Shown here: piece after piece, positions 1 through 44,051 of the stretch
How the letters are laid out: each line of letters begins with the position of its first letter
How positions within the stretch are numbered: position 1 is the first letter of the stretch
Source: Roseburia sp. CAG:309
GTDB lineage: Bacteria; Bacillota; Clostridia; Lachnospirales; Lachnospiraceae
Assembly: GCA_000434115.1 (NCBI GenBank)
Contig: FR894025.1
Coordinates: forward strand, 1 to 44,051
DNA length: 44,051 nt
Direction: 5' to 3'
Made by a program: the position numbers and the translations under genes
The notes under the pieces: model-generated
Seen by the model: the letters and a program-made list of their open reading frames with translations, nothing else
What the model was told of the DNA's origin: nothing
Databases searched by the model: none

Positions 1-1044
1 TTCAAAATAATCAATCTTCATCGCATGTTTTACTTCCAAAAGTGTCTGCGCTGCGACCTCACGTGCCTTTACACTGCCCTCGCGGAGAATTTCCATGACA
101 GCCGGAATGTCTTTTTCCAATTCATGGCGGCGTGCCTGGATTGGCTCGAGTTCTTCCATCAAAACGGCATAGAGGAACTTCTTCACTTTGACATCGCCGA
201 GCCCACCTTTGGTATAGTGATCTTTCAGTTCCTGAAGGTTGGCATATTCCGGAAGATGATGTTCGAAGTGAGCGTCGTTACAAAAGGCATCCAGATAAGT
301 AAATACCGTGTTCCCTTCGAGTTTTCCGGGATCTTCGATGCGGATGTGATCCGGATCGGTGTACATACTCATGACCTTTTTGCGGATATCGTCCGGGGTG
401 TCCGAAAGATAGATGCAGTTGCCAAGAGATTTACTCATTTTTGCTTTTCCATCGGTTCCCGGAAGGCGCATACAAGCCTGATTATTTGGGAGAAATGCTT
501 TTGGCATAACGAGAACTTCTTCTCCGTAAATACTGTTAAAACTATGCACGATCTCGCGAGCCTGTTCCAGCATTGGGAGCTGGTCCTCGCCCACAGGCAC
601 GACATTTGCTTTAAAAGCTGTGATATCAGCTGCCTGACTGATCGGATAGGTAAAAAATCCGACAGGGATACTGGAATTAAATCCGCGGAGCTGAATTTCA
701 CTTTTTACGGTAGGATTTCGTTTTAAACGCGAAACCGTTACAAGATTGGCATAATAAAAAGTCAATTCTGTCAATTCAGAGATATAGGATTGAACAAATA
801 ACGTAGATTTTGCCGGATCCAATCCACAGGACATGTAGTCCAAGGCAACCTCAGAGATGTTGCTGCGTACTTTGTCCGGATTGTCAAAGTTATCTGTTAA
901 AGCCTGCGCATCTGCAATCATAATATATACTGAATCATATTCGCCCGAGTTTTGAAGCTCGACGCGGCGTTTTAAGGAGCCGACATAATGTCCGACATGA
1001 AGTCTGCCGGTAGGACGGTCTCCGGTTAGAATTATTTTACTCAT
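1..1044 (-). CDS. trpS: Tryptophanyl-tRNA synthetase, 3' end cut by the window edge
   Basis: Hand translation from ATG 1044 gives [24 protein letters not shown] (HIGH-type motif) and IADAQALT. The same frame ends AMKIDYFE at base 1. SD AGGAAAGGA lies upstream. Not in the ORF track because its stop is outside the window. Confidence 0.95.
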
Positions 1045-1090
1045 ACTAATATCCTTTCCTGCATTTCTGCATTGCACTGTACCTCAAAAC

Positions 1091-1119
1091 ATTATATCAA
1101 TAAACACAGAAATATGCAA
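1091..1119 (-). promoter_or_regulatory. SigA-type promoter of trpS
   Basis: Minus strand TTGCAT-17 bp-TATAAT with TG extended -10. Confidence 0.75.
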
Positions 1120-1125
1120 GAACGA

Positions 1126-1154
1126 TTGCAAAAAAAGGAAAAGTATGGTATACT
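1126..1154 (+). promoter_or_regulatory. SigA-type promoter of the GH10 gene
   Basis: TTGCAA-17 bp-TATACT with TG extended -10. Confidence 0.75.
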
Positions 1155-1222
1155 ATAGAAGTTATTTTACATAAAAACTATATAATATTTTCGTCAACGA
1201 AATGCAAAAACAGGAGGTAGTT

Positions 1223-2410
1223 ATGAGACTTAGAAAATGGAGTATTGGTGTATGCGCAGCATTGGGGCTGGCATTGTGCCTGACCGGATGTGGACAGAGT
1301 GAGCAGAAAGAGACGAAAAATCAGCCGACGACAGCGGCAGTGACAGCATCGGCAGTTACGGATTCGAAAAGCGATGCGAAAACGTTGAAAGAAGCCTTTG
1401 ACGGCGATTTTAAAGTGGGTGTGACGACGACATCCGGGTATCTGAGTGAAGCAGACCGAGTTGCCCAAATAAAGGAAAATTTTAACAGCATTACGATGGA
1501 AAATGAAATGAAACCGGAAAGTCTTTTGGACTGGGAAGGGTCCGAGAAGAGCAAAGACGGAATGCCGGCGATCAAAGAAGAAACGTTGGAAAAGGCGCTG
1601 AAGGCAGCCCGGGAAGTGGGGATTCCGCTTCGAGGACATACTTTGGTGTGGTATAGTCAGACACCGAAGTGGTTCTTTTCCAAGAAATATGATCCGTCAA
1701 AGGGGTATGTGGATAAGGCAACGATGAAGAAGCGCATGGAAAGTTATATTAAGCAAGTTCTTACCTATTGTAAAGAAAATTACCCGGGTGTGGTATATGC
1801 CTGGGATGTCGTCAATGAGGCAGTCGGCGACGACGGAAATTACCGCACGGAAAGCATGTGGTATGAGACCTATGGCGATTTTTCATATATTAAGGATGCG
1901 TTTACATTTGCAAGAAAATATGCCGAGGAGGGAACCAAACTTTTCCTCAACGATTATAACGAGTATATAGCACAGAAACGAGATCTTTTGTACGCGAAAG
2001 TAGTAGAACTTCACGATGCCGGCATACTTGATGGTGTGGGCATGCAAAGCCATTGGGATATGGAGGTTCCATCCGTTGATCTGTTTGAGACGGCACTCGA
2101 AAAATATGCCTCAATCGATGGCATCGAGATTCAATTGACAGAAATTGACATGCACAATACCGACGATTCCGAAGAGGGATTGAAAAAGCAGGCAGAGCGT
2201 TACAAAGAATTTTTCGATGTGGTTACGAAAATGAAGCGGGAGGGAAAAGCGAATATTACTTGTGTGACATTTTGGGGACTGAAAGATGGCGAATCCTGGC
2301 TGAGTGGAGTGAAAGGGGAGACCAGTTATCCGCTTTTGTTTACCGATGACATGGAGAAGAAGCCATGTTATGAAAGCATTCTGGAAGCAGGAAAGACCGG
2401 CGGAAAATAA
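1223..2410 (+). CDS. GH10 endo-1,4-beta-xylanase family lipoprotein
   Basis: Motifs ENEMK, RGHTLVW, WDVVNE (acid/base), GMQSH, TEID (nucleophile) and TFWG; lipobox LTGC. SD CAGGAGG favours ATG 1223 over 1202. Confidence 0.92.
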   Translation: MRLRKWSIGVCAALGLALCLTGCGQSEQKETKNQPTTAAVTASAVTDSKSDAKTLKEAFDGDFKVGVTTTSGYLSEADRVAQIKENFNSITMENEMKPESLLDWEGSEKSKDGMPAIKEETLEKALKAAREVGIPLRGHTLVWYSQTPKWFFSKKYDPSKGYVDKATMKKRMESYIKQVLTYCKENYPGVVYAWDVVNEAVGDDGNYRTESMWYETYGDFSYIKDAFTFARKYAEEGTKLFLNDYNEYIAQKRDLLYAKVVELHDAGILDGVGMQSHWDMEVPSVDLFETALEKYASIDGIEIQLTEIDMHNTDDSEEGLKKQAERYKEFFDVVTKMKREGKANITCVTFWGLKDGESWLSGVKGETSYPLLFTDDMEKKPCYESILEAGKTGGK

Positions 2411-2527
2411 TTTTCGGCTTGTCATACGCCGTGATTTGTGATAATATTAAAAAATGATAGCGTCATTTGAACCTATTTCATCTGACGCTATTTATTACTA
2501 TATAGGTATCAGAAATGAGGTTTTCAG

Positions 2528-3853
2528 ATGACTGAACTCAAGAATGGAAAGAAAATAAAAACGGATATTTTGATTGTGGGAAGCGGGGCAGCAGGATTGT
2601 ATTGTGCGCTGAAACTTCCGAAAGAAAAACAGATTGTCATCATTACAAAAGAAGATGCGGAAAGCAGCGATTCTTTTCTGGCACAGGGCGGTATGTGTGT
2701 GCTGAAATCCGAGGACGATTACGATAGTTATTTTGAAGATACGATGCGCGCCGGTCATTATAAAAACCGAAAAGAATCGGTGGATATTATGATCCGGTCT
2801 TCGCAGAATATTGTGAAGGAACTGATCGGATATGGTGTGGAATTTGAGCAGGAAAATGGAAAACTTCTATATACAAGAGAGGGTGGACATTCGACACATC
2901 GTATTGTTTTTCATGAGGATATCACCGGAAAAGAAATTACAAGCAAATTGCTGGCGGCGGTGAAAAAGTGCGAAAATGTGAAGCTGCTGGAGTATATGAC
3001 GATGATCGATCTGCTCACCGATGGAAAGACGTGTGCGGGGGCAGTTACCATCGATAAAGAGGGTACAAAGCAGGTGATCGTGGCGGAAGATACCGTGCTT
3101 GCCTGTGGGGGCCTGGGCGGACTATATGAACATTCGACCAATTTCCGTCATTTGACGGGAGACGCGCTGGCGATTGCCCTTTCACATAATATCCGATTGG
3201 AAAATATTGATTATATACAGATCCATCCGACGACATTGTATTCGAAAAAGCCGGGAAGACGGTTTTTGATCTCAGAATCCGTGCGCGGAGAGGGAGCGAT
3301 ACTGCTGGATAAAAATGGAAATCGTTTTGTCAATGAACTCTTGCCGAGAGATCTTTTGACGCAGAAAGAATATGAGCAGATGAAGAAAGATGATATGCCG
3401 TATGTTTGTCTGAGTCTGGCACCGATCAAGGAAGACGAGATCAAAGGGCATTTTCCGAATATATACCAAAGATGTCTGGAGGAAGGATACGATGTGACCA
3501 GAGATCCGATTCCGGTTGTGCCGGCACAGCATTATTTTATGGGCGGCATTTGGGTTGATTCTGAAAAAAGCAGGACGTCGGCAGAACATTTATACGCAAT
3601 TGGCGAGACAAGCTGCAATGGTGTTCATGGAGCCAATCGTCTGGCAAGCAATTCTCTTTTGGAAAGTCTTGTGTTCGCGGGACGTGCGGCAAAGAGTATT
3701 GCAGAAAATCCGGGAACGGTCAATGAAACGATGTTAGAGACAATAGACCTAAACCAATATGAAGATCTTGATAAACTTCGTGAAGAATATAAAAAACTCG
3801 TATTGGATGAGATCAAGCGAGTCAAAGAAGCGAGAAAAGGAGAAGAACAATGA
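2528..3853 (+). CDS. nadB: L-aspartate oxidase
   Basis: GSGAAG FAD motif, AQGG, EGGHS, QIHPT, SESVRGEG, HYFMGG, HGANRLASNSLLE; overlaps nadC. Confidence 0.95.
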   Translation: MTELKNGKKIKTDILIVGSGAAGLYCALKLPKEKQIVIITKEDAESSDSFLAQGGMCVLKSEDDYDSYFEDTMRAGHYKNRKESVDIMIRSSQNIVKELIGYGVEFEQENGKLLYTREGGHSTHRIVFHEDITGKEITSKLLAAVKKCENVKLLEYMTMIDLLTDGKTCAGAVTIDKEGTKQVIVAEDTVLACGGLGGLYEHSTNFRHLTGDALAIALSHNIRLENIDYIQIHPTTLYSKKPGRRFLISESVRGEGAILLDKNGNRFVNELLPRDLLTQKEYEQMKKDDMPYVCLSLAPIKEDEIKGHFPNIYQRCLEEGYDVTRDPIPVVPAQHYFMGGIWVDSEKSRTSAEHLYAIGETSCNGVHGANRLASNSLLESLVFAGRAAKSIAENPGTVNETMLETIDLNQYEDLDKLREEYKKLVLDEIKRVKEARKGEEQ

Positions 3854-4704
3854 ATACAATAACGATGCAGTTAAACGCAGATGAACTGATCTTACAGGCG
3901 CTGCGCGAAGATATTACGAGTGAGGATATTACGACCAATGCCGTAATGCCGGAGAAAAAGCTGGGAAGGGTAGAATTGATCTGTAAGCAGGATGGCGTGA
4001 TCGCCGGACTGGATGTATTTGCCCGCGTATTTTCCCTGCTGGATCCGGCGACAGAAATTACCTTTTTCTGTAAAGACGGCGATGAAGTGAAAAATGGTCA
4101 GAAGATGGCTGTGCTGACAGGCGATATTCGTATTTTGCTTTCCGGAGAGCGTGTAGCGCTAAATTATCTGCAGCGCATGAGCGGAATCGCGACTTACACC
4201 AAATCAATCGCAAAACTGTTGGAAGGTACCAAGACAAAGCTTTTGGATACGAGAAAGACGACACCGAATATGCGAGTATTTGAAAAATATGCCGTAAAGG
4301 TCGGAGGTGGATACAATCACCGTTATAACCTTTCCGATGGTGTGCTTTTGAAAGACAATCACATCGGAGCTGCCGGAAGTGTGACGAAAGCGGGTCAGAT
4401 GGCAAAGGAGTACGCGCCATTTGTAAGAAAGATTGAGATCGAAGTTGAGAATCTTGATATGGTAAAAGAGGCTGTAGAGGCCGGTGCCGATATCATTATG
4501 CTTGACAATATGACGCCGGAAGATATGACAAAAGCCATCGAGATCATTGATGGACGTGCAGAGACCGAGTGCTCGGGAAATGTTACGAGAGAAAATGTTG
4601 ACCGCCTTACGAAGATTGGTGTCGATTATATCTCCAGCGGAGCATTGACACATTCTGCGCCGATTTTGGATATTTCATTGAAAAATCTGCATCCGGTAGA
4701 ATGA
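3850..4704 (+). CDS. nadC: Nicotinate-nucleotide pyrophosphorylase (quinolinate phosphoribosyltransferase)
   Basis: DTRKTTP, HRYNLSD, KDNH, EIEVE, MLDN, GALTHS motifs; ATGA overlap with nadB. Confidence 0.96.
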   Translation: MNTITMQLNADELILQALREDITSEDITTNAVMPEKKLGRVELICKQDGVIAGLDVFARVFSLLDPATEITFFCKDGDEVKNGQKMAVLTGDIRILLSGERVALNYLQRMSGIATYTKSIAKLLEGTKTKLLDTRKTTPNMRVFEKYAVKVGGGYNHRYNLSDGVLLKDNHIGAAGSVTKAGQMAKEYAPFVRKIEIEVENLDMVKEAVEAGADIIMLDNMTPEDMTKAIEIIDGRAETECSGNVTRENVDRLTKIGVDYISSGALTHSAPILDISLKNLHPVE

Positions 4705-4792
4705 TTTGAAAGATTGAGGTAACTATTCAGGACGCCTCTCCTCCACATTCGCCTTTCCAACACTTCGTGTTCTTTTCTCGCCTTTGACAAGG

Positions 4793-4830
4793 CTAAAAAT
4801 GCTCCGCGTGATCTCGGAGCATTTTTTTAG
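4793..4830 (+). terminator. Intrinsic terminator after nadC
   Basis: AAAAATGCTCCG-loop-CGGAGCATTTTTTT. Confidence 0.8.
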
Positions 4831-4843
4831 TTTCTTAAACGTG

Positions 4844-4871
4844 AAAAAGAACCGCCGTCACGGTTCTTTTT
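4844..4871 (-). terminator. Bidirectional-type terminator closing the candidate sRNA and/or the DUF2207-like transcript
   Basis: Perfect inverted repeat AAAAAGAACCG-ccgtca-CGGTTCTTTTT. Confidence 0.8.
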
Positions 4872-4962
4872 CTGAAAGAGGAGTTTTATGAAAAAATATC
4901 AAAAATAAGATAACTACCAAAATTAAGTTTTATAAGTTGAAGTTGTTTATCTTTAACTTATG
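4844..4962 (-). ncRNA. Candidate small regulatory RNA with anti-SD/anti-AUG core
   Basis: Minus-strand -10 TATACT (4968-4973), 5' hairpin AUAAGUU/AACUUAU, U-rich core UUUUUUCAUAAAACUCCUCUUUC and a terminator. Inferred from architecture only. Confidence 0.6.
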
Positions 4963-5062
4963 GTCTTAGTATATACTTAAAATGTGAATAAATGATGTTC
5001 AAATTTTCGAAAATTTGTGAACGTTTTGTAAAAACGACTTTCTTAGTTCGTTTATACAATTT

Positions 5063-7012
5063 TTATCGGAAGCCGCCACCGGAAGAATGTCCTCCGGCAC
5101 CCCCGCCACCGCCGGAAAAACTTCGTCCACCGCGTCCACCGCGCCCTTTGGAAGGAGACGACGTCATGACCATGCGGGCAGAGGACATCGTTGTATTAAG
5201 TGAAGAAGCAAAGGCACGTGTGGTGTAAAGGTTGCTTCCATGATACCAGCGTGCCGGTTCGATAGCGATATCTTCAAATTTATCAATCCATTTGTCCGAA
5301 ACTCCCAATACATAAGTGTAAGGAAGAATATCATAAAAATAGGATGGATTTTCGGTTACCAGCATTTCAAGCCGGTCTTTATCGGCAACTTCCAAAAAAT
5401 GTTTAAAGCCACGAATGCGGCCTAACATTTCCGTCCCATACGGGGTACGCTTTGGCACAAGATAGCGGAAAATTGCCATGCCAAAGGAGCAGATAATGGA
5501 AAAGATAAGCATCTGCAGAAAAAACGGTGCGGTGTAAGCTAATTTTACTAACGATGTGATGATGGAACTGAGCCCGAAAAGGATACTCCATACGATTAAA
5601 AATATTTTGTTGCTGATGCCTGGTTTCGAAGGAAGTTGTGTCAACACAAGAAGGGCTGTCAGAGGAAACAAACTTAAAAAGAAGGCAATTGACAGATCGC
5701 CTTCTGCCGCATAAAGGGAACGCACCAGACCGCAAAGCAGAGACAGAACGATCATCAAAGTGATAGGAAGTCTTTTTGACAAAGAAGAAGATTCAAAAAT
5801 AATCTTCTGGTTATCTTTACTGTTCATATCATCTGCGATGTCTCCTAAAACACGGTAAAATTTATTGGTCAGCATACTTTTTGACACAATCGTTCGTCCG
5901 GCAAATAAACCATCAAAAAAACGTTGTTCAATGGAGTTGACACCATCATAATCTTTTTCTTTTTTCAAGATAAAATCGCTCGATTTTATCAATCCTCCAA
6001 GTGTTTCTTCCGTTTTGGCTTCGATGGAAAGATATCCTTTGGAAGCAAGATAGACAATCATGGAAGTAAGGTCCTCGTTTGTGACCTTGCCTTTATAGAG
6101 AAGAGCAATTTCGGCACTGTTGTGGTCATCCGGAGGATAAAATTCTGTGACATCGACCGGCTTGTCATCGTGTCCCCAGATAAACCAGATCAGAAAAGTT
6201 CCAATCAAAAGTATGAAAGGGATGGCGAAGATCAGATAATCATAAAACCGGATCGTGGCAGGAGTTATGGCATCTTTTTTCGCCTGTTCGCAGATGGCAT
6301 CAAAAGACACACCTCGCTCTACTGCTGTAGAAAAAGTGCGGTCCGGAAATTGAATTAAAGCTGTCATATAATGGGACGAAGGGAGAGCGCCTTGTGAATC
6401 CATGCGCACACCGCCGTTTTCAAACATAATCGTGCCATTCGGATAACCAAATGCCCAGATTTTTGCGTTATTTTCATTTAGTTTCAGCATATTTGAGTGA
6501 ATATACACGGAAACGTTGTCCGGATTTTGCTTCATCTGTTCCGGGATAAAACTAAAATAAAGTCCCTGCGCATCTTCGTATTGATTGATAATGTTGGTAA
6601 TATTGTATGTAAGCGTGTAAGTCCGGTTTCCGTATTTGGTGATTCCCCAGCAAAGCTCAAGTGTACCGCCGTTGTTAACGATGCCGCATTTTTCCCGTTT
6701 GTCTACAAAAAAGCCATTCGTATCCCAGTGATCCTGCAGTTCATAATGGTTTCCCAAGTCATCACTGACAGAAAAATCGGTGATTTCGCAGGCACCCAGA
6801 TTTCCATATGGCCGGTAGCCTTCCGTTCCCTGGTAGACAGAAGCCTGCCAGACTTCTTTGATATGAGCGGTTCCGTTTGCATCGATCGAAACATCCATAT
6901 CGATTCGCTCAATGGAATTGCTGTCCTCCGCATAAGCCGCCTCCGGCAAAAAGAGGCAGGAGAGCAAAAGCAGTCCCCATAAGAAAATAGTTGCAAAAAA
7001 TGATTTTTTCAT
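5063..7012 (-). CDS. DUF2207-like membrane protein
   Basis: Signal peptide, extracellular N-domain, several TM segments, GFKHFL and LPYTYVLGV motifs and a Gly-rich C-terminal tail, typical of this family. Confidence 0.8.
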   Translation of the reverse strand: MKKSFFATIFLWGLLLLSCLFLPEAAYAEDSNSIERIDMDVSIDANGTAHIKEVWQASVYQGTEGYRPYGNLGACEITDFSVSDDLGNHYELQDHWDTNGFFVDKREKCGIVNNGGTLELCWGITKYGNRTYTLTYNITNIINQYEDAQGLYFSFIPEQMKQNPDNVSVYIHSNMLKLNENNAKIWAFGYPNGTIMFENGGVRMDSQGALPSSHYMTALIQFPDRTFSTAVERGVSFDAICEQAKKDAITPATIRFYDYLIFAIPFILLIGTFLIWFIWGHDDKPVDVTEFYPPDDHNSAEIALLYKGKVTNEDLTSMIVYLASKGYLSIEAKTEETLGGLIKSSDFILKKEKDYDGVNSIEQRFFDGLFAGRTIVSKSMLTNKFYRVLGDIADDMNSKDNQKIIFESSSLSKRLPITLMIVLSLLCGLVRSLYAAEGDLSIAFFLSLFPLTALLVLTQLPSKPGISNKIFLIVWSILFGLSSIITSLVKLAYTAPFFLQMLIFSIICSFGMAIFRYLVPKRTPYGTEMLGRIRGFKHFLEVADKDRLEMLVTENPSYFYDILPYTYVLGVSDKWIDKFEDIAIEPARWYHGSNLYTTRAFASSLNTTMSSARMVMTSSPSKGRGGRGGRSFSGGGGGAGGHSSGGGFR

Positions 7013-7369
7013 AAAAATCCCCCTTTGTTATGGTAGTGTTAGATTCATTGTATCATAGGTGGCAGGACATTTTCAACCTATTATACAACAAGTGTGTAAA
7101 TAGTAGAAGTGTGATAGTATTGTAAGCTATTGACAAAATCTTGCTTTTTAGTATACGGGTAATAGTGTGATTTTTATGAGCTGTGGGAGGAACTGACATT
7201 TCATTATCAGCAGGAAAAAGAAATTGTTTTCGTTGGTAATGAAGAAATTGATCGCACACCTGCCAAAAAGGAAGTGGAAGAAGTATCCGGTTTTATACCT
7301 CGGAAGTGCATGGGAATATTGTCCATGCAGTTTCGGTATGAGGGAGACTTCGACGAAATGGAAAAGGCA

Positions 7370-7398
7370 TTGTATTTTGCCTTGTTTTGTGCTATAAT
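7370..7398 (+). promoter_or_regulatory. SigA-type promoter of the MCP gene
   Basis: TTGTAT-17 bp-TATAAT with TG extended -10. Confidence 0.65.
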
Positions 7399-7456
7399 TT
7401 AAGGACAAATTTATTGCCCGTTTTTTAAGGAAAACAGGAGAGCAAGGAGGTCACTT

Positions 7457-8788
7457 ATGGAGGCAGGAAAACAAGTACAGCAAGTGAAAAAGCAGCTTAC
7501 GATACATAAGTACATGCATATGCAGTTTTTACGTATCGGGTTTGCAGTTAGTGGCGTCGTGGGTGTGCTGGCATTGATCGGTATTTATGAAGGTGTATTG
7601 CTGGCAAAAGAAGATACAAAATTTGATTTGGCAACAGGAGCAAAAATTGCTATTATCGTAGGTGTGATTCTGGCAATTGTAGTGATCAGTATTGCCGGAG
7701 TCGATCTGTTTTTAAATAAGATCGCAAATCAGGTGATTCGCCGAGTGAAAGAACCGATTGATATTATGGATCATGCGATGGATGAGTTGGCGAAAGGAAA
7801 TCTGGATGCCAAGATCGAGTATCAGATGCAGGATGAATTTGTCAATATGATGGAAAATACCAATTTTGCCATGCAGGAATTGAAACGGTATATTGACGAT
7901 ATTTCGATGAATTTGAAGCAGATCAGTGCGAAAGATATTGATCTGGAAGAAGTTCAGAAATACATCGGAGATTTCGCGGAGATTGAAGATTCCATGACAG
8001 AGATTCTGAGTAGTTTAAATACGACATTGAAAGAAATGAAAGAATCGTTTGGACAAGTTTGTGATGGGGCGGATACACTGGCGCAGTCGGCACAGTCGAT
8101 GGCAGATGGTGCACAGCAGCAGTCGGAGCATATCCGGAGCCTTGTGGATAATATCGGAAATGTTTCCAATTCGGTACATGACAACACAAGCAAAGCGGAT
8201 GAAGTGGAAAAACTTTCCAGAGATGCGGTACAGCAGATGCAGGAAGGCGAAGATAAGATGAATGATCTTGTCAAGGCAATGGATCTGATCCGCGAAGAGT
8301 CCAATGAAATTGCAAATATTATTGAAGTCATTGGTGGTATTGCAGAGCAGACCAATCTGCTTGCTCTCAATGCTTCGATTGAGGCAGCGCGTGCCGGAGA
8401 GCATGGAAAAGGTTTTGCGGTTGTTGCGGGAGAGATTGGAACACTGGCGGGTTCGAGTGCTGAAGCTGCACAAAATATCACGGATCTGATCCATAAGAGC
8501 ATTTCCGCTGTAAATAACGGTGTATCGCTTACCGGAGAGACGGTGCATATGATGGATGGTATTACGAAGATTTCAGAAGAAATCTCCACTCACATCACAG
8601 AGATCACGCAGGCGACCAAAGAGCAGGATTCCTATCTTCAGGATATGCTTACTTCTGCCGGAGAAATCGCGGCGGTAGTGGATAAGAATACAGCATCTGC
8701 ACAGGAAAGTTCGGCACTTTCACAGGAACTTCTCAGTGAAATGGAGAATGCGATGGAATTGATCGATCAATACAAACTGCGTGCATAA
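7457..8788 (+). CDS. Methyl-accepting chemotaxis protein
   Basis: Two TM helices, a HAMP-like region and the hairpin tip [39 protein letters not shown]. Confidence 0.95.
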
Positions 8789-8922
8789 TAGTATAGAAGA
8801 AATGATACGTTATCCCGGTTTCTTGTACTGCCAAGAGCCGGGATTTTACTCGATTTATGTGAGAAAAGAAAAGATGCTGTCGGGATCTGCCGACAGCTTT
8901 TTGAAAAAAGAGAGTTTTTCTC

Positions 8923-8951
8923 TTGCAATTTAGAGGGAAAGTCGGTATGAT
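8923..8951 (+). promoter_or_regulatory. SigA-type promoter for the small ORF and TPR gene
   Basis: TTGCAA-17 bp-TATGAT. Confidence 0.6.
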
Positions 8952-9034
8952 ATTTCATAGAGAAAATGTAATTATTCAGGATTACGGTGCAGAATAGTTA
9001 CGAGAAAATATAACGAGAAAGGGAGGCGGATGAC

Positions 9035-9181
9035 GTGATTAATTTTGAAGAAGAACTGGAAAAATATGAGCCGAGTTTAGATATTGAACAAGTAAGCGAA
9101 GTGGTGAACAACAGTAATAACATGACAGATGTGACAGATATTATGAGAGAATTGATAGCAGAAGTAAAAGGTACGATGTAA
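9035..9181 (+). CDS. Small acidic hypothetical protein, 48 aa (MINFEEELEKYEPSLDIEQV...)
   Basis: SD GGGAGG, GTG start and an open frame to TAA 9181, 16 bp before the TPR gene. Too short for the ORF track. Confidence 0.75.
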   Translation: MINFEEELEKYEPSLDIEQVSEVVNNSNNMTDVTDIMRELIAEVKGTM

Positions 9182-9197
9182 GAGTTGGAGGAAAGCA

Positions 9198-10604
9198 ATG
9201 AAATGTCCACGTTGTGATACGATAATAACAGAAGATGCTCCGGTCTGCCGCTTTTGCGGACAGGATCTTAGAGCACTGTATCATGCGCGCAAATTGTCAA
9301 ATGCCTATTATAATATTGGCTTGGAAAAGGCGAAGGTGCGCGACTTGACGGGAGCAATCCTGGTTTTGAAAAAGAGTTTAAATTTTAATAAGCATAATAC
9401 CGAGGCAAGAAACCTTCTTGGTCTGGTATACAATGAAATGGGCGAGACGATCGCAGCGCTCAGTGAATGGGTTTTAAGCGATTATCTCCAGCCGGAAGAC
9501 AACCGGGCAAAGTATTATATTGATGTTGTTCAGAAAAATCAAAGTACACTGCAGACGGTAAACCAGACCATTAAGAAATATAATTCAGCATTGAAAGAGG
9601 CAAAAAATGACAATGAGGATCTGGCGATCATCCAATTGAAAAAGGTAGTCAGTCTGAATCCTAAATTTGTGAGAGCCTATCAACTGCTTGCCCTTTTATA
9701 TATGAAGAGAAAGGATTATGTAAAGGCGGCAAAAGTGCTGAAACGTGCACGAAAGATTGACTTTAACAATACGACGACACTGCGTTATATGCAGGAAATC
9801 GGCGATACGTTTAGTGAGCCGAAAGGCAAGGAAAATTCTCCGAAAGCATTTGCAAAACAGGCGGAGAAAGAGACACAGGCAAACACGGCAAATGTGACGC
9901 CGGTGGGAACATACCGGGAAGAAAAGAAACGATGGATGCCCGCCGTCAACATTATTATTGGAGCCGTTATCGGAATTATTGTAAGTGTGGTGCTTGTATA
10001 TCCTACGATGCAGGGAAATATACTGGGAAATAATTCCAGCGATATTACAGAAGCAAAGGAAATGCTTTCGGTTAAGGAAGCACAGATTTCTACGCTGGAG
10101 AAGGAGAAAAAGACGCTGCAGGACAAAGCGGATGCGTTACAGAAAGAAATCGACGATGGAGAAACCAAGAAGAGCGCGGAAGTGGAAAAACTCAACAATC
10201 TTGTAATGGCTGTAAAATACTATCAGGATGGTGACCGGCTTCTGGCTGCTTCGACGGTAAATGGCTACAAAGACAGCGATTTTACGACGCAGGAAGCGAA
10301 GGATCTTCTGGCGGCAGTATCGAAAAAGATTACTGCGGCAGATGTGCAGAAATTATTTGAAGAGGGGCGTAAAGCCTTTAACTCAGGTAAATACAGTGAA
10401 GCAGAAAATCTTTTGAAACAAGTTCTTTCGGTTGATGAGAAAAATCTCGATGCTCTGTATTTTATGGGACGCGTGTACCATCAGACAGGAAAGACGAAAA
10501 AAGCACAAAGTTATTATCAAAAAGTCATTGATACCGATAAGAACAGCGCCCGCGCTTCGGAAGCGAAGAGCCGGTTGAATCAGCTGGGTGTCAAAACGGA
10601 TTGA
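9198..10604 (+). CDS. Zinc-ribbon / TPR-repeat membrane protein
   Basis: N-terminal CPRC...CRFC, TPR-like helices, one central TM helix, a coiled coil and C-terminal TPRs. Confidence 0.85.
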   Translation: MKCPRCDTIITEDAPVCRFCGQDLRALYHARKLSNAYYNIGLEKAKVRDLTGAILVLKKSLNFNKHNTEARNLLGLVYNEMGETIAALSEWVLSDYLQPEDNRAKYYIDVVQKNQSTLQTVNQTIKKYNSALKEAKNDNEDLAIIQLKKVVSLNPKFVRAYQLLALLYMKRKDYVKAAKVLKRARKIDFNNTTTLRYMQEIGDTFSEPKGKENSPKAFAKQAEKETQANTANVTPVGTYREEKKRWMPAVNIIIGAVIGIIVSVVLVYPTMQGNILGNNSSDITEAKEMLSVKEAQISTLEKEKKTLQDKADALQKEIDDGETKKSAEVEKLNNLVMAVKYYQDGDRLLAASTVNGYKDSDFTTQEAKDLLAAVSKKITAADVQKLFEEGRKAFNSGKYSEAENLLKQVLSVDEKNLDALYFMGRVYHQTGKTKKAQSYYQKVIDTDKNSARASEAKSRLNQLGVKTD

Positions 10605-10632
10605 CCGGATAAAAAATAGAAAAGAACGCATG

Positions 10633-10678
10633 AAAAAAGCTATGGATGGAAGACAAAAGTCTTCGTCCATAGTTTTTT
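10633..10678 (+). terminator. Intrinsic terminator after the TPR gene
   Basis: CTATGGATGGAAGAC-aaaa-GTCTTCGTCCATAG followed by TTTTTT. Confidence 0.7.
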
Positions 10679-10715
10679 ATTTCCCCAATTTCTATGAAAG
10701 GAGAATGAAATCTCG

Positions 10716-11024
10716 ATGGAAACATTTTCATTAGAGCGCAGCGGCGCAAATTTAATACTACATATCAGTGAGGAGCTGGATCATCATACGGCGGGGCAGC
10801 TCAGCCGTACAATCGATGTGTTGATTGAAAAGGGCAATGTAAAGAACATTGTATTTGATTTTGACGGAATGACCTTTATGGATAGTTCGGGAATCGGTAT
10901 GGTGATGGGACGTTATAAGAAGATGGGATATCTTGGGGGCAACGTCTATGTTACCGGTGTGGGAAAAGGAATTGACCGCATTTTTTCGATGTCCGGGTTG
11001 TATAAGATTATTCAAAAAGTGTAA
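10716..11024 (+). CDS. spoIIAA: Anti-sigma-F factor antagonist (STAS domain)
   Basis: ELDHH and FMDSSGIG (phospho-Ser) motifs; first gene of the spoIIA operon. Confidence 0.93.
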   Translation: METFSLERSGANLILHISEELDHHTAGQLSRTIDVLIEKGNVKNIVFDFDGMTFMDSSGIGMVMGRYKKMGYLGGNVYVTGVGKGIDRIFSMSGLYKIIQKV

Positions 11025-11046
11025 AGATGGAGGCTTAGAGCTGAAA

Positions 11047-11487
11047 ATGAGTGGAAAAAATGAAATTATTATGGAATTTTCAAGTAATTCCGAAAATGAA
11101 AGTCTGGCAAGAACGGTAATCAGTGCGTTTGTGGCGCGACTGGATCCGACGCTTGAAGAATTGGCAGATATTAAAACGGCGGTGTCTGAAGCGGTAACCA
11201 ACGCGATCATTCACGGATATGAAAAGAATCCGGGGATGGTGCGTATGGCGGCGAAGATTGAGGACAATGTGGTGTCGGTCGAAATATCGGACACAGGAGC
11301 GGGTATTGAAAATCTGGAAAAGGCAATGGAACCCATGTACACGACAAAACCGGAACTTGACCGGTCGGGGATGGGTTTTGCGTTTATGGAAGCGTTTATG
11401 GATGAGCTTGATGTGCAGTCGGAACTGGGAAAAGGCACGACGATTCATATGAAAAAGACGATTTACAGCGCGATACATATCTCTTAA
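11047..11487 (+). CDS. spoIIAB: Anti-sigma-F factor, serine kinase
   Basis: NESLAR, SEAVTNAIIHGY, RSGMGF motifs. Start moved to ATG 11047 (SD GGAGG). Confidence 0.95.
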   Translation: MSGKNEIIMEFSSNSENESLARTVISAFVARLDPTLEELADIKTAVSEAVTNAIIHGYEKNPGMVRMAAKIEDNVVSVEISDTGAGIENLEKAMEPMYTTKPELDRSGMGFAFMEAFMDELDVQSELGKGTTIHMKKTIYSAIHIS

Positions 11488-11512
11488 CTGCCAAAAAGAC
11501 GTGGAGGTGAAA

Positions 11513-12271
11513 ATGGAAACCTTAGAACTAATCAAACGAGCACGTTCCGGGGATAAATTGGCAAGAGAACAAGTAATCGAAGAAAATATGGGCTTGGTAT
11601 ACAGTATTGTGAAACGATTTGTGGGAAGAGGGTATGATAGCGAAGAACTCAGTCAGATCGGCGCCATCGGATTGATCAAGGCGGTGGATAAATTTGACCT
11701 GCGGTTTGACGTACGGTTTTCGACGTATGCGGTACCTTTGATCACGGGGGAGATCAAGCGTTTTTTGCGGGATGACGGCATGGTGCGGGTTAGCCGCAGC
11801 ATCAAAGAAAATAGCTGGCGCGTCAAGCGGATGGCGGCCGAACTTTCGCAGAAACTGGAGCGCGAACCCTCGATGGATGAATTGTCGGCAGCAGTCGAAC
11901 TTCCGGTAGAAGATATTGTGCTGGCGTTGGAGGCGACAGCGGAAGTGGAGTCGCTGCATAAGCCGATCTGCTTTCAGGATGGAAAAGAAATGTCGCTGGA
12001 AGAAAAAATACCGGAACGAAAAGACTGGCAGGAGGAACTGATGAACCGGCTTATCGTAGAAGATCTTCTGGCACAGCTCCAAACCAAAGAAAGGGAGCTC
12101 ATCCGCATGCGTTATTATGACGGCAAGACACAGCGGGAAGTAGCGGAACATCTCGGGGTCAGCCAGGTTCAGGTCAGTCGTCTGGAGAAAAAACTGCTAT
12201 TGCAGATGAGGGAGAAAATAGCGGGAAAAAAATTTGAAAAAAATGTTGACAATCCTAAAATCATATGGTAG
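11513..12271 (+). CDS. sigF: Forespore sigma factor SigF
   Basis: ENMGLV, FSTYAVP, GEIKRFLRDDG, QVQVSRLEK motifs; third gene of the spoIIA operon; SD GGAGGTG before ATG 11513. Confidence 0.93.
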   Translation: METLELIKRARSGDKLAREQVIEENMGLVYSIVKRFVGRGYDSEELSQIGAIGLIKAVDKFDLRFDVRFSTYAVPLITGEIKRFLRDDGMVRVSRSIKENSWRVKRMAAELSQKLEREPSMDELSAAVELPVEDIVLALEATAEVESLHKPICFQDGKEMSLEEKIPERKDWQEELMNRLIVEDLLAQLQTKERELIRMRYYDGKTQREVAEHLGVSQVQVSRLEKKLLLQMREKIAGKKFEKNVDNPKIIW

Positions 12272-12274
12272 AAT
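12246..12274 (+). promoter_or_regulatory. SigA promoter of tRNA-Arg, embedded in the sigF 3' end
   Basis: TTGACA-17 bp-TAGAAT with TG extended -10. Confidence 0.8.
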
Positions 12275-12308
12275 AATTCTTGCGTGTTGAGAGATACGCA
12301 AGATAAAT

Positions 12309-12382
12309 GTGGGTTTAGCTCAGCTGGATAGAGCGTTTGGCTACGGACCAAAAGGTCGGGGGTTCGAATCCTCTAACCCACG
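12309..12382 (+). tRNA. tRNA-Arg, anticodon ACG, CCA not encoded
   Basis: Acceptor stem GTGGGTT/AACCCAC, D arm GCTC/GAGC, anticodon loop CT-ACG-GA, T loop GGTTCGAATCC. Confidence 0.97.
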
Positions 12383-12383
12383 T

Positions 12384-12417
12384 AAAGCGATTGAATGTGT
12401 ATTCAATCGCTTTTTTT
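12384..12417 (+). terminator. tRNA terminator
   Basis: AAAGCGATTGAAT-loop-ATTCAATCGCTTTTTTT. Confidence 0.85.
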
Positions 12418-12420
12418 AAT

Positions 12421-12581
12421 AATTACGTCTGTCTCAGAAAAGAAAGCATTTTCTGCTTGCAGAAAAATGGTTTCTTTTCTAGAGACACAAAACCAATGAG
12501 CATGTAGTGCGATAGCACGGAATGCGAATTGTGTTTGCAAATTGCGGGAGCGTAAGCGGAGCAATTTGTGAGGACGTAATT
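12421..12581. repeat. MITE/REP-like structured element
   Basis: 9-bp terminal inverted repeats AATTACGTC/GACGTAATT enclosing three hairpins. Confidence 0.55.
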
Positions 12582-12649
12582 TTTGTAGCACAAGCCTAAC
12601 AAGCACCGTGAGCGCTTGCGGTCAACGGCATTACGGAAAGGAGTACACT

Positions 12650-13525
12650 ATGTGGTTAGCAGACGGATGGAAAGAATATGAAGTCATTGACACTTCCAAT
12701 GGAGAAAAGTTAGAGCGATGGGGAGACTATATCCTGGTTCGCCCGGATCCGCAGGTGATCTGGGACACGCCGCATGATGCCCCACAGTGGAAGAAGAAAA
12801 ATGCGCATTACCATAGAAGCAATAAGGGAGGCGGAGAATGGCAGTTCTTTGATCTGCCAAAGCAGTGGGAGATCCATTATCGGGATCTGACCTTTCATTT
12901 GAAACCATTTAGTTTTAAACATACAGGACTTTTTCCAGAACAGGCAGTCAATTGGGACTGGGCATCGGGATTGATCCGCCGCGCCGGACGACCGGTCAAG
13001 GTACTGAATCTGTTCGCCTATACGGGGGGAGCTACAGTGGCATGCGCGAAAGCGGGAGCAGCCGTTACTCATGTGGATGCTTCCAAAGGAATGGTTACCT
13101 GGGCAAAAGAAAATGCAGCGGCATCCGGCCTTGCGGATGCACCGATCCGCTATCTTGTGGACGACTGTGTGAAATTTGTTGAGCGAGAGATCCGCCGCGG
13201 CAACCATTATGATGGTATTATTATGGATCCGCCATCATACGGAAGAGGACCGAAAGGGGAAATATGGAAAATCGAGGAGAAAATCTTTCCGCTTGTGAAT
13301 CTTTGCACCAAAATTTTGTCCAAAGAGCCCCTGTTCTTTTTGATCAATTCCTATACAACCGGTTTACAGCCGGCGGTATTGTCGTATATGCTCGAATTGG
13401 CGGTAGGAAAGCCATATGGAGGCAAAGTGACGGCAGACGAGATTGGACTTCCGGTAAGCAGCAATGGACTGGTTTTGCCATGCGGTGCGAGCGGACGATT
13501 TGAAATGTGTGACAACTTGAAATAG
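12650..13525 (+). CDS. Class I SAM-dependent methyltransferase (RlmI/RlmK-like)
   Basis: HTGLFPEQ, LNLFAYTGGA, HVDAS and MDPPSYG motifs; SD AAGGAG before ATG 12650. Confidence 0.88.
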   Translation: MWLADGWKEYEVIDTSNGEKLERWGDYILVRPDPQVIWDTPHDAPQWKKKNAHYHRSNKGGGEWQFFDLPKQWEIHYRDLTFHLKPFSFKHTGLFPEQAVNWDWASGLIRRAGRPVKVLNLFAYTGGATVACAKAGAAVTHVDASKGMVTWAKENAAASGLADAPIRYLVDDCVKFVEREIRRGNHYDGIIMDPPSYGRGPKGEIWKIEEKIFPLVNLCTKILSKEPLFFLINSYTTGLQPAVLSYMLELAVGKPYGGKVTADEIGLPVSSNGLVLPCGASGRFEMCDNLK

Positions 13526-13557
13526 AACAAAAGTACGACGACAAATGTAGAGTAAAA

Positions 13558-13639
13558 TGATACACAAAGTTATCCACAAAAAAACATGCCTAATTGCGAT
13601 AATTTTGAGTTATACACAAAGTTATCCACATTATCCACA
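13558..13639 (+). promoter_or_regulatory. Cluster of five DnaA boxes
   Basis: TTATCCACA at 13570, 13622 and 13631; TTATACACA at 13610; TGATACACA at 13558. Confidence 0.85.
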
Positions 13640-13748
13640 ACTTCGGTAGACTTTTGTAGGTAAAAAATCTATTGAGATGACAAATTGCTAAGTTGTATGA
13701 CAACTCTTGAAAATCTTGTGAATTTGCTTAAAAAAATAAAAAATTTAG

Positions 13749-13777
13749 TTGCTCATTTGTGCATTTTGTAGTATACT
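13749..13777 (+). promoter_or_regulatory. SigA-type promoter of hpf
   Basis: TTGCTC-17 bp-TATACT. Confidence 0.6.
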
Positions 13778-13848
13778 ATAGTCATGGGACAGGTAATAGA
13801 TAAAATGCCTGACAATCCCGAATATTTTGGGCAAAGGAGCTGATTATC

Positions 13849-14376
13849 ATGAATTTAGTAATTAGTGGAAAAAATTTAGATATAACGGAGGGCTTACGTT
13901 CTGCCATTGAGGAAAAGATCGGCAAACTTGAAAGATATTTTACCGATACGACAGAAGTACATGTTACTTTGAGTACAGAGAAGAACCGTCAGAAGATCGA
14001 GATTACAATCCCGATGAAAGGCAGCATCATCCGTGCAGAAGAAGTTAGTTCGGATATGTACGTATCCATTGATCTGGTAGAAGAAGTCATTGAGAGACAA
14101 CTTCGCAAATATAAAAATAAATTGATCGACAAGGAGCAGAATGCTGCACACCTGAGCCAGTCATTTATTGAGGCGGATGATTTTGAGGATGAAGATATCC
14201 AGATCATTCGTTCCAAAAAATTTGCGATGAAACCGATGGATCCGGAAGAAGCTTGTGTTCAGATGGAACTGATCGGACATAATTTCTTTGTATTCCGCAA
14301 TTCTGAGACAGACGAAGTAAATGTGGTGTATAAGAGAAAAGGAAATACGTATGGTTTGATCGAACCGGAATTCTAA
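13849..14376 (+). CDS. hpf: Ribosome hibernation promoting factor, long HPF/RaiA
   Basis: GKNLDITEGLR, DMYVSID, ERQLRKYK and KPMDPEEA C-domain; canonical position upstream of secA. Confidence 0.95.
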   Translation: MNLVISGKNLDITEGLRSAIEEKIGKLERYFTDTTEVHVTLSTEKNRQKIEITIPMKGSIIRAEEVSSDMYVSIDLVEEVIERQLRKYKNKLIDKEQNAAHLSQSFIEADDFEDEDIQIIRSKKFAMKPMDPEEACVQMELIGHNFFVFRNSETDEVNVVYKRKGNTYGLIEPEF

Positions 14377-14408
14377 AACATACGTATAAACGACGAAAAT
14401 AATAACAA

Positions 14409-14448
14409 ACCGGTATGCTGATGAGCAGTCAGTGTACCGGCTTTTTTT
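14409..14448 (+). terminator. Terminator after hpf
   Basis: CCGGTATGCTGA-loop-TCAGTGTACCGG followed by CTTTTTTT. Confidence 0.75.
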
Positions 14449-14501
14449 ATGACAAAGTTGTGAACGGTTTGTAAAAAACTGCTTGAAAAACAAATTATGT
14501 A

Positions 14502-14530
14502 TTGAAAGAACGGCCTGCAAGTGATAAAAT
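14502..14530 (+). promoter_or_regulatory. SigA-type promoter of secA
   Basis: TTGAAA-17 bp-TAAAAT with TG extended -10. Confidence 0.7.
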
Positions 14531-14598
14531 AATCAAAGGTTATGATTTGAAATACTACACTTATTTTTAGTGTGGAGAAATATATGGAGAGTGAACAC

Positions 14599-17160
14599 AT
14601 GGGAATTTTAAGTAAGTTTGTTGGAACACACAGCGAAAGAGAAGTAAAACGCGTGCTTCCAATTGTTGACAAAATTGAATCTTTGGAGCCGGATTTTGAA
14701 AAGTTATCCGATGAAGAATTGCGGGATAAAACCAGAGAATTTAAGAGCAGACTTGCGGGGGGAGAGACATTAGATGATATTTTGCCAGAGGCTTATGCGG
14801 TAGTGCGTGAAGCGGCCAAGAGAACAATCGGCATGCGCCATTACCGCGTGCAGCTGATCGGTGGTGTGATATTGCACCAGGGACGTATCACAGAGATGCG
14901 TACCGGTGAAGGTAAGACGCTGGTATCTACTCTTCCGGCGTATTTGAATGCATTGGAAGGAAAGGGCGTACATATCGTTACGGTCAATGATTATCTGGCA
15001 AAACGTGACGCCGAGTGGATGGGACAGGTACATGAATTTTTGGGACTTACCGTTGGATGTATCTTGAACAGCATGGACAATGATGAGAGAAGAGAAGCTT
15101 ACAATTGTGATATCACGTATGCGACAAACAATGAACTTGGATTTGATTATCTGCGTGATAACATGGTTATTTATAAAGAGCAGCTGGTTCAGCGTGAACT
15201 GAATTATGCGATTGTCGATGAGGTCGACTCGGTATTGATCGATGAGGCGAGAACGCCGTTGATCATTTCCGGAAGCAGCGGAAAATCGACAAAGATTTAT
15301 GAGGCATGTGACAATCTTGCCAAACAGTTAAAACGTGGTACAGCAAAAGAACTTTCGAAAATGGATCTTATCATGAAAGAAGATGACATGGAGACCGGTG
15401 ATTTTGTTGTGGACGAAAAGGAAAAAACGGTCAATCTGACGGCGCAGGGTGTTGAAAAGGTAGAACGTTTCTTCCATATTGAAAACCTCGCAGATCCGGA
15501 ACATCTTGAGATCCAGCATTGTATCATTCTGGCACTTCGTGCACATAACCTGATGTTCCGTGACAAGGATTATGTGGTAAAAGACGATGAAGTGCTGATC
15601 GTAGATGAATTTACCGGACGTATCATGCCGGGACGCCGTTATTCCGATGGTCTGCATCAGGCAATTGAGGCAAAAGAACATGTAAAAGTAAAAAGAGAAA
15701 GTAAGACACTGGCGACAATTACGTTCCAGAACTTCTTTAATAAATACAATAAAAAATGTGGTATGACAGGTACGGCGCTTACCGAAGAAAAAGAGTTCCG
15801 TGAGATTTATGGAATGGACGTTGTGGAAGTACCTACCAATAAACCGGTTGCCCGTATCGACTACAACGATTCGGTATATAAGACCAAACGTGAAAAACTG
15901 AATGCGATCGTGGAAGACATTGCAGAATGCTATGAACGCAAACAGCCGGTTCTTGTCGGTACGATTACGATCGAAGCGTCCGAGGAACTCAGTGAAATGC
16001 TGAAACGACGTGGAATCAAGCATAAAGTCCTGAATGCGAAGTATCATGAGATGGAAGCAGAGATCATCGCCGATGCCGGTGTGGCGGGTGCGGTAACGAT
16101 CGCGACAAACATGGCAGGACGTGGTACCGATATCAAACTCGGAGAAGGTGTTCAGGAACTGGGCGGACTTCGTATTATTGGTACGGAGCGTCATGAGTCG
16201 AGACGTATTGACAATCAGCTGCGTGGACGTGCCGGACGACAGGGAGACCCTGGTGAATCCAAGTTTTATATTTCGCTGGAAGATGACCTGATGCGTCTGT
16301 TTGGTTCCCAGAACCTGATGAATGTATTTAATTCTCTCGGTATGCCGGAAGGTGAGCAGATTCAGCACCGTATGTTGAATAAAGCCATCGAGCGTGCCCA
16401 GATGAAGATTGAAAATAACAACTACGGAATCCGTAAAAATCTGTTGGAATACGACATTGTCAACAACCAGCAGCGTGAGATCATTTATGCAGAACGCCGT
16501 AAAGTATTGGATGGCGAGAGCATGCGTGATACTATTTACGGTATGATTGATGAAGTGATTGAAAAATATGTCGGACGCACGATCGGCGACGACCAGATTC
16601 CGGAAGACTGGGATCTTGCGGAATTGAATATGAATCTGCTTCCGATCATTCCGTTTGAGCCGATTACATTTGATCCGGAACGCGACAAGAATTTGAATAA
16701 AGCAGGACTTCTTCAGAATTTAAAAGAGGAGGCACTTCGTATCTATGAATCCAAAGAGGCAGAATTTCCAGAGCCGGAGCAGATTCGTGAGATTGAGCGT
16801 GTAATTCTTTTGAAAGTGACAGACCAGCACTGGATGAACCATATCGACGATATGGATCAGCTTCGTCAGGGAATCGGTCTTCAGGCTTATGGACAGAGAG
16901 ATCCTGTAACAGAGTATCGTTTCCAGGGTTATGATATGTTTGAAGAAATGACGGAATCGATCCGTGAGGAAACAGTTAAGGCATTGATGCATGTGCGTAT
17001 CGAGCAGAAAGTAGAGCGTGAGCAGGTGGCAAAAGAAACCGGAACAAACAAAGACGACTCTGCCAATGCACCGGTACAGCGCAAAACGGAAAAAGTTGGA
17101 AGGAATGATCCATGTCCTTGTGGAAGTGGTAAGAAATATAAATATTGTTGTGGAAAGTAG
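14599..17160 (+). CDS. secA: Preprotein translocase ATPase SecA
   Basis: [35 protein letters not shown] and C-terminal [19 protein letters not shown] before ATG 14599. Confidence 0.98.
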
Positions 17161-17169
17161 AGACGTCAC

Positions 17170-18273
17170 GTGGTAGAATTAGATAATTACAAAGTAGAAT
17201 TAAGTTCATATGAGCAGCCGCTTGCGGAAGTCAGAGATTCTTTGAATCTTGGAGACAAGCGATACCGCATCGAGGAATTGGAGAAAAATATGGAGGCTCC
17301 GGATTTTTGGGATGATTCCGAAAAGGCGAGCCAGGCCATGAAGGAAGTCAAAGACCTCAAAGATATCGTAGGACGCGCAGACGGTCTGCAGCAAAAGTAT
17401 GAGGATATCATGACGCTGATTGAGATGGCGTATGAGGAAGAAGATGAGGAACTCGCTGCGGAGATCGGCGAGGAACTTGCCGCATTTACTTCCGAGTTTG
17501 ATGATCTTCGTATTACGACGATGCTTACCGGCGAGTACGATGACAGCAATGCTATCCTTACATTGCATGCCGGTGCAGGTGGTACCGAGAGTTGTGACTG
17601 GGCAAGCATGCTTTGCCGTATGTATCAGCGCTGGGCAGAGAAAAAAGGATATTCTGTGGAAATGCTTGATTTCCTGGATGGAGAGGAAGCTGGATTAAAA
17701 TCTGTCACATTGCAGATTAATGGAACCAATGCATATGGCTATCTGAAGAGCGAGCATGGGGTTCACCGCCTCGTCCGCATTTCTCCGTTTAATGCAGCGG
17801 GAAAACGCCAGACCTCGTTTGTTTCGTGTGATGTGATGCCGGATATTGAGCAGGATCTTGATATCGAAATTGCCGATGATGATATTCGAATTGATACCTA
17901 TCGCTCAAGTGGTGCCGGAGGACAGCATATCAATAAAACGTCCTCTGCGATTCGAATCACTCATTTTCCTACCGGAATTGTGGTGCAGTGCCAAAATGAG
18001 CGTTCGCAGCATATGAATAAAGATAAGGCGATGCAGATGTTGAAAGCTAAACTGTATTTGCTCAAACAACAGGAAAATCGCGAGAAGGAGTCCGATATCC
18101 GAGGGGAACAGAAAGAGATTGGCTGGGGTAACCAGATCCGCTCGTATGTAATGCAGCCGTATACGATGGTAAAAGATCACCGAACCAATGTAGAGACGGG
18201 AAATGTCGCTGCGGTTATGGACGGAGATCTTGATATATTTATCAATGGCTATTTGAAATGGATCAACAGTTGA
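17170..18273 (+). CDS. prfB: Peptide chain release factor 2, uninterrupted ORF
   Basis: SPF recognition motif, GGQ motif, WGNQIRSY; follows secA. Confidence 0.97.
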   Translation: MVELDNYKVELSSYEQPLAEVRDSLNLGDKRYRIEELEKNMEAPDFWDDSEKASQAMKEVKDLKDIVGRADGLQQKYEDIMTLIEMAYEEEDEELAAEIGEELAAFTSEFDDLRITTMLTGEYDDSNAILTLHAGAGGTESCDWASMLCRMYQRWAEKKGYSVEMLDFLDGEEAGLKSVTLQINGTNAYGYLKSEHGVHRLVRISPFNAAGKRQTSFVSCDVMPDIEQDLDIEIADDDIRIDTYRSSGAGGQHINKTSSAIRITHFPTGIVVQCQNERSQHMNKDKAMQMLKAKLYLLKQQENREKESDIRGEQKEIGWGNQIRSYVMQPYTMVKDHRTNVETGNVAAVMDGDLDIFINGYLKWINS

Positions 18274-18300
18274 TGATCTGCGATAAATGAGGAGGCAAGG

Positions 18301-18801
18301 ATGAAGGAAATAATTGTATTTTTTCTAAGTGATAAAGAATATGGTATCGAGATCAGCGGGATGCAAAGTTTGGAAAATTACCGAGAGATTCAGCATGCCA
18401 GTGAGTTGCCGGAAGGAATGAACGGTCTGGTACAGATTCGCGATGACATTTATCCGGTTTATGATATGAAACAGAAATTCTGTCTTCCGGCAAAAGAGGT
18501 GACAGAAGATACGAAAATCCTTCTTCTTCGAACTCATGCAGGAAAGATTGCGATCGTAGTGGATCGCGTCGGAAAAGTATTTCGCGCTGAGGATAAGGAT
18601 ATTCAGGAATTTCCAAGAGTGGCGCGCACACGGGATACCGACTATATCAATTTCATTGCCAAGCGCGGCAGTGATCTGATCGTAGTTGTAAATCCGGACA
18701 CATTGCTTACAGATGAGCAATATGCCGCGGTGGAACAGAATGAGTCTCATGCGGAGGAAACTTCGGATGATTCAAATACAAATAATGGAGGAAAATTATG
18801 A
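18301..18801 (+). CDS. cheW: CheW-family chemotaxis adaptor
   Basis: IVFFLSDKEYGI, GLVQIRDDIYPVYDM and AIVVDRV match the CheW pattern. Confidence 0.8.
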   Translation: MKEIIVFFLSDKEYGIEISGMQSLENYREIQHASELPEGMNGLVQIRDDIYPVYDMKQKFCLPAKEVTEDTKILLLRTHAGKIAIVVDRVGKVFRAEDKDIQEFPRVARTRDTDYINFIAKRGSDLIVVVNPDTLLTDEQYAAVEQNESHAEETSDDSNTNNGGKL

Positions 18802-20000
18802 AAATTGCAGTATTAGGTTATGGTACAATTGGTTCAGGTGTTGTTGAGATTGTGAATACAAACGCAGCGACGATTGCAAAACGTGCCGGCGAAGAGATTG
18901 AAGTGAAATATGTGCTTGATCTGCGTGATTTCCCGGGAGATCCGGTGCAGGACATTTTGGTACATGATTATTCCATCATCGCACAGGATGAGGACGTAGA
19001 TATCATCGTCGAGACGATGGGCGGAACCAAACCAGCATATGATTTTGTGAAAACTGCGCTTCTGAATGGAAAGTGTGTTTGCTCATCCAACAAAGAGCTG
19101 GTAGCTGCACATGGGGCAGAACTGCTTCAGATCGCACGTGAGAAAAATGTCAACTTCTATTTTGAGGCAAGTGTAGGCGGCGGTATTCCGATTATCCGTC
19201 CATTGAATCAGTGCATTACTGCGGATGAAATTGAATCCATTAATGGTATTTTAAATGGAACGACAAACTTTATTCTGACGAAAATGGCAGAAGAAGGGGC
19301 AGATTTTGATGTTGTCCTGAAACAGGCACAGGAACTCGGATATGCTGAAAAAGATCCGACGGCAGATGTAGAAGGATATGATGCCTGCCGTAAGATTGCG
19401 ATTTTGACTTCTTTGGCATATGGTCAGCAGGTGGATTATCAGGATATTTATACAGAAGGTATTACCAAGATCACAGCAGAAGATTTTGAATATGCCAAGA
19501 AGATCAATGCAGCGATCAAGATTTTTGGTACAAGCAAAAAAGTTGGAGATAATGTATATGCTATGGTGGCTCCACAGATGGTATATTCCTCTGAGCCATT
19601 GTATAGCGTAAATGGTGTGTTTAATGCGATTTCTGTAACAGGCAATATGCTTGGAGAAGTAATGTTTTACGGTGCCGGTGCAGGAAAACTTCCTACCGCA
19701 AGTGCAGTCGTAGCCGATGTCGTAGATGCTACGATCCACAAAGGCGAAAATGTACCTGTAACCTGGGAAAGCGAAAAACTTCCGATCGCACCGATGGAAG
19801 AAATGGAAAATGCATTTTTTGTTCGTGTGGCAGAAGCAGACCGCAGCAAAATTGCAGAACTTTTCGGCGACGTGACAATGATCGATGCAGGCATCGCCGG
19901 TGAATGTGGATTTATTACACCGGTCATGAAAGAAAAAGTTTTTGCAGAAAAAGCAGAAAAATTAACATCTATGATTACACGTATTCGTGTAAATGCATAA
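18798..20000 (+). CDS. hom: Homoserine dehydrogenase
   Basis: GYGTIG, FEASVGGGIPII, GILNGTTNFIL, GYAEKDPTADVEG motifs. Confidence 0.96.
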   Translation: MKIAVLGYGTIGSGVVEIVNTNAATIAKRAGEEIEVKYVLDLRDFPGDPVQDILVHDYSIIAQDEDVDIIVETMGGTKPAYDFVKTALLNGKCVCSSNKELVAAHGAELLQIAREKNVNFYFEASVGGGIPIIRPLNQCITADEIESINGILNGTTNFILTKMAEEGADFDVVLKQAQELGYAEKDPTADVEGYDACRKIAILTSLAYGQQVDYQDIYTEGITKITAEDFEYAKKINAAIKIFGTSKKVGDNVYAMVAPQMVYSSEPLYSVNGVFNAISVTGNMLGEVMFYGAGAGKLPTASAVVADVVDATIHKGENVPVTWESEKLPIAPMEEMENAFFVRVAEADRSKIAELFGDVTMIDAGIAGECGFITPVMKEKVFAEKAEKLTSMITRIRVNA

Positions 20001-20044
20001 TAAAGTAGTAAGACCAGATATGGAAAGACGGAGGTAAAGAAGAG

Positions 20045-21250
20045 ATGTTAGTCGTTAAAAAATTTGGTGGCACATCCGTAGCCAACAAAGAACGTATCTT
20101 CAACGTGGCAAAGCGTTGTATCGAAGATTATCAGAAAGGAAACGATGTCGTAGTTGTTCTCTCAGCAATGGGAAAACAGACTGATGTTCTGCTTGATATG
20201 GCAAATGATATCAACCCCAAAGCATCGAAAAGAGAACTTGATATGCTTCTCACAACCGGAGAGCAGACATCCGTTGCTTTGATGGCGATGGCAATGCAGT
20301 CCCTGAATGTGCCGGCTATTTCCCTGAATGCATTTCAGGTAGCTATGCATACTACATCTGTAGCAGGAAATGCCCGCTTGAAAAAGATAGATACCGAGCG
20401 TATCCAGCATGAACTTGAACAGAGAAAGATTGTTATTGTAACCGGATTTCAGGGAATCAGCCAGTACGATGATTATACGACACTTGGTCGTGGTGGTTCC
20501 GATACAACAGCCGTTGCTCTGGCAGCTGCACTTCGTGCCGACGCCTGCGAGATTTACACAGATGTTGACGGTGTATATACGGCAGATCCAAGAATTGTCA
20601 AAGACGCCAAGAAACTGGATGAGATCACGTATGATGAAATGCTTGAATTGGCAAGCCTCGGTGCGGGAGTATTGCACAACCGCTCTGTGGAAATGGCGAA
20701 GAAATATGGAGTACAGCTTGTTGTACGCTCTAGTTTGAATACATCGGAAGGAACGGTAGTTAAGGAGGAAGTAAAAATGGAGAAAATGCTTGTAAGTGGA
20801 GTAGCATGTGATAAAAATGTAGCAAGAATCGCAGTGGTAGGATTGGAAGACCAGCCGGGTGTGGCATTTAAATTGTTCCGCCACCTCGCAAACCACAATG
20901 TAAACGTAGATATGATCCTTCAGTCCATTGGACGTGACAATACAAAGGACATCAGCTTTACCGTAACCGGCGACATGGCAGACGTTGCTGTTGAGACGGT
21001 TGAAAGACACCGCAGTGGAAGTCTGAAATGTCAGGATGTCAAAGTGAAGAAAGACGTTGCCAAAGTATCCATCGTAGGTGCCGGCATGCAGTCTAACCCT
21101 GGTGTGGCAGCGCGCATGTTTGAAGCATTGTATTCAGCAAACGTAAACATTCAGCAGATCTCAACTTCAGAGATCCGTGTAACGGTTCTGATTGACCGCG
21201 AAGATACCGACCGCGCAATGAATGCCGTTCATAATGAATTTGATTTCTAA
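20045..21250 (+). CDS. lysC: Aspartate kinase with two ACT domains
   Basis: VKKFGGTSV, TLGRGGSDTTA, TDVDGVYTADP and STSEI motifs. Confidence 0.93.
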   Translation: MLVVKKFGGTSVANKERIFNVAKRCIEDYQKGNDVVVVLSAMGKQTDVLLDMANDINPKASKRELDMLLTTGEQTSVALMAMAMQSLNVPAISLNAFQVAMHTTSVAGNARLKKIDTERIQHELEQRKIVIVTGFQGISQYDDYTTLGRGGSDTTAVALAAALRADACEIYTDVDGVYTADPRIVKDAKKLDEITYDEMLELASLGAGVLHNRSVEMAKKYGVQLVVRSSLNTSEGTVVKEEVKMEKMLVSGVACDKNVARIAVVGLEDQPGVAFKLFRHLANHNVNVDMILQSIGRDNTKDISFTVTGDMADVAVETVERHRSGSLKCQDVKVKKDVAKVSIVGAGMQSNPGVAARMFEALYSANVNIQQISTSEIRVTVLIDREDTDRAMNAVHNEFDF

Positions 21251-21349
21251 TTCGTGGGAATTGAGTCGGTTAAAGATTTAGAATTTTACAATTATTGTAA
21301 TTTAAAAGGCGCGAAAACGACAGGGAAACTGTTGCTTTCGCGCCTTTTC

Positions 21350-21461
21350 CGCGCTCATCTCGCGAACCCGCACTGCGTGCTCTGCCACCTGCTGCGCAGG
21401 TGGTTCGCTTCGATAAAGTAAGAAAAGAAGCAAATGGCTTGCAGCCGCTTGCTTCTTTTTT
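21350..21461. repeat. 112-bp structured direct repeat, copy 1
   Basis: Identical by eye to 21587-21698. Confidence 0.92.
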
Positions 21462-21586
21462 CTGACTGGCGCATAAAACGCAAATATCCCAAAGTCGGAG
21501 ACTTTGGGATATCCGTTGCACTCATATAATTTTCTAAATGTCCTTAGTCCAGCAAGCTGTCCACGGACATTATAGAAAATTGCATT

Positions 21587-21698
21587 CGCGCTCATCTCGC
21601 GAACCCGCACTGCGTGCTCTGCCACCTGCTGCGCAGGTGGTTCGCTTCGATAAAGTAAGAAAAGAAGCAAATGGCTTGCAGCCGCTTGCTTCTTTTTT
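21587..21698. repeat. 112-bp structured direct repeat, copy 2, including a terminator-like hairpin at the cheY 3' end
   Basis: Identical to 21350-21461. Stem ATAAAGTAAGAAAAGAAGCAA/TTGCTTCTTTTTTTCTTACTTTAT runs into the cheY stop codon. Confidence 0.92.
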
Positions 21699-21705
21699 TC
21701 TTACT

Positions 21706-22062
21706 TTATATCACTGTTTTGATTACAGATAGAATCTGGTCTGGTTCGAATGGTTTTTGGATAAATTCAGAAGCTCCGAGTTTGATTGCTTCCACCATTT
21801 TGGATTTCTGACCTGCTGCGGTTACCATGATAACTTTAGCGGAACTGTCTAATTCCATGATTTTTTCCAGAGAACCAAGTCCGTCCAATACAGGCATTGT
21901 AATATCCAAGGTTACCAAATCCGGTTTTAATTCGATGTATTTTTCATAACCGGTCTGTCCGTCTCCTGCTTCACCGACAATCTCGTAGCCGTTCTCAGTG
22001 AGTATGTTGCGTAATATTTTTCGGGATGTACGAGAATCATCCACGATTAAAACTGTTGCCAT
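21706..22062 (-). CDS. CheY-like single-domain response regulator
   Basis: VLIVDD, TLDITMP, VTA and KPF receiver motifs; SD GGGAGG before ATG 22062. Confidence 0.9.
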   Translation of the reverse strand: MATVLIVDDSRTSRKILRNILTENGYEIVGEAGDGQTGYEKYIELKPDLVTLDITMPVLDGLGSLEKIMELDSSAKVIMVTAAGQKSKMVEAIKLGASEFIQKPFEPDQILSVIKTVI

Positions 22063-22099
22063 ATAAAACAACCTCCCTCTTGTATCAAATTTTCGTTTA

Positions 22100-22966
22100 T
22101 TACATCTTAACCAGCAAGTCTACTTTTTTGCCGCTGATGTAGAGTGGAAGTACATAAAATTCAGAATTTTCTTTTATGGAACCATCAAAATAGAATTCCG
22201 GAGGAAGCATATCAATAACAACTTCCTTGTAACTTAACTCCGTAGCATATAAACCGTTGATGCAGTTTGTAAATTCACAGACGGAATCTAAAGCATCTTC
22301 GTCCGGTTTCTCGAAATATTCACCGGCATAACCATCTGCAATTGTAAGGATGGCATCATCGTTGCTGGCAAAAGCCAAAAATCCATCGTAAGCACCGGTA
22401 GTCTTTTGACATGCTATGTACTTGGCAGAATATTCTGTCACCTTTTTTGCTTCTTCGATACGAATGTAAGAACTGACAAAACGTACAATGTTTCTTAAGA
22501 CAAGTCCCATCATATCAAGAACAGATTCGTTGTCGGTGGTTACAAAAGTTGGAAGAAGTCGTTCGAAATCACCATATTTGATCGCATCAATTGCACTGTT
22601 GGTAAGACCTTCTTCTTTCTGGAATGCCTCCAAATTTTCCTGAATCTCTTCGCGGTTCATAACATGATTTTCTTCCAACGCCTGAACAAAGATCAGATAT
22701 GGATTTCCCTGTAACTGCAATAAATGAGAAATATCTGCCTCGGTCAGATACCCTTTCTCAACAGCGAGGTCACCAAAACGTTTGTCGCTCTGCATCTGAA
22801 GATGATTTAACTCGTCTGCCTGTTTGCGTGTGAGTAATCCTTCAGATTCAGCAATCAACCCCAATTTAACACGATTTGCACGCATATATTCCATACATGA
22901 GATGAACTGCTCATTGGTTATCTTTTGTTTGTTCAAAAGATAATTTCCAAAAAACTGACTAAACAT
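22100..22966 (-). CDS. CheX-like chemotaxis phosphatase with N-terminal MshEN-like repeats
   Basis: C-terminal E-x2-N motif (VCEFTNCING), co-oriented upstream of the CheY-like gene; SD AAGGAG before ATG 22966. Confidence 0.75.
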   Translation of the reverse strand: MFSQFFGNYLLNKQKITNEQFISCMEYMRANRVKLGLIAESEGLLTRKQADELNHLQMQSDKRFGDLAVEKGYLTEADISHLLQLQGNPYLIFVQALEENHVMNREEIQENLEAFQKEEGLTNSAIDAIKYGDFERLLPTFVTTDNESVLDMMGLVLRNIVRFVSSYIRIEEAKKVTEYSAKYIACQKTTGAYDGFLAFASNDDAILTIADGYAGEYFEKPDEDALDSVCEFTNCINGLYATELSYKEVVIDMLPPEFYFDGSIKENSEFYVLPLYISGKKVDLLVKM

Positions 22967-23194
22967 AATCCTTCTCCTTTCCGGATATAAAATTTTTAGC
23001 AGCGATCCATTGATTTTCAAACCTTGGTCCTAAATAGCTGCGTTTTTCTAAATATTTATTCTGTAAATCAGATTTCACTTGTAAAAATCCTAAAAATATT
23101 ATACTATAGATTTTGAAAAAAAGAAAGTTTTTTCGACAAGTTTTAAAAAAAGAATGTAATGAAATCGTTATCAAAAAATAAAAGGAGAAAATCA

Positions 23195-24298
23195 ATGGCA
23201 GGATCGACATGGGGCGAGATATTTCGCATTTCAACATGGGGCGAATCGCATGGAAAAGGACTTGGTGTAGTAGTGGACGGATGTCCTGCGGGACTTGCGC
23301 TTACGGAGGAAGAAATACAGAAATATCTGGATAAGAGAAAACCCGGTGAGACAAGATATTCGACACCGCGCAAAGAAGGGGATAAGGTGGAAATCCTGTC
23401 CGGAGTATTTGAGGGGAAAACGACAGGAACCCCGATTTCACTTATGGTTTTCAATACTTCGCAAAAATCCAAAGATTATTCTGAAATTGCCAAAATTTAC
23501 CGGCCTGGGCATGCGGATTATACATTTGACCAAAAATATGGATTCCGCGATTACCGTGGCGGCGGAAGATCATCCGGAAGAGAAACGATCGGACGTGTGG
23601 CAGCGGGAGCCATTGCGATGAAAATATTGGAGCAGATGGGAATCGAAGTGCACGCGTATGTTACGCAGATTGGCGATATTCAGATTGATCCGGCAAAGAT
23701 GAACTATGAAAATATAGAGAAAAGTCCACTGCGTATGCCCGATCTGGAGGCCTCTGAACGGGCAGAAGAATTTTTGGAAAAGCAGATGCAGGAAAAGAAT
23801 TCAGCAGGCGGGATTATCGAATGCGTTGTAAAAGGAGTGCCAGCGGGTGTGGGAGAACCGGTATTTGGAAAATTGGATGCGGCACTTGCGCAGGCAGTGA
23901 TGTCGATCGGAGCAGTCAAGGGCGTGGAGATCGGAGATGGATTTCAGGCAGCGGCGGCAACCGGAAAGACAAATAACGATGCTTTTTGCGTGGACGAAAA
24001 TGGAACCATTGGCAAAGAGACCAATCACGCGGGGGGGATATTGGGAGGAATGAGCGACGGAAGTGATATCGTGCTGCGTGCGGCATTTAAACCGACGCCG
24101 TCCATTTTTTCAGAGCAAAAGACAGTGACGACGGAAGGAGACGCTGTCTCGGTTGAGATCAAGGGCCGCCACGATCCGATCATTGTGCCGCGTGCGGTTG
24201 TGGTAGTGGAAGCGATGACAGCGATGACGATTCTGGATAAAATGTTTGTCGGTATGACCTCGCGCCTTGACCGCATTGTGGAATTTTACCGCCGGTAA
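23195..24298 (+). CDS. aroC: Chorismate synthase
   Basis: GESHG, RPGHAD, GGRSSGRET, KPTPS and GRHDP motifs; SD AAGGAG before ATG 23195. Confidence 0.97.
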   Translation: MAGSTWGEIFRISTWGESHGKGLGVVVDGCPAGLALTEEEIQKYLDKRKPGETRYSTPRKEGDKVEILSGVFEGKTTGTPISLMVFNTSQKSKDYSEIAKIYRPGHADYTFDQKYGFRDYRGGGRSSGRETIGRVAAGAIAMKILEQMGIEVHAYVTQIGDIQIDPAKMNYENIEKSPLRMPDLEASERAEEFLEKQMQEKNSAGGIIECVVKGVPAGVGEPVFGKLDAALAQAVMSIGAVKGVEIGDGFQAAAATGKTNNDAFCVDENGTIGKETNHAGGILGGMSDGSDIVLRAAFKPTPSIFSEQKTVTTEGDAVSVEIKGRHDPIIVPRAVVVVEAMTAMTILDKMFVGMTSRLDRIVEFYRR

Positions 24299-24480
24299 TG
24301 CGGCACGCATTGGAAATTTTCTTCATAGGATAAAATAAAGCCCAAAAGGGGAAACGGTTATGAAGGAAAATAGCAGGGAAAAGGAACAGAGCGAATACAT
24401 TGAAGACGAAACGACCATTTATGAAGTGGATCTTGAATGCTTGAAAGGACGCTGTTCTTCCGAAGATCAGGAAAGAGAAT

Positions 24481-24520
24481 AAAAGAGAAGAGGTGCCGCA
24501 GAGAATGCGACACCTCTTTT
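24481..24520 (-). terminator. Terminator of the small Cys-rich gene
   Basis: AAGAGGTGCCGCA-loop-TGCGACACCTCTT with an A-rich flank on the + strand. Confidence 0.65.
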
Positions 24521-24535
24521 AGAGAGAAAAAAGAA

Positions 24536-24760
24536 TTAGCAGAAACCACCGAATCCGCCGAAACCGTTATTGCCACCGCAGCAGCAGAGCAAAAGCAGGA
24601 TCCAGATAATGCAGCTACAGTCACTGCCGTTGCCGAATCCGTTGTTTCCTCCACAGCAGGATGTCAAGAGAAGGATGATGATGATCCATGTGCAGCAGCT
24701 GTTGTTTCCTTCATTGCAGGAGCATCCGCCGCCACAGTTTGTTGCTGATAAATCACTCAT
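24536..24760 (-). CDS. Small Cys/Gly/Asn-rich protein, probably spore-associated
   Basis: SD AGGAGG; 74 aa with two WI(hydrophobic)n-CCGGNNGFG repeats; SigK-like promoter upstream. Confidence 0.8.
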   Translation of the reverse strand: MSDLSATNCGGGCSCNEGNNSCCTWIIIILLLTSCCGGNNGFGNGSDCSCIIWILLLLCCCGGNNGFGGFGGFC

Positions 24761-24792
24761 GTTAGGTGCCTCCTAAATTGTTTTACAGTATC

Positions 24793-24818
24793 ATTTTATG
24801 TAGGAGGGCTTGCCTTGT
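24793..24818 (-). promoter_or_regulatory. SigK/SigE-like mother-cell promoter
   Basis: Minus strand AC-16 bp-CATAAAAT, matching the B. subtilis SigK consensus AC-N16-CATAnnnT. Confidence 0.55.
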
Positions 24819-24838
24819 TACCAAAAATTTGATATAAT
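24810..24838 (+). promoter_or_regulatory. SigA-type promoter of the GH3 gene
   Basis: TTGCCT-17 bp-TATAAT with TG extended -10. Confidence 0.7.
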
Positions 24839-24880
24839 ACATGCGGGTACGTAGTTTTATTGAAAACTGAGGAGAAGGAA

Positions 24881-26239
24881 ATGAAACGGATATTGAGTAT
24901 ATTTCTGGTATTGTGCCTGTGTATTACGATGTGTGGATGCAGTCTTCAGAAGAAAAAAGGGGCATCCGGCAGCACAGAAAATGCGTTGACCGAAGAGGAG
25001 GTTTTAAAGCAGGCCGGAAAAATCTTGAAAAAAATGACTCTGGATGAAAAAGTGGGTCAGATGATCCTCGTGGATCTCAATGAACTGTCAGAAGATGGAA
25101 AACCGGTTACCAAACTGACAAAAGAGATAAAAGAGAAACTGGAAAAAAATCACATTGGCGGCGTTTTGCTTGGAAATTCCAATGTAGAGAGTGTCGAGCA
25201 GATTCAAAAACTGACCGGGGATCTGCAATCCATCGAGGGGATCACACTCTATATCGGAACCGAGGAAGAAGGGGGAGGCACCCGTTCGATCGCGGTCAAT
25301 AACAAAGAGATTGATGGAACCGGATATGTGAGTCCGGCTGATATGGGAAAAAATATGTCGGAAGATCAGCTGGAGGATACCGGAGCAATGATCGCCAAAG
25401 AACTGAAAAATCTTGGCTTTAATCTCAATCTGGCACCTTGTGCTGATGTGTGGAAAGTGGAAAATGTTGGAAAAGTTTTCTGGGATGAAATTCGTAATCT
25501 TGCGATGCAGGAAGTCGGACCGGCACCTGTAGAGCCTAAGATAAAAAAGAAAATGTCAAAAAAGAAAGTGAAGAAGCTGAAACAGAAGTATGAAAAAGAG
25601 CGTGCTTCTTATGAGAAGAAAGTGCAGGCATACATTGACCGGTATACGGTGGATGATGCCAACCAGTCCTGTTTTTCTTCCGAGAAAGATATCGTCAGTA
25701 CGGCAGTAGAGGCGATGGTTACCGGAATGAAAAGTCAGGGGATCGCGACCGCAGTTAAAACATTTCCGGGGACAGCACCGGTGGCAAGATATCATCAGCT
25801 GATACCGTGCCAGATTACGACGGGCTTGTCTAAACTCCGTAGAGAAAACTTTTCGACATTTTCGTCTGCGATTGATGCAGGAACCAATATGATGATGGCG
25901 GGACATGTATGGCTGACAAAAATTGACAAAGACTTTCCGGCGTCCCTATCGTCGACGATTTTGTCGGATGTGGTTCGGAAAGAACTTGGTTTTGAAGGAG
26001 TTCTGTTTACCGAAGCATTGAATGTGCCAGTCATTACCAGTCAGTATTCGGCGGAAGAAGCAGAATTGAAAGCCGTCATTGCCGGAGCAGATATGCTGTA
26101 TAACCCGGTAAATGTGGAAGAGGCAGTATTCCATGTATCACGCGCTGTCATGTTTGGCGATATTGATGAAAAACAGGTCGATCAGGCGGTGCTTCGTATT
26201 CTTCAGGATAAAATCCAGCAAGGGATTTATCATAAATAA
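24881..26239 (+). CDS. GH3 N-terminal-domain (NagZ-like) lipoprotein with degenerate active site
   Basis: Lipobox MCGC, MTLDEKVGQM, EEGG, NLAPCADV, KTFPG, MMAGH, PASLS, RKELGFEG, AGADML; start ATG 24881. Confidence 0.85.
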   Translation: MKRILSIFLVLCLCITMCGCSLQKKKGASGSTENALTEEEVLKQAGKILKKMTLDEKVGQMILVDLNELSEDGKPVTKLTKEIKEKLEKNHIGGVLLGNSNVESVEQIQKLTGDLQSIEGITLYIGTEEEGGGTRSIAVNNKEIDGTGYVSPADMGKNMSEDQLEDTGAMIAKELKNLGFNLNLAPCADVWKVENVGKVFWDEIRNLAMQEVGPAPVEPKIKKKMSKKKVKKLKQKYEKERASYEKKVQAYIDRYTVDDANQSCFSSEKDIVSTAVEAMVTGMKSQGIATAVKTFPGTAPVARYHQLIPCQITTGLSKLRRENFSTFSSAIDAGTNMMMAGHVWLTKIDKDFPASLSSTILSDVVRKELGFEGVLFTEALNVPVITSQYSAEEAELKAVIAGADMLYNPVNVEEAVFHVSRAVMFGDIDEKQVDQAVLRILQDKIQQGIYHK

Positions 26240-26281
26240 TAACCAATCAGTTACGCGAAAGCGGCAAAGGAGGACAAAAAA

Positions 26282-26995
26282 GTGGAAAAGAAAGAGATGC
26301 TCTATGAAGGAAAAGCAAAAAAAGTTTATGCAACAGATGTAGAAGACGTATATATTGTTGACTACAAAGATGATGCAACCGCATTTAATGGCGAGAAAAA
26401 AGGAACGATTGTTGGAAAAGGTGTGATCAACAACCGCATGACAAACTTCTTGTTCCAGAAATTGGAAAAAGCAGGCGTTCCTACTCATTTTGTAGAAGAA
26501 CTTAGTGATCGTGAAACCGCTGTTAAAAAAGTTAAAATTATCCCACTTGAGGTAATTGTCCGTAATACAGCAGCCGGAAGTTTTTCAAAACGCCTTGGCA
26601 TCGAGGAAGGAAAGAAACTTCTCTGCCCTACCTTGGAATTTAGTTACAAAGATGATGCGTTGGGAGATCCACTCATCAACGATTATTTTGCAAAAGCAAT
26701 CGGCATTGCAACACAGGAAGATATTGATACAATTACAAAATATGCCTTTATGGTAAATGATTTCCTTTGTGACTTCTTTAAAGACTGCGGTATCGAATTG
26801 ATCGACTTCAAGATTGAATTTGGTAAGACAAGTGATGGAACCATTATTCTGGCAGATGAAATTTCTCCGGATACTTGTCGTTTCTGGGATATTAAAACCA
26901 AAGAAAAATTGGATAAAGACCGTTTCCGCCGCGATCTTGGTGGCGTAGAAGACGCTTACAATGAAGTGGCAAAACGAATTGGTTTGACAAAATAA
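26282..26995 (+). CDS. purC: SAICAR synthase
   Basis: [27 protein letters not shown] and DKDRFR motifs. Confidence 0.97.
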
Positions 26996-27010
26996 GGAAA
27001 GGACAGGCAG

Positions 27011-28447
27011 ATGAATTCCGAGTACGAACAATATAAAATGGATGGACTTCACGAAGAATGTGGAGTATTTGGTATGTATGATCTGGATGGAGGGGATGTA
27101 GCCTCCTCCATCTATTATGGGTTATTTTCGTTACAGCATCGCGGGCAGGAGAGCTGTGGTATCGCCGTCAGTGATACCAATGGTCCGAAGCGTAAGGTCG
27201 ATGTTCAAAAAGGAATGGGGCTTGTCAATGAAGTATTTGACGAAGAGAACTTGTCAAAATTGAAAGGAAATATTGGAGTAGGCCATGTGCGCTATTCGAC
27301 AGCAGGGGCAAGCAACAGCCAGAATGTGCAGCCGCTTGTGCTGAATTATGTCAAAGGTACGCTCATGCTTGCTCACAATGGAAATCTGGTCAACGCACAC
27401 AAACTGCGTGAAGAGATGGAATATACCGGTGCGATCTTTCATACAACGATCGATACCGAAGTGATCGCGTATCTGATCGCGCGTGAGCGCCTGCATACGC
27501 CGACAGCAGAAGAGGCGGTAAAAAATGCGATGATGAAATTGCAGGGAGCGTATTCCATCATCATCTCAAGTCCGCGTAAACTGATCGGGGCAAGAGATCC
27601 TTATGGATTCCGTCCGTTAGTTATCGGAAAGCGTGACAACAGTTATATTCTGGCGTCCGAGACGTGTGCCTTGGATGCAGTCGATGCGGAATTTGTGCGG
27701 GATGTGAAACCGGGCGAGATCGTAATGCTTGATAAAGATGGAATCCAGTCGGATGAGACACTTTGTAATAAGCATTCGGCAAAATGTATCTTTGAATATA
27801 TTTATTTTGCAAGACCGGACAGTTATTTCGATGGTGTCAGTGTCTACAACAGTAGAATAATGGCGGGAAAAATTCTGGCGCAGATGCATCCGGCAGAAGC
27901 GGATATCGTAGTCGGTGTACCGGAATCCGGAAACGTCGCTGCAATGGGGTTTGCGCTGCAATCCGGAATCCCGTACGGAACGGCATTTATCAAAAACAGT
28001 TATGTCGGACGTACCTTTATCAAACCGAAGCAGTCCGCCAGAGAATCCAGCGTAAAGATCAAATTGAATGTATTAAAAGAAGTGGTTCGCGGCAAACGTG
28101 TCGTCATGGTCGATGATTCCATCGTGCGTGGTACGACAAGTGAGCGAATTGTCAAAATGTTAAAGAATGCCGGAGCCAAAGAGGTGCATGTGCGAATCAG
28201 TTCGCCGCCATTTTTGTATCCGTGCTATTTTGGAACCGATGTGCCAAGCTGTGACCAGCTGATCGCACACAACAATACGGTGGAGCAGATCTGCGACATG
28301 ATCGGTGCGGATTCCCTCGGTTATCTGGACGGAGAACGTCTGGATGAGTTGATTGAAGGGGATCACGGATACTGCGACGCCTGCTTTTCCGGGAACTATC
28401 CGGTGGAACCGCCGCAGGAAGACATTCGCGGTGAATATGAACAATAG
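27011..28447 (+). CDS. purF: Amidophosphoribosyltransferase, propeptide and 4Fe-4S type
   Basis: EE|CGVFG processing site, QHRGQES, VDDSIVRGTTS and C-terminal CDAC. Confidence 0.97.
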   Translation: MNSEYEQYKMDGLHEECGVFGMYDLDGGDVASSIYYGLFSLQHRGQESCGIAVSDTNGPKRKVDVQKGMGLVNEVFDEENLSKLKGNIGVGHVRYSTAGASNSQNVQPLVLNYVKGTLMLAHNGNLVNAHKLREEMEYTGAIFHTTIDTEVIAYLIARERLHTPTAEEAVKNAMMKLQGAYSIIISSPRKLIGARDPYGFRPLVIGKRDNSYILASETCALDAVDAEFVRDVKPGEIVMLDKDGIQSDETLCNKHSAKCIFEYIYFARPDSYFDGVSVYNSRIMAGKILAQMHPAEADIVVGVPESGNVAAMGFALQSGIPYGTAFIKNSYVGRTFIKPKQSARESSVKIKLNVLKEVVRGKRVVMVDDSIVRGTTSERIVKMLKNAGAKEVHVRISSPPFLYPCYFGTDVPSCDQLIAHNNTVEQICDMIGADSLGYLDGERLDELIEGDHGYCDACFSGNYPVEPPQEDIRGEYEQ

Positions 28448-28452
28448 AGGTT

Positions 28453-28557
28453 ACGATTCCGGGCTTGTGCGTGAAAGAGCAGCGAGTCGTCGTGCTTGCA
28501 CGAAAGAATTGCTGTTCTTTGGCGCACAGTTGCCCGAGTGGGCAAGCCCGGAATCGT
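28453..28557. repeat. Nested inverted-repeat element between purF and purB
   Basis: Perfect 15-bp IR ACGATTCCGGGCTTG/CAAGCCCGGAATCGT enclosing a long inner stem. Confidence 0.75.
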
Positions 28558-28604
28558 TGGCAACCCGGAGTTGCTAATAACATAAGTAAGAAAGGAACTA
28601 TATT

Positions 28605-30059
28605 ATGAGCACAGACAGATATACAAGTCCGTTGTCCGAACGTTATTCCAGTAAGGAAATGCAGTACATTTTCTCACAGGATATGAAGTTTTCCACATGG
28701 AGAAAATTGTGGATTGCTCTGGCAGAAACGGAAAAAGAATTGGGTCTGAAAGATGCCGATGGAAATCCGCGTATCACAGACGAGCAGATTGAAGAATTGA
28801 AATCTCACATCTATGATATCAATTACGATGTGGCAAAAGCCCGCGAAAAGGAAGTGCGTCACGATGTAATGAGCCATGTGTATGCGTATGGACAGCAGTG
28901 CCCGAAAGCCGCCGGGATCATTCATCTTGGTGCGACATCCTGTTATGTCGGAGATAACACAGACGTTATCATTATGACAGAAGGGTTGAAACTGGTTAAA
29001 AAGAAACTGGTCAATGTCATCGACGAACTTTCGAAATTCGCGATGAAATACAAAGATCTTCCAACACTTGCGTTTACGCATTTTCAGCCGGCACAGCCGA
29101 CGACTGTCGGAAAACGTGCGACACTCTGGATGCAGGAACTTGTGATGGATCTGGAAGATCTGGATCATGTTCTTTCTCATATGAAACTTCTTGGTTCCAA
29201 AGGAACAACAGGAACGCAGGCAAGTTTCCTTGAATTGTTTGAGGGCGACGAAGAGGCTTGTAAAAAAGCAGATAAAATGATCGCTGAAAAAATGGGATTT
29301 GATGCCTGCTTCCCGGTATCCGGACAGACGTATTCCCGTAAACTGGATACCCGTGTGTGCAATGTTCTTGCCGGAATTGCGGCAAGTGCTCATAAGTTCT
29401 CAAATGATATCCGCCTGCTTCAGCATTTGAAAGAAGTAGAGGAACCGTTTGAAAAGAGTCAGATCGGTTCTTCCGCAATGGCATACAAGAGAAATCCGAT
29501 GCGAAGTGAGCGTATCGCCTCTCTTTCCCGTTACGTGATGATCGATGTGCTGAATCCTGCCATCACTTCTGCCACACAGTGGTTTGAAAGAACACTGGAT
29601 GATTCTGCCAATAAACGTCTGAGCGTAGCCGAAGCATTTTTGACAATTGACGGTGTGCTCGATCTTTACCTTAATGTCGTAGACGGCTTGGTGGTTTACG
29701 AAAAAGTAATTACCAAACGTCTGATGTCAGAACTTCCGTTTATGGCAACCGAAAACATTATGATGGATGCCGTAAAAGCCGGCGGAAACCGTCAGGAACT
29801 GCACGAAAAGATACGTACGCTTTCGATGGAAGCGGGACGCAACGTCAAAGAGCGTGGTTTGGAAAACAATCTGCTTGAACTGATCGCAGCAGACGATGAA
29901 TTCCCAATGACGTTAGAAGAATTGCAAAAGACGATGGATCCAAGCAAGTACGTAGGCCGCGCGCCAAGTCAGGTGGTTGAATTTATGAACGATGTGATTC
30001 AGCCGATTCTGGATGAAAATAAAGAACTGCTTGGTGTAAAAGCAGAGATTAATGTATAA
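28605..30059 (+). CDS. purB: Adenylosuccinate lyase
   Basis: RHDVM, HLGATS, THFQPAQ and the fumarate-lyase signature GSSAMAYKRNP. Confidence 0.96.
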   Translation: MSTDRYTSPLSERYSSKEMQYIFSQDMKFSTWRKLWIALAETEKELGLKDADGNPRITDEQIEELKSHIYDINYDVAKAREKEVRHDVMSHVYAYGQQCPKAAGIIHLGATSCYVGDNTDVIIMTEGLKLVKKKLVNVIDELSKFAMKYKDLPTLAFTHFQPAQPTTVGKRATLWMQELVMDLEDLDHVLSHMKLLGSKGTTGTQASFLELFEGDEEACKKADKMIAEKMGFDACFPVSGQTYSRKLDTRVCNVLAGIAASAHKFSNDIRLLQHLKEVEEPFEKSQIGSSAMAYKRNPMRSERIASLSRYVMIDVLNPAITSATQWFERTLDDSANKRLSVAEAFLTIDGVLDLYLNVVDGLVVYEKVITKRLMSELPFMATENIMMDAVKAGGNRQELHEKIRTLSMEAGRNVKERGLENNLLELIAADDEFPMTLEELQKTMDPSKYVGRAPSQVVEFMNDVIQPILDENKELLGVKAEINV

Positions 30060-30492
30060 GGACAGCAAAATCCTTTGATATCCGCAGAAGATGGTGCTTA
30101 TGCTTGGGATGTTCCGGAAGGATTGTGGCAAGTCAGATGTGAGAAGGAGGGATATGAAGCAGCATGTTCGGAATGGCTTCAAGTTCCACCACCACAGCTT
30201 GGAATTAATATCCCGATGAAAAAAGAAAATGCTGATGTGAAACCGGAAGAAACTCAAAGTAAAAGCTACATGGAAAAAACTTACAAACGTTTTCGGCTAC
30301 CAGATTCAGTACGCGCCAAACAAAAAGTTCAAAAAAGCAAAGAGCAAAACAGTCAAGTCAAGCTCTGTTACGCTTAAGAAGCTGAAAAAGAAAAAGACCT
30401 ATTTTGTTCGAGTGAGGGCATATAAATTGGCGAACGGAAAGAAAGTGTATGGAAAATGGAGTAGTGTAAAAAAGGTTAAGATAAAGAAATAA
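30060..30492 (+). pseudogene. Remnant of a large cell-surface protein with an FN3-like C-terminal module
   Basis: No SD or credible start. One frame reads GQQNPLISAEDGAYAWDVPEGLWQV...PPPQ; after frameshifts another reads GYQIQYA...TYFVRVRAYK...GKWSSVKKVKIKK*. Confidence 0.7.
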
Positions 30493-30523
30493 AAAGAGTC
30501 AGTACAAAAGGGACTACCGCGTT

Positions 30524-31030
30524 TTAAACGCAGGCAGTTCCTTTTGTGCTTGTGATCACGCCGCAGGCAATTTTTTTGCCGGAATTTCCGGACGGCCGGG
30601 TATGAAAATCGTCAGGATCGGAATGCACGATCACGGTAAGCCCAAGAACATCAGACACGGAAAAACGGGTTGTGATCATAGCGTACCATGCCATACCATT
30701 ATTTACAAAAAGTGGTGGCAGATCACCGGCGTGTAGTGGATGCGGGCAGTTGGTTGGATTGAAGTGAGTGCGTGCATCTGCAAAAGGATCCTCAGAATTT
30801 CCGCTGCAACGGAAACCTTCATGAATATGAAATCCGAGAACACGCTGGCAGCAGGAAGCGGATTCCATAGGAATCCCTTCGATGGAAACGGCGACGAGTG
30901 TTCCCTGCCCTAAGTCATAAAAGCGGATCTGTCCGCGGATACTTTCATATTTTTCAGAACCACATATATTAGCTATTGCCTGTGGGGATGAAGTGGACAA
31001 TATCCGTCCAATGCAATTTGAGTCATACAT
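30524..31030 (-). CDS. sodC: Cu/Zn superoxide dismutase family protein, no signal peptide
   Basis: GFHIHE, HFNP, HPLHAGDLP, IVHSDPDD and GNSGKKIACG motifs; SD GGGAG before ATG 31030. Confidence 0.85.
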   Translation of the reverse strand: MYDSNCIGRILSTSSPQAIANICGSEKYESIRGQIRFYDLGQGTLVAVSIEGIPMESASCCQRVLGFHIHEGFRCSGNSEDPFADARTHFNPTNCPHPLHAGDLPPLFVNNGMAWYAMITTRFSVSDVLGLTVIVHSDPDDFHTRPSGNSGKKIACGVITSTKGTACV

Positions 31031-31204
31031 AATAAAAACTCCCATGTTTGAGTTAAGGTTCATTTCTAATAATATGCCGGCTGGAAGGAAAAAGTGTATG
31101 TAAAAATAAAGGGAAACAGAAAGCTCCAAAAACAAAAAATGAAACAAATTGAAATCAATTGCTTGATTATGAAAAAGAGAGAGAGGAGGCAATGGTTGAA
31201 AAAT

Positions 31205-31629
31205 ATGGTGATCTTGGTTGATACCAATATTTTATTAAATTATCTTACAAACAGACAAGATGAGTATTTGGAGCAATCGATCCGGATTGTAGAGATGTGC
31301 GCACGGGATTATTTATTGGATATGTTGCGTTTCATACTCTTTCTACATTGTGGTATGTACTTCGGAAACGAAGTCAGGAAGAACGAAGACAAAATTTGAG
31401 GGATATTTGCGAAATATTTAGTGTGGCAGCTGCGTCAAAGAGTGAAATTATAGATGCCATTAATAGGGATTTTTTTGCTGATTTTGAAGACTGTTTGCAG
31501 GATAAATGTGCGAAGGAAGTGGGTGCTGACTATATAATTACCTGTAGCACAAAGGATTTTGAAAATTCGGAAGTTCAGGCAGTGAATCCTAAGGAATTTA
31601 TGGATAGGGTCGCAAATGGAACAATCTGA
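31205..31629 (+). pseudogene. PIN-domain (VapC-like) toxin gene split by a frameshift
   Basis: N-part MVILVDTNILL and C-part DFEDCLQ...ADYIIT..KDF are in different frames; junction at about 31300-31310. Confidence 0.8.
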
Positions 31630-31658
31630 CAACTTTTTCAGGCAAGGAAAGCCCCTTC

Positions 31659-31709
31659 AGGACCAATGCAGATACAAACAGGATAATTCATTTGTACGCA
31701 TTGGTCCTT
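31659..31709. terminator. Hairpin or possible terminator after the PIN gene
   Basis: AGGACCAATGC...GCATTGGTCCT inverted repeat; weak U tract. Confidence 0.45.
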
Positions 31710-31748
31710 GATGCTTTCTTATATAAATAAAAAGAATCGTCTTTGCAC

Positions 31749-31777
31749 TTGCAAACCTATCCAAAATCATATATAAT
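31749..31777 (+). promoter_or_regulatory. SigA promoter of purA
   Basis: TTGCAA-17 bp-TATAAT. Confidence 0.75.
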
Positions 31778-31841
31778 AAATTTGTGTGCGTCTGTGCATA
31801 CAAAAAAAGGTGAAAAACGTGAGTTTAAGGAGGAATGGCTA

Positions 31842-33116
31842 ATGGTAACAGCAGTTGTAGGAGCCAATTGGGGAGACGAAGGAAAAGGTAAGATTACCGA
31901 TATGCTGGGCGAAGAGTCCGATATCATTGTACGTTTTCAGGGAGGCAGCAATGCCGGTCATACGATCGTAAATGATTATGGAAAATTTGCATTACATATC
32001 CTTCCATCAGGTGTGTTCTATAATCATACCACAAGTATTATTGGAAATGGAGTGGCATTGAATATTCCGGATCTGTTCCGCGAGATTAATGACATTGTAA
32101 ACCAGGGAGTGCCGAAACCGAAGATTTTGGTGTCGGATCGTGCTCAAATTGTAATGCCTTACCACGTGCTGTTTGATCAATATGAGGAAGAGCGTTTGGC
32201 TGGAAAGTCATTTGGCTCTACGAAATCAGGAATTGCGCCATTCTATTCTGATAAATATGCGAAAGTCGGTGTACAGGTTTCTGAATTGTTTGACGAAGAA
32301 GCACTTCGCGAAAAAATCGAGGGAATCTGTGTGCAGAAAAATGTGATCTTAGAGCATCTTTATCACAAACCGGCTTTGAATGTTGACGAGTTGATGAAGA
32401 CTTTGGCAGAGTACCGTGATATGGTAGCGCCTTATGTATGCGACGTATCAGCTTATCTGTATGAAGCAAGACAGCAGGGTAAACGAATCCTGTTAGAAGG
32501 TCAGCTTGGATCCTTGAAAGATCCGGATCACGGAATCTATCCGATGGTTACTTCCTCGTCTACACTGGCTGCGTATGGAGCAATTGGAGCAGGAATCCCA
32601 CCATATGAGATTGGACGTATTGTGACGGTTGTAAAGGCATATTCCAGTGCTGTTGGAGCCGGAGAATTTGTCAGTGAGATCTTTGGGGATGAGGCCGATG
32701 AACTCCGCCGCCGCGGTGGTGATGGGGGAGAATATGGTGCTACGACAGGCCGTCCACGCCGTATGGGATGGTTTGATGCGGTAGCGAGCCGTTATGGATG
32801 CCGTATTCAGGGTGCGACAGAAGTGGCACTTACTGTACTTGATGTACTTGGCTATCTGGATGAGCTTCCGATCTGCGTTGGATATGAGATCGACGGAAAA
32901 GTGACGAAAGACTTCCCGACAACGAGAGAACTCAAGAAAGCTAAACCGGTATATGAAGTACTTCCGGGATGGAAAGAAGAGATCCGCGGAATTACAGAGT
33001 ATGACAAACTTCCGGAGAATTGCCGCAAATATATCGAATTTATTGAAAAAGAACTTGGCGTGCCGATCAAGATGGTTTCCAATGGACCGGGACGACATGA
33101 AATCATATATCGTTGA
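31842..33116 (+). CDS. purA: Adenylosuccinate synthetase
   Basis: GANWGDEGKGK, GGSNAGHT, DHGIYPMVTSS and TTGRPRR motifs; SD AAGGAGG before ATG 31842. Confidence 0.97.
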   Translation: MVTAVVGANWGDEGKGKITDMLGEESDIIVRFQGGSNAGHTIVNDYGKFALHILPSGVFYNHTTSIIGNGVALNIPDLFREINDIVNQGVPKPKILVSDRAQIVMPYHVLFDQYEEERLAGKSFGSTKSGIAPFYSDKYAKVGVQVSELFDEEALREKIEGICVQKNVILEHLYHKPALNVDELMKTLAEYRDMVAPYVCDVSAYLYEARQQGKRILLEGQLGSLKDPDHGIYPMVTSSSTLAAYGAIGAGIPPYEIGRIVTVVKAYSSAVGAGEFVSEIFGDEADELRRRGGDGGEYGATTGRPRRMGWFDAVASRYGCRIQGATEVALTVLDVLGYLDELPICVGYEIDGKVTKDFPTTRELKKAKPVYEVLPGWKEEIRGITEYDKLPENCRKYIEFIEKELGVPIKMVSNGPGRHEIIYR

Positions 33117-33189
33117 TGAATATGGAAAAGGATGGAAATCAGGAAAACTTGGTTTCCATCCTTTGGTATAAAGCGAGGATGGAGAAGAC

Positions 33190-33663
33190 ATGTTTTTGGT
33201 ATTTTTTATATTTTGGGTTGTGCTGAATGGCAAAATAAATGGGGAAATTGCAGCATTCGGCGTAGTGATCGCGCTTGCTGTATTTTTGTTTTGCTATAAA
33301 TTTTTGGAATATTCCGTAAAGAAAGACATAGCAGTTTGCAAGGTTTCCGGCCTTGCTGTTTGCTATGTCTTTTTGCTGCTTTGGGAGATCATAAAGGCGA
33401 ATGTAGGAGTCATGCGGTTCGTCTACAATGAAAGAGAAGAAGTAGAACCGTGTATCGTTGAGATGGAAACGCCGTTTGAGATTAATTGTCTCAATGTGAT
33501 TCTGGCAGATTCCATCACACTGACACCGGGAACGATAACGGTAGAGCTGACCGCAGATAAATTTACCATTCACTGCCTGGATCAAACGATGGCAGAGGGG
33601 ATGAAAGATTCGTCATTTGTACAGTTACTGAGAAAGATTGAACGGGAGGTGAAGGCATGTTGA
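33190..33663 (+). CDS. mrpE: Mrp/Mnh antiporter subunit E
   Basis: EIIKANV, SITLTPGTI and IHCLD motifs. Confidence 0.9.
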   Translation: MFLVFFIFWVVLNGKINGEIAAFGVVIALAVFLFCYKFLEYSVKKDIAVCKVSGLAVCYVFLLLWEIIKANVGVMRFVYNEREEVEPCIVEMETPFEINCLNVILADSITLTPGTITVELTADKFTIHCLDQTMAEGMKDSSFVQLLRKIEREVKAC

Positions 33664-33959
33664 CAACGATACAGCAGCCATTTTTTATCGTAGTATTTAT
33701 TCTGCTCGGAAGCTGCATGATCGCCTGTCTGATCGCAGCCATACGCGGTCCGGAACTTGGCGACCGAATTGTGGCAGCAAATATGATTGGAACATTGACG
33801 ATCGCCGCCATCTGCCTTCTTTCCTATGCGTTAAAAGAAAGCTGGCTTTTGGATGTGGCATTGATTTACACCATGATCAGTTTTCTGGCAGTCGTCGTAT
33901 TGACGCGTATTTTTATACGCCGTTACAAAAGCCGCGCCAAAGAGCAGGAGAAAGGATAA
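33657..33959 (+). CDS. mrpF: Mrp/Mnh antiporter subunit F
   Basis: GP...DRIVA and LDVAL motifs; three TM segments. Confidence 0.9.
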   Translation: MLTTIQQPFFIVVFILLGSCMIACLIAAIRGPELGDRIVAANMIGTLTIAAICLLSYALKESWLLDVALIYTMISFLAVVVLTRIFIRRYKSRAKEQEKG

Positions 33960-33963
33960 AAAG

Positions 33964-34278
33964 ATGGAATGGATTCGTTTTATTGTCGCAGCGGTCTGCA
34001 TCAGCGGCGGCGTATTTGTAATGATATCTGCGGCGATCGGGGTGTACCGTTTTCCCGAATGCCTGACCCGGATGCACGCGGCAGCAATGGGTGACACGTT
34101 AGGGCTGGGGCTTATTATTCTGGGACTTATTGTGCTCTTTGGATTTTCGGTTACGACCGTTAAACTGGTACTTGTCGTCGCCTTTTTGTGGACAACCGGT
34201 CCGGTGTCCAGTCATCTCATCGCGCAGATGATGGTAGAAAAAAAGAAAAAGAGAGAAGAGGAGGCAAAACAAAAATGA
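33964..34278 (+). CDS. mrpG: Mrp/Mnh antiporter subunit G
   Basis: GVYRFP, TRMHAA, DTLG and TGPVSSH motifs. Confidence 0.9.
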   Translation: MEWIRFIVAAVCISGGVFVMISAAIGVYRFPECLTRMHAAAMGDTLGLGLIILGLIVLFGFSVTTVKLVLVVAFLWTTGPVSSHLIAQMMVEKKKKREEEAKQK

Positions 34279-34565
34279 CAATTTTTTCCTATATTTTAGT
34301 GACGTTTTTGATCGTTTGTGCGGTTGCTGTCTGCCTCAATAAAAATCTCCTCACTTCGATCGTCATATTTATGTCATATAGCGTGATCATGTGCATTATC
34401 TGGATCCTTTTGGAATCTCCCGATCTTGCGATCACAGAGGCGGCGGTCGGAGCCGGTGTTACAAGTCTTCTTTTCTTTATGACATTGAAAAAAATACATG
34501 CCCTGACAGAGGTTCGCGGAGAAGAGGAACCGATGTGGGATGACGAAGAGGGGGAGGACGAATGA
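34275..34565 (+). CDS. DUF4040 / MbhD-like Mrp subunit
   Basis: PDLAITEAAVGAG motif; start moved to ATG 34275, overlapping the mrpG stop. Confidence 0.85.
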   Translation: MTIFSYILVTFLIVCAVAVCLNKNLLTSIVIFMSYSVIMCIIWILLESPDLAITEAAVGAGVTSLLFFMTLKKIHALTEVRGEEEPMWDDEEGEDE

Positions 34566-35548
34566 GCAGAGAAAGGGAAAACTATGAAAATGGCTGGTGG
34601 CGGAAATTACAGCGTTTTGTCGATGGAGAACGCGTGGAAAAACACGAGTATGAAGATATTTTTGAAAATCACACGTCGTTTTTGAAGAATGAGGCAGATA
34701 AAGAGACTACAGAAGTAGAACAAATTGCTGCTAAACCGTACAGAATGTCAAGAAAAGAGCTTTATAAGCGATATGAAAAATGGCCGCAGACAAGAGGTTT
34801 TCAATGGTTCCGGAGAATATACAACTGCGTGGCGGTCTTGTTTTGTCTGGCGCTCATTACGGTGCTTTTGCTGACGGTAAATCAATTGCCGACGTTTGGG
34901 GCTAAAGACAATCCGACTTCGAATGAAGTAGTCAGCCGTTATATTACAAAAGGGCTGGAGGAAACCGGGGCGACGAATATTGTGGCAGGCATGATCCTTG
35001 ATTACCGTGCTTTTGATACATTGGGCGAATCGCATGTGCTGTTTATCGCGGCGACCTGCGTGATGATCCTTCTTCGTCTCGATTCGAAGACCAAACGAAA
35101 TCAGGAGATCCGGAGAAAACCCAAAAAGACGGACGATCCGATCCTGCGTATGGCGGCAAAATTATTGACACCGTTTATCCTGATCTTTGGAATTTATATC
35201 GTGCTGAATGGACATTTGTCTCCGGGAGGTGGATTTTCCGGCGGCGCGATCATCGGAGCGGGGCTGATTCTTATGGCAAATGCGTTTGGCTTTGAGCAGA
35301 CCGACCGTTTCTTTACGCGAAAGACCTATTCGATCATTACGGTCGCATCACTTTTGTTTTACTCGGCAGCCAAAAGCTATTCGTTTTTTACCGGAGCCAA
35401 TCATCTGGAAAGTGGGATCCCAAAGGGGATTCCGGGGGCGATCGTGAGTGGAGGACTGATTCTGCCATTAAATATCTGCGTGGGAATGGTCGTCGCTTGT
35501 ACCATGTACGGCTTCTATTCGCTGTTTCGGAAAGGGGAGATTGGATAA
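34562..35548 (+). CDS. mrpB: MrpB-family subunit (MbhE + MbhF-like fusion)
   Basis: NIVAGMILDYRAFDTLGE and GHLSPGGGFSGG motifs. Confidence 0.87.
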   Translation: MSRERENYENGWWRKLQRFVDGERVEKHEYEDIFENHTSFLKNEADKETTEVEQIAAKPYRMSRKELYKRYEKWPQTRGFQWFRRIYNCVAVLFCLALITVLLLTVNQLPTFGAKDNPTSNEVVSRYITKGLEETGATNIVAGMILDYRAFDTLGESHVLFIAATCVMILLRLDSKTKRNQEIRRKPKKTDDPILRMAAKLLTPFILIFGIYIVLNGHLSPGGGFSGGAIIGAGLILMANAFGFEQTDRFFTRKTYSIITVASLLFYSAAKSYSFFTGANHLESGIPKGIPGAIVSGGLILPLNICVGMVVACTMYGFYSLFRKGEIG

Positions 35549-35918
35549 AATGACATTATTTACCAATTATTATGAGACGGCTGCCGTGATCCTTTTTGGC
35601 ATCGGACTTACGACCTTGCTGCTTCATAAAAATATGATCAAAAAAATTATGGGATTTAATATTATGGATACGGCGATTTATCTGTTTTTGACATCAAAAG
35701 GGTATATCGTGGGACGGCTTGCTCCGATCGTTGTCAATGACGATCTGCGGGTGGAGACGTATGTCAATCCGATTCCAAGCGGACTGGTGTTGACAGGGAT
35801 CGTTGTATCGGTCAGTGTCACGGCACTGATGCTGGCCATTACGGTGAGACTGTATAAACGTTATGGCACATTGGATATCGATGAGATCGCACTTAGCGCA
35901 AAGAGAGAGGAGATATAA
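35541..35918 (+). CDS. mrpC: Mrp subunit C (NuoK-like)
   Basis: NMIKKIMG and NPIPSGLVLTGIVV motifs. Start is TTG 35541 or ATG 35550. Confidence 0.9.
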   Translation: MDKMTLFTNYYETAAVILFGIGLTTLLLHKNMIKKIMGFNIMDTAIYLFLTSKGYIVGRLAPIVVNDDLRVETYVNPIPSGLVLTGIVVSVSVTALMLAITVRLYKRYGTLDIDEIALSAKREEI

Positions 35919-35923
35919 GATTC

Positions 35924-37411
35924 ATGAATCTGGTGCAGAACTTTCCATTTATGAATATTATCATGTGTCTGGCAAGCGGCGTGATATCTTCGGTACTTCC
36001 GGCAAAGAAGGCGCGAGTGTGGACCCTTACCCTGCTGACGGTACTTCTTGCGATGTCCGGCTGCGTGCTGGCATTTGTCCTTGGTACGGGTGAACCGTAT
36101 GTCTATATGATGGGGCATTTCCCGGCACCTTGGGGCAATGAGATCCGCGTCGGCATTTTAGAAGGTGTGATGGCGGTTGTATTTTGTCTGATCATGCTTT
36201 TGTCGGTTGCTGGCGGAGGAAAATATATCGCAAGAGACATCGCGGTGACAAAGCAGAATTTGTTTTATGTACTCGTGAATCTGATGATGAGTTCTCTTCT
36301 GGCGCTGGTCTACACCAATGATATGTTTACGGCGTACGTATTTATCGAGATTAATACGATCGCGGCAGGAGGCCTGATTTTGATCCGTGAAACCGGACAT
36401 ACGCTGGTTGCTGCGACCAAATATATGATCATGAGTTTGATCGGTTCCGGTCTGATACTGATCGGAATATCAATGCTTTACGGCATTACGGGGCATCTTC
36501 TGATGTCCAATATGAAAGAGACGGTAGCCGCGCTGAATGCAAATGGACAGTACACGATGCCGCTTACCGTAGTCATTGTACTCATGTGCGTAGGACTGGC
36601 AATCAAGTCGGCACTGTTTCCGTTTCACAGCTGGCTGCCGGATGCCTATAGTTATGGTACGGCATCTTCGAGTGCCATATTATCGAGTCTGGTATCAAAA
36701 AGTTATATCTTTTTGCTTTTGAAAATATTTTACCGCGTGATCGGCATTGATGTAATCGAAATGCATCATGTCGGAAATCTGTTGTTTGTTCTCGGCGTGC
36801 TGGGAATGATCCTTGGCTCCGTTCGTGCGATACGGCAGGTGGATATCCGCCGCATGATCGCGTATTCTTCGGTAGCACAGATCGGCTACATTTATATGGG
36901 GATCGGAATTGGGACAAAAACCGGTATGCTTGCGGCCATTTTTCATATCATTTCGCATGCTGCCTCCAAATCCATGTTGTTTATCGCAGCAAGGGGATTG
37001 TCCGAGGTTTCGGACGACAGCAAGTTGTTTGAAGATTTAAAAGGAGCGGGCTACCGCAATGTGGCTGCCGGAGCGGGATTTGCCGTAGGCGCGTTGTCAA
37101 TGGTCGGAATTCCGCTGTTTGCCGGGTTTACCTCTAAAGTATATTTTGCGATGGGCGCATTGGAAGCCGGACAGGAGAAAATGTGGGTTGCAATGATCGC
37201 ATTGGCAATCAGTACGGTTCTCAATGCCGTGTATTTCCTGCATACTGTTATGACGATTTACACGCCGGCACCGGACAAAAAAGGGCGTGCGAAAAATGGC
37301 GTGCCGTATGTCACAGCCATTCTTGTATTTATTGGATTAAACCTGTTTTTGGGAATTGGTTCCAATCTTGTGTGGGAAGCGATCGCAGCAGGCGTGCAGA
37401 TGTTTTCATAG
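35924..37411 (+). CDS. mrpD: MrpD/NuoN-like proton-translocating subunit 1
   Basis: FIE, KSALFPFHSWLPDAY, AYSSVAQIGY, HAASKS and GFTSK motifs. Confidence 0.88.
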   Translation: MNLVQNFPFMNIIMCLASGVISSVLPAKKARVWTLTLLTVLLAMSGCVLAFVLGTGEPYVYMMGHFPAPWGNEIRVGILEGVMAVVFCLIMLLSVAGGGKYIARDIAVTKQNLFYVLVNLMMSSLLALVYTNDMFTAYVFIEINTIAAGGLILIRETGHTLVAATKYMIMSLIGSGLILIGISMLYGITGHLLMSNMKETVAALNANGQYTMPLTVVIVLMCVGLAIKSALFPFHSWLPDAYSYGTASSSAILSSLVSKSYIFLLLKIFYRVIGIDVIEMHHVGNLLFVLGVLGMILGSVRAIRQVDIRRMIAYSSVAQIGYIYMGIGIGTKTGMLAAIFHIISHAASKSMLFIAARGLSEVSDDSKLFEDLKGAGYRNVAAGAGFAVGALSMVGIPLFAGFTSKVYFAMGALEAGQEKMWVAMIALAISTVLNAVYFLHTVMTIYTPAPDKKGRAKNGVPYVTAILVFIGLNLFLGIGSNLVWEAIAAGVQMFS

Positions 37412-37449
37412 AGCAATAGTTATAGTCAACGAGAGAAAGAGGGGAAGAA

Positions 37450-38919
37450 ATGCTGGCAATACCGATATTTTTACCGCTGATCAGTGGTTTTGTATTATAT
37501 TTACTCGCGACGGCAGGACACAAATGGCAGGAAGGAATTACCAAAAAATTATCCGTGGTTGTGATGGGAATTGTTCTTCTGACGGCAGTATTTCACGGAA
37601 TCAATTTATATGAGAAAAGTGCGGCGGTCACGATCTGGAAATTAAAGGAGGACATCCCGATCTTATTGAAGCTGGATGATTTAGGCACTGTCTTTTCTAC
37701 GCTTGTAGTATTTATATGGCTGTTGGTTACTCTTTATACCTTTTCTTATATGAAAGGGGATAAGAAGGGCGCGCGTTTTCTGGGATGCCATCTGATGACA
37801 TTGGGAATGCTTATGGGAATTACAAGTGCCGGAAATCTGGTAACAATGTACCTCTTTTACGAAGGAATGACGCTGGCGACGATCGGATATGTCATTCATG
37901 CGCAGACGAAAGAAGCAATCGCCGCCGGATACAAATATGTATTTTATTCGATCGCAGGTGCTTTTTTGGGATTGATCGGTTTCTTTTATATTTACCAGCT
38001 GACACCGTCGATCGCCTTTACACCGGGCGGAAATTTCACGCAAGCAGCGATTGCGGGGCATGAAACGACGCTTCAGCTCGCTGTTTTAGGGATGATTATC
38101 GGGTTTGGTTCCAAAGCCGGTATGTTTCCGCTTCATGGCTGGCTTTCTACGGCACATCCGGTTGCTCCGGCACCGGCGAGTGCAATTTTGTCGGGCGTCA
38201 ATACGAAAATGGGTGTTATTGCCATTCTTCGTGTCGTTTATTATATTGCGGGAGCGGATTTCCTGCGGAAGTCCTTTGTGCAGTATATTGTGATCGGTCT
38301 GACACTGCTTACGATATTTATGGGTTCTATGCTTGCTTATAAGGAAAAGATCATGAAACGGCGGCTTGCGTATTCAACCGTAAGTCAGGTTTCCTACATT
38401 TTGTTTGGAATCATGCTGCTGCAGCCGGCGGGCTTTGTTGGGGCGATGCTGCATGTGATCTACCATTCGGTTATTAAAAATAATCTTTTCCTCTGTGCCG
38501 GCGCGGTCATCCATGAGACCGGGGCTGCAAGAGTAGAAGAATATCGGGGAATCGGAAAGCGGATGCCGGTTACCATGGTCTGTTTTACCTTTGCCTCCCT
38601 TGCCCTTGTGGGAATTCCGCCGTTTAGCGGATTTGTCAGTAAATGGAAATTGGGGACAAGTGCTCTTTTTTCCGAAATTCGTGTGGCAAAGATTGCGGGG
38701 CCGGTTGTGCTTCTTGTGAGTGCACTTTTGACAGCCGGCTATCTTTTGACGGTAAGCGTCTATGCTTTTTATGATAAACCGGAAAAAGAAGAGCGGGTAA
38801 AGGAAGACCGGAAAATGGTCATTCCGATGGTAATTCTGGCAGTTTTGGCGCTTTTGCTTGGAATTTTCAATGAACCGCTGATTCACGGTTTGGAAGATAT
38901 TGTAAAAGAAATTATATAA
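37450..38919 (+). CDS. MrpD/NuoLMN-like proton-translocating subunit 2
   Basis: FYE, KAGMFPLHGWL, AYSTVSQ, HSVIK and GFVSKW motifs. Confidence 0.88.
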   Translation: MLAIPIFLPLISGFVLYLLATAGHKWQEGITKKLSVVVMGIVLLTAVFHGINLYEKSAAVTIWKLKEDIPILLKLDDLGTVFSTLVVFIWLLVTLYTFSYMKGDKKGARFLGCHLMTLGMLMGITSAGNLVTMYLFYEGMTLATIGYVIHAQTKEAIAAGYKYVFYSIAGAFLGLIGFFYIYQLTPSIAFTPGGNFTQAAIAGHETTLQLAVLGMIIGFGSKAGMFPLHGWLSTAHPVAPAPASAILSGVNTKMGVIAILRVVYYIAGADFLRKSFVQYIVIGLTLLTIFMGSMLAYKEKIMKRRLAYSTVSQVSYILFGIMLLQPAGFVGAMLHVIYHSVIKNNLFLCAGAVIHETGAARVEEYRGIGKRMPVTMVCFTFASLALVGIPPFSGFVSKWKLGTSALFSEIRVAKIAGPVVLLVSALLTAGYLLTVSVYAFYDKPEKEERVKEDRKMVIPMVILAVLALLLGIFNEPLIHGLEDIVKEII

Positions 38920-38944
38920 GAAGAGAGGGGAACGTGGTGAAAAA

Positions 38945-40423
38945 ATGAATGTGTTATTGTTAGTTTTACCAATTGTGCTGCCAATTCTGGGAGGAGCCGT
39001 ACTTCCTCTCTTTCCGTGGAAACGGCGGCAGCAGAGAAATATTTATGTGGAAGGTATCGTGATCGCCACTTCGATTTTGATGTGGAGTTCACTGCTTTTG
39101 CATCCGGCATCTTATACACGGCTTATTAATCTCGCCGGCATACTGGAAGTTTCGGTGCATTTGGACGGCGCAGGCATGGTGTTTGCTGCCCTTGTCAGTA
39201 CATTGTGGCCATTTGCTTCGCTGTATGCGTTTGAATACATGCACGGGGAAAAAGGGGAAAACCGTTTCTTCTCTTTTTACACAATGACGTACGGGATCAC
39301 GCTTGGAATTGCGATGTCCGCCAATTTGATGACGATGTATATGTTTTACGAAATGTTGACGCTGGTTACGATTCCGCTTGTCATGCACACGATGACCCCG
39401 GAAGCACGGTATGCAGGACGAAAATATGCATATTATTCGATCGGTGGAGCGGCGTTTGCGTTTATCGGATTTATTTTCATCCTCCGTTATGGAACAAGCA
39501 TGAATTTTACTTTTGGCGGCGTTCTGGATATGACGAAAGTGAGCGGCCATGAAGCACTTTTGCAGGCCGTTTTTGTCTGTATGGTACTGGGATTTGGCGT
39601 AAAAGCGGCATTGTTTCCACTTCACGGATGGCTGCCGACGGCTTCGGTGGCACCAACCCCGGTGACGGCGCTTTTGCATGCTGTCGCAGTGGTGAAATCG
39701 GGAGCATTTGCGATCCTGCGTATCACGTATTACATTTTTGGAACATCCTTTTTACGGGGAACACCGGCACAGTATATGGTACTTGGACTGGTAGGAATTT
39801 CCATTTTGTTTTGTTCTTCCAATGCTGTCAAGGAACAGCATTTAAAACGGCGTTTTGCCTATTCGACAGCAAGCAACCTGTCGTATATTTTATTTGGATT
39901 TTTATTGATGACCCCAATGGGAATGATCGGCGGTCTGACGCATATGATCTTCCACGGAATTATGAAAATTTCGCTTTTCTTTGCGGTCGGCGCGATCATG
40001 CACCAGACCGGAAAACATTATATTTACGAAATTGCCGGCTTGGGAAAAAAGATGCCGGTGGTATTTGGCTGTATGAGCGTGGCAGGGATCGCCTTGATCG
40101 GAATTCCGCCGCTTACCGGATTTATCAGCAAATGGAACATTGCGACAGCGGCAGTAGATGCCTATCAAAAGGGAAACCGGCTGGCACCGTACCTGATTTT
40201 AATTCTGGTGTTGTCCGCCTTTTTGACCGCAGTCTATATATTTACAATTTTAGGAAAAGCTTATCTGGTAGAACCGGCGGATGACAGCGGGAAAACAAAC
40301 TGTGATCCGGGCTGGCAGATGAAAGTGCCGATGGTTCTCTTTGCCATATTGATTGTTGTTTTTGGATTGTATTCGAAGCCGCTTATGACTTTTTTTACAT
40401 GGGTTGCCAATGGCTTGCTTTAG
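38945..40423 (+). CDS. MrpD/NuoLMN-like proton-translocating subunit 3
   Basis: FYE, KAALFPLHGWLP, LHAVAVVK, AYSTASN, HGIMK and GFISKW motifs. Confidence 0.88.
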   Translation: MNVLLLVLPIVLPILGGAVLPLFPWKRRQQRNIYVEGIVIATSILMWSSLLLHPASYTRLINLAGILEVSVHLDGAGMVFAALVSTLWPFASLYAFEYMHGEKGENRFFSFYTMTYGITLGIAMSANLMTMYMFYEMLTLVTIPLVMHTMTPEARYAGRKYAYYSIGGAAFAFIGFIFILRYGTSMNFTFGGVLDMTKVSGHEALLQAVFVCMVLGFGVKAALFPLHGWLPTASVAPTPVTALLHAVAVVKSGAFAILRITYYIFGTSFLRGTPAQYMVLGLVGISILFCSSNAVKEQHLKRRFAYSTASNLSYILFGFLLMTPMGMIGGLTHMIFHGIMKISLFFAVGAIMHQTGKHYIYEIAGLGKKMPVVFGCMSVAGIALIGIPPLTGFISKWNIATAAVDAYQKGNRLAPYLILILVLSAFLTAVYIFTILGKAYLVEPADDSGKTNCDPGWQMKVPMVLFAILIVVFGLYSKPLMTFFTWVANGLL

Positions 40424-40426
40424 GAG

Positions 40427-42220
40427 GTGGATGGACAAATGTTAGATATATATTCGATTTTCTTTTTAGGGCTTACACTTGTGTCATCTATCGTGACGTT
40501 ATGTGCTTTGCCGCAGCAGTTCCGGGTGTCAACGCACAATAAACGGTTTTTGTTTTTCTACCTGTTGACGATCGTGGCGACGGTTGAATTTTTTCTTTCC
40601 GGAACAAATCTGATGAAACAGTTTTTCTTTTTTGAAATTATGACGCTTGCGTCATTTGCCTATGTGCCAAATGACGAGAGTGAATATGCGAAAAAGGCAT
40701 CTTTTTCTTATCTGGCATACGGGATCGCCGGTGGACTGGTGATGCTGTACGGATTGATGATTTTGTATTATATGTTTGGAACGTTTGAACTGACGGAGAT
40801 CCGTCAAATGTGGATTGCCTTCGAAGAAACTCCGGTCAACCGGCGCAATCTCTTTATCGCCGGTGCCTGCCTTTTGTTTGGTTATGGTGCAAAAGCCGGA
40901 ATGTTTCCGCTTCATACATGGCTGCCGGATACGTATACGGCGGCGCCACCGGTGGGAACGACGCTGCTTTCATCAATACTGTCAAAAACCGGAATTTATG
41001 GAATTTTGCTCCTTACCACGAGCCCGGTTGGATCATTGTACAATTGGAAAGCGATTCTTATGGTTCTTGCTCTTTGTACAATGTTTGTCGGAGGGGCATT
41101 TGCCATCTTTGCGACCGATATGAAGAAATTACTTGCGTATTCGTCAATGTCACAGATTGGTTTTATCCTGTTTGGAATCAGCGTATGTACGATTACGCAA
41201 GGGTTCGATGGCTTCTATGGAGTCCTGCTTCACACAGCGAACCATTCGATTTTTAAACTGATTTTATTTACTGTGGCCGGTGTGATCTTTGCGATGGCAG
41301 GTACGACCGATCTGAATCGGATCGGTGGTGTGATTCGCGAAAAGAAGTCGTTGAAAATTCCTGTTGCCATCGCTGCTCTTGGCATGGGTGGAATTCCGCT
41401 GCTTTCGGGATATATCAGTAAAACAATGCTGCATGAAGCATCGCTTGGCGCTCCTTATTTTGAGTTTATGATGCCAGCGGCGGAGTGGATTTTTCTATTT
41501 TGTGGTGGATTGACCGTGGCTTATATGCTAAAATTGTTTGTGGCACTGTTTTGCAATAAAATGGACGAACCGGTGCAAACTACAGGGGAAAAAGGCCCGT
41601 CTATTCCAGTCCTGATCTGTTTATGGGTTCTGGCAGCAGTTATTGTAATTGTCGGTATTATGGGACTTGTACTGGAACCGGCGTATTTTATCTCCTTTGA
41701 GACGTTAAAAGGAGCATTGATCTCCATTGCCATCGGAATCCTTATTTATGTTGTTGTGGTACGAAAAGCCGCTTTTTTGAAAAAAGAGGATGGCAGTTTT
41801 GTGTGCCGTGAGGTGATCCCGTCATGGTTTGGATTGGAAAATCTCGTTTATCGTCCATTTTTCCTGAAATTACTGCCGTTTTTGGGAGCTTTGCTTTCGC
41901 GCTTTTTTGACCGGCTGATCGACGGATTTGCGATTGGCATGATGAAGAGCGTGCTTCGCCCGAAAAAACCGCATGCGAAACGGGAACATATCTTTGCTTA
42001 CGGTCTGGGGCGTTTTGTGGATGGCATTAGTTACGTGGTTCAGGTTAAGATCCGCAAGAAACCGGTGCCAAAGCGTCATTCCTACGCGGATTTATTTGCA
42101 GTCGGAAGTACCGAGTTTTCGCGAACGACACGGCTCGTATTTTACAGTGTATCATTTGGATTGATGATGTTTGCCATCGGACTTATGGCGGCACTCATTT
42201 ATCTGCTTAAGGTTATGTAG
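40427..42220 (+). CDS. MrpA/NuoL-like proton-translocating subunit 4 with C-terminal extension
   Basis: FFE, KAGMFPLHTWLP, AYSSMSQ, HSIFK and GYISK motifs, then a long basic/amphipathic tail and a final TM helix. Confidence 0.85.
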   Translation: MDGQMLDIYSIFFLGLTLVSSIVTLCALPQQFRVSTHNKRFLFFYLLTIVATVEFFLSGTNLMKQFFFFEIMTLASFAYVPNDESEYAKKASFSYLAYGIAGGLVMLYGLMILYYMFGTFELTEIRQMWIAFEETPVNRRNLFIAGACLLFGYGAKAGMFPLHTWLPDTYTAAPPVGTTLLSSILSKTGIYGILLLTTSPVGSLYNWKAILMVLALCTMFVGGAFAIFATDMKKLLAYSSMSQIGFILFGISVCTITQGFDGFYGVLLHTANHSIFKLILFTVAGVIFAMAGTTDLNRIGGVIREKKSLKIPVAIAALGMGGIPLLSGYISKTMLHEASLGAPYFEFMMPAAEWIFLFCGGLTVAYMLKLFVALFCNKMDEPVQTTGEKGPSIPVLICLWVLAAVIVIVGIMGLVLEPAYFISFETLKGALISIAIGILIYVVVVRKAAFLKKEDGSFVCREVIPSWFGLENLVYRPFFLKLLPFLGALLSRFFDRLIDGFAIGMMKSVLRPKKPHAKREHIFAYGLGRFVDGISYVVQVKIRKKPVPKRHSYADLFAVGSTEFSRTTRLVFYSVSFGLMMFAIGLMAALIYLLKVM

Positions 42221-42237
42221 AAAGGAAGTCAAAAGTT

Positions 42238-43280
42238 ATGAAATGGATACGTTTTACGTTGGAAACCCACACCGATGCGGTGGATATATTGAGTTATATG
42301 TTGGATGAGATCGGTGTCGAGGGAATTGAGATTGAAGATCACATCCCACTTACGGAAGAGGAAAAGCGGCAGATGTATGTGGATATTCTGCCGGATCCGG
42401 AGGAAAATGACGGCTCTGCCAAAGTACATTTTTATATGGAGCCGGAAAACTGCAATCCGGATACAGTCATCATGCAGGTGCAGAATATTTTTCAGGAAAT
42501 CAAAAGTTACACGAATATTGGAAAAGGAACGGTTAGTTTGTCGGAAACGGAGGACAAAGACTGGGTTAATAACTGGAAGACATTTTTCAAGCCATTCCGT
42601 GCCGCAGAAAATGTCGTGATCAAGCCAACATGGGAGACTACAAATGTAGAAGACTATGTGCCGGAAAAAGATGTTGTGGTGGAAATTGATCCGGGAATTG
42701 CGTTTGGAACCGGCACTCATGAGACGACAAAACTTTGTATCCAGGCTCTTTCCAAATGGGGCTGTCAGGACAAACGCATTTTTGACATCGGCTGCGGAAG
42801 TGGAATCCTTGCCATCGCTGCCCTGAAATTAGGTGCTTCTTTTGCGTGCGCGACGGACATTGATGAAGTGGCGGTAGATGTCGCAGGCGAAAATATGGAG
42901 ATCAATGGTTTGAAACCGGAGCAGTATCAGTTGTATGCCGGCGACTTGATTGAGAACGTCGCCAAAGACCACTCGTATACATTCAGCGCACCGACGGCGA
43001 CGGAACGTTCGGTCAATGGAAAGAAATTGAGTGAACTTGCCGGAGGCGGTTATGATATTGTCACCGCGGTAATGATATTGTCCCCGCCAACATTTTGGCA
43101 GATGTTATCATCCCATTGTCAGCAGTCGTCCGCCCGCATATGGCAGAAAATGGAATCTTTATCTCATCGGGGATCATCGATGAAAAGGCGGACGAAGTAG
43201 AGGCGGCACTTTTGCAGAATGGGTTTACAATCTTAGAGAAGACATCCATCAAAGAGTGGGTATGCTTTGTTTGTAAATAG
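42238..43280 (+). pseudogene. prmA: Ribosomal protein L11 methyltransferase, frameshifted by a 20-bp duplication (possibly an assembly error)
   Basis: DPGIAFGTGTHETT and DIGCGSGIL are in one frame; ANILADVI...SGII...EW is in another; junction at 43046-43085. Confidence 0.85.
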
Positions 43281-43438
43281 TTTGATATATGAGAGAAATA
43301 GGTTGTTGCGCCGGGGTGGTGCAATGACCTTGCTTTTTTAAGGGCGTGTGCGGAGCCGCCCCACCAAGTCCAGAGCTGCCTAAAACAGGAGCCACCTCAG
43401 CTGTCGCCGTCCACCCCCCAAAAAAAACTAACTTCCCA

Positions 43439-43464
43439 TGCAACATTTTCCCAACTTATGCATC
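43439..43464 (+). promoter_or_regulatory. Putative ECF-sigma autoregulatory promoter
   Basis: TGCAAC-16 bp-CATC, resembling the AAC-N16-CGT ECF pattern, 26 bp before the ECF gene start. Confidence 0.55.
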
Positions 43465-43490
43465 AAATCTATAAAGAGAGGAGGAAGACG

Positions 43491-44027
43491 ATGCAAGAAG
43501 AAAAAAAGAAATTGGTAAATCAGGCAAGAAAAGGTGACACACACGCATTTGCCAAACTTTACGAAGAAATTTATCCGGATTTGTACCGGTTTGCCTTTTG
43601 TATGGTAAGGCAGCCGTGGAAGGCGGAAGATGTCGTAAGTGATGCGGTACTCAAAGCATTTGAAAAGATACATACGTTAAAAAAGCCGGAGTCATTTCGC
43701 AGCTGGATATTTCAGATTGCAGCTAATGAATGCAGGCTGCAGTACCGAAAGGAAAAACGAGTCGTTTATTTGCCGGAAGTAGCGGAAGCAGGAATGCGGG
43801 AGTCAAACAATGCAACGACGGAAAATAACGTTTTGATCAAAGAATTGTTGATGCAGCTGGAGGAAAGAGAGCGCATGATCGTCGGATTAAGTATCTTTGG
43901 CGGATATAGCGGAAAAGAACTGGCTCAGTATTTTCATAAAAAAGAAGGCACGATCCGGTCGATCAAAAGCCGCGCACTCGGAAAATTAAAGCAGGCATGG
44001 GAATGCAGAAATGAGGGAAAATTATGA
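43491..44027 (+). CDS. ECF-family RNA polymerase sigma factor
   Basis: GDTHAFAKLY, AEDVV, FRSWIFQIAAN and GTIRSIKSRA (regions 2 and 4 only); SD GAGGAGG before ATG 43491. Confidence 0.9.
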   Translation: MQEEKKKLVNQARKGDTHAFAKLYEEIYPDLYRFAFCMVRQPWKAEDVVSDAVLKAFEKIHTLKKPESFRSWIFQIAANECRLQYRKEKRVVYLPEVAEAGMRESNNATTENNVLIKELLMQLEERERMIVGLSIFGGYSGKELAQYFHKKEGTIRSIKSRALGKLKQAWECRNEGKL

Positions 44028-44051
44028 CGGAAATAGAAAAGAATTTAAAGA
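44024..44051 (+). CDS. Start of the next ORF (MTEIEKNLK), likely anti-sigma factor, cut by the window edge
   Basis: ATGA overlap with the sigma stop and SD GAGGG. Function inferred from position only. Confidence 0.5.

Follow-up and report, generated by a model that had tools for sequence, protein, structure and literature searches.

A putative small RNA gene of gut Lachnospiraceae with a conserved seed complementary to translation start regions

An unannotated element of ~118 nucleotides on the minus strand (positions 4844–4961) of the window, the 44,051-nucleotide stretch of Roseburia sp. CAG:309 (contig FR894025.1) analyzed here as a whole, is very probably a regulatory small RNA (sRNA) gene that occurs genus-wide in gut Firmicutes. 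Comparative sequence analysis establishes its strand, anatomy, and conservation. On this evidence the element is a new sRNA family of known design, in which a predicted response-regulator-type promoter is combined with a seed that would occlude ribosome-binding sites (RBS) and with an intrinsic terminator. The original prediction, that of a ~120-nucleotide unannotated minus-strand sRNA, is backed by sequence conservation, covariation, an asymmetry of G-U pairs between the strands, and the divergent orientation of upstream genes.

Transcription would start near position 4961 from a promoter having only a −10 hexamer, and the four TTCACA-like boxes located on one face of the helix most likely make an OmpR/PhoB-type response regulator necessary. 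In the predicted RNA, a 5' hairpin and an intrinsic terminator enclose a single-stranded stretch, which is exactly complementary to an extended Shine-Dalgarno (SD) sequence followed by a 4-nucleotide spacer, AUG, and two lysine codons. By pairing with the initiation regions of several mRNAs, the sRNA would exclude the 30S subunit and lower translation; its preferred mRNAs would begin with SD-AUG-AAA-AAA, many of them encoding exported or membrane proteins. We consider it probable that two things hold jointly, namely that the element is a stand-alone minus-strand gene independent of its neighbors, and that its RNA acts in trans to block the translation of several mRNAs.

Lachnospiraceae-type Firmicutes dominate the human and mouse gut, and to our knowledge their riboregulation is almost unexplored. 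A literature search on Lachnospiraceae sRNAs together with Shine-Dalgarno and Rho-independent terminator gave no match. The family described here can be found by sequence alone. Its seed is clear, and its dedicated promoter has the look of one driven by a response regulator. For experiments it offers a single gene, a single motif, and a cultured isolate carrying the exact core; from these, a two-component regulon as well as a post-transcriptional circuit could be found, and it could be tested whether the design of csRNAs evolved twice.

Table 1. Positions of the candidate sRNA gene's features, and of its neighboring gene, in the window
Feature	Position	Strand	Basis or remark
Distal promoter box pair TTTACA-N5-TTCACA	5016..5032	-	Read in the sequence; such a pair occurs in 40/50 distinct promoters
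Conserved TTTGAACA block between distal and proximal boxes	4996..5003	-	Consensus aTTTGAACACnnTTTntTCACATTT from 38 distinct sites
Proximal box TTCACA	4983..4988	-	33 nt (three helical turns) from second distal box; 9 nt before −10
−10 hexamer TATACT, without −35	4968..4973	-	+ strand AGTATA conserved (19-locus alignment, PWM)
Predicted transcription start, A following a conserved C	4961	-	Inferred from spacing, 7 nt after −10
5' hairpin with variable loop, AUAAGUU (4961-4955)/AACUUAU (4938-4932)	4932..4961	-	Covariation
Variable linker with semi-conserved UGGCA/UGCCA	4907..4931	-	Alignments A1 and A2
U-rich unpaired core AUUUUUGAUAUUUUUUCAUAAAACUCCUCUUUCA, 34 nt, ending CAUAAAACUCCUCUUUCA	4873..4906	-	Centroid fold
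Seed UUUUUUCAUAAAACUCCUCUUUCA, last 24 nt of core	4873..4896	-	Universally kept anti-AUG-AAA-AAA and anti-SD
Intrinsic terminator hairpin, 12 bp, with U run	4844..4871	-	MFE and centroid structures agree
Predicted pairing site in DUF2207 mRNA (SD, AUG, AAA AAA)	7003..7025	-	ATG at 7012-7010
DUF2207 membrane-protein gene, neighbor and candidate target, not part of the sRNA	5063..7012	-	Pfam DUF2207 and DUF2207_C

The element is located between nadB-nadC (2528–4704, plus strand) and the DUF2207 gene (7012–5063, minus strand). Four parts had been read in it previously: a TATACT −10 lacking a canonical −35, a 5' hairpin with AUAAGUU and AACUUAU arms, a U-rich core with anti-SD and anti-AUG portions, and a strong terminator. 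All four were found again at the positions given in Table 1, the terminator in both MFE and centroid folds. The minus-strand fold of the element has a z-score of −2.8 against 200 shuffles. Around the predicted start, C6 is nearly invariant and A7 invariant in an alignment of 45 distinct elements in the minus sense (alignment A1). A scan for two-hexamer sigma-70 promoters listed none at this location, and there is no −35 at 16–18 nucleotides upstream of TATACT. A terminator scan likewise did not list the minus-strand hairpin at 4871–4844, because the U run lies partly inside the stem.

The element is conserved throughout the genus. A BLAST search with positions 4835–5075 matched it in 36/36 other genomes of the same genus, with overall identities from 100% down to ~70%; the flanks drop to 70–80% identity, and the most distant genomes keep only a 24-nucleotide exact match. 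In a wobble-tolerant pattern search, the 22-nucleotide core string AAAGAGGAGTTTTATGAAAAAA (plus strand) was identical in 38 of the 41 genus genomes, and one further genome had a one-letter change. Two genomes had no site in this search: G029, in which BLAST nevertheless found a variant at 92% identity, and G063, which was outside the BLAST set. The promoter consensus is kept as well, so that the homolog search called for by the original prediction came out in favor of conservation of both core and promoter. There is one copy of the sRNA per genome in the genus. In a larger genome collection, an exact 33-mer of the core is present in contigs of 44 species, which are gut MAGs or isolates labelled Eubacterium, Roseburia, Lachnoclostridium, Lachnospiraceae, or Clostridium sp. 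These 44 loci were picked by exact match and are informative for the flanks only, not for variation inside the 33-mer; the unbiased conservation figures are the BLAST and pattern counts. Outside the family, seven of 24 genomes of the same order gave short, weak BLAST matches only (E values of 1e-4 to 7e-3).

Seven genus genomes have a diverged form of the element, in which everything 5' of UUUUUUCAU is changed (GCAAGAUUG...). Some of these forms are without the 5' hairpin, while UUUUUUCAUAAAACUCCUCUUUCA and the terminator are retained. As the diverged variants keep just these 24 nucleotides, the universal seed is the complement of GAAAGAGGAG-UUUU-AUG-AAA-AAA.

The pairing of the core with the start region of the neighboring DUF2207 mRNA (7025–7003) is exactly as originally claimed: eight pairs (six Watson-Crick and two G-U), one mismatch, and 14 contiguous Watson-Crick pairs. 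Among 4.88 million ungapped positions in the genome, this site is the third-best non-self match. The 24-nucleotide seed pairs with the DUF2207 start at −21.3 kcal/mol as calculated with RNAduplex, which ranks seventh among 2067 SD-bearing candidate starts (mean −11.7, sd 3.0 kcal/mol) and is matched by 1 of 200 shuffled seeds; the start is again seventh in a looser set of 2700 starts. The predicted pairing is hence more than chance, yet not unique. Close orthologues of the DUF2207 gene (86–98% identity) occur in the five nearest genomes only, and elsewhere there are paralogues of ~40% identity having unrelated start regions. Of the six genomes that hold the gene, four (G000, G019, G023, and G008) keep the pairing site with at most one mismatch, and at this tolerance it is absent in G025 and G031. 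The idea of a special tie between the sRNA and its neighbor is therefore not supported, as the gene is specific to a clade and the site is kept in only part of the genomes holding it.

Other candidate targets were compared as well. Polyphosphate kinase (ppk1, C135:3677-1584) was rejected as a conserved target. Its start ranks third in the own genome (−23.3 kcal/mol), and strong pairing is confined to the six closest genomes (−18 to −23 kcal/mol), with −8.6 to −13.2 kcal/mol in 12 others; this scoring excludes 12 further loci at which the motif anchor failed. Also set aside was a gene for a 327-amino acid protein, which has the wobble pattern in nine genomes and whose site, in the three copies read, needs five G-U pairs. 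The likely counterpart of this gene in the own genome (C112:5881) has a different spacer. The start regions of nadA, nadB, and nadC showed no notable pairing with the seed, the energies at the nadA RBS (−4 to −13.7 kcal/mol) being at background level. Among the candidates compared (DUF2207, ppk1, the 327-amino acid gene, and the nad starts), none was a conserved principal target.

Targets of the signal-peptide type had also been proposed, and a bias among the predicted starts fits this idea. Hydrophobic N-termini are enriched among the best-pairing starts, accounting for 28 of 85 (33%) in the top 5% as compared to 20% of the rest (Fisher p = 0.004), and for 32% in the top 10% versus 19% (p = 8e-5); this enrichment follows partly by construction from the anti-AUG-AAA-AAA part of the seed, which selects MKK starts. 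Starts encoding MKK are hydrophobic in 48% of cases and other starts in 19%. Complementarity to an RBS is itself partly generic, since anything complementary to SD-AUG-AAA matches many starts.

The conservation of the core can also be read in another way, in which the minus-strand RNA is real but its invariant 24–34 nucleotides bind a protein or the ribosome, as a sponge or a mimic of the 16S 3' tail. An invariance of 22–34 nucleotides exceeds the need of most seeds, and the lack of a conserved mRNA partner among the candidates compared fits such a role. So does CUCCUCUUUC, which presumably resembles the anti-SD end of 16S rRNA. However, pairing to an RBS needs the very register seen here, with anti-AUG-AAA-AAA and anti-SD exactly placed and separated by a spacer of natural length, and constraint from multiple targets can likewise freeze a seed. 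In addition, the analogous csRNAs act through RBS pairing (PMC3091779). We regard binding of a protein or the ribosome as the sole function as rather improbable; a protein partner or some other constraint may still lie behind the long invariance.

That the folded molecule is the minus-strand RNA follows from its helices. RNAalifold retrieved both the 5' hairpin and the terminator from alignment A1. Covariation was counted on 44 distinct rows, and 99.7% of 785 cells in the two helices are paired, with 13 of 18 pairs changing on both sides (172 cells). The covariation score was equalled by none of 500 shuffles, and slid controls pair in 29–52% of cells. In the 5' hairpin (five pairs), 99.5% of cells are paired and two pairs have both-side changes, with seven G-U and no A-C cells. 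In the terminator (13 pairs, 33 distinct sequences), 11 pairs have both-side changes, with 33 G-U and no A-C cells. The two helices together contain 40 G-U cells and no A-C cell; each G-U would be a C-A mismatch on the plus strand, and for this reason we assign the fold to the minus strand. The nine nucleotides past the hairpin have a mean T content of 4.2 in the minus sense versus 1.0 on the other strand.

This asymmetry bears on the possibility that the functional unit is instead a mini-ORF on the plus strand with its SD sequence, encoding MKKYQK and serving as a leader peptide, micropeptide, or ribosome decoy. The plus strand does carry a perfect GAAAGAGGAG-N4-ATG, and the first six codons (ATG AAA AAA TAT CAA AAA) are identical in most genomes. 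But the hairpins fold in the minus-strand RNA only, and there are no synonymous changes at all, which points to selection on nucleic acid. The stop codon varies, with TAA or TAG after six codons in some genomes and reading on to 14–15 codons elsewhere, and the diverged variants read MKKQSC..., such that nothing is kept past MKK(YQK). Furthermore, the window has no downstream plus-strand gene for such an ORF to lead, and the strand runs antisense into DUF2207. A coding role of the mini-ORF is unlikely on these grounds, and we give very little weight to its being the functional unit.

The genomic neighborhood separates the element from the genes beside it. The nearest upstream ORF of at least 100 amino acids, in the orientation of the sRNA, is divergent at 28 of 44 loci, co-directional at 16, and absent at one. 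These ORF calls were mechanical, and 53 of 85 flanking ORFs were scanned, one for each group of near-identical loci. The identity of the upstream gene differs by locus (DUF2207, a chemotaxis receptor (MCP), a RelA_SpoT-domain protein, MarR, AAA, and MerR). Because the upstream genes are mostly divergent and varied, the sRNA needs a promoter of its own and an origin from a 3' UTR is not general.

Such an origin had been offered along with the original prediction, with the element being the 3' UTR of DUF2207, reached by read-through and either folding back onto its own RBS or processed to a 3'-derived sRNA. In the window, the hairpins between the DUF2207 stop (5063) and the core are all weak and AT-rich, and the core matches the DUF2207 RBS well. 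In another genome, G032, a second, partial copy (seed and terminator) lies directly past the end of an 832-amino acid gene. These points are outweighed by the sRNA promoter, which is conserved in every gene arrangement, and by the restriction of close DUF2207 orthologues, and of the pairing site within them, described above. Fold-back onto the RBS is therefore not the general function of the element, whereas read-through is possible in the six closest genomes; as an account of the element as such, we consider a 3' UTR very unlikely.

On the terminator side, NAD genes occur in 13 of the 23 downstream flanks scanned. At six of these loci nadA lies in the same direction, at a distance of 58–304 nucleotides, and seven are convergent (nadC in three, niaR-type HTH_11 and 3H genes in four), the window included. 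At the loci with nadA downstream, a conserved TGTCTTGTCA box and a −10 separate the sRNA terminator from nadA, and the box resembles a NiaR type I site (PMC2330245). From this, nadA is transcribed from a controlled promoter of its own, and the sRNA element is not a nadA leader. The NiaR type I operator has a TGT-N4-ACA core (PMC2330245), and no such core occurs in the sRNA promoter on either strand of 4960–5040. A role in cis at the NAD biosynthesis operon, as a leader or riboswitch-like attenuator, would fit the frequent adjacency, but with convergent NAD genes at seven of the 13 loci, a separate nadA promoter, and background-level seed pairing at the nadA RBS, this is the least likely explanation of all and can be set aside. 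Inversion of the whole operon beside the sRNA would preserve the nad adjacency.

The promoter of the sRNA has the consensus aTTTGAACACnnTTTntTCACATTT-N6-TATACT, based on 38 distinct sites. A 39-nucleotide promoter profile scores 50.7 bits at the sRNA and 13.1 bits at the next-best site in the genome, and the scan of the own genome with this whole-promoter PWM found no second site. The distal boxes form a pair, nT(T/A/C)ACA-N5-TTCACA, in 40 of 50 distinct promoters, and the proximal box has the form (T/G)(T/A)CACA and is located nine nucleotides upstream of the −10. The distance from the second distal to the proximal box is 33 nucleotides in 35 promoters and 32 nucleotides in five (n = 40), and the boxes stay in 11-bp phase. 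The second distal and the proximal box read CACA across the genus. Boxes standing in for a −35 on one face of the helix are a signature of OmpR/PhoB-type activators. The PHO box, for example, consists of 11-nucleotide direct-repeat units in place of the −35 (PMC4415409). The promoter thus looks to be of the response-regulator type that had been predicted, being activator-type with phased boxes in place of a −35. Some OmpR-type response regulator probably drives the sRNA.

A covariance model of the seed and terminator (R1) was searched in 150 genera of the family. It scored 93–96 bits in the two genomes sampled from the genus and 32–41 bits in 12 of 149 other genera. A match in the own genome at 33 bits was a false positive, consisting of the RBS of a small gene behind an upstream terminator. 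Ten R1 loci were read; three are real gene starts (66, 288, and 394 amino acids) and seven have antisense ORFs of 5–26 amino acids. Outside the genus, we accept as convincing only the match in G155 (41.4 bits). This locus has an unpaired CUUUUUUCAUAAAUACUCCCCCUCG ahead of a strong terminator (z = −6.5), an antisense mini-ORF of seven codons, and the promoter TTCACA-N5-TTAACA-N16-TACACA-N9-TATAAT. A second locus in G155 has the same promoter and an RNA-like unit that starts with CAUAAGUUAA as in the window, followed by UUUUUUCAUAAAUA, a hairpin with CCUCCCCC in its loop, and, at the end, a hairpin with a U run. The two loci share the three-box promoter, the UUUUUUCAUAAAUA stretch, and C-rich anti-SD stretches. 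Given this pair, the family probably extends beyond the genus, at one or two copies per genome.

The boxes offer a lead to the identity of the regulator. The pattern TTYACA-N5-TTYACA has eight sites in the own genome versus a shuffled mean of 2.7. The longer pattern TTYACA-N5-TTYACA-N14..30-TTYACA, which was shaped post hoc after its matches were known, has three sites versus none in 20 block-shuffled genomes. The three are the promoters of the sRNA, of a gene for a Na/Pi symporter-PhoU fusion (C110:42982), and of an operon for an OmpR-type regulator and a kinase (C168:19189), and the same three recur in each of the five closest genomes. In NCBIfam, the regulator of this operon, at C168:19270-19941, best matches PhoB and the kinase best matches PnpS/PhoR, in both cases below the curated cut-offs. 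The operon's promoter has the same nine-nucleotide spacing between box and −10 as that of the sRNA. The B. subtilis PhoP consensus is TT(A/T/C)ACA. The boxes of the phosphate genes read TTTACAT, whereas the second distal and proximal boxes of the sRNA have C at the third place, and the TTTACA boxes upstream of pstS are out of the N5 phase. In G155, the three-box pattern finds both sRNA loci and no phosphate gene. We take the link to a Pho-type regulator as a tentative lead, not proof. More speculatively still, several Lachnospiraceae genera with one to two copies may have converged on the csRNA design, with a PhoB/PhoR-like or related envelope or redox two-component system driving an sRNA that would hold down the translation of exported and membrane proteins that start with MKK in these abundant gut commensals. 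If true, Firmicutes would have their first anti-RBS riboregulator linked to Pho, and its likeness to csRNAs would be a case of convergent evolution. A literature search on sRNAs of Pho regulons, judged by title, gave none on Firmicutes sRNAs.

The element has general features of base-pairing sRNAs, with its own promoter, a covarying terminator, and a conserved single-stranded seed, and its layout is csRNA-like as predicted, with two stem-loops flanking an unpaired anti-SD and CAU stretch. Kinship to csRNAs and CiaR, by contrast, was not borne out. The csRNA covariance model (Rfam RF02379) aligned over its full length at 4844–4938 on the minus strand, with an insignificant score (20.3 bits against a cut-off of 57, E = 2.7); nothing scored better on this strand among Rfam matches with E up to 10, and at gathering thresholds Rfam 15 has no family at the element. 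The repeats are of the TTCACA type and not TTTAAG. The CiaR repeat NTTAAG-N5-TTTAAG is absent, and a lone TTTAAG in the spacer (4981–4976) is unconserved in other species.

The csRNAs are ~100 nucleotides long and share with the present RNA two stem-loops, an unpaired stretch that is the complement of SD and AUG, a −10 with a response-regulator direct repeat replacing the −35, and a C before the start (PMC3091779). In csRNAs, NTTAAG-N5-TTTAAG lies 10 nucleotides from the −10, while here four TTCACA-type boxes extend over ~50 bp and end nine nucleotides from it. As with csRNAs, some genomes carry multiple copies of the family (two in G155); the family differs in having one copy per genome in the genus, Lachnospiraceae-type gut Firmicutes as hosts, and a seed that is far longer and nearly invariant. 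As far as these comparisons go, the sRNA is a functional analogue of csRNAs and not a homologue.

A further point of comparison is RsaE/RoxS of Bacillales, a C-rich anti-SD sRNA under ResD/SrrA and Rex. Both are Firmicute sRNAs that pair (here by prediction) with SD regions and have an OmpR-type regulator (here inferred), and the half-site TTCACAA in the present promoter is one that we take to resemble a ResD site. The seed here is CUCCUC plus anti-AUG, as opposed to CCCC motifs, and RsaE was not among 17 Rfam matches with E up to 10 in positions 4700–5100 of the window. The relatives in G155 do carry CCUCCCCC stretches as in RsaE/RoxS, one of them in a hairpin loop. Elsewhere in the window, Rfam matches consist of one tRNA and one Clostridiales-1 RNA.

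Two promoters in the Roseburia sp. CAG:309 genome, both recovered by a match to the box pattern of the small RNA (sRNA) gene, share the layout TTTACAT-N4-TTTACAT-N15-TTTACA-(4 or 9 nt)-TATA(C/G)T. The first precedes a gene encoding a Na/Pi symporter–PhoU fusion (contig C110), the second a PhoB/PhoR-like two-component operon (C168). This layout is kept across the five genomes closest to this one, and genome G012 has an almost identical site ahead of the symporter gene. The common layout is likely to be a PHO box of the genus. The window itself contains a second TTTACA-N5-TTCACA pair, which is nearly identical over ~22 nt to the distal box pair of the sRNA; a terminator-like hairpin begins no more than 20 nt beyond it. 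The box pattern also caught a tandem array in another genus (L243, G155:C31:141900 onward), consisting of at least five copies of a 22-nt TTCACACGTTTTTTTACACGCT-like unit.

Coordinates of promoters, RNA genes and repeats
Feature	Location	Strand	Remarks
Promoter, symporter–PhoU fusion gene	C110:42982-43035 (L152)		box-pattern match
Promoter, two-component operon	C168:19189-19242 (L151)		box-pattern match
Second TTTACA-N5-TTCACA pair	window 14459-14475	-	
Partial second sRNA copy	L073:1119-1260 (G032:C15, about 11120-11260)		seed from UUCAUAAAACUCCUCUUUCA; covarying terminator
Dispersed repeat, window copy	window 4716-4806	+	between nadC stop and + strand terminator (4795-4826)
tRNA gene	window 12309-12382	+	Rfam search
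Clostridiales-1 RNA, full-length	window 12423-12579	+	Rfam, 102.7 bits; follows the tRNA gene

A PstS-like ORF in the Roseburia sp. CAG:309 genome (C96:2859-3863, L153) has an unusual organization. Its match to the Pfam family PBP_like_2 is split in two with the order swapped, such that profile positions 130–266 precede positions 3–126, and one TAA falls within one of the two matches. Permutation or rearrangement of the gene could account for this, as could an assembly artefact.

Genome G032 has, in addition to its main sRNA gene, a second, partial copy located directly after the end of an 832-amino acid minus-strand gene. This copy looks like a 3'-UTR-borne relative. Divergent from the main sRNA gene in G032 is a Cof-type HAD gene, whose RBS matches 20 nt of the seed.

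Where nadA follows the sRNA terminator (loci L022–L029 and L052–L057), a conserved CTGTCTTGTCAGnTGTAAA box and TATGAT/TATAGT occur directly upstream of nadA. The box is similar to the Fusobacterium NiaR type I operator given in PMC2330245. The spacer between terminator and nadA carries a repeat-like insert of 150–300 nt in four loci (L022, L054, L055, and L056). A MarR-family regulator gene adjoins the sRNA gene in six scanned loci (L015, L021, L031, L044, L064, and L068), being upstream and divergent in four and downstream in two; it could reflect synteny or be a second regulator.

A dispersed repeat of ~130 nt occurs in 14 copies in the genome, one in the window and 13 in other places. All 14 have CTTTGACAAGGCTAAAAATGC in common (short matches at first numbered 17). 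Hairpins lie inside the repeat, which also has a long-range inverted repeat, and the window copy deviates from the others at its 3' end. Against the Rfam model of Clostridiales-1 RNA, one full copy scored 27.8 bits (E = 2.7e-4), below the threshold of 48.
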